Below are positions 1-64,000 of a DNA stretch of 64,000 nucleotides, in pieces. Within the stretch, counting starts at the first letter, position 1. The number at the start of each line of letters is the position of its first letter. Source of the DNA: Felis catus (Eukaryota); contig NC_058368.1 of assembly GCF_018350175.1 (NCBI RefSeq), positions 65,598,001-65,662,000 of the forward strand, given 5' to 3'. The notes under the pieces were generated by a model. That model saw only the letters and a list, made by a program, of their open reading frames with translations, did not search any database and was not told where the DNA came from. Position numbers and translations under genes: made by a program.

Positions 1-154
<154 letters not shown>

Positions 155-1704
155 TGATTCACTTTGTTCGAGGTGTGCTTTCCTGAGGATCTTGGTTTTA
201 TGTGAAAAACATTTTTTTTTGAAAGCTGGTGCTTTCCTCTCCCTCTTAAACATTTATAACTTTGTTTATTTTTAGAAAAAGCATGAGCTTTCTTGACAAT
301 TCTTAGAGTAATATGTTACAAAGCCTGCGTTAACGAAGAGCTGTTTTGAGTTTGTGGTTTTGCCTGTGAGATTTATTCTGAAAGATTGAGCTTAATTTTT
401 CATGATTAGAGTGATTCTAATTCAGGTTTTGTCACATCATAGCTTGTCTTAATTTTTCATCTGGGGATTTTCTTTAAAGTAATTAAGTGTCATTTAAAAT
501 TATTTGAAATATAGCAACACTTTCGAGAAGACAGGCTTGTTTTAAGTGCTAATGACACAGACTCCTTTATTTTGGAGTTTGGCCCTCCAATAATGCAGCC
601 ACATTTTGCCCTGCAGTGACAGTGCATTCTGCCCAACGTTTAAATCCTGTATTGATTTCCTGATTATAAGCAATCAACTTCATTTCTATATTCTATTTGT
701 TAAATAAACAGTTGGTATGAGAAAGCACAGAGAGTGAAAGTGATTATTACGAGGATGGCGACATTGAATGTTCTCATCAGCACTTGAGAAAAATATTCAA
801 AATCAATCTGATTTTCGTAAACTGAATTAATGATCATGATAAAGTTAAAATTCTTAGGTGGTTGCATGATGTTTAACGCTCTAAGAAATGAATGCACGTG
901 CCGTGGCTCATTGTAAACCAGACTCGCAAATTGTGGCAACCCTTCCTGGTACCTTTGGGTCTTATTAAGTTGTCCTTGGGCAGTGGGACTGCCATCATTT
1001 CCCTTATCCTCTCCAGTCCATGCACCGCGGAGCTAGTTTAGAAAAGGCTCGCCGAAGTTTTGATTTTCCTTTCTCTTCTCTCTGTAGTAGGTAAAATGTT
1101 CTGCTTCATTGCGGCTTTAACCTATTACAGCAACACCAATTCCTTTCAAATCAGCCCTCCGCGTCCTAAAAGGCAGGTCCAACCTGGTGGTGGTTTCAGT
1201 ACTTAAGCTGATGTGACATTTTCCATGTAAGTCAATGGGACTTGCTCTTCTCTGCCAAGTGTTTGAACATTTGCATGGTCTTCTCTGCCCCTCCCTCTGT
1301 GTTCAGCTTTATATGTGGAGGTATATGAAAACAATTCCTTATTTAGAAGTGACGCTGTGCGTGTTGGCGGGGGAGTACTTAGTTGTTGCCCTTGATTGAC
1401 AGATTACAAATTCGGTGACATTCAGGAGCCCCTGAAGGGGCTCTGTGCTGGAGGAACTGTAATGTATCACTTCACATTGAAGCAAATTGAGACGCCTTAT
1501 CGTTTGTTACAGAAAGCACGGAGAGTGATCTGGTGTTGTTGACTTTTACCTGTCTTTGGAAAACAATTCTAGTGCCTTTTCGAAGCTGGACTCCAAAATT
1601 CCGGAAAAGGAATTCTGGGACAGCCTCTGTGATACACAGCGTATATTCCTTTTAATGAAAATACTTTGTGTCTGATAGTTTTATGAGGAGCTGATTCATT
1701 TTCG

Positions 1705-1893
1705 TAAATATTTTTTTGAATGTTTGTTTATTTTGAGAGAGAGAGCCTGAGTGGGGTGGGGGTCAGAGAGAGGGAGAGAGAGAAAATCCCAAGCAGAACC
1801 CGACACGGGGCTGGAACCCACGAACCCCTAGATCGTGACCTGAGCTGAAATCAAGAGTCAGACGCTCAACTGACTGCGCCACCCAGGGGCCCC
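1705..1893 (-). mobile_element. CanSINE/SINEC_Fc, internally deleted
   Basis: Reverse strand GGGGCCCCTGGGTGGCGCAGTCAG head, (CT)n, A-tail; degenerate TSD CTGATT(C/T)ATTTT. Confidence 0.9.
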
Positions 1894-2022
1894 TGATTTA
1901 TTTTTTTAAATGCTATTTAAAAGGAATGAGCCTGATACTTGTATTCTCATAGCAATGCCTTTTAACAATGACTTTTTTTCCCCCCATACTAATGACTTTT
2001 ACTTTTGTTTTACTAAAGAAGC

Positions 2023-2027
<5 letters not shown>

Positions 2028-2081
<54 letters not shown>
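2028..2081. repeat. (CT)n microsatellite
   Basis: About 27 perfect units. Confidence 0.97.
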
Positions 2082-2083
<2 letters not shown>

Positions 2084-4080
2084 GATGTGTTTTAAATTGT
2101 TTTAATGTACTTGGGGGCACTATGTCAGTTGGTTTGACAGGATCTTGATTTTTGCTAAGATTAGATCTGACATGGGGGTTGACGAATTCTTTTTTAACAG
2201 TGCATCTCAGGTTGGGATGGGAGAGAAGTTGAGATTTTTTTCAAGGAAGCTATCGGCCAGACTTATTTTTAAAAATCCAAATGTGACCCTGATGAACTCA
2301 GCTTTTGAAGAGCCTGTCTTAAAAAAAAATTATGAAACTATGTAAATTTGGAAGTCACCATTCTCATTTCGGCTACTTCTTTAGGCGGTTACATGAAGGT
2401 CAGCCACACAGTTGTAGGACTTATCTTCTCATCCCGTGAAGGTGATCCTGCGAAGTCACCTGTTGGGGAAAGGGGTACATTCACACAGCCAGCTTTCCGT
2501 TTTCTCCCTTAGCTTTTTTCAAAAAGAACACTTCCTCACTGATGAGTATCAGTGAGTGTGAGCACCGAAGTATCTAGGATCAGTTGTGGAATGGTACCCT
2601 CTGAGCCTTATTTTCCCAGATAAAATCCGTGGTGCCGTGAAAGGCTTGGAGTTTATTTTTAGTGGTTTCCTATTATTCTGTGAGTCCGTTTGCATACTCA
2701 CTGGGGTCTCTTGATCCAAAGCATCCGTTTTGCATTTCTGCTGTGGTCCCACGTTCTCAGAGATCTTGATTTGTCATCAGGATTTTGCATGTTTTTGTTG
2801 GCTACCTGTTCTCCTTCGGATGAATGACTATTCCATGAGAAGGTGAGCACTCCCTTTCCTACCATTCTTATTTTCATTTAGGTAGAGTGGCAATTTAAGT
2901 TACACCTGATACATGTGATTCAGTCCAAACCATATTCAGAGAGGATAAATTTAGCCACTATTAACCATTAATCTATAGTTGTTGTTTTCCTTATTGTACT
3001 TTCTTAGAAATGTTTTGATTCTATTTCACTTTTCATTTTTTGTGGCAGAGGTGACTCCTAAAATTTGAAATTCCCAAACATTTAATGTAACATAGCATTC
3101 TGTTTCTTGCCATGTTCCTTCCTACTTTTTATTAATATCTTTGGTAATATTTAAAAGAAACACGGTATAGAATTGTAACTATTCATTGAGTGGTCAGAAA
3201 CTAACCCTGAATTAATATGAATTCTTCCCCACCTTTCCTAAATGATCAAGCTTTGCTTCATACTCCCATTAGTCCAAAACTTTGTAGCTGAGAGGCAATA
3301 AATTGCAAGAGTATATAATATCAATTGCAGACATTTTCCTTCTTTGGCAGAGGACTTTCTTATAACTGAGACGCTCTCTTTTTCTTTTTAAACATAGAAT
3401 TGAAATGTTATGAAGGTATATAAAATAAAAGTTTATATTCTTGGCACTGGTACTTTTGCAAGTGGTTCACAAGGTTTGGGTTAGTTGGTTGTTGTTTTTT
3501 CTTTTTTCCTTCTTTCTCTGGCCAAATCTCCATCTCTGGCTCGCATCGTGTACCCCTAGAAGCCCATCACCCTGCGGACTGGGGCTTAGCCTGCAAAGAT
3601 TTCCTCAGAACGATTCAGTGTTGCACTCAATTTGCTCTGTAGCCAAGACCAGACCTTTCTGTCACACCCCAGGGGTTACAATTATGAAGACCATCAGGTA
3701 TACCTGGCAGAGTGATCTCAGCATTACTCCCTTGCTTCCTACCTGTCTCACCTCTGCCAAACACCCGACAGCCAGAAGTTTGAAAACAAGTAAACAAATC
3801 ATATAAAAACATTCAAAAAAGGGAGGGACATCCTTGTGCACTTGCTCATTTTCCCAGGATTTTTGTGTTTAGTGACCATTTCACCTGTCAAATTGGCATT
3901 TGTGTCTAAATCACCGTGATTGTCATGCTTCTAAGTGGCTAATTTTTAGGGTTCTAGGAAAATAGACAACAACCACATGCTCATGTTGGTATAGTATAGT
4001 AATAAGAGACAACTCCTGGCCCCGTTCCTCGCTCTGTATAGATGTTAACCTATCGACCGAAGTGAGCCACAGTGCAGAGC

Positions 4081-4551
4081 TCTGATGTAAGTCAAGAGTA
4101 TTAGGCTACAGACTTGGTTTCATTCTCCTCGGTGGAAACTTGGCAAGTGACTTACCCTCTCTAGACCCCAGGTCCCTCGGAGCTCTTCAGTGGGGGACTC
4201 AGCATTGAGCCCCAGACTGAGCATTCCTGAAGCCCTGCTTATCGTCACTGGTACCCCTTAGACCCTCTAGTGCTTTCCAGTCTCCAAATATGCTAAGATT
4301 TCCTGAACAGCAGTATCCTCTCCTCTGTCTCTTGTGTCTGTCCTGTCCCAGTTATTGTGGGGAAGAGGTGATGATGTCTTGAGAGGGAAGTGGAATGAAT
4401 TTTGTTTAATCCTTAAAAAAGAAAATTACCTACCTAAATATAGTCTTGCCCCCAAGGAACCTGGGGCCTAGAGAGGGTAAGTCACTTGCCAAGTTTCCAC
4501 CGAGAAGAATGAAACCAAGTCTGTAGCCTAATGCTCTTGACTTACATCAGA
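4081..4551. repeat. Inverted repeat: 100-bp arms (4081-4180 and 4452-4551), 271-bp spacer, MIR-like arms
   Basis: Base-by-base pairing gives 95/100 matches with no gaps; arms contain the MIR-core-like TTGGCAAGTGACTTACCCTCTCT. Confidence 0.95.
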
Positions 4552-5449
4552 CTTATAAATAGCAATGGAATAGGAACTTGACATTTGCTTGAAATTATAA
4601 CTAAGCCTTTATTTGTTTCAAGCGGACACTGGCTAAAAATCATTGATATTCCTTTAACAAGGCAACAATGATATTGTTGGGTAAAGAATCTAGCCACATT
4701 TTTGGAAAAGGCAGGAATAGTATTCAATTAGAAGTTGTCTGTCAATTAAAGGGGAACGGGTGTTTTGTGCAAAAATGTTATTGAATCAGCTAAGCTGTAT
4801 TATTTATTCTCCTTATCTCACAAAGCCCTGGTAGCTTCTGTCTTAATGTGAGCACCAGCACCCTATTCTCCAGGAACGTGCATGGAATATGGATTCTTGA
4901 GAGACAGGAAAATTTCATTGAAGGGATATTTTATTTTGCTTATTTTTTCTTCAGATTTATTTGTGCCGAATTTTATTCACATTTGAAACTCAATATGAGA
5001 GTTTTTGTTGTTGTTTAGTTTGTCCTTCTTGGTCTTATTATTTTACTTTCCTTCCTGGTTTTTATTTATGCATTTTAATGACACACATTTGTCCAGAGAT
5101 TTTTGCAGCAAGTAAATTTTTAAGAGCAAAAAATAAAAATAAAAATAAAAAAAGTTGAGCAGTAATTTCCATCTTTCTGAAGAACTTATTCTATACTAAC
5201 ACAGTCAGCTCTGATTTTACTGAATGTGGAAATAATTTATACACAGCGACATAATATTTTTATACTGCAAATCTGCTTGTGTTTTCTTTTAAAATATCAT
5301 TTCTCATCTATATACTGTAGAGATGACAATAATGCAATGATATCTATAAAATATGGTTGAATTTTCCCAGAGAAAACACTTGAATAGGAAAAACCGCTAA
5401 GTAGTTTTCCATATGTGGTAGAATCGTCTATATTTCCTGTCATATGAGT

Positions 5450-5450
<1 letters not shown>

Positions 5451-5491
<41 letters not shown>
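5451..5491. repeat. (GT)n microsatellite
   Basis: About 20 units. Confidence 0.97.
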
Positions 5492-5492
<1 letters not shown>

Positions 5493-5509
5493 TTTCAGTT
5501 TGGAAACAT

Positions 5510-5810
5510 TTATTCAGAACCTTATATGTAGAAGACACTTAACCAAGTGGGTAGTAGATAAAAAAGTTGACTAATAATGACAAAAATATGGTCACAATCT
5601 GTCATGAAGTTTATCTTACCTCGTTGGGGAGACACAAGTATCAAACCAATAGTAAAGAAGGCAGGATTGGCTGTATCATATGGTGGGAGTCCATTGGAGG
5701 CAGAATGGAGGGAACAAAGTGTTCTACTTAGAGGCATCAGAGAAGCCTTTTGGAAGAAAGAACAGACAGGACTCTTAAGGAATAACTTAAGAGTGTGATA
5801 AAGAAGGGGC
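5510..5810 (+). mobile_element. L2-like relic
   Basis: AAACATTTATT... and GGCATCAGAGAAGCCTTTTGGAAGAA resemble the L2 3' region. Confidence 0.45.
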
Positions 5811-5969
5811 AGGAAGAGACAAAGGCACCAGAAATTTTGTATGCATGTCTACCAAGTCCTTAGGACATGTTGTAAACATATTTACTATTGATGTTTTGCA
5901 ACATTGTTTATCTGTTGACATTTAGCTTGCATCTATCATGTAGATATTCTGTAGAATCGTGTCAGTCGT

Positions 5970-6396
5970 GTCAGTCGTTTATGTCTTCTATTGTTTCATA
6001 ACAAACAACAACAAAATTTCAGGGCATAAACAAGAAGCATTTATTTTTTCCTGAATGCATCTTTGGATTGTCTAGAGTTTGGCTATTCTGGTCTATGCCC
6101 TGCTCACTTTGGCTCTAAACTACTGTTTGGTCTGGTCTGTTCTAGATATTACTGTTCTTTTGGAGGCAGGAGTCTCTCTTGATCATTTTCTTCTCATCAT
6201 GAAGTTTAGACACTAAGATTCATAAGTGGAGGCATGGTGCCCCTTAATGCCCAAACTAGGACTGGCACACTCTCTTCCCAGGTTCTGTTGGCCAAATCGA
6301 ATCTCCCAGTCATTCCTAACATCAGTGGAGAAGGGATTGTATGACTTAAAAGTGAAGGTTGGGGAGGAGTGAATATTTCTATATCCTAACTACCAT
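5970..6396 (-). mobile_element. Old MLT1 (MaLR) solo LTR
   Basis: CATAACAAACAACAACAAAATTTCAGGGCATAAACAAGAAGCATTTATT start; TTCTGTTGGCCAAA...CTACCATA end. Confidence 0.7.
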
Positions 6397-7088
6397 AGTC
6401 CTCAACTGACTCCTCTTGTTATTCTCGAAACAACATTTTATGTTCTGCACAGGGTGGTTTGTTTGTTGTTGTTTTGGTGGATTCTCTAGGAATTCAAGAG
6501 GGATAAGTATTTTCTACATGAAGCACAGGGACATACCTGTTTTACCACTGCCTTCAGTCTCCTAGCACAGGAACAAATGCTAGCATAACCACACAGGCAC
6601 ACATGCACCACTTCCCCAATGTGATTCAAGAATAAATAGATGTGATATTCCTGTTTCTTAAGCTACTAGTACTCTTGTTTGTAATACAGAATAGAAGCTA
6701 GCTGTAATTCATGAGGGTTATCGTATTAATTATCTTACAAAATAATTAGCTGAACACCTTTAATTTTGCTAGGCCACCACCTCAATGACATGTATTTCAT
6801 CTGAAGGACACATCTTTGGAAATCACATTGTCCTGGATTGGGTTTTAGAAATTAGAAACAGTCATACTATCACTGGAGAGTGATCAGTGATCTGCTAGTT
6901 TTACAAAAGGGCAGACTTTCCAAAAATAAGAATCAGCTAACAGGGGATTTCAACTTTGGCAGAACTAGTGCAGATTTACAAATCACAAATGCCTTGTGTT
7001 TGCACAATGTTGGAATAGATGGTCCATGGTAGGGGTCTTTTAAATGCAAATGCGTGAAGAACCCAGATCTTTGTACAAGTGAAATTTG

Positions 7089-7244
7089 TCTTTCCTTCCT
7101 CCCTTTCCCTTTCCCTTTCTCTTTCTCTTTCCCTTTCCCTTTCCCTTTCCCTTTCCCTTTGCCTTTGCCTTTGCCTTTGCCTTTGCCTTTCCCTTTCCCT
7201 TTGCCTTCCCCTTCTCCTTCCCCTCCCCCTTTTTTTTTTTTTTT
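7089..7244. repeat. Compound (CCCTTT)n/(GCCTTT)n polypyrimidine tract ending in poly(T)
   Basis: Directly visible. Confidence 0.95.
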
Positions 7245-7972
7245 ATCCTGCTCTTTGGACAGATCATTCCAAACTAAGGAAGCACACTGCTGATTTACAG
7301 CGTCATGTCCTCTGTGATGGACTACCAGTCTTCTTCTAATTCTTAGACCCCTACCACACACCTCAAAGTAAAACACATTATACTCCCAGTGTAGTTGTAA
7401 TATTATCATCTTATTATCACCAGTTCCCTTGCATGGTGGCTTTGCTGAGCAGCTGTTTCACAGACAAGCCAATTTCTTTTAAGTATTGCTCTATCAGATG
7501 CTGAAACCAGCCCTACCAGAAGGGTTCTTGGTCGTGAATGTTAATGAGCAGACAAGTATCTGCTCTCTGACAGGGACTCACTAATCCTTTGAGTAAGTAT
7601 GGGTAAATTACAGGAGAAATTTTATTTCAGTTAAATTGATCTGCCACTGAATAGAGAAAACTGATTTTCTTATTTTAATGAAAATCAAGAAAAATATTTA
7701 ACGGTGGTGTAAATTAGAGCTCAGTGGAAACATTTTTGTCTTTAAACCTGAGAATACTCAGCTCAGCGTAGACTAGTTTGACTGCATAGTGTATGTAATG
7801 ATGATGGAAAATTCATGATCTCTGGTTAGGCGTGATGAGCACTGGGAAACAGTGTAAGTCACCGCCTCTAAGTGGGATTTTGCACCAAGATTCTTGACCT
7901 TCCCTCATGATAGGGAATCGGAATGAAACTATGTTTTCCTCCTCCGTTGAGACAACATGGTTTCCCTTTTTC

Positions 7973-8210
7973 TTTTTTTTTTATTTATTTAAAAAAAATT
8001 TTTTTTAAATGTTTATTTATTTTTGAGACAGAGAGAGACAGAGCATGAATGGGGGAGGGGCAGAGAGAGAGAAAGACATAGAATCGGAAGCAGGCTCCAG
8101 GCTCTGAGCCATCAGCCCAGAGCCTGACGAGGGGCTCGAACTCACGAACCGTGAGATCGTGACCTGAGCTGAAGTTGGACGCTCAACCGACTGAGCCACC
8201 CAGGCGCCCC
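7973..8210 (-). mobile_element. SINEC_Fc
   Basis: Full-length; TSD TCCCTTTTTC (7963-7972 and 8211-8220). Confidence 0.96.
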
Positions 8211-8505
8211 TCCCTTTTTCAAATGAATAACATGGTAAAGGCATAAGAAGCATTTATATGCTTTGAGGGTTCTAAGATTTAGAAGGAAAGATTCAGGTGA
8301 GAATCTGAAATGACAAACCTTGTCCTGACAGGAGTCCCTGAGGTGGGCACCTTGAAGGAACGAGATGGACAGGAAAGTGATAATGATTGAATGAGTTGAT
8401 GAGTCCATGTTTGTTTGTTTGTTTGTTTCTTAATATTCTCATTTTTGTATGGTTTCTAAATATCTATAATAACAAAAAAGTTTTTTAACAAGAAATAACT
8501 GACTT

Positions 8506-8727
8506 GGGGCACCTGGATGGCACAGTGGGTTAAGTGTCTGACTTTAGCTCAGGTCGTGATTCACGGTTCCTGAATTTGAGCCCTGCATCTGGGTCTCTGC
8601 TGTCAGCGCAGAGCCCGCTTTGGATCCTCTGTTCCGCCGCCCCCCTCCTCATCTCCTCCCCCTCTCACGCTCCTGTGCATGTGTGCTCTCTCTCTTTCTC
8701 TCAAAAATAAACATAAAAAAATAACAA
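8506..8727 (+). mobile_element. SINEC_Fc/CanSINE
   Basis: GGGGCACCTGGATGG head, CT-rich tract, A-tail, degenerate TSD. Confidence 0.93.
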
Positions 8728-9075
8728 AACGAGAGATAACGGACTTGAGCATATACAGCATGGGAGATTTTCAGACCGTGAATTCATTGTAGATACCTAA
8801 CAATGTCAGCAGATAATTGTCACTCTCATGTCTTGTGTATTTAACAACAGTAAATTAAACAGAGAGTGCCATTTTCAAATTTGCAAAGATGAACGGAATT
8901 TACACAGACTTTAACTCAGATTGAGGCCACTTAGTTTCTGCTTCCATCCAGCATTTTATCATTGTTTTTCTAGAAATGGCCTCTCCAGTTTATCCCCATG
9001 AATAGGCGTGTTAAAAAAAAATCCCTCTATTAAGTATGATTCAAAATGTTGAACTCTAGTTTAGAAGATATATGG

Positions 9076-9296
9076 GGGGCGCCTGGGTGGCTCAGTTGGT
9101 TGAGTGTCCGACTTTGGCTCAGATCATGATCTCACGGTTCATGGGTTTGAGCCCTGCGTCAGGCTCTGTGCTGATAGCTTGGAGCCCGCAGCCTGCTTCT
9201 GATTCTGTGTCTCCCTTTCTCTCTGCCCCTCCCCTGCTCGCGCTGTCTCTCTCTGCCTCTCAAAAATAAATAAATGTAAAAAAAAATAAAAAAAAA
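9076..9296 (+). mobile_element. SINEC_Fc
   Basis: Full-length; TSD AGAAGATATATGG. Confidence 0.96.
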
Positions 9297-10103
9297 AGAA
9301 GATATATGGACACCATGGCAAGCAGACTGTTCATATACAAAATTTGGCAAGATTCAGAAGAAAATGTAAAATGTATATTATAAGTGCATTATAAATAACA
9401 TTTCAATGTTGCTCAGTAGTTACCCAGTAATTTTTAGTTGAATGACACCTACGTGAACTTGGCATTCTAGCAAATTAATAGGAAAAGACAGCTTGCCTAA
9501 GCAATTAATTCCATAGGGTTCCAAGTATTCCATTAGGTAGGAAGAGAATATTAAACCAAATATGGAGGTAGAGTCAGGAACCAGCTAAGCCTGAATGGTT
9601 CACAGCACCCTGAGAAATTTTTGGAAATCACTCAACACGGCTTCAGAATTTTCCACTTATTATTCTTTCAAAAGGTTTGTAATATTCATTAAATGGACAA
9701 ATATTATTTTGAGGATGACTGTATATAGAAGCACATGATCTTCATGCTGTTGCCACCTTACCTCATGGTTTAATTGAATCCAAATAACTTGAAAATGAAA
9801 AGCAAACTTTGAAGTCAGGTATCATGGAATTGACCTCCAAGGCCTTTCCATGTTTGAGGAAATTGTGGTTCCCACATATTTTGTTTTGAACATTTCTTTG
9901 CATATTTTCTCCATTTAGAAAGAATAATGCTGTGGTCTTTACAGGCTTGGGTTCCCTCAGCCCTTCTGTCTCCTTCTCAGTGCTGATGTTATGGACACCT
10001 GCTCATTTTCACTTGTTTCCTGTTCTTTTAAAAAGTGAGATCAATTGCCTATTCCCTGTGGAAGTCTAACTCTCTAAGTATAAGCATTAGGTCTCCTATT
10101 TCT

Positions 10104-10105
<2 letters not shown>

Positions 10106-10150
<45 letters not shown>
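10106..10150. repeat. (GT)n microsatellite
   Basis: About 22 units. Confidence 0.97.
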
Positions 10151-10151
<1 letters not shown>

Positions 10152-10408
10152 ATGAACATGGAGAGGTTAAGATGCACACGAGTCACCTGGAGGACCAGTT
10201 AATGTATAGGTTGCTGGGCTCGCACACTGGAAATTTGGATTCTTTGGTCTGCATGGGACTCAGAATTATTTACCTTAAGCACCGCACATTAGTCTAAATA
10301 TCCTGGTTTAATGGAATTGAGAGGTCAATTGCCAGGACATAGAGTAAGGCACAGAAAAATGACAGAGGTTTTTCAATCTTTGCTCTATCCTATTAAACAT
10401 TGGGGTCA

Positions 10409-10530
10409 GGGCACCTGGGTGGCTTAGTCCATTACGTATCCTACTCTTGATTTCCGCTCAGCTTGTGATCTCAGTTTGTGAGATCAAACCCGCATTGGAC
10501 TCTGTGCTGACAGCATAGAGCCTGCTTGGG

Positions 10531-10573
<43 letters not shown>

Positions 10574-10625
10574 GTCTTCCCACCCCAGTCCCTCAAAATA
10601 ATAAATAAATAAACATTAAGAAAAT
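10409..10625 (+). mobile_element. CanSINE with expanded (CT)n
   Basis: Head GGGCACCTGGGTGGCT; degenerate TSD ending GGGGTCAG. Confidence 0.92.
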
Positions 10626-10950
10626 AAATATCGGGGTCAGTTTGAGTCTGCCAGTAAAAGGTCCCTACTGTGTTAGGTGGGATTTAAGTACCTACTGTTC
10701 ATCACACACTGTGTTTTATACATTAAGCAAGACTCTTTTTTCCCTCTGATTTTGACAACAAGTTACACTTGATCCAGAGCTCATTTGCTCTTTTGCAGAT
10801 CAAAATTATACTTTGTTTGAACTTTTAACGTATTTGTGAACTACAAAATTTTCTTTTTATCTGTTATTTTCTAGTTCATAGGCTCTAACAGATACTTATT
10901 TTTCACACTGTAGAAAATGCATTTTGATTTCTTCGTGTCTTTTGTTATTG

Positions 10951-10990
10951 TTTATTTATTTATTTATTTATTTGTTTATTTATTTATTTG
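10951..10990. repeat. (TTTA)n
   Basis: Directly visible, imperfect. Confidence 0.85.
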
Positions 10991-12152
10991 TTGCTCGGAT
11001 GATATTTTTGAAGGCACGTAACTTTTTCTGAAGAGCATTTTCTGATCATAATTAACATATGCTTTTTGTAGAAACCTTGAATAGCTTAACTTTAAAGGAT
11101 TGAAAGTTTCTTTAAATTTATGCCAACTAGAGGGGAAAAAAAAACCTCATGACACTGAGGTAAAAATGTAATAATAACCACTGTATGGTTTCTCACGAAA
11201 CTTTATTCAAATAACTTCTGAAAAATAAATCAATTTGAACTTTTAGTTTCTGTGTAAAGTTGTTTATAAATATGAAATGAAAAGTAGAACTCAATCCCTG
11301 CAAGGGGGAGAAGACTTTTCTGTTTTCCGTTGTTGGTATTCTCCTCACACTTTATACTATTTTCTCAATACCACTTTTGACCACTTTTACTGTAATCGAG
11401 TCGATGGTCTTGATTTAGAGTGCACATAGAATTATGCGGATTATGTTCAAATTATGACAACATAGTGCTAAAGATTTATATGATCCAATAAATCATGATT
11501 TATATTAAAGAATAGGTCAAGGAAGTACTTAAAATGAATCCTCCCGTGAAGAGGTTTATGGAAAATAGAGATTTAAGGAAAAATGATATGAACACTTTTA
11601 ATGCCCTTCTTGACCCCTGGTTCACAGTTTTACCGACATGGCCCAGGGATCATCAGGTGAACCAGACTTGCCCTCTCTCTCTCTCCCCATAGTGCCCGAA
11701 ATATTTTAGGAAGGAAAGTGGCTTCTAAGACTATTGTCAGGCCTAGAGCATTCCAAGTTCCCCTACAAACAGCAGACTAGCGGTCAGACACAGCCTGCTG
11801 ACAGTTTCAAGTTTTAGCTGGTCTCTAGTGCATAAAACTCTGGATTGGATTCTGCAATTGGAGAGGCTGGGGAGCCAGTTTTAATTAACATTAGCATTGT
11901 ATATCTTTAAATTGCTAAATGCGTTCCCAAAAAGTATAGTCACTTCTTTTTCGTTAATGTTCGAGATGATCATTCTCTTGGCTGTTTCTAAATCAGAAGA
12001 AATCTCTCTCTCTTTTTTTTTTTCCTGTGTAGATTCTAGGTGTCTATTGCAGTCTGTACATTTTCTTTATTTGCTCATTCATTCCCCACAGTTGGGGAAA
12101 AGTCTACTTTGTTCATGATGTTATGCCATGTTCTATGAAAAACAAACAAACA

Positions 12153-12380
12153 GGGGTGCCTGGGTGGCTCAGTCAGTTAGGCTTCTCCTTCAGCTCAGGT
12201 CATGATCTTGCAGTTTGTGAGTCCGAGCCCCGCATCGAGCTCTGTGCTGACAGCTCAGAGCCCGGAGCCTGCTTCAGATTATATGTCTCCCTCTCTCTCT
12301 GCCCTGCCCAGCTTGTTCTCTGTCACTGTCTCTGTCTCTCTCTCTGTCAAAAATAAACATTAAAACAAACAAACAAAAAA
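12153..12380 (+). mobile_element. SINEC_Fc
   Basis: Head, body and tail recognisable; TSD AAAACAAACAAACA. Confidence 0.94.
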
Positions 12381-15162
12381 TAGCCAGGTAAATATCTCAG
12401 GTCTTGGAGTCAGCAGATTGTTTTCAAATATGGGATTTTCAGTTTATTGATAAAGTGACCCAGGAGGCTTCTTGAACTCTTTGGCTTTCATGTTTTCTCT
12501 TTTCAGAATGAGTGTAATAATTGTAGTTTTGAAAATGTGCATCAGGAACCCAACAGGTGTCCAGCAAAAAGTGAGTACTGACGAGTGAGTGTGTGATGCC
12601 TCCCTCTTACTTTTCATCCTCATCATCGTGCTTGTGTTCTTGTCCCTAAGGAGCTGACAGTCCTACCAAGTCACTTAGACAGGAGCGTAAATAACTGTGC
12701 CATGAGCGAAAATACAGATAAGATATTAGAAGGGAATGAAATTATTTCATGATGAGAGGACCATAAATGACTTTGTGAAAATACAGAATGGGAACTGTCT
12801 TCAAAGCTGGGAAAGATTTGGACATTAATCCAGAAGGATATAGAAATGTGGCTGAGAGGCATGGAGGTGGGAAATCAAGAGGGATGTGGGGATAATTCCT
12901 TTTGTGAAACAAAGGGTGTCTGAATAAAAGAGGAGTAGAACCAATATTGAGGTCCTTGAGTATGTTAACAAAGTGGAAAACTAGTCTATTCTCTGAAAAT
13001 CGATGGGTGGTCTTATGTATTTTCATTTGAATAATTGAATTGTCTGTTGATTTTGAAGTTATATGGGCAAAAGTTAAAATCCCTGTTGAAAACAACCAAG
13101 ATTACTCTGTGGGATTGGTTCTGTTTAATTGATGACTGACAACGGGCTTGTGGATGAGAGAACAAAATGCATTCAGTTGATTCCTTACTTCCTTTAGTGT
13201 ATGTGTCTGGGTAATACTATTTTTAAATAGTAAACTTCCAGGCATCTTATGACTGAGTGTGGTTCACGTATGGTAGCAGCCTAGAAGGCTGCTAAATGTT
13301 ATTTCCATGGCGATTTGTGAGGAATAGTGTGTTTAGGCATAGACTTTTCTTATATTATTCTACTTGTCATGTTCCTCACTACAGTGAATGTGTGTTATTT
13401 TTATAACCACACCAATTGTTAGCTGGTTCATCTGACTATGCAAATGAATGTTAATTTGATACCTCTCATGAAGACTTGCCATGTACCCATTCCTCCACTT
13501 AAGAAGTTAGTCATCTTGCTGAAATTTTCTCATGATAACGTCTGGTCCCAATTTCAAAATCAAATTTGTTTTTGGAATTTCTAAATTTCACATTATGTTC
13601 TATTTCATAGAGTGTTCAATTTCTCTGTCAAATATCTTGCATATAGATTCTCCCAGCAAAATCACGTGCAAATCTATGGACCAAGGACCCTTCTGTAAAC
13701 ATTTCAGTCAACAACAGTGGTGCATGCATAACGGATGATAACTGCCCTCTTGTAACGAATTGAATTTTCTCAGTAACAATTTAGTACACAACTGACTTAG
13801 TATATAGATCATTGGGGATGGGTGAATACAAACATTTTCATGCACTCCAAGTCTTTGTGTCATTGAAAATCCCAGTCTCTAGAGCTCTGTTAAGAAGCCT
13901 GCATTATGTAAAGATATCCATATTTACTTATTGTACGCTTACACAGTGTTTATTAAGGTCGGTATTGATTTTTCATAGTTGCTTCTTAGTAGTCTTAAAC
14001 TCCCGTTTAAAAATGTGTGTAACTTAAAGGCAGCTAACACCTCCAGTGTTCAAGTTCTTGGACATGGAGTCACTGATACACAGTAGCATGGTGTACTCTT
14101 AGCTCCTTGCCAGCGGCGAATGAAAGATGCATCCCTGGATGACGAATGGTGTGTCTTTATCCTCAGGTTCGCTAACTGTGGTTAATATGAACCAAGTTCA
14201 TTTGTGCGGAGCCCTTAAAGAGGCCCAGACATTAAGATTCCTTAGAATAAACTTCATTCGGGCATCACCTGCACACCTGAATGGATGACTTTCTAATGAA
14301 TAATGTTCCTTGACTATACTCTACACAGACGATGCCAGGGAGTACAGCAGTCTTCTGACCAAAGTTCTTCGGAAAGGGGCCTTTGTTGCATGAATCCAGG
14401 TCTGCTCTGTTCCATTCCTCATCTGAAAAAGAAACATCTTTTGAGATCCATCCGATTTAGGCAGAGTTGAGGAATACATTAAAAACAAACAATCAACAAT
14501 ATATTTTCCTTCCTTGTGAAAATTTTGCTCTCTACCCAGCAGAGCAAGGTGGTTTTGTGGTAGATTAATAAAAGCTACCTTGATAACAAAGCAGAAAGGT
14601 CAGCTGTTTATCTTCTTGCTAATGTAAAACCATAAATGTGGCTTTGTTCTCTGCTCTTTTGTCCATTAGCTTCATTTTAAAACCTCTTTCTTGTGTATTT
14701 GAACAGCAATCAAGAAATATATAGTTGTTGTCAAGTATCTTAACCTTACATACAGCGCCTCTTTAAAATAAGTAATATAATGGAAGAAAAAAAGCATTGG
14801 TAACCTTTCGAAAGGCTAATTAACTGGAGGAGTGATGACTAATGACATTTTTTTTTCCACACAAAAATCACTTGCCTTCTAAACAGACATCAGTGCATGG
14901 AATAAACCATATTGCCAGATAGCCAGCATTTCAAGTTAAATGAAAAAGACCTTTTTTGTCTTTTAATGAGGTGATACCAACTGAAAGACTATGATTCATT
15001 TCTTCCACTGGAATAAGAGGATCTGAGGAAATAAAGCACATTTTTAAAAAAAGTATTACGAAAAGGGAAAGGTATGTCTTTGAGAAATATCTTTCAATGA
15101 GACCAGTCCACAGTTCTATCAATAATGGCACATTAGGTCGCATCAACTAACTCTTCGTTACA

Positions 15163-15210
15163 TGTTTTGTTTTGTTTTGTTTTGTTTTGTTTTGTTTTGT
15201 TTTGTTTTGT
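15163..15210. repeat. (GTTTT)n
   Basis: About 9 units. Confidence 0.95.
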
Positions 15211-16424
15211 CTCGTAACTGCCATTCTTCTGTTCCAATGTTGCTTTCTTGTCCATTTCCCCCCCCCCGGGAATCAAACAATAAACAGGTTCGTGTGAATT
15301 ACACTGTATATTTCACATTAGCTAATAGAGCTGGTACTGGGAGGCAGTGACAAATGTACAAAGAGCTGAAAGAGTTTCATTTTGAGTATTTGCAAAACAA
15401 GCGCAAGCTAACGGAGGATCATTTGTAGAAAGCTGAGCCATGCTGGGTGCTCATTAGGTAACTTAGAAAGACTCTCTGGTTTGCTCTCTCTTTCCCCCCA
15501 GTTGTAGATATTTGTATGTGTTTCAATTAAAATCTCCATTTGCTTCCAGCTGGCAGTGTTAGCATCCATTCCGCCAACAGAGAGCAAAGGGTCACATCCT
15601 CCTGAATGAGCCGACATTAAATTTTTTTTTTTTTTTTGCCTTCCCTGTGGAGGTACCTTGGAGCCACCCATCGCGGGCTTGGGGAGAAGCTTCCAAAGGG
15701 TCAGATTGCATGGGGACTTGTGCCTTATTTACTGATGGAGCTTCGGTAGCTGCTGGCCCAGATGCTGCAGCTGCTGTCGCTTTGTGGATTGGGGTCCAAC
15801 AGCAGCTGTTGTTCTTTGCTAGAGCGTGTTTCTGAAATTCCAAATTTAATAGTCTGAGACCCCAGTCATTGAAAGCTACGCTGAAAGTTAATTTGCTGAA
15901 TCCAAGTTTATTTTCCTACCTAAACCACGGTTAGTGACAGAGCCTTTCCCCTGCGATGCACAATAAAACGAGGAGAGGACTCATTTATTGCCCTTACCAG
16001 GCTGGTGAGGGAGAGGATGTGTTGGTTACAGAGCAGGGCACAGGCTTCGCAGCCTCGTGATTCGGCTGCACACGGACTGTCGGACAGTCAAACCTAGGAT
16101 CTGCTTGCTTTTGACCTCCAGAGCCTTTGGCAACTCGACAGACTAGAGTTTCTCCATGCCAGATGCTCAGAATTCTACGTGCTACCTTATAGAGTGTAGA
16201 GGTGAGATAATGTGCATAAAGCACCTACTATCATGCTAGCCTGGCACATAGTTCGCTTTTCCCATTTTTACCACACCGGCCCTGTCACTTCTGTGAGGTG
16301 TTCCTGAGAAACGAAAAGGCTCTTTGTTTCCTTGCTTCACTTCTGAGCACGGACTTAATTTCCTCCCTCAGAAATTCCTACATATTCAGAGAATTATGCC
16401 TACTGGTTACTAGGTAGAATTTGG

Positions 16425-16615
16425 GACTATGGTAAGCACTTTTGTAAGCACTTTGTATGCGTTCTCTCATTTAGCTTTGACAGTGATCCTATGAAGTTGG
16501 CATTATTATTATTATCCTTGCTGTTTTATAGTTGAGGAAGCTCTTGCTTGGAGACATGAGTAATTTGCTGAGTTCACATAGCTAGTAAAAGAAAGAGCTA
16601 GGATTTAAACCAACC
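16425..16615 (-). mobile_element. MIR
   Basis: ATCCTATGAAGTTGGCATTATT...TTTTATAGTTGAGGAAGCT...GAGCTAGGATTTAAACC. Confidence 0.75.
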
Positions 16616-17591
16616 TACACCCTGTACCAAGCTCTCCTTTCTCCCACATGGAAAGCAAATCCAATTACCTTGAAATGAAGTCTTTGAGCTCTGCTTCTGA
16701 ACTGAAATCTTCTGTGTTAAAAATGGAAAGCTCTGGTGACTCTACTGTCACTCTGTGGCTTTTGCCATTCCTTGGATTCTAATTGGTAGATGGATTCGTA
16801 CTTTCGGTGATAAAGATTATTTTGTGAATAAGCCTACCCTTTGGCTTTCTCACTTGGACAAGGTTGGGTATGGTCTAATCAATGATAAGCTTGACCCACT
16901 CACACCTAGATAGATCGAGTTATAGGTGCTATAAACAGAACAACTGATCCCGGAGAAAAGCCTGACCTGGGTGCAGAGGTAGGATCCCAGTTGAAGAGTG
17001 AGTCAGAGCTCACATGGGAAGCTTGGCATATGACAAGCATTACGGTGACAGGATCTCAGACACAAGAAACAAGAAAGGGAGCCACTTGCCAACCAGAAGT
17101 GATACCCAAGATTCCAACCCAAATAGTAGCAAGTCTGGTAATACAGTCTGGAAAGTCGGAGTCCTTCATTGCTAATGTCAAAAAGGACTCCTGTACCTAC
17201 ACATGGAAGATGGGGAACCAAAAATAAACAGATTCTGCCAGCAGAAAAGGTGTGCTTTGTCTATTCTTAGGAAAGCATTCAACCTCCAGTAGCATGGAGA
17301 GAGTTGCCAAGTTATCAGAGTTATATTCAACTGTGTAACATGTTCCATGTTTTAACGTGAAATTGTGTTATATATTTTATACTTTATCTCATGAAGAAAA
17401 TGGTACAGTTCATGATGTCACTACTGCAATAAAGATAAAATAGTTCAAGCTTCTGAAGATTCTATAAAACATAAAGTAGCTTTGATTTCACTGATAGTTC
17501 TTTTTCTTCCTTATTCCTAGTAAACAGTCCTGTAAACTTTCTATGAACTCTGATGTTGCTTTAAATGCAAATATACTGTAACATAGACGAA

Positions 17592-17670
17592 TAGATAGAG
17601 ACAGAGAGACAGAGACAGAAAGACAGAGACAGAGAGACAGACACACACACCACCCAGAGACAGAGAGAGA
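17592..17670. repeat. (GAGACA)n-type compound repeat
   Basis: Directly visible. Confidence 0.85.
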
Positions 17671-17761
17671 ATGATTTGGTCATATGTGATGGTAACTGTA
17701 GTAGTGTTTTATTTGGGGAATGAAACTAGCCTCTGGAATCAGGGATCAGAGGAAGACTTTA

Positions 17762-18000
17762 AAAAAATTTTTTTTAATGTTGATTTATTTTTGAAGGAGA
17801 GAGAGACAGAACTTGAAGGAGAGAGAGACAGAGCTTGAGCAGGGGAGGGGCAGAGAGAGAGGGAGACACAGAATCCAAAGCAGGCTCCATGCTCTGAGCT
17901 GTCAGCACAGAGGCCGACACGGGGCTCAAACTCACGAACCATGAGATCATGACGTGAGCTGAAGTTGGATGCCTAACCAACTGAGCCATTCAGGTGCCCT
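17762..18000 (-). mobile_element. SINEC_Fc with a short internal duplication (TTGAAGGAGAGAGAGACAGA twice)
   Basis: TSD AGAGGAAGACTTT. Confidence 0.94.
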
Positions 18001-20494
18001 GAGGAAGAGGAAGACTTTTTAATGTATATCCTTTAGTACCTTTTTGATGTTTGATTATATAGATGGATTACCCATTCAAAATTATTTTCTTAAGAGCAAG
18101 CAAATGGAGCTGTGCTGAAGAAAAACATTAATATTCTAATTTAGTTCCTAACAAGATGTTAGAGGCAGCTTGTGAATCTTTTGTTTTCCTACATCTTACT
18201 CTCAATTTAAAAGTAACCATGTTCATGTCAAAGTCAATGATAAAACACTTCTAAGTTCAATGAAACGTGGTTTTTTTCTCTTCTGAAGAACACTTTTTAC
18301 CTTCCTAGAAGTGAATGACTTTGACATTTAGATGTTGTACTGTTTCTTTTTTAAGTATGTTTTGTCATATGAATTAATTCCAGGAAAAGGCCAATTCAAT
18401 GTTTAAAGATTTTGCATAACCAAGTAAGGTGTTAACCAGGAGCTTTGTCTTGGGAATTGCTCACTTCCCGCGTCCCTTATTAATATCCTAAGTCTATTTC
18501 TTAACTCTGTGCTGTTGTTTTGAATATTTTAAATTGCCCTACTTTTCCTGTGCTGTTTCAAATGTAAACTTAAAGGCTTTCTTGATTTGAGACCAAGAAA
18601 GGCACAGAAGACCAACTTTGCATCAGAATGTAGCATTTTAGTCAGATGATTTTCCTGTTTCAACTTTGTCAAAATGTTTAATTATTGTCATTCTCTTGCA
18701 TGTCTCTTTCCTTATATTCATTTTTTTTTCTTTTTCTCCCAAATGCTCCCAATCTCATAGACCATGTGCAGGACTTCAATACCATCATCTCCCCTTGATC
18801 TGTGTCTCCATTTCTATTATCCTCCCTCCTTCTTTCTGTTGTCAGTGGGAAGGAGTAACACTCAGGGTAACATTCTGCAATTTAAAACTTCAATTATGTA
18901 CCTGCTCCACTCTGGCAGGTGTTGGTCCCTCTGCAATTTTGGAAATGAAAAGCATGGAGGGAAAACCCTGAAAGGAATTATAATGGGTCCTGGTTCATTG
19001 CTTCTGTGGTAGCATTTTAACAAGAAGCTTCCTCAGGGATCAAGGAATGTATATCCTTTGAATTAACAAATTTAAACTTCTCATTCAAACTTCTCACCTT
19101 TTTCCCATAATGGTGCATATTTTGATCTTGTCTTCATTAGGAGGTGTCTGTTTTGTTGATTTTTAAGGACATCGCTACTCGAATGGGCTTTGAAAATTAT
19201 ATTGATATTTCTTTTGATCTGGGGACCCTGAGAATATTTAAAAGTATAGACTCATTCAAAACACATCTGCTCAGTGAGGTTACTTCAGTGACTGAAGAGA
19301 GAGGAGAAAAACAAAACTATGAGGGTGAATTACCTTCTGAAGATGGCCTTGTGACTGACCAAGGACTGAAGCTGACAGAAGCAGACCTTCCACCAGGCAT
19401 ACATTAGTGCCATCTGCATTTGGGAGATGGAGAGGCAGAGATGAGTTGTGAAGTTTTACCTCTGCACCTACTAATGGAATCATGTTTTAGGCCAGTGATA
19501 GCTACAAAAGCAGTTACTGCCTGAATATTATTCAGTAGCTTATGTGAGATACGTTGCTACATCTTATGCTTTCAAAGTTAAGTCCTCAATCTCTGTATTA
19601 ATTAAACATGTTGTAAGTTGTGAACATTTCTTACAGAAACTCAGCATTTTTGAGGATACAGACAGATGAGTTTTGTCTCTATTAAAAGTGGTAATGCTCA
19701 ACTCGTGCATTTCTAGAAAGCATTTATTAATTCATCACATTTATGGACCCCCTCCTACTTACCAGAGAGGCACATTAAGATGAGTCTCCCAAAATAAATA
19801 AGCTACTTGTCACATTGAAGGTAGTTTTGTTAACAGATATCTACAATAACAACACCATACATGCTATAATAGATGTGTAAGCAATGTTCGGGAACGAAGG
19901 GAGACGGGGAGACTGCTTTCATTGGTTAAATCAGGGGAGTTGTTAGAAGAGCTGATGGAGTATTGAATTTTAGCATAGGGATAAGAATTTACTAGATGAG
20001 GAAGGAGTTAACTATTCGAAGTAGAGAAAGATGAGAGAAAATATGCAATATTTCAAAATGTATTTGACCTCCTTGTCTTTTTGTGAGACATAAAATAATT
20101 AGATTGTTGTTGAACTGAAGATGAAAGTGTACAATATTGGACTATATAAGCCCTGAGATTTCCTCCCAATCTAAAAATCTAATGATTCCACATGATTCCA
20201 TTGTTTCAGAAACAATGGACTTGTGTTTTCACCTGAAAATGCCGATCTGATTCATTTTCACCAGAAACATATACAGAGGACACTTAAGCCTCCATCACTT
20301 TTCTGACTATAGGGTCTGATGATTGCAATTATATCTTTCCTTAATATTATTTTCATGTATATACCCTGACTAGGAAATTCTTGAGGAAATGCTATATACA
20401 AAGGTATGATTTTCCTGCACTTCTTCACTTCTTTTATACTATTTATATTCCAGCAAATTTCTCCTCCTCCTTCAGCTCCTCCTCCTCCTTGTTC

Positions 20495-20501
20495 TTTTTT
20501 G

Positions 20502-20545
<44 letters not shown>

Positions 20546-20665
20546 TTAAGTAGGCTCCACACCCAGCGTGGAGCCAAACATGGGGCTCGATCTCACAACC
20601 ATGGATCATGACTGGAGCCAAAATCAAATTTCAGACGCTTAACCCACTGAGTCACCCAGGCATCC
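20495..20665 (-). mobile_element. Older CanSINE
   Basis: (GA)n followed by the reverse SINE head ...CACCCAGGCATCC. Confidence 0.88.
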
Positions 20666-22229
20666 TCCGCCCCACCAAATTTCTTCTGAGATGAACTTCA
20701 AGTACTGGTTAAATTTTACCCTATTTATTGTCCAAAGAAACCTGTAACCTTAAGTTGGTCTACAGGTATTTTATTTTGGAAGCACAAGAATCAGACTATT
20801 TAGACATAATTAAAGTCATTCTATAAAAATTGCTGGTTCAGCTTGCTTAGAGACTCACCATGGTCAGATATTCTAAGCAAGACTCACTGTTCCTTTAGCA
20901 TCCAGAAACAAAAGACCAGTAAACAATAAGCAGAGCTCATAGGGTTACCCCACAAGAAGCTAAGAATAGGCAGTTGATGAAGAAACCAGTAAACAGTACA
21001 AATGCCTTGATAATGCTATTTAAATCTAATATGGTTTAATTCGTCAATATCAGAGCAGACTTTGGAAACTTCCTGCAAGTGAATGGGACATAAATGAGAA
21101 GACAGGGCCATCTGAAGGCATCTGTAGGGACACAGTTTTATACTCTGAAGGAATTTAGAAGCTCCCTCCTCCAAAAATATACCAGTTACCTCTACTTACC
21201 ATCTAGTAGGCTGCCTACATATTTCATTCCACTTTTAGAAGTACTCATTATGCCTTTTTCTAACCATTTGATTAATATGAATTGTGAGTTAGGGAGAAAT
21301 AATATCTTTCTTTGGAAGTACTGAGTTTGGGCATGAGCTTGACCCATTAAAAACTTTTGTGCTTGATAGTGAACTTGTGAGTACCTCTCTTCCTTGGAGA
21401 TGTTGAATTCAAGGGCAGTAGATGGTAGAGTGGAAGGGAAGGGCAGAATTCAGAGACTCTATGACCCATGACGCCATGAGGTGTAAAGAAAGAAGGTAAT
21501 TAGTATGGGCAGGAACCATAGAAGGCAAAGCAGTGAGTAAAATACAAGATCTCAAGAGTTGAGAGAGAAGCTGTTCCAGAGATGAAAATCTAGCTGTGTG
21601 TGAGACCATGGGTATCCCAAAGACAGATCTCTACAACTTAATATAACCTGAGGGTGTCTCTGTCCTGCATTCTGGAGAGGCTCACCTGTTCGTGTTTAAT
21701 GCTATACTTTTCTTAAAAACATCTATTTCATTGGTGTTTCTAGAAATTAACGTTTCTGTCCTTCATTAATTGATTACTTTCAACTTTGGACTGAAATTCA
21801 CTTGCTGCCTTTTCTTTTTTTCATTCCAGTTTCAGAGATTTTTGAGTAAGAACAATTAAGTTACTGTCTGTTTATCCTAGACTAGTTTGTGGAGGTACGT
21901 GCAGGATTTGAGACTTGGCAGGATAAGGAAAGGTTCTCATGCCAGGCCTAGACATATTCTTCCCTACTGCTAATCCTGATGTGTGCTTACAAAGGACACT
22001 TTAGAATCTGGGGAGGGCCTCAAGCAAGACTCTCCTAACATCCCAAAGTTAGTTTTATTTTAAATATTTTTGATACTTTCATTTACACAGATAGATTAGG
22101 AAGTTACCATAATTATAGAGGTGAACATTATAGAAGGCACCTGTAATGCTAAAGGTGAACATGATTGTAATTCAGTACAGGGTCATTAATGAAATAGAAC
22201 ACTAGCAAACTGTAGAAAGGAGAGTTAGT

Positions 22230-22400
22230 GCAATATAGTAGAATGAGCATCAATTTTGACTTGCAAATAATTTAGCTCCTAAACATACTTGTCAAATGAC
22301 TGTCAGAAGTCATTTAACTTCTCTGAGCCTCAACTTCCACATTTGTCTCATTGGGATCATGATAACACAGATAAATTAATGAATGTATATAACATTAAAT
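22230..22400 (+). mobile_element. MIR
   Basis: AAGTCATTTAACTTCTCTGAGCCTCAACTTCCACATTTGT core. Confidence 0.7.
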
Positions 22401-23547
22401 AGAGATTCATTTAATAATGAGTTCTTCATTTAATAATGAGTACTTCAACTGAGTATTGAAAGTCATGAGATTAAATTTAAATGGAAAGGACACAAACCCT
22501 CATTCTCTGATCTCTGCTACTCAAAGCATGGAAGGCAAGAGTTGGCAATCACCAAGAGCGATTGAACACCACGTTACCCATGGTTGGAGCTCATTATACT
22601 AGGATTGAGAGGAATGTAATTCTCTGGAATCACTAAGATATTTTCAGAGCTTAGTACAATTATAGATGAAAGGGGAGCATTCGCTGCTTTCCTAACTCTG
22701 GTATAAAATTCGACTCTTAACAAGAGGAAGAAAGGGATAAAAATCTGTTTTCTTAATTATATTTTATAATCATTGCACATTTTTTCAACATGGCAATATG
22801 CCTCATAATTTAAAGAAAACATGGGATGGTGAAGACAAATTAATAATAAGAAAAATCTCTTACTCTGACGTTGTATGAAAATGAGGTAAGGTATCTGGTC
22901 TAAGTTCCAATGTGTGAGTTAGCTTTAAAATCTAAAACATCTGTGTATTCAAATGATATTAATTGAATTAATTATTATATATTAATATCTCGGGTGTCTC
23001 TAGAAGATTTATTTTCTTAAACATACCACATTATTTAATGTCACTGAATATGCTGGTGTTCTGTTCAAATGTCAAATAACTGACAAAGTTCTAGGGAAAC
23101 GCTAGTTTTTCATGCATGTTTAAATTTCTAGTGCACTCCAACTCATCTAAAAGCAAAATCTAGCCACTAAACTACCTTGGACTCTATCTTACATTTGAGG
23201 GAAGGACTGTCCAGTATAATATGAGACATACATATCTATTTTTAAAGTATAATTCTATATTAATTAGAAACCCAAGGTCAGATATATACAAGTGAATGTT
23301 GACATTCTTGGTTATGGAGGATTGAGTTTTAGTTACTCACATTATCATGACATTATTATCAGTAACTACTGGTAAGTTCCTACTTTGCATTAAGTAAATC
23401 TGCTTGTTTTCAGTACATGGAAAGACACCAGTGTTAGAGCAAAGATGTATCTAGATCAGGTGAAATTAATATATAGACTTACACAACACACTTATGTAAT
23501 GGGTGTATCATTTGGTCTCATATAGTCATTTTCGAACTTGAAAATGT

Positions 23548-23775
23548 GGGGCACTTGGGAGGCTCAGTCGGTTGAGTGTCTGGCTCTTGCTTTCAGCTCA
23601 GGTCATGATCTCATGGTTTGTGAGTTCAAGTCCTATGTCAGTCTGCATGCTGGCAGTACAGAGCCTGCTTGGGATTCTCTTTCCGTCTCTTCTCTCTCTG
23701 CCCCTCCCCTGCTCATGCTCGCTATTTTTCTCTCTCTCAAAATAAATAAATAAATTATAACAAAGTAAAAAAAAT
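23548..23775 (+). mobile_element. SINEC_Fc/CanSINE
   Basis: TSD AACTTGAAAATGTG. Confidence 0.95.
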
Positions 23776-24530
23776 AACTTGAAAATGTGAGTATCTAAGA
23801 GAGAGTGAGCGAGACTAAGCACTAGAGAGTATACTGGGTACTAAACACTGCAGTAAGAAAGTAATTTTTCTGTGTTGCTCTGTGAAGTAGGTGAAGTAGA
23901 AACAGAGCCGAATGTGTGGGTAGTACAAAGCGTAAGATTTCCACACGTAACAAAGAACTTTTCCACAGCACTGCCTCCTGAAATGGTGAATTTCCAATGC
24001 TGGACACACAAAGCTCAGTTTTCTTCTTCTTTCTTTAATAATGTAAAATAGTAGTTTTCAAATTATTTAGAATAGGAAATAGTTCTTTCAACTGGAACAT
24101 TTGAACTGGAGCACAAAAGTATGTAAAGCAGAGAAAAACAATAGGGCACACAAATCAATTTATTTTATAATTAACATGAATGATAATTGCTGATTAATTA
24201 GCCAATCCTTGGTTTAACAAGAGCCCTGATGGTGGTCTCCAGTATGTTAAAATCTGGGGTTTAACATTTTTCAGTGTGTATAGCATTTGTTTCATTGCAT
24301 CCTTTTTTTTTTTAATCGTGAAATCTGAATCAAATAGTTGAGCTGCTTGTGTAGGCCTGGAAAATAGTTTTAATATTAACCTTAGTAAAATCCTGCTCTG
24401 TAGTGAGTGGGAGGGTGAACAGAGACACATGTGATTTGCCTCTGGTGTGTGTGAGGAGTGGCTGTTGAGTAAATAGAGGACCTGGAGGTCATTCTGAGGT
24501 GATTAAAAGTTTATATGGGCAAGATACCCC

Positions 24531-24561
24531 TGTCTGTCTGTCTCTCTCTCTCTCTGTCTGC

Positions 24562-24613
<52 letters not shown>
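24531..24613. repeat. Compound (TGTC)n/(TC)n/(TATC)n STR
   Basis: Directly visible. Confidence 0.93.
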
Positions 24614-24657
24614 GGCAATTGTTGTGGATCTGGTTATAGTTATTAGATACTTAAGAC

Positions 24658-24846
24658 TTTTAAAAAATGTCTCTTTATTTTTGAGGGGTGGGGAGGGGCA
24701 GAGAGAGAGGGAGAGAGAATCCCAGGCAGGCTCCGCGCCCTCAGCACAGAGTCCCACACGGGGCTTGAACCCATGAACTGTGAGATAATGACCTGAGCTG
24801 AAGTCAAGAGTCGGATGCTTAACCGACTGAGCCACCCAGGTGCCCC
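24658..24846 (-). mobile_element. CanSINE inserted at the tail of an L1 fragment
   Basis: Reverse head ...CCACCCAGGTGCCCC; short TSD AAG(A/G)CTTTT. Confidence 0.93.
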
Positions 24847-24850
24847 AAGG

Positions 24851-24979
24851 CTTTTCTTTATTGAACCATAGTTGACATACGTTGCATTAGTTTCATGTGT
24901 ACAACATAATGATTGGACAAGTCTGTACATACATTATTCTACGCTAACTACAAGTGTAGCTGCCATCTGTCACCATATG
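24851..24979 (-). mobile_element. Carnivore L1 extreme 3' end, about 130 bp
   Basis: Homologous to 55100-55225; TSD TTAGATACTTAAGA brackets the SINE plus L1. Confidence 0.85.
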
Positions 24980-25156
24980 ATTAGATACTTAAGATTTACA
25001 AATAAACATAGCAAATAAATTTTTCAGACAGTAATTTTGAGAGTGTAATAATATGCTTTTATGATCACTTCCCTACCCAACACTAAAAATAGCTGATCTA
25101 GTTAGCCCATCACTGCCACCTTTCTCCAATTTCCTCCCTAGAAGTTCAGCTCTCTC

Positions 25157-25158
<2 letters not shown>

Positions 25159-25208
<50 letters not shown>
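25159..25208. repeat. (CA)n microsatellite
   Basis: About 25 units. Confidence 0.97.
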
Positions 25209-25209
<1 letters not shown>

Positions 25210-25614
25210 TTCACATACACACTTATTGCTGCCCCAGTTTGAAAGCCCTAATTCTACTGATTAGCTATGCATACATGAGAATTAAATTTAGAATGTTTTG
25301 ATTTCTGGTAAATCTGCATGGAGGGAAATCTTGTTTCCATTATCTGAGTTGAAATTGGTTCACTTAAGATTTTAATATACCAGAAAATCAATATTAAGAA
25401 TTTGTTTTATATAATTTTATGCCTCCTACAAATTTATAACTTCCAGAAATCTATTGGCTTTCCTATGAATGTTTCAAGATGTGATGTCGTTGGTATCGGA
25501 ATCTGCATTGAGGAAGTAAGCCTACAGGGTGGCATTTAACTCTTATGATTCAATGAAATGACTTAAATTTATTTTTTTAAGCTTAAAAAAGTGATGCAAA
25601 GTTTAGCCTATTTA

Positions 25615-25794
25615 TTAATGTTGTTTTTATTTTTATTTGTTTATTTTAGAGAGAAATAGAGAGAAAGAGATATCTCAAGCAGGCTCCACACTCAGCCCAG
25701 AGCCTGACACGGGGCTCTATCCCACGTTCTGGGATCACTACCTTAGCCTAAATCAAGAGTTAGATGCTCAACCGACTAAGCCACCCAGGTCCCC
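25615..25794 (-). mobile_element. Older CanSINE
   Basis: Reverse head ...GCCACCCAGGTCCCC. Confidence 0.88.
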
Positions 25795-26490
25795 TAAATC
25801 ATTGGGCGTCATAAAATTTATGGGTTGCATGATAGATTTTCATCAATAGTTTTTCACTACCTTTGCTTATAGTAGGTATTTTCTTCACATTTTCAACAGG
25901 GAGGGAATAAAAGTTTTGGATGATAAAATAATTTCTGCTGAGTCAACCATCAGATGATCTATTGTATTCACAAGTAAGATGACAGAAAGTTATTGATTCT
26001 CTGGTGTCACTTTTATACTACTTTTCAAAAAAATATGAACTAAGAGCTTTTTTTTTTTCATGTTCTAATTTTACCTGCACTATAATCCTACAAAGTTGGC
26101 ATTATCACAGTCATTTTGGCATCAGAATAATTGAGACTTGAAGTTAGAGCTAGGCCAAAACCCTCAGTCAGAATCTGCATCTGGGGCTACATTCACTGGT
26201 TCATAGCTCTCTAGGATATTTGCTGTTTCTTCATCATGCATGTGGTCCAGTTCATTAAAAGAGGATGAGAAGATGCCTGTCGACTTTCAAGTCCCTTAAG
26301 GGCTTTTCTGTGTACTCTGAAGGGATTGGGGGTGGGTGGGGCAGTATGGATGAGTCTTCTCTGTCTGTAGTGCAGAAGGCTGCCTAACTCATGATTCAGA
26401 ACCATAATGGGTACGCTATTTCACATGAGAAATCTAGAAGATTCTAGGAGGAAACATAAAACAAATGAGGCCTTGAGAGTGGCATTTTAC

Positions 26491-26678
26491 GAGTGGTTCT
26501 CAAAATATGGTTCCAGGGTCATCAGCATCAACATCATTAGTGAACTTAGAAATGCCAGTTCTTGGGCCCCACCCCAGCCAGACTTACTAAATCAGATGCT
26601 CTGGAGGTTAAGTCCCGGTGGTGTGTGTTTTATCAAGCCCACCTGACTTAAATTCAGGTGACAGTTTGAGAACCACTG
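26491..26678 (+). mobile_element. MER5A-like hAT-Charlie MITE
   Basis: TIRs AGTGGTTCTCAAA ... TTTGAGAACCACTG; internal GGGCCCCACCCCAG. Confidence 0.88.
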
Positions 26679-27154
26679 CCGTATGTTCCTAGGCTTCAGA
26701 GTATTGAGAAACTCACCATTATTTCACAGAGAAATAAAAAGTGTAGAAAGATATAAATTCTAAGAGGTAGTAAATCTAATTGGTTTGTGAAGATTAGTGC
26801 AATAGACAGTCTTTTGTATTTAGTCTTTCAGAAGGAACGTTTAGATCTCAATAAAAGCTTTGTTAAGCTAGAGCTTTTTATTTTCAGAACAGTTTTCCTC
26901 TATGCTGAGCTATGAGACCTCAAAAAAGTTTTTTGCTCTTCCTTTTATGTTAAATTCCTTATATCTCATGACGATAGAGGGAAAACTAAATTGTGCATGG
27001 AACCTTGTAAAAGAAAGCTCACCACGTTCAAGAGATGGCAGGTCACTGAAGAAGAAATTGTCCTGGGTGCCCAGCAGGTCAGAGTCAGATGCTACTCGAG
27101 GTGGTGGAGGAGGCAGAGGAAAAGGTTAGAGTATTTTTGAGTCATAATAGAAAG

Positions 27155-27370
27155 ACTGTTGAATGAAGTCAATAGCTATTTCTTGGGTATTGTATTGAGT
27201 GTTCTATGCCATTGGATTTTCTAGGCATTTCAGATATTAGTAAAAAAAAATAGACAAAGATCACTGTTCTGGTAGGTTATGTTATATTCAGGAAGACAGA
27301 TTGTATTCAGTAAATCTTATATATAAGTAAATTATAAAATATTTTAGAAATCGATGATGTTGGAGAAATT
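27155..27370 (+). mobile_element. L2 3' relic
   Basis: TATTGAGTGTTCTATGCC...TAGACAAAGATCACTGTTCT pattern. Confidence 0.5.
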
Positions 27371-27408
27371 AAAAAAAAAGACCCATTAAAAAGCCCTTTA
27401 GGCTCTTA

Positions 27409-27527
27409 GGGTTCGTGAGATTGAGCCCCACGTCTGGCTCAGTGATGACAGTGTGGAGCCTGTTTGGGATTCTGTCTCTCTCCCTCTGTCTCTTTCTCTC
27501 TACAAATAAATAAACTTAAAAAAAAAA
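27409..27527 (+). mobile_element. 5'-truncated CanSINE
   Basis: Starts at GGTTCGTGAGATTGAGCCCC; CT tract and A-tail present. Confidence 0.85.
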
Positions 27528-28334
27528 CTTTAAAGGGGATATAGTGTTGCAATCCCAACTAGACATGTTCTGGATCATGTGCTAAGTCACCATGAGGCAG
27601 ATCCTCCTTCAACAGAATGCATTTAGCAGTTGTTACCAGTGAATGTATTTGTAGAGGGTGTGATGGCTCCCCACTTACCAGTATTTCCCAATCCTGATGG
27701 AGTTTCACACTGGAAAAAAGTAAAAAAAAAAAGAAAACCCAAATTTAAATTTTCTTTTAATGGCAATGGAGCTGTTACAAAGAAGGAGTTTTTAAACGAA
27801 GTAAGTAGACAATAACAACAAAAACAAAAATTAAACAGATGCCCAAGAAAGCTTGTAAAGGGATGAAATGAGAGAATCCATGGGTCAGACAGGGTTAAAT
27901 TGAGTAGTCTAGATCTAGTTCGTTAACGGTTTACAGTCAGATGCCTGCTTTATGTGATTTCTGGCTCCTGCTGCAAAAACGTGGCTGGGTTTTAACAGGA
28001 ACTTCCTTTTCCCAACACACCTACAGAAACTAATAGAGGCTGAACAGTAACTTTCAAAATGTTTTCCATTCTTTGCCATTCCTCCCTTTGCTCATTCCTT
28101 TCTCTTGCTAACTGTGGGAATTAAACTTGATTTACTGATGTGTGATCCATGGTTCTTTAAGGTACAGATGTCCTAATCTAACAGGATTGAGTTCAGGGGC
28201 ATGGATCTCCATGATGTATCTTTTTAAGAAATGGGCATTAATGCATCAATTGCCAAGAATACTGTTTTTATGAGAGATGTTTTGAATGACATATGTTCAA
28301 GGATCATAGGATACTTGTGGATGTTTTTTAAGTT

Positions 28335-29140
28335 TTTTTTTTAAATAGATTTTTGATATGTAATTTGCATACTGTTACAGGTTGGATTATGTTCGCCTCA
28401 AAGATGCTGAAGTCCTAATCCCCACTATACCTCAGAATGTGACCTTAATTGACACCATGATGGTTGCAGGTGTGATGAGTTAAGATGAGGAATTGATCTT
28501 AATATTAATTATTAATTCCAATATTAAGATATTGGAATAGGGTGGGCCCCTATCTTATAGGATTAGTATCTTTATAAGAAGAAGTAGAGACACACGGGGA
28601 AAAGTGATCTTGTGACAATGGAAGTAGAGATTGGAGTGGTACATCTCCTAGCGAGGAATGGCAAGGATGCCAGCAAATGCCAGAAGCTAGAAGGCATGGG
28701 GGGATGATCCTTTGTAGATTTCATAGGAAACATGGTTTTGCTGACACCTTGATTTTGGACATCTAGCCTCTAGAAATGTGAGGCCATAAATTTCTGTTGT
28801 TTTAAGCCACCCAGACTGTGGTACTTTATTATGGCAGCCCCAGGAAACTAATACACATACTATAAAATTCAACAGTTGAAGCACAGAATTCATTGATTTT
28901 TAGTGATATACAAAGTTGCGCAACCTGAGCCCAGTTGAGTTTTAGAACCTGTTCATTACCCCAGAAAGTTCCTCGCATTGGTTTGCCATGCCCCAGGCAA
29001 CTACTAATCTGCTTTCTGTCCCCATAGATTTGGCTGTTATGAACATTTCATATTAACAAAATCATCAAACATACAGATTTTTGCATCTGGTTTCTTTCAA
29101 TTAGAATAATGTTTTGGGAGTTCATCCATGTGATACAGGG
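28335..29140 (-). mobile_element. Old L1M 3' end interrupted by an MLT1 LTR
   Basis: TAATTTGCATAC|TATAAAATTCA reads through when the LTR is removed; TTTTAGAAC..TTCATTACCCCAGAAAG motif. Confidence 0.72.
28373..28855 (+). mobile_element. MLT1C-like solo LTR
   Basis: TG...CA termini (TGTTACAGGTTG ... GGAAACTAATACA); 5-bp TSD CATAC. Confidence 0.92.
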
Positions 29141-29354
29141 TTTTTTTGCTTGTTTGTTTTCGTTTTTGTTTTTGTGGCCTTAATTTCCCCGAAGACAATC
29201 TACATGTAATGACAAACCCTGGGATGTGCCTAATATACTCTTTTGGCCAAACAAGAAAGTGTTGGAAGGGAACGTGAATTGTCATTGTTACAGGACTTTA
29301 AACTCTATTGATGGGATATCTAAGGAGATGTTGTTCCATGACTTTGTTTAATTT

Positions 29355-29533
29355 GGTGGATCTCAAACTTGAGCATGTATGGGAATCACTCGGAGGACCG
29401 GTTAAAATGTCAATTGTAGAGTCCCTTCTCCAGTTTCTGATTCGTTGGGCCTGTGCTGGGCCCGGGAACGTGCATCCTTAACCAGTTCCCAGATGCTGCT
29501 GCTGGGCCACGGAGCATCCTTTGAGGATCACGG
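29355..29533 (-). mobile_element. MER5-family hAT-Charlie MITE
   Basis: TCTCAAACTTGAGCATG...GAATCAC...GTTTCTGATTC...TTTGAGGATCAC. Confidence 0.8.
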
Positions 29534-30270
29534 CTTTAACCAGAGGCCACATTTAGTGGTGTTAGGGCTCTTTTCTTTTCCATTGCTGTCAATTCCTGCC
29601 TTCTTCTCGGTGACTTATAATAAGTAGGAGAGATTACTGTTTCTTAACCCGGAGTGGCCTCTAGTCCACATACATCTTTGAAAGCTCCATTTAAGTTTTG
29701 ATAACTATTATCCATGCCTTCTGTGGAATATTGCATCTCCTGAGAGCTTTTGGTTTGCAGGATAAAATTTAAAAATCAATCAGCTTAATGTCATCTCTGT
29801 GCTGCATGCCTTCTTGAGATCATAGTCACTTGCCCTATTTTAGAGAAGTCTCAGATCTACAAAGCTGCTGAGAATTGCTACCAATTTTTTTCTTCTTTTT
29901 TCAACCAGCAAGCTAGATTGAGGCTCAGTTGCTTAAATGCACACAGATTGGTCAAAGTCTCCAGTGAATCAGTAATAAATGACATTTTCTTGGAATCATA
30001 GGCATGCCATTAACTTACTTTTGCTTCTGTGTGTTTTTCCCCCTTTATCTCTAGTCTAACTAGGAAAACAATCTGAATTATATTGTCTCTTCCATTTAGT
30101 GTGTGATCTCATAGCTGCTACTGTAGATCTGTTGTTATAGTAAGAGTAAATACTTAAACTCAATAATACTAGTTAAAAGCATGTTACAATGAAAACAGGT
30201 CATTTGTTCGGTGGTAGGTCCAAATTTTGTGAGGTCTGAAGCATATATAAAAGGAGAGGGAAGGGCATCC

Positions 30271-30706
30271 TTTTTTTTTAAATATATGAAATTTATTGTC
30301 AAATTGGTTTCCATACAACACCCAGGGCTCATCCCAATAGGTGCCCTCCTCAATACCCATCACCCCCCTTCCCCTCCCTCCCACCCCCCATAAACCCTCA
30401 GTTTGTTCTCAGTTTTTAAGAGTCTCTTATGCTTTGGCTCTCTCCCACTCTAACCTTCTTTTTTTTTTCCCTTCCCCTCCCCCATGGGTTTCTGTTAAGT
30501 TTCTCAGGATCCACATAAGGGTGAAAACATATGGTATCTCTCTTTCTCTGTATGACTTATTTCACTTAACATAACACTCTCCAGTTCCATTCACGTTGCT
30601 ACAAAGGGCCATATTTCATTCTTTCTCATTGCCATGTAGTACTCCATTGTGTGTATAAACCACAATTTCTTTATCCATTCATCAGTTGATGGAAATTTAG
30701 GCTCTT
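30271..30706 (-). mobile_element. Young felid L1, 5'-truncated (ORF2 end and 3' UTR)
   Basis: Poly(T), GAAATTTATTGTCAAATTGGTTTCCATACAACACCCAG terminus; TSD GGGCATCCTTTTT. Confidence 0.94.
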
Positions 30707-32170
30707 AGGGGCATCCTTTTTTAAATGATAAGCATACAGAAGAATTTTATATTTTATAAAAAATATACAATTTCATATTAAGTGGATATTTATAGTGAAT
30801 AAAGTAATCGTAACATTAAAGACAAAGTTCACACAATCTGCAGAAATTACTTTTATTTATTACCTGCCTAACATACCTGTGTCCTTTGTCCTATCTTTAC
30901 AGTTTAGGGCTGTATACTCTTTGATGGTACCTGCCTCTGGAGTGGAGTTTATAATATTTCTTTACAAAGAATGGGAAGTAAATACTGTCTTTTCTCTAGC
31001 TTGGTTGATTGAAATTGGTCATGTATTACTGAAAGTTCAGCAAAATTTGTTTCTGCTTCACACGTCACCATCGATAATGTTAACAGTAAGACCCAATGCA
31101 TCGAGGTAAAACAAAACGCCCAACCTCACCTACTAGCGCTCGCTTTTTAAAATAGGGCTGCTACTGGTTTAGGCCTGAAAAACACAAATCCAACTAAACT
31201 GAGTTTTATGTAATTCCCCCCAAGGAAGGAAAGATGTATCATGCCTTGATTATTGTGTACATTACATTATCGAGTATATTTCATACAGGTGAGATTTTTT
31301 TTACTGGACATCATTAAGAACCAAATCCTCCATTTACAATTTTATACTATATCTCATGATTGGATAAGTTTTCTACAGAAGCTCTTTAACTCCATGTGTT
31401 TGAATCACTTTTTCCTTTCCTCAGCTACCATAAACTTCTTTGCAGGGCACTACAGGACATGTTTTGATGGTGGCAGGATCTGTAGCCTGGTTTCTTTCAC
31501 ATCCTGAGTCCAGTGGGCTGGTGGGATTCTGGGACGCCATTACTATACTAGCAATAACTTAACTTTATACAGAAATTATGGAAGCTTCAGAAACGTATCT
31601 TACTGAACCCAAATCACAAATATTTCCAAGTCAACTCTATCTTACTTACACTCCAAAAATTCCTACAGGCTCTCTAAGGTTATCTTGACATAAAGGAAAA
31701 CATTCTTTTTTAATTTCTCCCTTTTTTTGAAAGTTTACGAAAACACATGGCTATGTGAGCATATGGCTGTGGCCCAACTAGTACCCAACTAGTGAGTCTC
31801 TATTAAGGCTCAAGTACACTGACTTCATGGGAATTCCAACTCTACCTTTGCTATGAAAACTAGCTCTGGAGTATGCTGTAGAAGAGAGAGAGTTAGAGAG
31901 AGGAGAAAAAGATTTTTCAGTGGGAGAAATAATGCATATTAACTATGAGAGTAGAGTTGATTCTTATTTATTTTATAGACTTGTCCTGACTAGACTTGAA
32001 ATGACAATCAGAGATGTAGAGCTTCTGTGATTTTTTTTTTCTTTTTTAATGGGTATGTTTTTTAAGAATGACTGGGGAGGACTAGATGAGAAAAGGGACT
32101 TGATTAAGACCCTTGAGGCCGGTGATTAAGTTTCTTATCTGAAGAGGCAATTAAAATTGTTGAAAGCTTA

Positions 32171-32524
32171 TGTCTCAGTCAGATTGGGCTGCCATAACAA
32201 AATACCATAGACTAGGTGGCTCCAAAAAACAGAAATTGATTTTCTCACAGTCCTGGAGACTGCAAAGCCCAGGGTGAAGGTCTGGCAGGATTCGGTTTCT
32301 GGCAAGAGCTCTCTTCCTGGCTGCCTTCTCTCTGTGTCTTCTCATGGTCGAGAGAGATCTCTCCTCCTCTTCTTTTAAGACCACAATCCTATTGAATTAG
32401 GGCCCCATCCTTAGGACTCCATTTAACCTTAATTACCTCCCAAAGACCCCATTACCAACTACCATCACTTTGGGGTTGGAACTTCAACATAGGCATTTTG
32501 GGGGGATACGTTCAGTTCATAATG
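32171..32524 (-). mobile_element. MLT1A-like solo LTR
   Basis: GGGCTGCCATAACAAAATACCATAGACT...TTCAGTTCATAA; 5-bp TSD GCTTA. Confidence 0.92.
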
Positions 32525-32786
32525 GCTTAAGAGAAGAGACAGGGCATGATTGAAATGGTGACTTGGAAAGACAAGTGTATCTGCCTCAATGATAAATTGA
32601 AAGTCAGTGTCGGAGCTCCTGGCCCATACTTCTGCATTCTTACACACTTTACATTTTTTCACTATCTACAAGCCACTACAAAGCTTTCCCCAAAGTACTT
32701 TTATGTGTTTTTAAATGTTACTTTTCTTAGGCTCTAGAAATATTTTAGAAGATCTAAAAGTAAATGTTTTACCTTACTGATTTAAA

Positions 32787-32824
32787 TTTTTTTTCATTAA
32801 AAACAATTTTTTTAAATGTTTATT

Positions 32825-32868
<44 letters not shown>

Positions 32869-33058
32869 AGGGAGCGAGACAGGACATGTGTGGGGGAGGA
32901 GCAGAGAGAGAGAGGGTGACACAGAATCCAAAGCAGGCTCCTGGCTCTGAGCTATCAGCACAGAGCCTGACACAGGGCTCGAACCCACCAACCACGAGAT
33001 CATGACCTGAACTGAAATCAAGAGTCAGATGCTTAACCAGCTGAGCCACCCAGATACC
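32787..33058 (-). mobile_element. SINEC_Fc with long (GA)n
   Basis: Body and reverse head recognisable. Confidence 0.93.
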
Positions 33059-35312
33059 TCAGTTATCTTGCTGATTTTTGTCAATACTTCCCTATTAGAT
33101 GACCAACAAATTTTTCTTAAAGACTCTGTCCCAGTTGTATTTACCAATCAGAAAGAGAGCATGCAGTCACCTGAAGAATACATTATGCATGTGGCAGAAC
33201 TCACAATATTGTCATTATCTGGTTTTTTTTTAAGCCTGTGTTCATTTAACAGACACTCAGGAGCCCCTTTTATGTGCCAGGTGTTATGGATGCATCTGTT
33301 AGCAAAACAGACGAACGTCTATAGCTTTGTGGAGATTTACATCCCAGGATTATTTTTTTTCTGAAAGGAAACAAAACATTGTCATTCTATTCTTGGTTAG
33401 TGAACATTTATCTGGTGTTAAAATTAGTTTAGCCTTGGAATGAAATTTTTCGTTTATAATTAAATGTAAGTTAGATTTTAGCTCCTATTCATAGTCAAGT
33501 CAGAGTGGCTTTAAGTTACAACAATAATCTGCATTTAAATAGAAATCCTTCCTGCCAGCATCTATGGCATAGCATGAAAATATCATTTTTACAAAGGGTA
33601 TTGTTCTGAATATATAACTTACTATATAATTAAATGTAAAAGTGTTTTAGATTTTTATATCACTTAAAGAAGCAAGAGGATTTTTCACATTAACCCTACT
33701 GAGCTTTTTGAACAAGAAAAATTGCCATTTTGAGTCCTTACAATTGCTTTCTGAAGTTTTAATTCCTAAAAGATGTATTCTGCAAGATACTGAAGGTCAC
33801 ACTATGTAGTAATGAGACTGAATTCCAAGTCCGTACAGCGAGGTCATGCTTCATATGGATATCAATACTTAGGGTCGACATTTCACAAAAGCAGACTGCG
33901 TTATGCCTGTACACACTGGGAATACCTCATTCTCCCTGAGATACTTTTTCTCTAAGTATTGCAATTGCTGCCCCTTTTAATAGATGAGAACATTGAGATC
34001 AGAAAAGCATGACTTCTGTCAATTTTATTCCTAATAAGTATCAAAGTCAGCATTAGGATTAGCTCCATAAATAGTTTTATTAACAAAAGCAACTTAATGT
34101 ATAATAAAAACAAAAATGTCAGTGGTCAGGCAGAAATAAAGAAGATAGTTCTGTTAAAAATACGTGTCAGGAGAGAGCCATAGCATCTGGTTCTCTAACT
34201 TCCTATGTATGTGTCCCTAGAAGCCTGGAAAAAGAAGGATGTATTGAGGATAATAGGCATATCAATTCATGAGGGGAGGTATGACTTTGGTAGAAAGTAT
34301 TATGAAATGAAACTAAGAGAGAGCATTTTGATTTGCAATGTTTACCACCACTACCCCAATGCATGTTTTTACATAAGGTATCAGTGGATGTCAAGGACTT
34401 AATACTACATTGATGTTTAAGTAAGTTTTCTGGGTGTTGAGAGAGGGCTTCTGGTGTCTGTAGCTTTCTGATTATCTGCAGGTCAAGAATAATGATTAGT
34501 GTCGTGTTTTAGAAGGACTCTCATTGTTGCTTTGAGTTTTAAATAACAAAATATAAGTGACAGTCTTTTGCCCATAACAAGGGCAATGCAAATGTTAATT
34601 ACCATTATTTCTCTCAGTGTCATATTTGCTTAAATTGCTTCATCCTAAACTGAGGTTGTTGTAAAATGGAGCGGGCATCCAAGATGTCACAGATGTCAGA
34701 AAACAAACAGAGAAACGAACTGGGGGCCTTACAGCATGCTCCCCAAACGTTCAGACTTAAGGGATCAATAAACTTCCATATCAAAATTTGGAAACTGGCA
34801 CAGGGCTGCCCATTTTTTAAATTTTGTGAAAAAAATACTTTTTCGAAAAGGCTACAACATTGATTGTCAACTCCCCTTTCATGGAAAGGACAGAATCTCA
34901 GACTAAAGAACAGACCTTTCCATTGAACGTATTTAGCTTGATTAAATACTTGTTGTATTTGTCTTTATTTTTCTCATTTCGCACAAGGCCGCCAAGCACT
35001 TCGGCATGAGTCGACAGTTCTGGTATTTGGGAACTTCTGCTGTCACCCATAGGTGCTCCTGTCTCAGAGCAGCTCCCTCTAGGTCACGTTTACCTTGGAA
35101 CAGAGCTGTGTTATTGTGGATTGGGTGCCAGGCAGGTGGAGGCTCAGTCTACTGTGCCAGGAACAGTGGAAGTCAAAGCTGTTGTCAACCCTTCTAGATA
35201 GGTAGCCCACTTTTCCATAGTGGAGGCCTCAAGCATACATCCAGGTAGGGCTTTGCCTTTTCCCTTGGGAAGTATTTCGGAATTTGCTCAGATGTTCAAA
35301 AAAGAGCCCAGA

Positions 35313-36028
35313 ATAGAACTACCTGACAATCTAGCAATTACACTACCAAAGACTTTAAACAAAGGATAAAAAAGTGCTCATGTGAAGGGGCACATGCAGC
35401 CTAATGTTTATAGCAGTGTTATCAACAGTAGCCAAATTATGGAAAGAGCCCAAATGTCCAATGGTTGATGAATGGATAAAGAAGATGTGGTATTTATATA
35501 CAATGGAATACTGCCTGGCGATGAAAAAGAATGAAGTCTTGCCGTTGGCAACAACGTGGATGGAACTAGAGGGTATTATGCTAAGCGAAATAAGTCAGAA
35601 AAAGACAAATATCATATGATTTCACTCATAGGTGGAATTTGCGAAACTCAGCAGATGAACATAGAGGAAGGGAAGGAAAAATAAGATAAAAAGAGAGAGA
35701 GAGGCAAAGCATAAGAGACTCTTAACTACAGAGAACAAACTGAGGGTTGCCGGGGGGGGGGGTGGTAAGTAAGGGGGATGGGTTAAATGGGCAACGGGCA
35801 TTAAAGAGGGCACTTTTCAGAATGAGCACTGGGTGTCATATGTAAGATATGAACCATTGGGTTCTCTTCCTGGAGCCAAGACGAACTACACTGTATGTTA
35901 ACTAACCTGAATTTAAATAAAAAAAAACACTATAGAAATTTCAAATCCCTCTGCTGTATACCTGAAATTAATGTAACTTTGTATGTCAACTAAACTTCAA
36001 CAATAAAAATTAAAAAATAAATTATCCA

Positions 36029-36067
<39 letters not shown>

Positions 36068-36091
36068 ATGCTAAAAGCAAACAAACAAAAG
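35313..36091 (+). mobile_element. 5'-truncated carnivore L1 (ORF2 C-terminus and 3' UTR) with extra 3' sequence
   Basis: ORF 35404-35619 MFIAVLSTVAKLWKEPKCP..DEWIKKMW..TMEY matches the L1 ORF2 C-terminus; 14-bp TSD AAAAAGAGCCCAGA (35299-35312 and 36092-36105). Confidence 0.95.
36028..36069. repeat. (AAAT)n tail repeat
   Basis: About 10 units. Confidence 0.95.
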
Positions 36092-36452
36092 AAAAAGAGC
36101 CCAGAGATCATAAACATGATGAAATTTTGTGACTCACTAACAGAGTCACACCGTAACAAATCCTTTATTTTATTGACTTGGGAAGGGCGCCCCAGCTACC
36201 TGAATGAGATAAATACCTTAGCTTATAAGGAGTGTCCCACTGATATAGTACTTCTGCCCCCAAACAAAGATTTTGTGGCTGATGTTCTGTTGATGTTTAG
36301 AACATAGGTATTAATTATCTAAACAACGAATGTGCAACACTAATACTGAGCTCTAAATTCTCTCTTCTTCTCCCTCCTGAGGCTCAGTCTTCTGTATCTG
36401 TTCCCTTCTGATTGGTTCTGACTTTGTTTTAAAGGTGCTTAAAGGTAATGCA

Positions 36453-36454
<2 letters not shown>

Positions 36455-36542
<88 letters not shown>
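36455..36542. repeat. (GT)n(GA)n compound microsatellite
   Basis: Directly visible. Confidence 0.97.
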
Positions 36543-36546
<4 letters not shown>

Positions 36547-36789
36547 AAACTGCCTTACTAATGCAGGATACCTTCTTTTTAATACTATAGGAATGATTGT
36601 AATAGTTAGAAGCTAAGAGACAAAAGGCTCAAATACAGTAGGAACCCCTATACCCTCTCACATTCCTGGGCCCAGTACTGAGCATTTTGGAGCTGATGTA
36701 GCAGCTCTGACATCTGCAATCTGTGCTCAACTTATTGCCATCTCTCAACCAGTGGAAGGAGAGAAAAAAGAGCAGGGGATAGCACCCCC

Positions 36790-36995
36790 CCAGTCCCCAG
36801 TCCTTTGAAAGGTATAGTGTAATGCAAGAGTGAGTGCATTGGTTCAAATTTCATTTGCCCAAATCTTAGTCACGTGACCACCACTGACTTGCAAAGGGTT
36901 GTGGGCAATGCAGTCTTGTGCTGGGCTGGCTCCTTGCTGAACTTCACAAGTTACAGTGTGAAAGGGGTAAATGAATATGATAGACCATGAATAGC
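36790..36995 (-). mobile_element. Old MLT1 LTR fragment
   Basis: TTTCATTTGCCCAAATCTTAGTCACGTGACCACCACTGACTTGCAAAGGG...GCAATGCAGTCTT. Confidence 0.65.
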
Positions 36996-37162
36996 CAATT
37001 CCCTTTCTTAGGAGTGAGTACTTATTGCCACTGATTATTTTGAGATGACAACAGTACCAAACAAATGGCATGGGTGGGGTGGGGGTAGAAACATTTTGAG
37101 CGGTGACACATTCAGTTTTCAGTGCTTTGATTTTAAATTGAAAATGACATGATATACTCAAG

Positions 37163-37520
37163 CAGCTGTTCTCAAAGTCTTCTGCAGGGAGCTTTGCAGG
37201 TTCCAGAGATCATTTTCAGAGATTGTGCAAGATCAAAGCTATTTTCATACTAATTGTAGGAAGTTCTTTGCTCCTTTTTATTCTCATTCTCTCATGAATG
37301 AGCAGTGGAGTTTTCTAGGGGCTTTGCCCTATGTGTGACTTCACTGCTCTGAAGGATAATAGAAAGTGTGCCTGTCTGTTCATCTATTTAAACACTTCTC
37401 AGTGGTAATCTCTAATACAATATAGTTTAGATTTTTTTTAAAGCTTTTGGGTTTTTGTTTTGTTTACAATTTTTAAGAATGTAAGGGGTCCTGTGACAAA
37501 AAAGCTTAAACATTGTGGTG
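37163..37520 (+). mobile_element. hAT-Charlie family relic
   Basis: CAGCTGTTCTCAAAGT end; GATCAAAGCTATTTTCATACTAAT and CTCATTCTCTCATGA...AGTGGAGTTTTCTAG motifs. Confidence 0.7.
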
Positions 37521-38869
37521 CTGAAGTATAATGCATTTTATCTTTAGACTTTAAAGCCCAACCTAATTCTTTAATAAGGCGTTTAGTTAAATACATGAAA
37601 TATCGTGAAACTATTTTTGATCTCAGAGTTTAGCACCTAAACTCTGAAAGAATGTGTTCCTGCTTCTAGGAAAACTTTTGTTGGTTTTACTTCCACTGTA
37701 TGATGTCATTTTGCCACTCAAAACCAAATCATGAATAGAAAATGGCAATTGCTTTCAGCATTTCTTCTCATAAAGGAAAAAATCGCTTTTTATCAGCAAG
37801 GTTAAAGGGTTACAGAGAAGTTTATGATATTAGTGTTCATTCACTCTACCTGGTGTGTGTTGTGGGGGAGAAAAAACCCCACTTTGATGTTCTACAATGA
37901 CAGCTAACTTGAGAATTTCTCCACATTTGCTCAGCCTGACAAAAAGAAGCCATTCAGTTAGACATAAAGAGGCTGCCTTTTCATTTTGCCCCAGCATTTC
38001 AGCCCATCAACCGTGTTTTAAATGCTAAAATTATACAGCTAAGTACTTTCTGAGAGATTTGAGAATTGTTCCTTCTCTTAGAAAAAGTATAATAAGTAAA
38101 TTTTGACTTTGGCTTTGCTGTCCCTAACATTACTGTACTTTATTATTTTTGGTTTCCTTCTAAAGAAAAGTATGAAACCTTTGGTTAAGAAATACAGATG
38201 TACCCGTTACTTTACAAGACCTTGAGAGAGCACTTGCGAATGATTTTTTGTATCTAAATTAGGGGAGGCAAAGAAATTTGGACAGGCACTGGGGATTGGA
38301 CAGTCTTAAGGCGTCTTAGCAGTTCACTTTAGAATGAAGAGCTGAGAAACACTATATTATTCACTCTAGGAAAAGAAATGCCCTTCTCTTGCTATTATAT
38401 CAGATTCTCAGACACAAACATGACCAATATAGGATGCATATTTTTGTCTTCAGTTTTCCTTATTTCTTCCTCTGTCTCATCTAATTACAGTATTGCCAAA
38501 CCATAGGAACAAGAACATTTGGAAATTTCCAGAACCTTACCACAATAAAGCATGAATTTTATAATTTACATATTGCGCTGAAATCTTCTGTGCTACGACG
38601 TGACAGCGTCTTTTCATTCAGACAGAATTTACCAGTACTGAATATTAGGCATTTTGTGAAATAGATATTTGTTTGTGTGCACATTTCATGGTGACATTTT
38701 TGGGGTTTGGATTCAGAGATTCAGAGATTAATTTGCTTTTCATAATGTGATTAGTGGATGACGGGGTCGGGGGGTGCTCGAGACAGAATCGGACTCCTGG
38801 ACTGTAGACTTGATTCCCTACAAGGCAGCTGAGTGTATTGAATAAGAAATTTAAGTGCTTGTGCCTTAC

Positions 38870-39070
38870 TTTGTTACCTTTGACTTTCTAGCTGTGCAGT
38901 CTGGGCAAGTGACTTCTGTCTATGTCTCAGTTTTATCATCTACAAAGTGGGGATACTATCATTCTTACATCACAAGGCTATTGGATGGATTATAAGAACT
39001 AGTTTACATAAAATTCATTGAACAGTTCTTGTCTCATAAGCACTATCAACATGTTACTGCTATTATTATG
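38870..39070 (+). mobile_element. MIR
   Basis: CTAGCTGTG..CTGGGCAAGTGACTT..TCTCAGTTTTATCATCTACAAAGTGGGGATA. Confidence 0.8.
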
Positions 39071-39795
39071 ATCTGTAAAATGAGAAGATTATCAAGATAA
39101 ACCCTGAGATATCTTCCAGCTCTAATATTTTTATTTAATTGAAGGAGTAGAAAGACAGACTCATAGTGCCACATTTTTGTGGAAAATCTCATCCAACTTT
39201 TGTTGTCTTGTGGTTCATATTATTGTTTTTGCACACAGCACCCTCTCCCCTCCATATCCCAGACCTGCCCTGTGCTCAGGGGCCACTGTCCCCCTGCTGC
39301 ATGACCACAGGAAGCTCCCCTCCTCAGGTTTACAAGAAGATTTACACACAGCCTCCCACCAAAGTCCTGCTTTAGGCCCCTGCCTGACTCCCTTTCAGGT
39401 CCTCTCTTCCTACTGCCTCAAGCCAGGATTTCCCCTCAGGCTGAGAAACCTTCCCAGAGCTCCTTCATCCCATGGTGCACAGGGACCTGACCCAGGAGCC
39501 CCCTACACAGACAGCTAAGTCCAGACTTGAATGCTTTACATGGTTTAGCAGGTGTGAGAACACACATTTCCACCTTTAAAATGAGAGCAAGGTGATACTT
39601 CATAGGTTCTTTTCAGAAACTTACTTGCTTCTTAGGTCTCCCCAGAGCCTATAGCCCAGATGAACAATGGCCCTCCTTCAAGAAATTGGTTTAATTATCT
39701 TTCCCTGCTTGGGAATTCAGGATCCCTTCCTCTAAGGAAAGAGATAGGAAAACAGCAGCTGTTCCTAACCCCAGAAAATTTAGATTAAGAAGGTG

Positions 39796-39963
39796 AGTCT
39801 GCATTTTGATGCAAAACTATGTATCTCTCTGTCTCCATTGTGTGGATTCTAAGTCTGCATTTTGACACAAAACTATGTATCTCTCTGTCTCCATTGTGTG
39901 GATTCTAAGTCTGCATTTTGACACAAAACTATGTATCTCTCTGTCTCCATTGTGTGGATTCTA
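39796..39963. repeat. 56-bp tandem repeat, 3 copies
   Basis: Unit AGTCTGCATTTTGACACAAAACTATGTATCTCTCTGTCTCCATTGTGTGGATTCTA at 39796, 39852 and 39908. Confidence 0.97.
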
Positions 39964-40084
39964 GAAAAGGATCTTTGCTTCCCTCTTGCATAACAAGAAG
40001 CTCTTTAAAAGTGGGGGGGGGGGTGTTTGCTGGTTGGTTTTTACCAATACAAACTGTCTTTGAGGAAAAAACCAGTATTCTTCC

Positions 40085-40274
40085 TTTTATTAAAATTTAT
40101 TTTCAAGTTATCATGCAGTCTGGTGTTGGCTTCCGGAGTTGAACGCAGTGATTCATCTTTTTCCTATGACATATGACACCCAGTGCTCATCCTAAAAAGT
40201 GCCCTCCTTAATGCTCCTCACCAATTAAACCCATCCCTCCACCAACCCCTCCTCCAGCAACCCTCAGTTTGTTC
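40085..40274 (-). mobile_element. Carnivore L1 3' end fragment
   Basis: Reverse complement is homologous to 35730-35920. Confidence 0.88.
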
Positions 40275-40599
40275 ACACAGATAGACAATGCTGGAAGCTT
40301 TTTAAAAAAGAATGACTATTGAGATATTGTGTGTGGGTGTATATGTGTATGTGTATTTACTTAACACATTTCATTCAAAATTTTGCTCATACTGATTGTC
40401 TTCTGCCCATACTTTCCAACCATGGATTTGTGATTTTTTTTTTTTAATGTTATAACCGAAAGCCTACTGTACGTGAGTATGTGTTTGAGGAAAAGGGGCG
40501 GGGAAGGGGTATGGTGTGATGGAGAATACTTCAGCAAGATATTAAGATAATATAATTACCTTAAAAAAAAATCAAGACCCTTAACACGCTAGTTTCTAC

Positions 40600-41010
40600 C
40601 AGGTATTTTTCCCCTTGTTAACCATGTTTTGAAACAATTTCAAATTTACAGAAATGTTATAAAAATACTACAAAGAGTTCCTTTATACCCCTCCCCCGGA
40701 TTCACTAGTGGTTAACATTTTATCATGTTTGCCCCTTTTCGGAATTTTTTGAGCCTAAGTTGCAGGCACGATGCCCATCATCTTTTCATTTCTCCCCATC
40801 ATTTTATTGAGAACATTTTCAAGCATACAGAAAAATTAAAAGTATTTGTGGTGAATACCTCTAAACCCAGTGCCTACATTATCCTTCCATTACATTTTAC
40901 CAAACTTGTTTTATTACAAGTCTGTTGTCCATTTATGTGTCCGTCCTTCCATCCCATTGCTTTTTGAACAACTTTATTATGTATAATTTACAAACCATAA
41001 AACTCGCCCT
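40600..41010 (-). mobile_element. Old L1M 3' end fragments
   Basis: TTTTGAAACAATTTCAAATTTACAGAAA and TTTTATTGAGAACATTTTCAAGCATACAGAAAA motifs. Confidence 0.6.
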
Positions 41011-42529
41011 TGAGGTCATTTTAATCCACAGTCACATCATAGGAAATCATAGCTAGTTTGGTGAATTCTAACCAAAGCAGCCCATTTCTCAATATAAGTG
41101 CCTCTCATTTTGTAGAAGGAGACTGATCTCAGTGAGGGACCCTGACCTGTAATCCAGGATCCAGGATCCCTGATGGTTGGAGCCTCAGACAATCCTATTA
41201 CTGTCTCTGAATCTCAGTTTTTGGAAATCTGGAATAAGACCATTTGAGCCATTGATCAACCAATTTCTTGAGGCCCTAAGATGCAGCCATTCTAAATGCT
41301 AGTATTCCCGTTTCTTCATACTCTGCACAGTGTAGTACATTACACCTTTTGTTTGCTTTCCTCAGAATTAATCCTGATGACATCATGTGGAGCAAGTTAG
41401 CCTGAACATTTAAGGGGATAAAACACTTATGCCTTGAGGACTCTTCGCGAGCGAATCATTTATACATAGCATTTGTGGCATTCTGCTGTGAAATGGAATC
41501 TTGCTGTTACTAATGCAGAAGCCTGCTGGTAAATGCTCAGACTGTACATATTAGCCAGCTGGTGGCTGAATTCTGACTATTGAGCTGCCTAGAATTGGAA
41601 TAATTAATTTTCCTGGAGAAAGTGCGTTGTGGTTGTAGCTTTTTGGATTTGTGACTGTAATCTGTAATCACCAGGGAATTTATTTAGATTTGCAATTATA
41701 CTAGAGTTAGTAATTTATAGTAGAGATGGGAGCTTGCTAAATAGGAGGCATAGAGCTGTGAGTTTCCATTAATAGTTTTGTGAGCTTTGTATAATACCCA
41801 AGCTGTTAGCAAAGAACTATTAGCTAAATAGTCAGTTCATGTTCGTCTTATCTAATGAAAGCAGAAACCAATGTGTTTACCTCAGGAGTTTTTCCATTTA
41901 TTTAAAATATGGTTTTCTTTTGCATGAAAAGAGAGTGTCACTCTAAAAGCTTATATTTTAAAGAAGTGTGATTATAAATAATGGCTGCCTAGATATATAG
42001 CATTGTGTTTTTTAATATATTCCAGGAATATCATTCTTCTTATTGTGACTAAAAATTAACATGCCATCCTCTGTTAAATACTGTATCGTGAAGGAAAGAA
42101 TATGTGAATTGACTGTTTTTTAAAATTACGCATTTTCTTTGTATAGAAAGGATTTTTTGATAAAAAGAGTATTCTTACTAATACATACCAATTATTTTAA
42201 AGAGATGCTTATGTGCAATTATGTAGATTAGTCATAGATTAGCCAAGAAAGTAGACATGACTAATAGGAAATCATAAAAGTTGCCAAGAAGGCTTTATCT
42301 TGTAGTTTGAAATAGCCTTCTTTATACTTTGCAACCATTCTACACATTTATGGGTATAATTCTGCACAGTTGTGCAATTTATGAAATTGTATTGTTGCTC
42401 ACATGATTAAGAATTGACTTTTTTTTAAAAAAAAAGGCAGATGCTTTATTTCATATCCACATTATAAGATGAAATATTATATGAGATAACTATAGTGTGA
42501 TGAATTTGCATCCCTGGATTACTGAGGCT

Positions 42530-42800
42530 CACAGCTGCTCAACTAGGGCCCCAAGAATCTGATATGTTATAGAGTTCAGAATTTTGTTTATTTTAGAAAG
42601 TTAATTCACTGTCTATGCAATATAGAATAGAACATCCCCAATGGAGTCAAGCAGTGTATTAATATTTCTACAATAAAACAGGGATATTCCCTCTTTGTGA
42701 GATCCATAGATTATAAGTAACATCCTATCAGTGTGGAAATTAATTATCAGTTAACACTGTTTGGATTAATGCTAGTGTTTCTGGTTTTCACAGTTTTTAG
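42530..42800. mobile_element. TcMar-Tigger relic (MER46C-like)
   Basis: GTTCAGAATTTT...TTTTAGAAAG...AACATCCCC...TATTAATATTTCTACAA resembles my recollection of the consensus. Confidence 0.5.
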
Positions 42801-42802
42801 AT

Positions 42803-43010
42803 TTTAAATTTTTTTTAATGTTTTTATTTATTTTTGAGACAGAGAGAGACAGAGCATGAGCAGGGCAGAGAGAGAGGGAGACACAGAATCTGAAGCAAGC
42901 TCCAGGCCCTGAGCTGTTAGCACAGAGCCCGGCGCAGAGCTTGAACCCATGAACCGTGAGATCATGACCTGAGCCGAATTTGGTCACTCCACCAACTGAG
43001 CCACCCAGGC
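42803..43010 (-). mobile_element. SINEC_Fc
   Basis: T-tail, body and reverse head. Confidence 0.94.
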
Positions 43011-44279
43011 AACAGTATATTTTTTAAAGGGTTTTTTTACATGTGTTGTTTCTGTTGGAAGTATGCTCTAGTCTCAAATTGACAGAGGTAAAAAAGGCAT
43101 ATCCCAACTACAGCTTTGTTCATTAATGTATTTGAGTCCTTGTCCTAATTTTTTCCTTTCCTAAAATTCAATTCCCTTCAAAATATCTGGAAATTCCTGT
43201 AAGTTTTCTGTAAGCTCTAGTTGTTCATAAGCTGGAAAATAGCAATATAATAAATGAATGCCATTATTATTTTAAATAAATATTTGCTTCCTTTTTCCTT
43301 AGGAAGGATATTACTTGAGATTATTCCAAACTAACTGTCTACTACTAAGCTAGCTTTGGGACCAGAAATCCATATTTAGTAGGTATCAAAAGGAGATATT
43401 TGACAATCTTCAGTAAATAGAACTGTTGGTTATTTGAAAACAAATATTGTCCTAAGAGTTGTGATAAGCAAGGATCATAAAAATAGTCTCTACAGTATTT
43501 TCATTGAAGGGAATTAAAGTTCAAACACTAAGGTAAAACACACTGTGGCATGTATTGATTTGAATATAACTCATAAAGACAAATAAATAATATGAAAGAG
43601 ATCACTCTAATATAGAAGGATGCAATCATGCAGGCTTGGGTTCTGTTCTTAGACTTTTAAGAAAAAGAAATAAAGCAAACTTTGAGGCAGGGAGACACAA
43701 ATGCCCATTAAATGGCCTTTGAGTACAGTTGAAAGGAGACTGTAATTCCATCTATCTTGACTAAAATTAGAGAGGTTAAAATAGATTTTAGCTTCTACAT
43801 GTGTGAATAATGGTGCTGATTTTGTTTTTAATTAATATATATATTTTACATGTCACATATTTATCAACTTGTTAAAAATGGAATCCATCTCAAATAAATA
43901 TGGTAAAAATGCATGCAGAATACTTAGTAAAATGTTTGTGAATGGATATATGAGTAAACACAGTTAAGTGACATCCTTTGTAAAGCTGGAATCATGAAAA
44001 CACTATATAAACTTATTTTTATTTTATTCCATGCAAAACTAACAATTCAAGCTTTAATTATTTATTGAATGTAAATTACTTATACTGTAACTGACAGAAG
44101 ATAAAGGAACATTAAAATTCAAGTTTTCAGATTTCTTTCTAGGTAATCACTTGGATCTAGTTTCATAGGTATACGTGTGCTTAGAACACTCTAAAGTAAT
44201 TGTATGTGAATACTTCTTAGAAACACTGAACCTAGAGGCTGCCAGGTAGAAGATATCCTGATTATTTGGTGTGTATATA

Positions 44280-44730
44280 AAAATGACAAATTCAGTTTAC
44301 ACTTTGAACCCCAAATTCTACTCCTTAGAATTTTTTCTGCAGATATACTTGGGGATGATTAAATTAATTCTGTTGTGTTTATAAAATGCAATTCTATAAT
44401 AGCAATACAAATATAAAAAAGCTTTCTCTCTACTGAGATATTAAATGAAAAAAAGCTAAGTGCAGACCAATATGTATATTATGATACCATTCATATAAAG
44501 AAAGTGGAAAATACATACATTTGTGATATATGTACTTATGTACATGTCTATATTAGCTCTATATGAATAGAATAGTTCTGGGGAGAGAAAGTAAGAAATT
44601 ATGACAATTACCTGTTGTAAAGGACGTGAACTGAGTATAGACATAGAGGTGGGAGGGGCACTTTTACTATCTACCATTTTATACGTTTTGATGCATACCA
44701 TGTGATCGTATTATTATTTAATTTTACAGT
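44280..44730 (+). mobile_element. Very old L1 (L1ME-like) 3' region
   Basis: CTTTGAACCCCAAATTCTACTCCTTAGAATTT; TTAAATGAAAAAAAGC...TATGATACCATT. Confidence 0.6.
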
Positions 44731-45304
44731 GAACATTTTAAAAAGTGTTGTGCTTCAATTTCCCCACTTGTTCATTTGAGAAACGGATCAGTCGGAGCCT
44801 ACATATAGTGTGTCTGTATGTAGTGGGGGCTGTAAGTGAAGACACGTTAGGAGAATACATCATGCTCTCATGGGCTGAAAAGGAGGAAGATCAGCTTGGC
44901 TTTTTTTAATTTTTTAATCATGTGAGATGTGGTCAGTTAATAATATTCCATAGCTAAGAGTCCACTTCGATTTAGAATCTGCATTAGCGAAAACTGGAAA
45001 GACTTTTTTGATTTGTATGATAGATATTAAAACTGATGGTGAAATTTCTATTTCTACATGAATATTAAAAGATTCCATTAGGATGGATGAGCCAAGAATA
45101 AATCAAAACATACATTAAGAATATTAAATTATGTGAATTAGAAAGTTATTTTTTTAAATGCTTGTGTGCTCAATCCTCTGTGGTTAATTGATCAAGTACT
45201 TGATATACTGAGCTTAGTTTGCTCACTTACTGAGTTTTTGTAGCTCTGCATTGGAGGATATCATTGCATAAACATGTTATAATTAAAAATATCTTTGTAA
45301 CTGA

Positions 45305-45415
45305 GGGCCTCCTGGCTGGCTTGGTCTGTGGAGTATGCAACTCTTGAATCTTGGGGTTGTAAGTTCGAGCTCCCTGTTGGGTATAGAGATTACTTAAAAA
45401 TAAAAGTAAAAAAAA
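45305..45415 (+). mobile_element. Short old tRNA-derived carnivore SINE lacking the (CT)n tract
   Basis: GGGCCTCCTGGCTGGCT...GTTCGAGCTCC...AGAGATTACTTAAAAATAAAA; degenerate TSD ATCTTT(G/A)TAA. Confidence 0.85.
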
Positions 45416-45709
45416 CAAATCTTTATAAGTGAAACCCAACCTTTATAAGCATACTCTGTGTACAGAGTAACTTGTCTTTCAACGTTCTTAATAATTCCTC
45501 TAATCTGTTAACCAGGGCATCTACCACAGAGACATTCACATATGTGTCTCTTGCAAATAAAACCAATGTTGGAGCATCTTATGGAGAATTTACATAATTT
45601 GACAGTAAAGAGTTTAGAAACCTGCCCAATATATAGCAAATTGAATACTCAGGGGACAGCTTCCATTTTCTTTAAATGTCTTGTAGCTCTGGGACTAGTT
45701 GGCGTTAAT

Positions 45710-45963
45710 TATTTTATTTTATTTTATTTTATTTTATTATTTTATTTATTTTTTTAATGTTTATTCATGTTTGAGAGAGCGAGAGAGAAACAGAGCATGA
45801 GCAGGGGAGTGGCAGGGAGAGAGAGGGAGGCACAGAATCTGAAGCAGGCTCCAGGCTCTGAGCGGTCAGCACAGAGCCGGACGTGGGACTCGAACCCATG
45901 GGCCATGAGATCATCACCTGAGCCAAATTTGGACGCTTAACCGACTGAGCCACCCAGGTACCC
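45710..45963 (-). mobile_element. SINEC_Fc with (TTTTA)n tail
   Basis: Full body. Confidence 0.94.
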
Positions 45964-46495
45964 GAACAATATTTATTTTAAATAAATGAACATATAATTT
46001 ACTTTCTAATCACAAAATAACTTTTTGAAAACAATATGCCCAACAGTATTGAAAAACTTCACTGATGTTTAATATGGTGGCTTCTCTTTGAATTTCAGCA
46101 AAGTATAGGTACAGGGAAATTTGTATCAGTTAACTGCTTCCAGGGCTTATATGTGTTAGTTTTCTTTTTGTTTTTTATTCCAATATATAAAAGAATGTAT
46201 AGTAATCTTTTCATGTCTTGTTCCATAAAATCTAATTTCTGCTAGTTGTACATATGCAGGTGATGAGCAATTTAAATTGAACTATTTTCTTTCTTGGAAT
46301 GGAAACATAATGTTCTATCTGCGCATTGTTTTGTTCTTCAGTATCACATAATGTTAAAACGTATGACTGATTGGCATATTACAAAGAATGGTAAGTGATA
46401 TCATATATCTATACTATCATTATACAGTAGGATTATTGTGTCTTCCAACAAAGTGTATGCTCCGATGGATGGCATTACAGTTCTTCAATTCAGAA

Positions 46496-46498
<3 letters not shown>

Positions 46499-46540
<42 letters not shown>
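46499..46540. repeat. (TA)n microsatellite
   Basis: About 21 units. Confidence 0.97.
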
Positions 46541-46543
<3 letters not shown>

Positions 46544-47140
46544 TTAATGCAATTAAAGAGTTATTGTATCTTCAGTAATATGCACATTCATTATATGGCA
46601 TAATCTTTTGGAAACATAGAGAATATAGGTGCAACATCTACCATCTGATTTGAGGCATCCTATAACTTAAAGGTAAGAGCTGTCTTACGTCATATAGATA
46701 TTGCATAGTTCAACTCTCTAGCGAGGGCTAATGTTTGTGCACTTCTCCCTTGAATTTTCATAGCAGGCAAGGCAGGAGTGGGATCCGAGTCTTGAGATAT
46801 AGATGCCTTGGTCCTCATTAAGAGGAGCAGTGAGGGAGACCATGTAAGAAGTACCAAAGTCCAACATATCAGAAGAGTGTTTGTGTGCTGGCAAAACTCA
46901 GACGTGGATGTGGCACGCAGGGTGAAGGAGCAGGGGTCAGGGAGATGAGAGAAAGTGCTGCCAGGAGCACTGGCAGGGAATGGGTAAGGTGGGGAGGATA
47001 TTGAGTGATTGCCTAGTCACAACTAGTGTTTGGACTGGCAAGCGTGTACTGCAAGAGTATACAGCCCTTGTTTATTCAAGTGGAAGGGCAGAACAACAGT
47101 CTTTGCCAGCTTGATGTTGATTCTTAGGCCCTGGAGGCAA

Positions 47141-47660
47141 GGATTAGTCATGGTTCTCCAGAGAAAGAGAATCAACAGGATACACATATATGTGTAGAGA
47201 GGAAGAGATTTATTATAAGGATTGGATCATGTGATTATAGAGGCTGAGATGTTCCAAGATCACAGTCACCAAGCTGGAGACCCAGGAGAGCTGGGTGTGT
47301 AGCTCAGTCTGAATCCAAAGGTCTAAAAACTGGAGGAACCGATGGATAAGTTCCAGTCTGAATGTTGGCATGCTGGATTCTCAAGAAGAGCTGATGTGTC
47401 AGTTTAGGTCCCAAGGCAAGAAAATGCTGATATTCCATCTGCACAGTCAGACGGGGAATTCCCTTACCTGGAGGAGAGTCAGTCTTTTTGTTCTAAACAG
47501 TCCTTCAATGGATTGGATGGGGCCCACCACATTAGGGAGGGCAATCTGCTCTACTCAGTCTATCAACTCAAATGTTAGTCTCTTCCAGAAACACTCTCAC
47601 AGACACACCCAGCATAATGTTTGACCAAATGTCTGGACGCTCCATAGTCAGACGATCATA
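47141..47660 (-). mobile_element. MLT2 (ERVL) solo LTR
   Basis: ATTAGTCATGGTTCTCCAGAGAAA...GATTTATTATAAGGATTGG...CACAGACACACCCAG..ATAATGTTTGACCAAAT. Confidence 0.88.
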
Positions 47661-48247
47661 GGGAGATCAAAACAGACCTACCAGTGAATGCTGCTGATAG
47701 AATCTTCTGAGGACTGCCTTTATGCATGGATAGTGTGAATTTACAAGAGTTAAGACCGTAAGTGTCATTACACTTCCCTAGTTTTACCCTTCTTTTATTA
47801 GATGAGATAGCTGAATGAACTCAAGAAGTTGAGGATGCTGTCTAACTCAATATGGGCCTCCTGCAGTCTTCCTTTGAGGAAACATACATTCATGAATGAT
47901 CTCCTAATTATTATGTTTACACAGGGCCCTTTTTATACATATTCTGATATCTCTGTTATGAATATTCATTTTGTGTCTCATCCTCAAATCATCTCTACTT
48001 GAAAAATCCGTCCTTTGCTCGGTTACCCCAACCCCTTCCCAAGTTCCACTAATAATAGATGAGATTTGATCGTGTGGGTAAGCACCACTTCAGATTTCAA
48101 GTGCATGGCTTCACCTTACCTTTCTATTAGCCTTTCCAGTTAATGAGCATTATCGTGTACATTGTCTCATTTGATGACTTGGTGAAATATTGGTTGAACC
48201 TTATGAAATTGCTCGTATTTGACTGTTTTAGTTTCACAAAATGCTTA

Positions 48248-48791
48248 CAGTTGACCCTTGAACAAAGTTGGGGGTACAGACACAGACCTCTGTGCAGTTG
48301 AAAATCTGTGTATAACATTTAGCTCCCTGAAAACTCAGCTAGTGATAACCTACTGTTAACTGGAACCTTACCAATAGCATTAACAGCTGATTTACATGTA
48401 TTTTGTATGTTATATGTATCATATACTGTATTCTTACAATAAAGTAAGCTAGAGAAGGGGAAATGTTAAGAAAATTATTCAGAAAATTGGGGCACCTAGG
48501 TGGCTCAGTCAGTCAGTTTAGCATCCAATCCCTGATTTCGGCTCAGGTCATGATCTCATGGTTCATGAGATTGAGCCCCTCGTTGGGCACTGTGCTGACA
48601 GTGTGGGGCCTGCTTGGGATTCTCGCTACCTCTCTATGCCCGCCCCTCAAAATAAATAAATAAACATTTTTTAAAAAGAAAGTTATTAGGAAAATAAAAT
48701 ATACTTATGATGGTATACTATATATATTGAAAAAAATTCATGTGTAAGTGGACCCATGCAGTTAAAATCCACATTGTTCAAGAGTCAACTA
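48248..48791. mobile_element. Tigger2a-like TcMar element interrupted by a SINE
   Basis: TA-flanked TIRs CAGTTGACCCTTGAACAA ... TTGTTCAAGAGTCAACT. Confidence 0.9.
48489..48676 (+). mobile_element. CanSINE nested in the Tigger
   Basis: Head GGGGCACCTAGGTGGCTCAG; degenerate TSD AAGAAA(A/G)TTATT..GAAAAT. Confidence 0.92.
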
Positions 48792-50736
48792 TAATTTCGT
48801 ATGATTGGATATAGCATTATTAAACCTCCTTTTGAGACAGAAGAAAATGAGGCTCAAAGCAAAAGTGAGTTGTAGTTTCTTTGTTTGCTTTAGTAATCAT
48901 AGAACTTTTAAGTAACAAAGTTAAACTAAGGCATGTACCTGCAACATTTTAATACACATTTCTTCCGCCTAGCTGACAAGCAGCAAATCATTCATACCTT
49001 ATCCAAAACAAGGAGATGATAATGATGATAGGATGAAATTAAACTGGGGTTTTAATGGCTTCAGAACTGTAGATGTCCATAGCTTTCTATCATTTTGTTT
49101 CTAGCATAGTTCTCAGTTCTTTTTCCTCAATAATAACTATTAAACTTTGGAAACTCTGAAATCACCATAATCTCTGGTCACCCTTGTGTTGGAGACACCT
49201 GAGTGACAACAGCTCTACTTTTCATACTCCTCCTGGGACGTCTTTTAACATGTTGAAAGCTTTAGAAGTCTTTGATAACAAAAAATTATCATTACAACAT
49301 AGTAGGTAGCAAGTATGATTTCCTCGTGATCATATTTACAGTTATTGGCTTAAAATTATGTAGTAAATTCCTGTGATAACTCCCAGCAATCTTTGCTGAA
49401 TATGAATGCATTTTAGAAAAACAAGCCCCTGAATTATTGGCAGAAATATGTATTTTATTGATTCTTTAAGTTTTATTTTGAGATATCACTTTGATTACTC
49501 CTCAAATATTGGTAAAAATAGGGACATCAAAATTTTTATCAATGCCCTAAAATAATATTGCTGAGATTTTTGGGCAGATCAAGTCCAAGTATTTGCTCAT
49601 AGGGATCTATTTTCTTATAAATAAAGTTGAGCCGGGAAGCACGAAATTGAGAGCATTTTGAGGGAGCATTGAAATTGAAGTCACTACAGGCAGTCTGCTT
49701 ACTCTCGAAATCCTGTTCTTGTGATTTGTCTAAAATAAAAATGGTGGAAAGGAAGGAATTCAAGAAACAGCCATTACGTGATCCTGCTTGAATTCTTTGA
49801 AGGTTGTAATGAGTGTTTGCAGAGTGTAGGGTCAAAGATGACCTAGGGAGGGAGGAAGCAGAGAGCAGAGAGGCACTCCAGCGCTGTGCGGTAGAGATAA
49901 AGAATGTCTTCCTGAGGTATTTGTGTTGGTGTTGTTGGCCCTTAATTAATAAAAATGAAAATGTCAAAATGAGTGGTGGCTTAATTTAAAATATCAGCAT
50001 AGTTAGCTGTCCTTTTAGAAAAACCATTTCAGTCCACTTAAAAAGTAATCACCATTAGAATATCAACAGAAGACGAAATGGAAGATTGGGATCAAGAGAA
50101 AGATAACACTTCACAAACAACTGCATAGCAAATTCAATTCATCTACAGAGTAGCTCATTTCATTTTTACCCCATGTGTCAAGAATTTTTTTTTAAGCGTC
50201 TTTCAGCAAGAAATCACCTTAAAACTACCTTTACAAGATTGAGCTCCTGGGACACGTCCTTTGGGAGAATCACCATAAGCCATTTTTCATAAATTCCTAA
50301 ATCATTCTTTCTCGTTCTTAAAATTGTGGTGCAGCACGCCTCATATGCAATTAAGCATAGTAACTTATAATGAATAACCAAGTACTGAGTTACAGAAATG
50401 CTGTTACTTATCTGCCCCCGGGCTAGGCAAAGAGAACAGATGGAGTTCAGGTTCTGCTGGCACCAGGGATCATAGGAACTTTGGGTCCCTGGGGACTTCG
50501 TCCTCGCAGAGGAACTTTACAAGATGCTAAACAATGAATGCTAGGTGGCTTCTTGCTAACGACGTTGCAGAGAAAAGTGGATTTACTGCAGCTCAGTTTG
50601 TTGATTGTGGAAAAGATGGGAGTGGTCTTCAGCTATATCTTGGCTTACACCCTGTGAAACTGCACAATCATGTTATTTAACAGAATTTTATTTAAAGCTC
50701 TTTATGGGGCGGGATGCCCTATTTTAAAAATCTCTA

Positions 50737-50954
50737 GGGGCGCCTGGGTGGCGCAGTCGGTAAAGCGTCCGACTTCAGCCAGGTCACGATCTCGCGGTCT
50801 GTGAGTTCGAGCCCCGCGTCAGGCTCTGGGCTGATGGCTCGGAGCCTGGAGCCTGTTTCCGGTTCTGTGTCTCCCTCTCTCTCTGCCCCTCCCCCGTTCA
50901 TGCTCTGTCTCTCTCTGTCCCAAAAATAAATAAACGTTGAAAAAAAAAATTAAA
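50737..50954 (+). mobile_element. Young SINEC_Fc
   Basis: CpG-rich; perfect TSD AAAAATCTCTAG. Confidence 0.97.
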
Positions 50955-52859
50955 AAAAATCTCTAGAAAGAAGGTACAGAGGATTAGCAGCATTGAGTTG
51001 TACAAAAAAATCTTGATCTTGGGAGAACGGTCCAGGAGTGAGTGAATGAGTTAAAAATGTGCTGACAGTAGGTTTGTCCAACCTTCTTTTTTTTTTTTTT
51101 TTTCTTTCTCCACTGAAAAAATAATACATCTGCATATCTGACAGCACAGGAGAGCTTAGTGACAAACCTACCCAGTCTTTGCTAAAAGGCAAGACTGGAC
51201 AAAAACAAGGTGCTTAAAATAAGTAAGACCTGAGCACGATGTATCCTTCCTTCATACATTGCAGTGGGTGAATAGTCAATCCATTGAGTAATAAATTCTC
51301 CACTGATGTTCTACTAGCAGGAAAACATCTCTTTCCTATTTTTTGTCCCGTGCTTCTTTATCACAACCCTTATTCAACATCTGACGTGAGATCCTCTCAC
51401 ATGATCACTCACGGGCTAGAGATCTTTACGGTTCTCATTTGCCTGCAGGTAAATTTAGATATTTGTTTATTCACCTGTGATGCACTGAGTACTTACCACA
51501 TGTAACTGGGTGCCAGGTGTCAGAAAATTCCAACAGATGAAATAACTGAGAGATATAACTGCATATACACGTGTGTATCTGGCTTCTAGTCCTTTTGGAG
51601 AGGAAACTCCTCTGTCCGTTAACTGCTGTCAAAAGCTTGGTAATGGAGCAAACTCGCTAGGGTGATTTTTAAAAATTTAGTCCAGATTTCAGCTCCTTCT
51701 CATCTCCTTGGTTCCTGAACTCTGCCCAAGATTCTATTCTCCTAATTTTTTTCTTTGGAGTTACTTATTAATAAGGACCCCTTGGTCATTTTGCTTTATA
51801 TCCTGAGATTATAAGTTTTGGAGAATTTAATAGCTCTTGCATGAGTCATCTATAATAGACATTCCGTAGAATAAAATGTATCCTCATTTAAAAAAATGTA
51901 ATTGGAAAGGAAAAGGTACATTGTCAGGCCTTGTTCTGTCTATGGAAATCAATTCAAATCATGATTATACTCCTAGTCTATTTGAGAAGAATAAAATATT
52001 CAAAACTAATGGTTTCAAGCTCTCAGCAAAACTAGACTCTTATTGTGAGAACTCCACGGTGGTTCTGGAAAACAGTTTTGATTTTTCTCAGCCAATACAA
52101 ATACTGTTTTTGGTATGAATTGAGGAAACAGCATTTTCAGTGAGCCTCTACTGAACTTTCTTGAAATATTAAAATAAAGATGACAGAATCACAACTTGAT
52201 TATCCTGCATTGCCATATCCAATGGGAACAGAGTTGGGCATCTAGAAAAGTCCATTTCCTGTGGGTACTGTTATTTTTTCCAGGACATTCTTCTTCAACC
52301 ACTTTCTGACTTGCTATACTAAGAAAACTGGCAAACTTAAATGATTACTCACAGATAAATAATCTTGAGGGGCAGATAAGAGGGTCAAATGAATGTGAAA
52401 AAAAATACCTTTCTCTGTGTTAAATTTGTTTTCATATTGTATTAATCAAATCGTGCAAAGTATAAGATATCGAAACCATAGATAAATATATATGTGGCCT
52501 GGTTCTCTCATTGTTTTATCTTTAAATACGATTTACATGCCATGATTTAATACGTTATCTTACTCCCTCCAAAAAAAATACAAAGAATAACTTTTAAGCA
52601 CACCGCGTATGGCACTAAAGGCAAGTAAGCCTACAGTTTTAATGTCCAATAGTTGTCATACTAATATTTGGAAATGTACCTGATGCTAAGTACATTAGTG
52701 CAAACATGTAATCCTTTGTCAACAATTGTCTTCCATTGGCATTATAAAATCCTGGATCAGGACCATTTCTTGTGAACTACATTACATCACCAACTCAGAA
52801 AACTTTTAGACACCCATGCATGTACTTTACTATCACAATGAAATGCTTGAAATATTTGG

Positions 52860-53070
52860 TGTTGTCACACTTTGGGTGCTTAATATATGTCAGGCGCTGT
52901 TCTGAGAGCTTTTTAAATGTTAACTCATTTAATCTTTAGAACATTTAATTAAATGGGTATTTTTGTCCCAGTTTTATAGATGAGGAAACCAAGGCACTGT
53001 GAAGTTAAGTAATTTTTCTGAAGACATACGGCGTGACTCCAGAGCCCGTCTGTTTTCAGTACCACGCTAC
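52860..53070 (-). mobile_element. MIR
   Basis: AACTCATTTAATC...TTTTATAGATGAGGAAACCAAGGCAC..GAAGTTAAGTAA...TGACTCCAGAGCCC. Confidence 0.85.
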
Positions 53071-53374
53071 TCTGTCAGTTGGATAAAACTAATTGTGAAA
53101 TGGGATTAAGAATTTCAGAACTGATTTTCACACCTAAACATGCATTCATGCACGCATGCAACTTAGGTCTTACGTGCCAACAGAGGGATAGTTACTATAC
53201 AAGGGAAACTGATTCTTCTGTATCTAGATACAAGAAACAGATAATTTATTAAACAATGTCTTCTCAAAGGTAGGTGAGGTGAGAATAAGAAAACAGTGGG
53301 CTGTTTTAATATATTTATCTATAGGCTTATATAAAATCATACTTAAACCAATATGCTAGCAAAAACATTACTCA

Positions 53375-53573
53375 TAATTCTTGCAGACTTTTGGGGATAG
53401 GAGGAGTGTCAAGAGAATAAAGACAGAGAAAATTATGGGTGTTCAGGGATGCCTGGGTGGAACAGTTGGTTAAGTGTCCGACTTCGAGTTTTGGCTGAGG
53501 TCATGATCTCATGGTTCATGAGTTCGAGCCCTGCATGGGGTAGTGAGCTAACAGTGTGAAGCCTGCTTGGGAT

Positions 53574-53629
<56 letters not shown>

Positions 53630-53860
53630 TGCCCCTCCCCCCCCACCTTTCAGAATTCATAAATACGTGTTAAAAAAAGACAGGTATATTTTATGGCAAT
53701 TCCTTGCCAGAAACTCAACTGGAATAATAAAAACTTTGAAAGAAAAATGATGATAGCCAGAGTTCTCTGTGGATTTTCTAAGAATAAATCATACCAAATT
53801 TATCTCATTTGTACTTTGATAGACTTTTCGGTCCAGTAGATATGCTAATTGCAGTAAAGG
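53375..53860 (+). mobile_element. CR1/L3 LINE ORF2 relic interrupted by a SINE
   Basis: From 53765 translates LCGFSKNKSYQIYLI, then after a frameshift FDRLFGPVDMLIAV; resembles the CR1 RT motif QHGFxKxKSCxTNLISFFDxVTxLVDxGxAVD. Confidence 0.65.
53446..53678 (+). mobile_element. CanSINE
   Basis: Head GGGATGCCTGGGTGG, (CT)n, tail. Confidence 0.92.
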
Positions 53861-54384
53861 ATGAGTAGGTGTATTAGAATCACCCGGTGATCTTTTTCAA
53901 CCACCTCCACATGACTTTCCCCTGAGTCACTTTAGCACCTTGGCTGGTTGCACATTCAACACCCCACCCCCACCACCAGCACAGGCACATACTGAGTATT
54001 ACTGGGCGGCTCTCTCCATCCTGTCCCACCTTTGAGAAGTACTCCATATAGTAAGAGACTATGGATTGGGATTGTGTCTCACATGTGAATGGTTTAAAAG
54101 AAGAAAAAGTTGGGGAGTTACTATGAGTAAAATGAAGGAAAAGGAAAGTTATTTTCTCCCAAGGATATACGCCTGTATGTTCCAGATAAAAATTTGGAAT
54201 GTGTTTTCTTACCATCCTTCCAGGTTTGAGCATAGACTCTTGTTCTTAGTGAGTACTCAGGAAATGTTTATTGCTGAACAGTGGAGGAGAGAAAGAGAGG
54301 GGGGAGGGGGGGAGGGAGGGAGGGAGACAAAGAGAACAGTGGGGAAGTGAAGAAGGGAGGGAGAAAGAGGCAACTTTGTGTTTC

Positions 54385-54611
54385 TCTTTTTTTTTTAATT
54401 TTTTTTTAACGTTTATTTTATTTTTGAGACAGAGAGAGACAGAGCATGAACGGGGGAGGGGCAGAGAGAGAGGGAGACACAGAATCAGAAGCAGGCTCCA
54501 GGCCCTGAGCCATCAGCCCAGAGCCCGACGCGGGGCTCGAACTCACGGACCCTGAGATCATGACCTGAGCTGAAGTCAGATGCTTAACCGACTGAGCCAC
54601 CCAGGCGCCCC
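54385..54611 (-). mobile_element. SINEC_Fc (left member of a head-to-head pair)
   Basis: Full-length; TSD TGTGTTT(T)CTCTT. Confidence 0.96.
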
Positions 54612-54665
54612 TGTGTTTCTCTTCTGCCTTCCCTATATACATAAAGATAAATATGTATGTTTATG

Positions 54666-54872
54666 GGGGCGCCTGGGTGGCTCAGTCGGTTGGGTGGCCG
54701 ACTTCGGCTCAGGTCATGATCTCACGGTCTGTGAGTTCGAGCCCCGCGTCGGGCTCTGTGCTGACGGCTCAGGGCCTGGAGCCTGTTTCCGATTCTGTGT
54801 CTCCCTCTCTCTCTGACCTTCCCCCATTCATGCTCTGTCTCTCTCTGTCTCAAAAATGAATAAACGTTAAAA
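54666..54872 (+). mobile_element. SINEC_Fc (right member of a head-to-head pair)
   Basis: Full-length; TSD AAATATGTATGTTTATG. Confidence 0.96.
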
Positions 54873-55070
54873 AAATATGTATGTTTATGTATAGATAATA
54901 ACTATATATGGAGATATAGATACAGCTCAAGACAATGCCTGACACGTATAAGTACCCAATAAATAGAAGCTATTATTAGTTAATATCATTAGATCATAGG
55001 ATATCAAGTTCCACTTTACTCTTCACTCATAAGGCAATAATGGGAATAACTGTGCTTTGTTCTGGGCAGT

Positions 55071-55650
55071 TTTTTTGTTTTGTTTTTTTTTTTTGTTTCT
55101 CCAATGTGAGCATAGTTTACACAAAATGTTACATTAGTTTTAGATGCACACCATAGTGATTCAACTTCTCTATACTATGAATGCTATTCTCAGCATAAGG
55201 GTAGCTACCATCTGTCACCATATAACACTGTTACAGTATCATTGCTGTGTTCTCTACGCTGTGCCTTTTATTCCCATGACTTATTTATTTTATAACTGGG
55301 AGCCTGTATCTCCCCCCCACCCCCTTCATCAATTTTGCCTGTCTCCCCATTGCTCTCCTCTGGCAACCGTCAGTTTGTACTATGTATTTATAGGTCTGGT
55401 TCTCCTTTTTGTTTGTTCATTTGTTTTGTTTTTTTAGATTCCACATATAAGTGAAATCATATGGTATTTGTCTTTCTCAGTCTGACTTATTTCTTTTAGC
55501 ATAATACCCTCTGGGACCTTCCATGTTGTTGCAAATGGGACAATTTCATCCTTTTTTATAGCATGTGTCTGTACACATACTACATCTTCCCTAAACATTC
55601 ATGTTTTGATAGACACTTAAATTGCTTCCACATCTTGGCTATTGTAAATA
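55071..55650 (-). mobile_element. Carnivore L1, 5'-truncated 3' end
   Basis: T-tail; TTTAGATTCCACATATAAGTGAAATCATATGGTATTTGTCTTTCTC; ends ...TTGGCTATTGTAAATA; degenerate TSD TGGGCA. Confidence 0.92.
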
Positions 55651-56098
55651 GTTGGGCAACTTGTTTTAAGAGGAACATCAATAAAATAGAATGTGACATG
55701 CTTGGCCAATGGAGTCCTCTTCCTTCCCACCCTATCCACTTCCTATCCCACCATGTGCAGGGCATTATAAACCTTCATTGTCAAGTGTTGCATGGATGGA
55801 TGGGAGGAAGATATAAGGCCACTAAAGTTTCATATTTCAGGTTTGGTCATGTGGAAGCCCAAAGTAACTTGGTGTTTGATATTTAAGGGATGCAGTTAAG
55901 GGAGATAATCAAATGTTTAAGTTTTCCTTGACGGTCACAGTTTATGTGTGTGTGATTATCAATTAGTTTTTAAGTTATAGAAGTGTTCCTATTTGGATAA
56001 GAAATTATACGATTACCCCACATCTAGGTTAAATACGTTGTAGCGCAGAAGACACACATTTAACTTAACCATAGGACAAATACACAACGCATTTGCGC

Positions 56099-56324
56099 TC
56101 TTTTTTTTTTTTTAAGTTTATTTCAAGAGAGAGAGACAGAGACAGAGAGAGACACAGAGAGAGAACAAGTGAAGGAGGGGCAGACAGGGAGGGAGAGAGA
56201 GAAAATCCCAGGCAGGCTTCACACTGTCAGTGTAGAGCCCAGTGTGGGCTCGAACTTAAGAACCATGAGATCATGACCTGAGCCGAAGTCAAACGCTTAA
56301 CCCACTGAGCCACCCAGGTGCCCC
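56099..56324 (-). mobile_element. CanSINE/SINEC_Fc
   Basis: Degenerate TSD ATTTG(C/A)GCTCTT. Confidence 0.93.
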
Positions 56325-58430
56325 TGTATTTGAGCTCTTGAATGGCAAGATAGGCTGCCTTTTGAAATTGTCAGTTGATATTGCTGGAAATAATTCAGTT
56401 TGATACACGACAGTGTTTCAGTGTAAGGCATGATTCATTTATTGGATTGGAAGTTAGACTACGTGTATATTGTAAATCTGTTTCATGTAATCTAACAGAT
56501 CACAATTCCTGGTTTCTTTCTATCTAGAGATAGAGCTTTCTTCTTTCTACTTTTCTCTGTTTTTCCAGAAAAAATATTTCTAAGTTGTATTCTTCAAGCC
56601 AATTATCAACGATTTAAATGACCATTCTGCAAATGGTCCAGCAGGATCTCAACATAATGGAGATTTGTACTAATATCTTGGCATAGCTTTTATTTTTTGT
56701 AATTCTTGAATGAAAGTAGGATATATTTTTTGAAACAGGTAATTGGATATTTTATACTTCTTTTTCATTTTCTAAAATTTAGATGTGAAAACAAAACTAT
56801 GATATGTTTATTATAACTCCTCAGACAGAATGACCCAGAAATCCATGAAATAATCTGAATTAATTATTGAGTCATTCTGACCCTCCTACCAACAGAGATT
56901 GTTTTCCCCAATACGTGTGTATTTTTTGTTGTCAAAACTTGCAGTTGGAATTAAAATAACTTGGTGGAAATGTCCCACAGGGGAGAATCAGCTGTCAGTT
57001 ACTAGAAAAATATTTTAGGACTAATGATTACATTTAATGAATTTAGCGATTGTTTAGAAATAATCTAGGTTTCCTAAAAAAACAAAACAAAACACGTGTG
57101 CTTTTCCAGTTACATTGTCTTCACTGGATTTCAACACGGATACTTTTCAGTTGGGAGAATTATGTGTTTGTAAGCTATTTATTGAGTGCCTATTATGTTC
57201 TGGAACTGTGCGCTAAGCTCCGGCATTCTATGCATTGTAGAAGTCTTGTGAAAGGCTCTGCCCCAAACCCTCCTACAGATCCTCACCCAACTGGAGAGAG
57301 GATTTCCCTTTCCAGTATTCCTGCATCACATGTTACGCCCCACCCCCATAATGGGTATCTTTGTTTCACAGGCAGTGGGTAAACCCAAAGGGAGAGGCAT
57401 GCCAGACTAGAGATGGTTGTGATGAAAAGGTTCAGCACCTGTTTCAGTAGGAGAATCCCTTAGTTAGTTACACTGCCTTGGGAGCCTTGCCCTATAGAAC
57501 CACGTTCCTATTTCACTGCCCTAATTACCTCTCCTCTGTGTGGTCTCAAAATCCTTTTAAACCTCATCTCCCATGACATCATTGGCCTGTTCTCCATACT
57601 CTCATGCTTTTCCTAGAGCCCTTGCTGCTACCTGCCAACATCCTATTTTTGTTCCAAATCCAACTCAAGTTCTCCCTCCTCCATAGAGCCTTATCCGATC
57701 TCCCCAATGTATATTTCTTATGTCTCTCTTGAAGTACGCCTGTGGCCCTTGGAGCTTTTCTTCTGGCATCACTTACTGTATATTGTATTATAATTACTAG
57801 TGTTCTCAGCTAATTCCACATACTTGCATATTAGCCTAAGAAGACTGAGACCGAGTGGGTTTTCTTGAATCCACTGAAGCTTCTAACATACTGTCTTGGA
57901 AGTGCCAGGTCTTGAGATATTTTTTGAAGGGAAGCAATCCATCTTATGAATCAGTATGTATGGAATGTATTTCCATTCACCATTCAATGGCCGACTGATG
58001 CATTCTTTTTTTCTTTTTTGCACCTAAGTTCCCATATCTTCCCATCGGTTGTATTTATTATTCTAAAAATGATAAAGTGACAAAAGCAATTAATATGTAG
58101 CTCTAAGGAAAGGATAACTAAGTAAATCAATGTCATTCTTTAGCTTCCCTCACGTATTTATAGCTATTTTTTAAATATAAAGTATTTTTAAGGGACACAT
58201 TTCCTGTATTTGGTCTTTTAAAAAGTTGGTGAAATTCGTATTAATATTCCCTTTCAATCTTGCAGTGTCTACACAAACTATTTGAAGGCTTCCACAGGAA
58301 CTTTCTTTGTAAAAAGGGAGCTCCACAGAATTCCCAAACACAAGGGTATATGCCTACCCCTCTCTGTCTGAAGACTGTTGTCACTTTTCATACAAATAGT
58401 CCAAGAAATGAAGGCAAGTCCTAAAGGCTT

Positions 58431-58533
58431 AGTCCTCCCTCTCTCCTTCTCCCCCTCCCCATCCCTCCTCCTTCTCCCCCTCCCCATCCCTCCTCCTCCT
58501 CCTCCTCCTCCTCCTCCTCCTCCTCCTTCCCTT
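58431..58533. repeat. Polypyrimidine tract with (CCT)n
   Basis: About 12 perfect CCT units in a C/T tract. Confidence 0.93.
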
Positions 58534-60000
58534 GTTGATTTGTCTTCTCGCTGGGCATTGTGCTTTTAGGATTCTGTTGTTAAGATTTCTTTCTTCTTCA
58601 AGAGTGGTATCATTTTCTGAATACTAAGATGCATGTTTATAATTGAGCTCTGTATTGCATTGTGAAAGCCTTGTCTGTTGTTCTCAGCATTTTGTAACAT
58701 GTCTGTTGATAGGTGTCTCAAGGTTTTAGTGAAATGTGGGTTCAAACCTTGGCACCATCATATAGACCATTATGAGGGCTAAGACTTATATAATATAAAA
58801 ATGGGAATATTGCGTCAATGGAGAAATGAAACCAAATTGTCAACCAGTTGATGAGACCAGCAAACTGTCAGGTTTTTTTTTTAAATCTTTTAATGCAGAC
58901 TTGCTTTAGTGCCAGTTACTTATGCAGACTTGAATGCTTGCAGCAAAGATACTTATGGCAAAACTACCCTGAATCAATTTTGACTCTTGACTGTTGGTCA
59001 AGGTGGACACATACACAGATCCTGGCCCAGGTTCTCAAGCTGCAGACTGCAGTGATCCTAGATCCTTCCATTCACATCTCCTTTTGTTGTTAACCCCACC
59101 TCCAACCAATCATTCCTCAAATCCTTATCATTTTCATTTCTTAGTATTTCTCCAATCCACTCCTGTTTGCTATTTTATTTGCCTCCTTCATTCCTTTCTC
59201 CCCCACCTGGTTTTTTTGCCAATAGGTTGAAAACGTCCCCACCTACCCTAGGTTTTGCTGTGTGATTGATCTTTAAAAAAATCTGATCTGGGTCCCTTGC
59301 CTCCTTAAATCCTCTAGTAGCTTCTTTCTGTTCCCCTCCCCCCACCCCCTTGAGCAAGTTTAAGCTCCTTTTCTTCTTTTCTTTGGCTATCCAGAATCTC
59401 ATTTCTCTCTGCTGATCTCCTTTTCCCTGTTCCTCCCTTTGCTCTCAGAGTACCTCAAGCTGGTTAGGTCAACTCCTCTTTTGTCCCTACTCACAAGGCT
59501 GTATTCTGATGCGGTAACCAAAACACTATTTAAGTCTGGTTTTCATTTTCAGTCCTTATGGTGTAGTACTTCTACCCTGGACTTCCATGCCTTTTCTCAG
59601 TTACCTTTCCTCCCCTAAAGCTTGTATCTCCTGTGGCTGTCTGCTCTCAATTTGATCCATTAATATGGCTATGGAATGAATGAGGTGATTTATTTACATT
59701 TTGGTGGCCCTGCTTGGATCATCAGTTTCATGAGATCAAATCTCTTCTATGTGGAGAGATCTCACTGGATATTTCTTCACAGTGTATTATTGTAGATTTT
59801 ATGGAAGAAACTTCATTATGTTTTGATTTTAGCTAGCTGGAGGGGAGGACAGTGGTGATGAAGGGAAAGGTGGAGTTCAGTTTTAAATAAAACTGACTTT
59901 CTGAAAAGCACAGTTTGGTTCTGATCAGTGACATTTCCAGTTTTTTTGTTTTGTTTTGTTACCAACTTACAAAAGGAAATAAATATCACATCAGAACCCT

Positions 60001-60002
<2 letters not shown>

Positions 60003-60047
<45 letters not shown>
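60003..60047. repeat. (GT)n(GC)n alternating purine-pyrimidine tract
   Basis: Directly visible. Confidence 0.95.
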
Positions 60048-60427
60048 CACACATATATTTGTATAGTCATGAATTTGTTTATATTCTATACATATTCACT
60101 GAGCTTTTACTGTGACCCTTAATGATACTAGGACCACCTGTATTCTAGTCGGGGGAGATAAACAATAAAAAGGGATATATATTATATTAGGAAATAGATC
60201 ATGAGTGATTTTGAGATAAATCATGGATGGAGTATGTGTATAAGTATATCTCCTATGTATGCACATATATGCATACGTATATTCTGCATCTATATGTTTA
60301 TATATACATATATATCTCCTATACTTATACAATATATAGACACATATGTACATGCATACATATATGATTGAAAAGAGCTTCATAAAATACTAAGTGTGAT
60401 GCACTTTGATATTTTTTCTCTTATCAT

Positions 60428-60652
60428 TTTTTTTTAATTTTTTTTTCAACGTTTTTTATTTATTTTTGGGACAGAGAGAAACAGAGCATGAACAGGGGAG
60501 GGGCAGAGAGAGAGGGAGACACAGCATCGGAAACAGGCTCCAGGCTCCGAGCCATCAGCCCAGAGCCTGACGCGGGGCCTGAACTCACGGACCGCGAGAT
60601 CATGACCTGGCTGAAGTCGGACGCTTAACCGACTGCGCCACCCAGGCGCCCC
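60428..60652 (-). mobile_element. Young SINEC_Fc
   Basis: CpG-rich; perfect TSD TCTTATCATTTTT. Confidence 0.97.
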
Positions 60653-62946
60653 TCTTATCATTTTTTTTTAAATGCTGGTTCCAGCTCACTGGATTGATCC
60701 CATGTTATATATCAGTGCATTGAGACTCATGATTGGAAAAACAGTGGTTTAGTGAGTGTAAAATGTGTCACCACAGGAAATCAATATCTTTATGTCTGAG
60801 TAGACCGAGACTTCAGAATATCATGATTGCTTCCAATACAATTAACAATAGACAGCTGTAGCATGAAAAGTTCATATTCCATTGAACTTCTTATTTGGAA
60901 CCATAAACCTAATTTCATAACCTTTATAAATTATTAATTGTTAAAAGAGTGTAACATCTCACCATTTGCAAGTGGGTGAACATTTTCATAAGGAAAATTA
61001 CATGGACATTATTCATTCAAGGTCTGTATAAGCTTTGGAATACCTTTCCATAGGGCAAAATTCTGGCTCAGTTTTTAGATTAAGGCAATGATAAGACTTA
61101 GATAATGGCATTGGCTTCTTATTGGAGAGTGTGGCACATGAGGTGGTTACAACTTCAACAACTGATTGATATCTACATTATGGCATATTGAAACTAGGTA
61201 AAACCCAGAACCTTTTCCTATTAGATAGTACCTACATTGAAGATGTTCATTGAGTGTACATGACCTAAACATTAATAAGAAAATATGACATTTCCATCAT
61301 ATTTTCCCTATAAAAGCTACAGATCTATTTTATCTTTTGAAATACTCAATACAGAGCCACAAATCATTCTAGCATGCTAGCAGAAAGTTTAAAATGCTTC
61401 AAAATGTTTTGAGAATTTTGAAGTTTTATGGGTTTTCCAATTCAATCTGTGATCGAATCAAAGTTGGGAGGTTAGATTTTTGCTATTGAAATCAAAACCA
61501 CAGTCCAACCAATAAAGTGGAGCGTCTGTTGTGTAGAATGATGTAGCATTTTTGCTTTAAATGTTATTTCTAGATAATATATAACTTTCCTGGTATTTTT
61601 ATTTTTGAGAATAATGAAGAAGTCATGTCCTATCATACATGGTAGTGCTTTAGTTATTATAATAAAATAATTATGTAAGGCTAACTGTATGAACTGATTA
61701 ATTTCTGACATGAATATTTAGATTTATCCTTTATGAGGTCATAAGGTTAAGGTTATGAGGTTATAAGGCAGATTGAATTATTGATAAACCAGGTACATAA
61801 TGAAATTAAACTTGTAATTATCATCTTTAAAGGTGACTCACAATGCCAGAGTCATTGCAAACCCATAATCTTCAAAATTTAGCATAACATCCAAACTGCT
61901 CAGTAAAGATACTGAATATCTGACTTGGTTACTTTGTAACCGGCAAAGTTTCTCCCAGTTAGAGTTTAAATATATGATAGCTCTTTAAAAGATGAATGGC
62001 AGCCGTTTAAAGCATCCAGTGAATTGTGTTATTGTGATTTCCTTCCTATAGATTCAAATGGATTATAAAATACTGCATGTGGCTTTTGTCCACTTTGTTA
62101 GAATTCCATTGTAATAAGAGAATGTCAAAAATTAGAGGTTAAAATAGAAGAAGGCAAATATCCAAATCGCTTGTCTCTAAACTGGGAATAGATTGGAAAG
62201 TGCAAATATGCTATGAATGTAGGAAGGGAAGGAAGGGAAAAAATTTTTGGTTGGAAAGTCCATTTATTTTTCAAGGACATCATCAGAAAAAGAAAAGGAA
62301 TTTTTCCCATCATTCATCCAGTGTATACCTAGGTAAGAGAGATAGGTGCACATGGTGAACTTGGTGGTTTGTGAGTTTGACAGCATCTTTTTTGATGGTG
62401 GTATTGGGAATGGTTGAAGGCGTGAGAAACGAGGGGAACTGCTTCCAAATATCTGGGACTGTATAGAGCCTCCACTGGGGGTAATGCTGTTTTTCATTTC
62501 TACTGCCTTGGCTTCTAGCTGTAACCTGTCAGTTTTGAGGAGTAGACCTCCTTCATCGTTGCCTTTTTATGCATGGGCACTAGAATACCTGTCAAAGAAG
62601 CTGTCACTGATATGCAGAAAGAGTGGGCAGGAAAAGAGGCAACCAAAATTAAGGCATGAAGTTGTGTATGCCTCTCTGTTCACCCTTTCATCCCTTACAG
62701 CCAGCCACCACTCCCTGGCCTCTGCCTGCGATGCTTGGCAGCCGCCAACATGATATAAGGATGTAAGTAAAACACTAACAGCGGGGGTAGGTCTTGTGGA
62801 TTAAATTCTCAGTTGTAACTGGAACTGGGCTGAGTGATACCTGTTGGTTATCAACTCTAAAGGTGGGGGAGTCTAGGCCCTAGGTGTGAGATGAAGGGGT
62901 AGGGGGGACTGAGAGCGAGCAGTGTGAATATTGAAAATATTACTCT

Positions 62947-63168
62947 AAGCACCTGGGTGGCTCAGTCAGTTAAGCCTCCAACTTCGGCTCAGGTCATGCT
63001 CTCGTGGCTCGTGGGTTTGAGCCCCTCATCAGGTTCAGTGCTGACAGCTCAGAACCTGGAGCCCGCTTCGGATTCTAGGTTTCCCTCTCTTTCTGTCCCT
63101 CCCCCTCTCATGCTCTTTCTCTTTCTGTCTCTCAAAAATAAATAAGGTTTGAAAAAAATGAAAAAAAG
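62947..63168 (+). mobile_element. SINEC_Fc
   Basis: TSD GAAAATATT(A/T)CTCT. Confidence 0.94.
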
Positions 63169-64000
63169 GAAAATATTTCTCTTATACAGTGATGTATTTA
63201 TTTATATGGAGTTTTGTCATCTTAATTATCTCTTCCTTCAATCTCTCCCTCTGACAGACAGGCAGATACACACAGATGCCACGGATGCCCCTTTTAGTAT
63301 TCCAATCCTTGGTCAACATTTCTCTAGAAAGGATGCAGTCTTTTTTACATTGATGACTTTTTCATTACTATTCGAGGAGTTTACTGTATGAACTTGCTTT
63401 TTGCTCTTCCTCAGAAGCCATAACTCAGAATATGTCCTTGCAGGAGACATTTAGGGTAGGGAACTGTTACCCATTCATTTCTAGGCCTTCCTTATCTACT
63501 CTGATGTTTTGGGTTTCCACACCCCCCGGATCCGTCTTCACAGAGAACCAGTCCTCCCTGAAAATGTACGCTTTGCCCCCTGATTTACAGGAGGTTACAA
63601 AAATGATGTTTCTGTTCATTGTGGCCTATAAAATGTAGAAATTGTTCAAGGTTCTAGTCAATTTGGAACAATTGGTAGGCAATTGACTAGATCACACATC
63701 AATCTGATTTGGCAGTTATTGTGGCTCAAAACTTCAAATGCTATAAAGCTGTCAGTCTTATTGTGCATTTATGTTCAGAGTGTAATAGACTTTATTCCTT
63801 CCTCAAATATTTTTTGATTAGATAGTGGATAATCAGACACTATGTCAGAACTTCAGTATTCTGTACTACAATGTTAACATGAATGAGATCTTTCAAGACA
63901 TAGTGAATGACTATGTATCATTTCTTAGAAAATATTTAGAACTACACTACGGTGTAACAGCCCAGAAAATGTAATAGTACACCATTAGAGACTTTCAGTA

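What the first reader, a model, noticed from the sequence alone, without database searches (positions are those of the whole stretch)
4316..4482. Candidate GPC6 poison exon whose 5' splice site is buried in a 100-bp RNA stem
Seen: the loop of the 4081-4551 inverted repeat holds an A-free, AG-free pyrimidine tract (4316-4349, 29 of 34 C/T) ending in CAG at 4351. The right arm holds AGG|GTAAGT (intron start 4477). These define a 125-nt exon (4352-4476). Spliced to the phase-1 GPC6 exon it reads V-I-V-G-K-R-TGA, an early stop. The left arm carries the exact complement of the donor (ACTTACCCT, 4150-4158) inside an uninterrupted duplex. Established: stems that cover a 5' splice site block U1 binding, MIRs can be exonised, and exons with premature stops trigger NMD. 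Inference: the hairpin may silence this cryptic exon or act as a structure-controlled switch on GPC6 dosage.
Basis: partly seen in the sequence, partly recalled or inferred. Interest (0 to 1): 0.8.

Follow-up and report, generated by a model that had tools for sequence, protein, structure and literature searches.

The report
Chance pseudoexon inside intronic SINE hairpin
A stretch in a huge intron of the cat-family GPC6 gene looks like a small stop-carrying exon whose exit splice signal sits inside a long RNA hairpin, but such look-alike exons occur here about as often as chance predicts and nothing shows that this one is ever used.

Summary
A 100-nt, 95% complementary inverted repeat (4081-4180 / 4452-4551) is real. 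So are the pyrimidine tract, the CAG, the 125-nt segment 4352-4476, AGG|GTAAGT at 4477 and its complement at 4150-4158. Exon 1-137 is GPC6 exon 2, phase 1, and the join reads VIVGKR-stop.

The intron is about 281 kb.
- The exact complement in the left arm adds no independent evidence. Any motif inside one arm of a 95% inverted repeat has its complement in the other arm.
- The arms are two inverted copies of an old MIR-like SINE fragment that share derived changes. This points to a local inverted duplication or gene conversion.
- The repeat's core is one base away from the donor motif.
- In silico the donor is strongly occluded: opening cost is 25 kcal/mol, against 1.7-8.5 for 19 other donor-like sites.
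- No RNA-level or cross-species test could be run.

Most likely this is a neutral intronic hairpin carrying an unused pseudoexon. Interest is low.

The parts
1..137 (+). 3' part of GPC6 exon 2, ending in phase 1; real donor GACG|GTAGGT at 138
   Evidence: Translation. Pfam glypican hit at C1:65597912-65598139. All gene-naming hits say glypican-6.
4081..4180 (-). Left arm of the inverted repeat: MIR-like SINE fragment in antisense orientation
   Evidence: 100 nt, 95%. Repeat-profile hit 4195-4142 (-), E 0.0054. 83% identity to the repeat consensus.
4150..4158 (+). ACTTACCCT, the exact complement of the donor-like 9-mer
   Evidence: It lies in the perfect 37-bp helix 4128-4164 / 4468-4504.
4181..4451 (+). 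Loop of the hairpin (271 nt). It holds the acceptor-like site and the first 100 nt of the candidate exon. The two inner flanks are not detectably alike.
   Evidence: Inner-flank alignment score is 7 against a shuffle mean of 8.6.
4316..4351 (+). Pyrimidine tract (29 of 34 C/T, no A) plus CAG: acceptor-like site
   Evidence: Mean P(unpaired) 0.44. No YTNAY motif 10-75 nt upstream.
4352..4476 (+). Candidate 125-nt pseudoexon, with a stop after 6 codons when joined to exon 2; stops in all three frames
4401..4551 (+). Right MIR-like SINE copy in sense orientation. Its last 100 nt (4452-4551) form the right arm.
   Evidence: Repeat-profile hit 4401-4490 (+), E 7.7e-5. Arm aligns to consensus positions 170-265 at 80%.
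4474..4482 (+). Donor-like 9-mer AGG|GTAAGT, derived from the SINE core and fully paired in the stem
   Evidence: The repeat consensus at this site reads GGTTAAGT, one base from GGGTAAGT.

Best explanation
This is a neutral by-product of repeat history, not a regulated exon.

Two inverted copies of the same piece of an ancient MIR-like SINE lie 271 nt apart, 4 kb into the ~281-kb second intron of GPC6. A local inverted duplication or gene conversion made them 95% alike. When the intron is transcribed, the two arms should snap into a ~100-bp double-stranded stem (inferred from folding).

The SINE core is one base from a consensus 5' splice site, so the sense-oriented arm carries AGG|GTAAGT. A pyrimidine-rich acceptor look-alike happens to lie 125 nt upstream, in the loop. 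Together they form a pseudoexon of the kind that long introns hold by the dozen.

The stem hides its donor automatically, so the pseudoexon is probably never or almost never spliced in. The hairpin is removed and degraded with the intron. By analogy with other intronic inverted SINE pairs, it is possibly edited A-to-I first.

What is shown: the anatomy, the repeat origin, the chance-level frequency of the motif pair, and the predicted occlusion of the donor. What is inferred: folding in vivo, non-use of the exon, and editing.
For: - **Chance frequency.** At donor >=8/9 and acceptor >=29/34 Y without AG, there is 1 pair on the + strand and 1 on the - strand. With 20 donors and 10 acceptors, about 0.8 pairs are expected. 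At relaxed cut-offs the counts are 2 vs 2 and 12 vs 16. The intron runs from window position 138 to the next glypican exon at C1:65879454, about 281 kb.
- **Repeat origin.** A recalled 22-nt repeat-core motif occurs 182 times in the assembly, against 0 for the reversed control. A profile built from 30 of those copies hits 4401-4490 (+) at E 7.7e-5 and 4195-4142 (-) at E 0.0054.
- **Arms are copies of each other.** They are 80-83% like the consensus but 95% like each other, without gaps, so they share their derived changes. No third copy exists in the genome.
- **The donor comes from the repeat.** The consensus differs by one base at that site. 2 of the 30 copies carry GT in the same register.
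- **Hairpins like this are common here.** 4 of the 13 inverted pairs found within 2 kb in the window have arms of 100 nt or more.
- **Donor occlusion.**
- **No sign of use or of selection.** 0 of 120 proteins continue with VIVGKR. Only 1 of the 5 arm differences preserves pairing. There is no strict branch motif and no GC rise over the upstream flank. Rfam finds nothing on the hairpin.
Against: - By consensus, both splice motifs are individually good: a GTAAGT donor with 8 of 9 matches, and a 34-nt AG-free tract.
- It is the only pair on the sense strand of this window that reaches the strict cut-off.
- The acceptor is predicted to be about half open.
- No RNA data were examined, so low-level or NMD-masked inclusion cannot be excluded.
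- The protein check is weak. NMD isoforms are rarely predicted as proteins, and only 120 of 223 hits were listed.
- No MaxEntScan or SpliceAI score was computed.
Confidence: 0.72

Rival explanations
1. Silenced cryptic exon. The 125-nt segment would be spliced in and would truncate GPC6 if its donor were free. The hairpin is what keeps it out, so the stem matters for correct GPC6 expression even though it is not a switch.
For: The donor is strongly occluded in silico, at 25.3 kcal/mol against 1.7-8.5 for 19 other sites, inside a 37-bp perfect helix. Experiments on ATM and CFTR pseudoexons showed that unused 5' splice sites held in stems become active when the structure is disturbed (PMC1935003, abstract read). 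Stable structure at the 5' splice site also marks non-exonising Alus (PMC2639721, passages).
Against: Most pseudoexons are silent without any stem, and the motif pair is at chance frequency. There is no strict branch motif, the exon starts with T, and the middle is AT-rich with no GC rise. The stem exists because of a duplication, and 4 of the 5 arm differences break pairs. Nothing could be tested at RNA level.
Confidence: 0.15
2. One reading: a genuine poison exon whose inclusion is tuned by opening and closing of the stem (by helicases, editing or transcription speed), setting GPC6 dosage through NMD.
For: The anatomy is compatible. The stop comes 6 codons after the junction, with seven further glypican exons downstream. 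The acceptor is open and the donor is closed.
Against: There is no transcript evidence. A full-text search for 'GPC6' with 'poison exon' found 0 papers. 0 of 120 proteins carry the predicted tail. The opening cost of 25 kcal/mol is more than double a rough, recalled 8-10 kcal/mol for U1 pairing with a 9-mer. Nothing suggests selection on the stem. Frequency is at chance level. Regulated poison exons are typically highly conserved (recalled), whereas this structure looks like a recent local event, with only 5% arm divergence.
Confidence: 0.05
3. The hairpin is a small-RNA precursor (miRNA, or endo-siRNA from a long hairpin) hosted in the GPC6 intron. The exon-like motifs are irrelevant.
For: It is a very stable ~100-bp foldback within a transcribed intron. 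From memory, some mammalian miRNAs are reported to derive from inverted MIR or L2 pairs.
Against: No Rfam family matches the hairpin at E up to 10. A 100-bp stem with a 271-nt loop is far from pri-miRNA geometry. No small-RNA data were examined.
Confidence: 0.04
4. Assembly artefact: a foldback chimera of the assembly rather than real genomic sequence.
For: Inverted duplications can arise as long-read artefacts (general knowledge).
Against: The arms differ at 5 of 100 positions, all transitions and some at CpG sites. That is what real divergence looks like, not an artefactual perfect foldback. Six runs from three studies hold 92-94% of the sampled words of window 1-4700. None of them was laid, and one may be the source sample.
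Confidence: 0.02

Closest known systems
ATM and CFTR intronic pseudoexons whose unused 5' splice sites sit in RNA stems (Buratti et al. 2007, PMC1935003; abstract read)
   Same: A deep-intronic exon look-alike whose donor-like sequence is locked in a stem. The proposed effect is the same: the stem blocks recognition of the donor.
   Different: Those cases were shown by mutagenesis and splicing assays, with short local stems. Here the stem is a 100-bp inverted SINE duplication, nothing has been tested at RNA level, and no inclusion event is known.
Intronic inverted SINE pairs (inverted Alus in primates; inverted MIRs flanking ciRS-7, PMC7371899, title and start of abstract only)
   Same: Two copies of one SINE family in opposite orientation within one intron, able to pair in the pre-mRNA. 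The window holds three more such pairs with arms of 164-211 nt.
   Different: The arms here are parts of a very old SINE yet 95% alike, so they are copies of each other rather than two independent insertions. They do not flank a real exon, so back-splicing is not expected. Editing was not tested.
Exonised MIR elements, e.g. the single-hairpin MIR exon (PMC4615370; title and start of abstract only)
   Same: MIR sequence supplies splice-site-like motifs inside an intron, and RNA structure bears on recognition.
   Different: That exon is documented as spliced after an activating mutation. Here there is no evidence of splicing. Only the donor and the last 25 nt come from the high-identity arm, and the acceptor lies in non-repeat loop sequence.
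Conserved regulatory poison exons coupled to NMD (e.g. in SR protein genes; recalled, no paper read)
   Same: A premature stop soon after the upstream exon, with many exon junctions downstream.
   Different: Those are defined by observed inclusion, a rise on NMD block, and extreme conservation. None of these could be shown here, and the structure looks evolutionarily recent.

Membership tests
Poison (NMD-coupled) cassette exon | Observed inclusion in transcripts (both junctions) | tested here: inconclusive
0 of 120 listed exon-2-containing proteins carry the predicted tail, which is a weak test.
Poison (NMD-coupled) cassette exon | Premature stop more than ~50 nt upstream of a later exon junction | tested here: met
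   TGA after 6 codons. Further glypican exons lie at C1:65879454 through 66425119. In silico only.
Poison (NMD-coupled) cassette exon | Transcript level rises when NMD is blocked | not testable with these tools
   Needs RNA-seq after UPF1 knockdown or cycloheximide.
Poison (NMD-coupled) cassette exon | Conservation of the exon and its splice sites across species | not testable with these tools
   No mammalian relatives are held. Look-ups and one metagenome scan found nothing.
Pseudoexon with stem-sequestered 5' splice site (ATM/CFTR type) | Acceptor-like and donor-like motifs 40-300 nt apart, deep in an intron | tested here: met
   The site is 4.2 kb into a ~281-kb intron.
Pseudoexon with stem-sequestered 5' splice site (ATM/CFTR type) | Donor paired in a stable RNA structure | tested here: met
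   Prediction only: P(unpaired) 0.0004 and opening cost 25.3 kcal/mol, against 1.7-8.5 for 19 other sites. MFE z = -15.
Pseudoexon with stem-sequestered 5' splice site (ATM/CFTR type) | Inclusion appears when the structure is disrupted | not testable with these tools
   Needs a minigene or genome edit.
Intronic inverted SINE pair forming dsRNA | Two copies of one SINE family in opposite orientation within about 2 kb, in a transcribed intron | tested here: met
   Profile hits on + and - strands. Arms. Intron of GPC6.
Intronic inverted SINE pair forming dsRNA | A-to-I editing clusters in the arms in RNA but not in DNA | not testable with these tools
   The read-laying cap was lost.
MIR-like SINE (family name recalled) | Significant similarity to a profile of the repeat family | tested here: met
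   The profile was built from 30 genomic copies found with a recalled 22-nt core motif (182 matches, 0 for the reversed control). E 7.7e-5 for the right copy and 0.0054 for the left. No Dfam or RepeatMasker library was available, so the name MIR is not confirmed by a curated library.
Known miRNA or other curated RNA family | Match to an Rfam covariance model | tested here: not met
   No hit on 4081-4551 at E up to 10.

The most novel reading that the evidence does not exclude
A lineage-specific inverted duplication of a MIR fragment has created, in felid GPC6, a structure-gated poison exon. When the 100-bp stem is unwound or destabilised (by helicase activity, A-to-I editing of the arms, or fast transcription), the donor is exposed, the 125-nt exon is included, and GPC6 mRNA is destroyed by NMD. 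That would be a newly evolved dosage control on a 1.1-Mb developmental gene.
Probability: 0.04. Interest if true: 0.55.

Novelty: new member of a known kind. Interest (0 to 1): 0.15.

Why it matters
If the exon were used, it would be a clean natural example of a young repeat-derived RNA structure gating a poison exon, and a possible handle on GPC6 dosage. As the evidence stands, it mainly illustrates two traps when reading raw sequence. First, strong-looking splice-motif pairs arise by chance in very long introns. Second, a motif inside one arm of an inverted repeat always has its complement in the other arm, so the burial of the donor is not independent evidence of design. The one mildly unusual fact is that a fragment of a very old SINE is present as a 95%-identical inverted pair. 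This points to a recent local inverted duplication or gene conversion.

Tried and rejected
- **RNA-seq.** The look-up of sequencing runs listed 24 runs, of which 20 hold the stretch or a part of it. Only 2 holders are on record as RNA. Four raw-read RNA runs of the same species label were chosen. So there are no junction, depth or editing data.
- **Conservation.** The own-genome tool holds no relatives. Earlier findings by sequence, by relatives and by words gave nothing. One exact-pattern scan of metagenome contigs with 29 nt of the arm gave 0 matches.
- **Other copies in the window.** Sensitive blastn of both arm regions against the window found only each other.
- **Known RNA families.** Rfam found nothing on the hairpin.
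- **Literature.** 'GPC6' with 'poison exon' returned 0 papers. One search was rejected for a syntax slip.
- **Inner-flank homology.** None was detectable, so gene conversion between two old insertions and a simple inverted duplication could not be told apart.
- **Splice-site scores.** MaxEntScan and SpliceAI were not available. I did not substitute recalled matrices.
- **Joined query.** I did not search with a joined exon 2 + pseudoexon protein, because joined sequences are not to be typed.

Full report
**What is there.** The window starts inside a coding exon. Bases 2-136 translate without a stop as a glypican segment, and base 137 is the first base of a split codon, so the exon ends in phase 1 before GTAGGT.
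- A search with these 45 residues found 223 proteins at E <= 1e-5 among 230 candidates. Among the 120 listed, every name that identifies a gene says glypican-6.
- A Pfam glypican scan of the window's own 2.43-Gb, 71-contig assembly puts this exon at C1:65597912-65598139 and the next exon of the same gene at C1:65879454. The intron that holds the finding is therefore about 281 kb long.
- A second glypican gene lies upstream on the same contig.

- Arms 4081-4180 and 4452-4551 are 100 nt long, 95% complementary and 271 nt apart.
- The tract 4316-4349 has 29 of 34 pyrimidines, with no A and no AG, and is followed by CAG at 4349-4351.
- The segment 4352-4476 is 125 nt. AGG|GTAAGT lies at 4474-4482, and its exact complement lies at 4150-4158.
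- Joined to exon 2, the frame reads V-I-V-G-K-R, then two stops.
- The five arm differences sit at 4099/4533, 4127/4505, 4165/4467, 4174/4458 and 4178/4454. The donor therefore lies in a perfect 37-bp helix.

**Is it more than chance? The two parts of the observation give opposite answers.**
- The hairpin is far beyond chance. Folded as RNA, 4061-4571 has an MFE of -252.5 kcal/mol, against -146 +/- 7.1 for dinucleotide shuffles (z = -15; 0 of 100 shuffles as good).
- The exon look-alike is not.
  - The sense strand of the window has 20 donors, 10 acceptors and 1 pair, which is this one.
  - The antisense strand has 27 donors, 7 acceptors and also 1 pair.
  - At looser cut-offs the two strands give 2 vs 2 and 12 vs 16 pairs.
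  - From the sense-strand counts, about 0.8 pairs are expected by chance (my arithmetic: 10 x 20 x 261 / 64000).
  - By extrapolation, an intron of 281 kb should hold about four such pairs.
- The exact complement of the donor in the left arm adds no independent evidence. Any 9-mer inside one arm of a 95% inverted repeat has its complement in the other arm about 63% of the time (0.95 to the ninth power).

**What the arms are.** The arm has no copy in the assembly other than its partner, and blastn against the window finds only the partner.
- The sequence looked to me like the core and 3' part of a MIR SINE. That name is recalled; no Dfam library is available here.
- To test it, I searched the assembly with a recalled 22-nt core motif. 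It occurs 182 times (87 forward, 95 reverse), against 0 for the reversed control.
- A profile built from the 30 fetched copies hits the window six times at E < 0.01. Two of those hits are 4401-4490 on the + strand (E 7.7e-5) and 4195-4142 on the - strand (E 0.0054).
- So the hairpin is made of two copies of this SINE in opposite orientation. The right copy extends inward to about 4401.
- The arms match the repeat consensus at only 80% (69 of 86 aligned bases) and 83% (77 of 93), with several gaps. They match each other at 95% with no gap, so they share their derived changes.
- Independent copies in the window are 67-83% alike (10 pairs). Among the 30 genomic copies, 330 of 435 pairs had at least 60 aligned columns. 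Their median identity is 82% and the maximum 93%. These figures are biased upward, because all 30 share the 22-nt motif.
- Inside the arms, similarity stops abruptly. The inner flanks score 7, against a shuffle mean of 8.6.
- The arms are therefore copies of each other, made by a local inverted duplication or by gene conversion. I could not tell which.
- All five differences are transitions, some at CpG sites, as expected for neutral decay. Four of them break a pair and one leaves G-U, so nothing suggests selection to keep the stem.

**Where the donor comes from.** At the donor, the repeat consensus reads GGTTAAGT where the arms read GGGTAAGT. That is a single base change. Of the 30 genomic copies, 2 also carry GT in the same register, as AGGGTGAGT and AGGGTAGGT. 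The donor is a by-product of the SINE core.

**Other exon features.**
- No strict YTNAY branch motif lies 10-75 nt upstream of the AG.
- The nearest upstream AGs are at 4296, 4309 and 4312.
- The segment starts with T.
- Its GC content is 0.41, against 0.53 in the 200 nt upstream and 0.36 downstream.
- It has stops in all three frames.
- None of this excludes splicing, but none of it speaks for an exon.

**Structure and the donor.** In a partition-function fold of 3881-4751:
- The donor 9-mer has a mean unpaired probability of 0.0004 and costs 25.3 kcal/mol to open.
- The 19 other donor-like sites of the window (at least 8 of 9 matches) cost 1.7-8.5 kcal/mol, and the real exon-2 donor costs 8.0.
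- The acceptor tract is about 44% unpaired.

If the RNA folds as predicted, the donor is inaccessible. The left arm is transcribed about 300 nt before the right one, so pairing should be prompt (inference). The principle is established: unused 5' splice sites of the ATM and CFTR pseudoexons are kept silent by stems (PMC1935003, abstract), and stable structure at the 5' splice site marks Alus that do not exonise (PMC2639721, passages).

**Context.** Long inverted repeats are common in this intron. Within 2 kb, the window has 13 inverted pairs of 40 nt or more. Four have arms of 100 nt or more: 210 nt at 89%, 211 nt at 82%, 164 nt at 74%, and this one. I did not check it.

**Evidence of use.** There is none, and the decisive test failed.
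A repeat beside those places met the cap.
- As a weak substitute, I looked at how the 120 listed proteins containing this exon continue after HKKFD. 55 continue with the canonical next exon. Many run into the intron or into assorted other sequences. None continues with VIVGKR.
- A full-text search for GPC6 with 'poison exon' found 0 papers.
- Cross-species conservation could not be examined.
- Rfam has no family on the hairpin.

**Verdict.** The most likely reading (about 0.7) is a neutral intronic foldback made of a duplicated old SINE fragment. It happens to carry a chance pseudoexon whose donor is hidden as an automatic consequence of the duplication.
- A genuinely competent cryptic exon held down by the stem is possible (about 0.15).
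- A regulated poison-exon switch is unlikely (about 0.05).
- A small-RNA precursor or an assembly artefact is less likely still.

Both the kind of object (an inverted SINE hairpin) and the mechanism (a stem-sequestered pseudoexon donor) are already known, so interest is low.

Noticed in passing
window 54402-54875: An even longer intronic hairpin: arms of 210 nt, 89% complementary, only 54 nt apart. It is probably an inverted pair of young carnivore SINEs. Related inverted pairs lie at 53494-54570 and 54666-56324.
   Followed up: no
window 8000-9286 and 23547-24847: Two more long inverted repeats in the same intron: 211 nt at 82%, 865 nt apart, and 164 nt at 74%, 973 nt apart.
   Followed up: no
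window 3797-3885 (-): Weak U6 snRNA-like match covering the whole model. It scores 23.4 bits, below the gathering score of 44, at E 0.005. It may be a decayed U6 pseudogene about 200 nt upstream of the hairpin.
   Followed up: no
window ~1725-1895 and ~2027-2082: A tRNA-derived carnivore-type SINE (identified by eye, name recalled), followed by a (CT)n microsatellite of about 55 nt.
   Followed up: no
window 16425-16641 (+), 52854-53012 (+), 39046-38902 (-), 22369-22309 (-): Four further copies of the same MIR-like repeat, found with the profile built here (E 7e-14 to 6e-7).
   Followed up: partly
proteins P0002-P0055: Dozens of short predicted proteins in public data join GPC6 exon 2 to read-through intron sequence or to assorted non-canonical sequences. 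Tails after HKKFD include GR..., VLPDYG..., DTPDSQ... and others. Gene predictors readily pick pseudoexons in this giant intron in many species.
   Followed up: partly
window 4083-4091 and 4541-4549: The outer end of the left arm carries a second GTAAGT on the sense strand (GATGTAAGT, 7 of 9 matches). Its complement lies in the right arm.
   Followed up: no

Follow-up and report, generated by a model that had tools for sequence, protein, structure and literature searches.

An inverted repeat located 3.9 kb into a glypican intron of the cat probably arose by a single inverted duplication of a MIR fragment, made by repair or by a template switch about 4-50 My ago, and its two arms would have been drifting since then. 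The repeat was found in a window of 64,000 nucleotides (Felis catus, NC_058368.1, positions 65,598,001 to 65,662,000 of the forward strand), and all positions given here are those of the window. Most likely the locus is one tidy instance of a known process, i.e. an ordinary duplication of a MIR fragment by repair, and since each mammalian genome owes hundreds of local duplications to this process, the single case matters little. The locus is a convenient natural test case for duplication versus concerted evolution and for an inverted copy switching off a cryptic exon. If the arms cluster by species across placentals, short intronic repeats would stay matched for more than 80 My, and if the stem silences the exon, a local repair duplication would cure an exonisation. 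The gene and the parts of the inverted repeat are as follows:

1..137, + strand: coding exon of a glypican, 3' part (Pfam match to PF01153 with E 5e-14; matches to glypican-2 and glypican-1 in PDB), with the donor GT at 138
4081..4180, + strand: left arm (acceptor), putatively inserted as a copy of a MIR-like element's 5' part
4181..4451, no strand: spacer of 271 nt, consisting of unique sequence and then the continuation of the donor MIR
4452..4551, - strand: right arm, the putative original (donor); it represents the 5' part of a MIR-like element in antisense orientation and has no flanking direct repeat

As the glypican exon lies on the + strand, this is the transcribed strand that gives the pre-mRNA. 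We take the exon to be exon 2 of GPC6; a protein atlas search gave no usable match to name the glypican paralogue. When a metagenome collection was scanned with the exon peptide, one of 403 candidate stretches was confirmed (contig L001, 1131-1271), and it contained a vertebrate-like glypican exon whose identity to the cat exon is 79% in amino acids and 72% in nucleotides. This contig is presumably host DNA in the metagenome collection; its intron could not be aligned with ours and had no comparable inverted repeat. A simple exon finder that required open frames returned 16 candidates, none of them close to the inverted repeat. Farther downstream, at 15563-15915, we noticed open frames overlapping on both strands, with an Ala-rich and exon-like composition; the minus-strand frame had no match in Pfam.

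The inverted repeat is real and far beyond chance. The preliminary description had given the arms as complementary at 95 of 100 positions, free of indels and separated by a spacer of 271 nt, and our recount reproduced these values and the coordinates exactly. The five differences (4099/4533, 4127/4505, 4165/4467, 4174/4458, and 4178/4454) are all transitions, and they divide the arm alignment into perfect runs of 18, 27, 37, 8, 3, and 2 nt, with 37 nt as the longest. In a self-BLAST of the window the arm pair was found with E of about 1e-38. Folding, which had been proposed as a check, confirmed the stem: the repeat region reached -267 kcal/mol (z = -15.7), and none of 100 shuffled sequences was equally stable. 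The window has 108 self-matches with a length of 90 nt or more (median identity 82%), and the arms ranked second among them in identity; the best SINE pair reached 93.9%, and the sole match more alike than the arms was a tandem array with a 56-nt unit. This array (39796-39963, three units, 96-98% identity) is a recent local tandem duplication. The SINEs of the window look like what we take to be felid Can-SINEs, and two of them, inverted at 54402-54875, 54 nt apart and 89% complementary, could form another long intronic RNA stem. No further copy of the arm was present in the window, where the arm had a single match. An exact 23-nt pattern from the arm matched neither viral contigs nor prokaryote genomes (0 matches in each). 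In Rfam, no match in the window reached the gathering score, and the four weak matches in 3600-5000 did not overlap the arms. Apart from the repeat, a weak full-length match to U6 snRNA was seen at 3797-3885 on the - strand (23.4 bits, E 0.004, gathering score 44), possibly a decayed U6 retrocopy. It is very improbable that the inverted repeat is an artefact of the assembly or of the library, such as a fold-back chimera, because artefactual copies would be identical or show errors of the indel type; the arms differ by five transitions, one of them a CpG decay, with no indel and with a clean target duplication.

We take the arms to belong to the MIR family. Seeding with two motifs assumed for MIR gave five matches in the window, two of which were the arms themselves, and profiles were built from three, and later four, MIR-like copies of the window with the arms excluded. 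These four copies are decayed, with 43-57% identity to each other (6 pairs). With the four-copy profile, the scores were 13.2 bits for the right arm (E 7e-4, z against shuffles 5.3) and 6.1 bits for the left one (E 0.11, z against shuffles 3.8). The three-copy profile matched the right element (4499 to 4398, E 0.0054) and reached about 50 nt into the spacer; on iteration this match weakened (E 0.38, then 0.02), and the left arm was reported in no round of the iterative search begun with three copies. By the four-copy profile, MIR likeness was found in the inner 100 nt next to the right arm (z 2.1, p=0.022) and not in those next to the left arm (p=0.37). In the hmmalign alignment the right copy runs across a deletion of 12 columns into the MIR core, and the continuation of the left arm stays unaligned. 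As judged from these profiles, the MIR remnant extends past the right arm only, for about 50 nt into the spacer, and the following features were assigned to it:

4398..4451, - strand: MIR-like continuation of the donor beyond the arm, from which a deletion of about 12 nt separates it (profile match and hmmalign)
4423..4441, no strand: probable microinversion of 15-19 nt in the donor MIR; an in-silico flip raises the profile score

Flipping 4423-4441 in silico raised the score of the right copy from 13.4 to 22.8 bits and extended the alignment through the core, and among 234 control flips the top eight all overlapped this segment. However, the segment was first picked from what we take to be the MIR consensus, and a test with anchored alignments gained little from the flip (p 0.15); we therefore regard it as no more than a probable microinversion inside the donor MIR.

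The two arms differ in their junctions, and an exact direct repeat of 7 bp encloses only the left one:

4077..4083, + strand: GAGCTCT, copy 1 of the direct repeat; its last 3 nt overlap the left arm (microhomology)
4180..4186, + strand: GAGCTCT, copy 2 of the direct repeat; its first base overlaps the left arm

At the right arm there was no direct repeat longer than 1 nt. A flanking repeat of at least 7 nt was found at 0.58% of 20000 random positions of the window, at 0.42% when low-complexity repeats were left out, and at 1.0% of 3000 local positions. The microhomology at the junctions of the left arm amounts to 3 nt at the outer and 1 nt at the inner side. No poly(A) tail was seen at the ends of the insert, and retroposition was rejected for want of it. 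The left site computed as empty matches no other repeat element in the window. Taken together, the junctions of the left arm look like a templated insertion into a single GAGCTCT, and we infer that the copying went from the right arm to the left. Small quasi-palindromes flank the insertion point (4031-4079 and 4187-4218), and the duplicated target GAGCTCT itself sits in the palindrome AGAGCTCT; these quasi-palindromes might have stalled a fork. Two long inverted arms that enclose a short spacer also resemble a non-autonomous DNA transposon (MITE) with terminal inverted repeats of 100 bp. We consider this origin the most improbable of all: outside the whole two-arm unit there is no duplication, neither of TA nor of 8 bp (TGCAGAGC vs CTTATAAA), the arms are MIR-like, the right one continues into the spacer, and the window holds no second copy.

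The 7-bp repeat at the left arm only, together with the MIR continuation past the right arm only, favours a duplication by repair or template switching. In such an event, an old antisense MIR-like element would have occupied about 4398-4551 in an ancestor, and a germline break or a stalled fork would have occurred about 270-370 nt away, at GAGCTCT. The free 3' end could have annealed to the MIR on the other strand via a few bases and copied about 100 nt, and the copied end would have rejoined 7 nt back, which would have doubled the target site, with one copy on each side of the new inverted arm. As to the pathway, a stalled fork could have led to a template switch, or a staggered break could have been mended by synthesis-dependent strand annealing; the sequence fits both. 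Both arms would then have gained transitions independently (5%), for which no function is necessary, and their pairing into a 100-bp stem in the pre-mRNA would be a by-product. Three of the differences could be polarised by eye against the four window copies; two appear derived in the left arm and one in the right arm, the latter being the CpG decay. The divergence of 5 in 100 has a 95% interval of 1.6-11.3%. With a slower felid rate, which we took as 1.1e-9, the duplication would be 24 My old (8-51). At the rate of 2.2e-9 (Pace et al.), it would be 12 My old (4-26). In the sense RNA, four of the five differences are A.C mismatches and one is a G.U pair, and these mismatch types do not suggest selection for pairing (p=0.38).

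A less probable origin, still to be taken seriously, is that the arms are an old inverted MIR pair or a much older duplicate, in which conversion or template switching overwrote 100 nt, once or repeatedly, with the overwritten tract stopping at the deletion in the right copy. The inner end of the homology does coincide with the deletion in the right (donor) copy, the outer end is, by eye, close to the 5' end of MIR, and three of the five differences crowd into the inner 16 nt of the arms (p about 0.06). Moreover, a weak MIR likeness lies directly past the left arm: in the anchored alignment, the first 20 nt are in register with the continuation of the window MIR copies, with p=0.04 versus window 20-mers as the best of 2 anchors x 4 lengths, and p of at most 0.001 against shuffles. 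At 30-60 nt the left continuation gave p 0.09-0.44, and the continuation of the right copy was not significant in this test (p 0.32-0.94). We count the homology ends, the differences at the inner edge and the likeness of the left 20 nt against the duplication, since a conversion tract predicts them all. Conversion among nearby Alu copies, dependent on distance and identity, is documented as well (PMC6598467). On the other hand, the profile and the local alignment show no MIR past the left arm, and in an overwritten old pair the 7-bp direct repeat must be a matter of chance (0.4-1%). The independent MIR copies of this window also speak against it with their low likeness to each other; identities of 43-57% are too low for ordinary homologous recombination. 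With 48-49%, the arms have a higher GC content than the corresponding segments of the four window copies (36-47%), a point for conversion; however, the flanks adjoining the left arm equal it in GC content (47% and 55%), and GC-biased conversion was therefore rejected as evidence. The preliminary description had left the choice between a relatively recent inverted duplication and an old pair homogenised by conversion or by selection for pairing; the junctions favour the former, and the homogenisation of an old pair is the less probable of the two. The flanking direct repeat, the donor in the right arm and the probable microinversion in the spacer go beyond that description.

The donor of the right arm belongs to a predicted splice-site pair, which was scored with rough tables:

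4352..4476, + strand: candidate pseudo-exon of 125 nt with stops when read in frame with the upstream exon; its acceptor lies in the spacer and its donor, AGG|GTAAGT, at 4477 in the right arm

By these tables, the donor at 4477 holds rank 8 among the 3495 GT of the + strand, compared with rank 36 for the real donor at 138; the acceptor-like site at 4351/4352 in the spacer ranks 77 of 4336 AG, also on the + strand, and the pair 4352/4477 ranks 12 of 47 such pairs on this strand. With the left arm present, opening the donor is predicted to cost 29.9 kcal/mol, compared with 3.2 kcal/mol for the allele computed as empty; the duplication would therefore mask the donor. At 17 background donors the cost is 3.8-12.6 kcal/mol, and the value for the empty allele falls below all of them. 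Strong splice sites, a premature stop and a donor within the stem are thus all predicted, with the rough tables as the basis. Left arm positions also carry a weaker donor-like site (4087), 45 nt after an acceptor-like one (4042), and another acceptor-like site at 4172. It had been proposed that recombination between the arms could flip the spacer and move its splice acceptor to the other strand; an in-silico flip indeed removed the acceptor at 4352 from the sense strand, on which only a weaker one was then present.

These predictions raise the question of function. Whatever its origin, the left arm may be a selected splicing silencer, kept for its pairing over the cryptic donor at 4477 and thereby blocking the stop-bearing exon, or, in a variant, it may regulate the pseudo-exon via ADAR editing. 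The high rank of the donor, the stops in the pseudo-exon and the difference in opening cost made by the left arm are consistent with such a role, and paired inverted intronic Alus are reported to alter splicing (PMC2533698). We nevertheless consider selection for silencing unlikely. Eleven higher-scoring pseudo-exon pairs on the + strand have no such stem, the stretch 4281-4345 gave no branch-point consensus, weak local structure keeps most of the donor bases paired even if the region is folded without the left arm, and the arm differences destabilise the sense duplex (-183.5 vs -195.2 kcal/mol for the antisense one). It is doubtful on either origin, i.e. for a repair accident that was kept or for an ancient pair continually re-matched, that the stem would serve to silence a MIR-derived 5' splice site of a poison exon. 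If it did, the arms could possibly act as an antisense self-mask against exonisation, switchable by editing or by a flip of the spacer.

A literature search, in which subscription journals were thinly covered, returned no paper on an inverted repeat in what we take to be GPC6 intron 2 and none on concerted evolution of such arms with inversion of the spacer in mammals; it also gave no match to the printed MIR core and, among the titles listed, none on MIR pairs. Several described systems can be compared with the locus. Lev-Maor et al. (2008, PMC2533698) likewise dealt with an intronic inverted pair able to form a long dsRNA near splice sites; the cat locus differs in that one MIR fragment was duplicated, the identity of the arms is 95%, and the predicted stem covers the donor itself. 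The SINE conversion described by Fawcett and Innan (2019, PMC6598467) and our locus both have nearby repeats more alike than their age predicts, but their repeats are Alu and ours MIR, and conversion makes no target-site duplication. The microinversions of Potapova et al. (2022, PMC8755829) measure 17-33 nt, and the flipped piece of 15-19 nt at 4423-4441 is of like size; here, however, it is deduced from a weak profile rather than from an outgroup, and its flanking inverted repeat is only 3 nt.

In the four-point template switching of Loytynoja and Goldman (2017, PMC5453318), a reverse-complement copy of nearby sequence forms an inverted repeat (orders 1-4-3-2 or 3-2-1-4), as at our locus. Most of the pieces copied in their events are short (median 12 nt, maximum 128), whereas here about 100 nt would have been copied from a template a few hundred nt off. 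The order needed here, with the return point before the leaving point, was not observed by Loytynoja and Goldman; Walker et al. (2021, PMC7954356), in the legend of S5 Fig, give one example of this order, and a direct repeat results from it.

Pace, Sen, Batzer and Feschotte (2009, PMC2671141) described repair-mediated copies of at least 50 bp (mean 162), with the donor at most 5 kb away and no poly(A); the 'doublets' described by Thomas et al. (2004) are related to these copies. Microhomology together with target-site duplication was reported in 3 of 39 proximal cases, with duplications of 4-21 nt; there was one inverted case (ACSBG2), the dog had 192 cases, and divergence proceeded at the neutral rate. 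Our insert of 100 nt, with a single donor in the window 271 nt away, falls within their size and distance, has no poly(A/T) tail at either end, and bears the scars of repair, i.e. the 7-bp direct repeat and microhomologies of 3 nt and 1 nt. In contrast, the inner microhomology of 1 nt is below their 2-9 nt, and the distance of 271 nt is shorter than their apparent peak at 1.2 kb. Since their pipeline excluded copies of transposon fragments, a MIR donor would have been missed by it. On the strength of its junctions and size, the inverted repeat of the cat is a probable member of this group of repair-mediated duplications.
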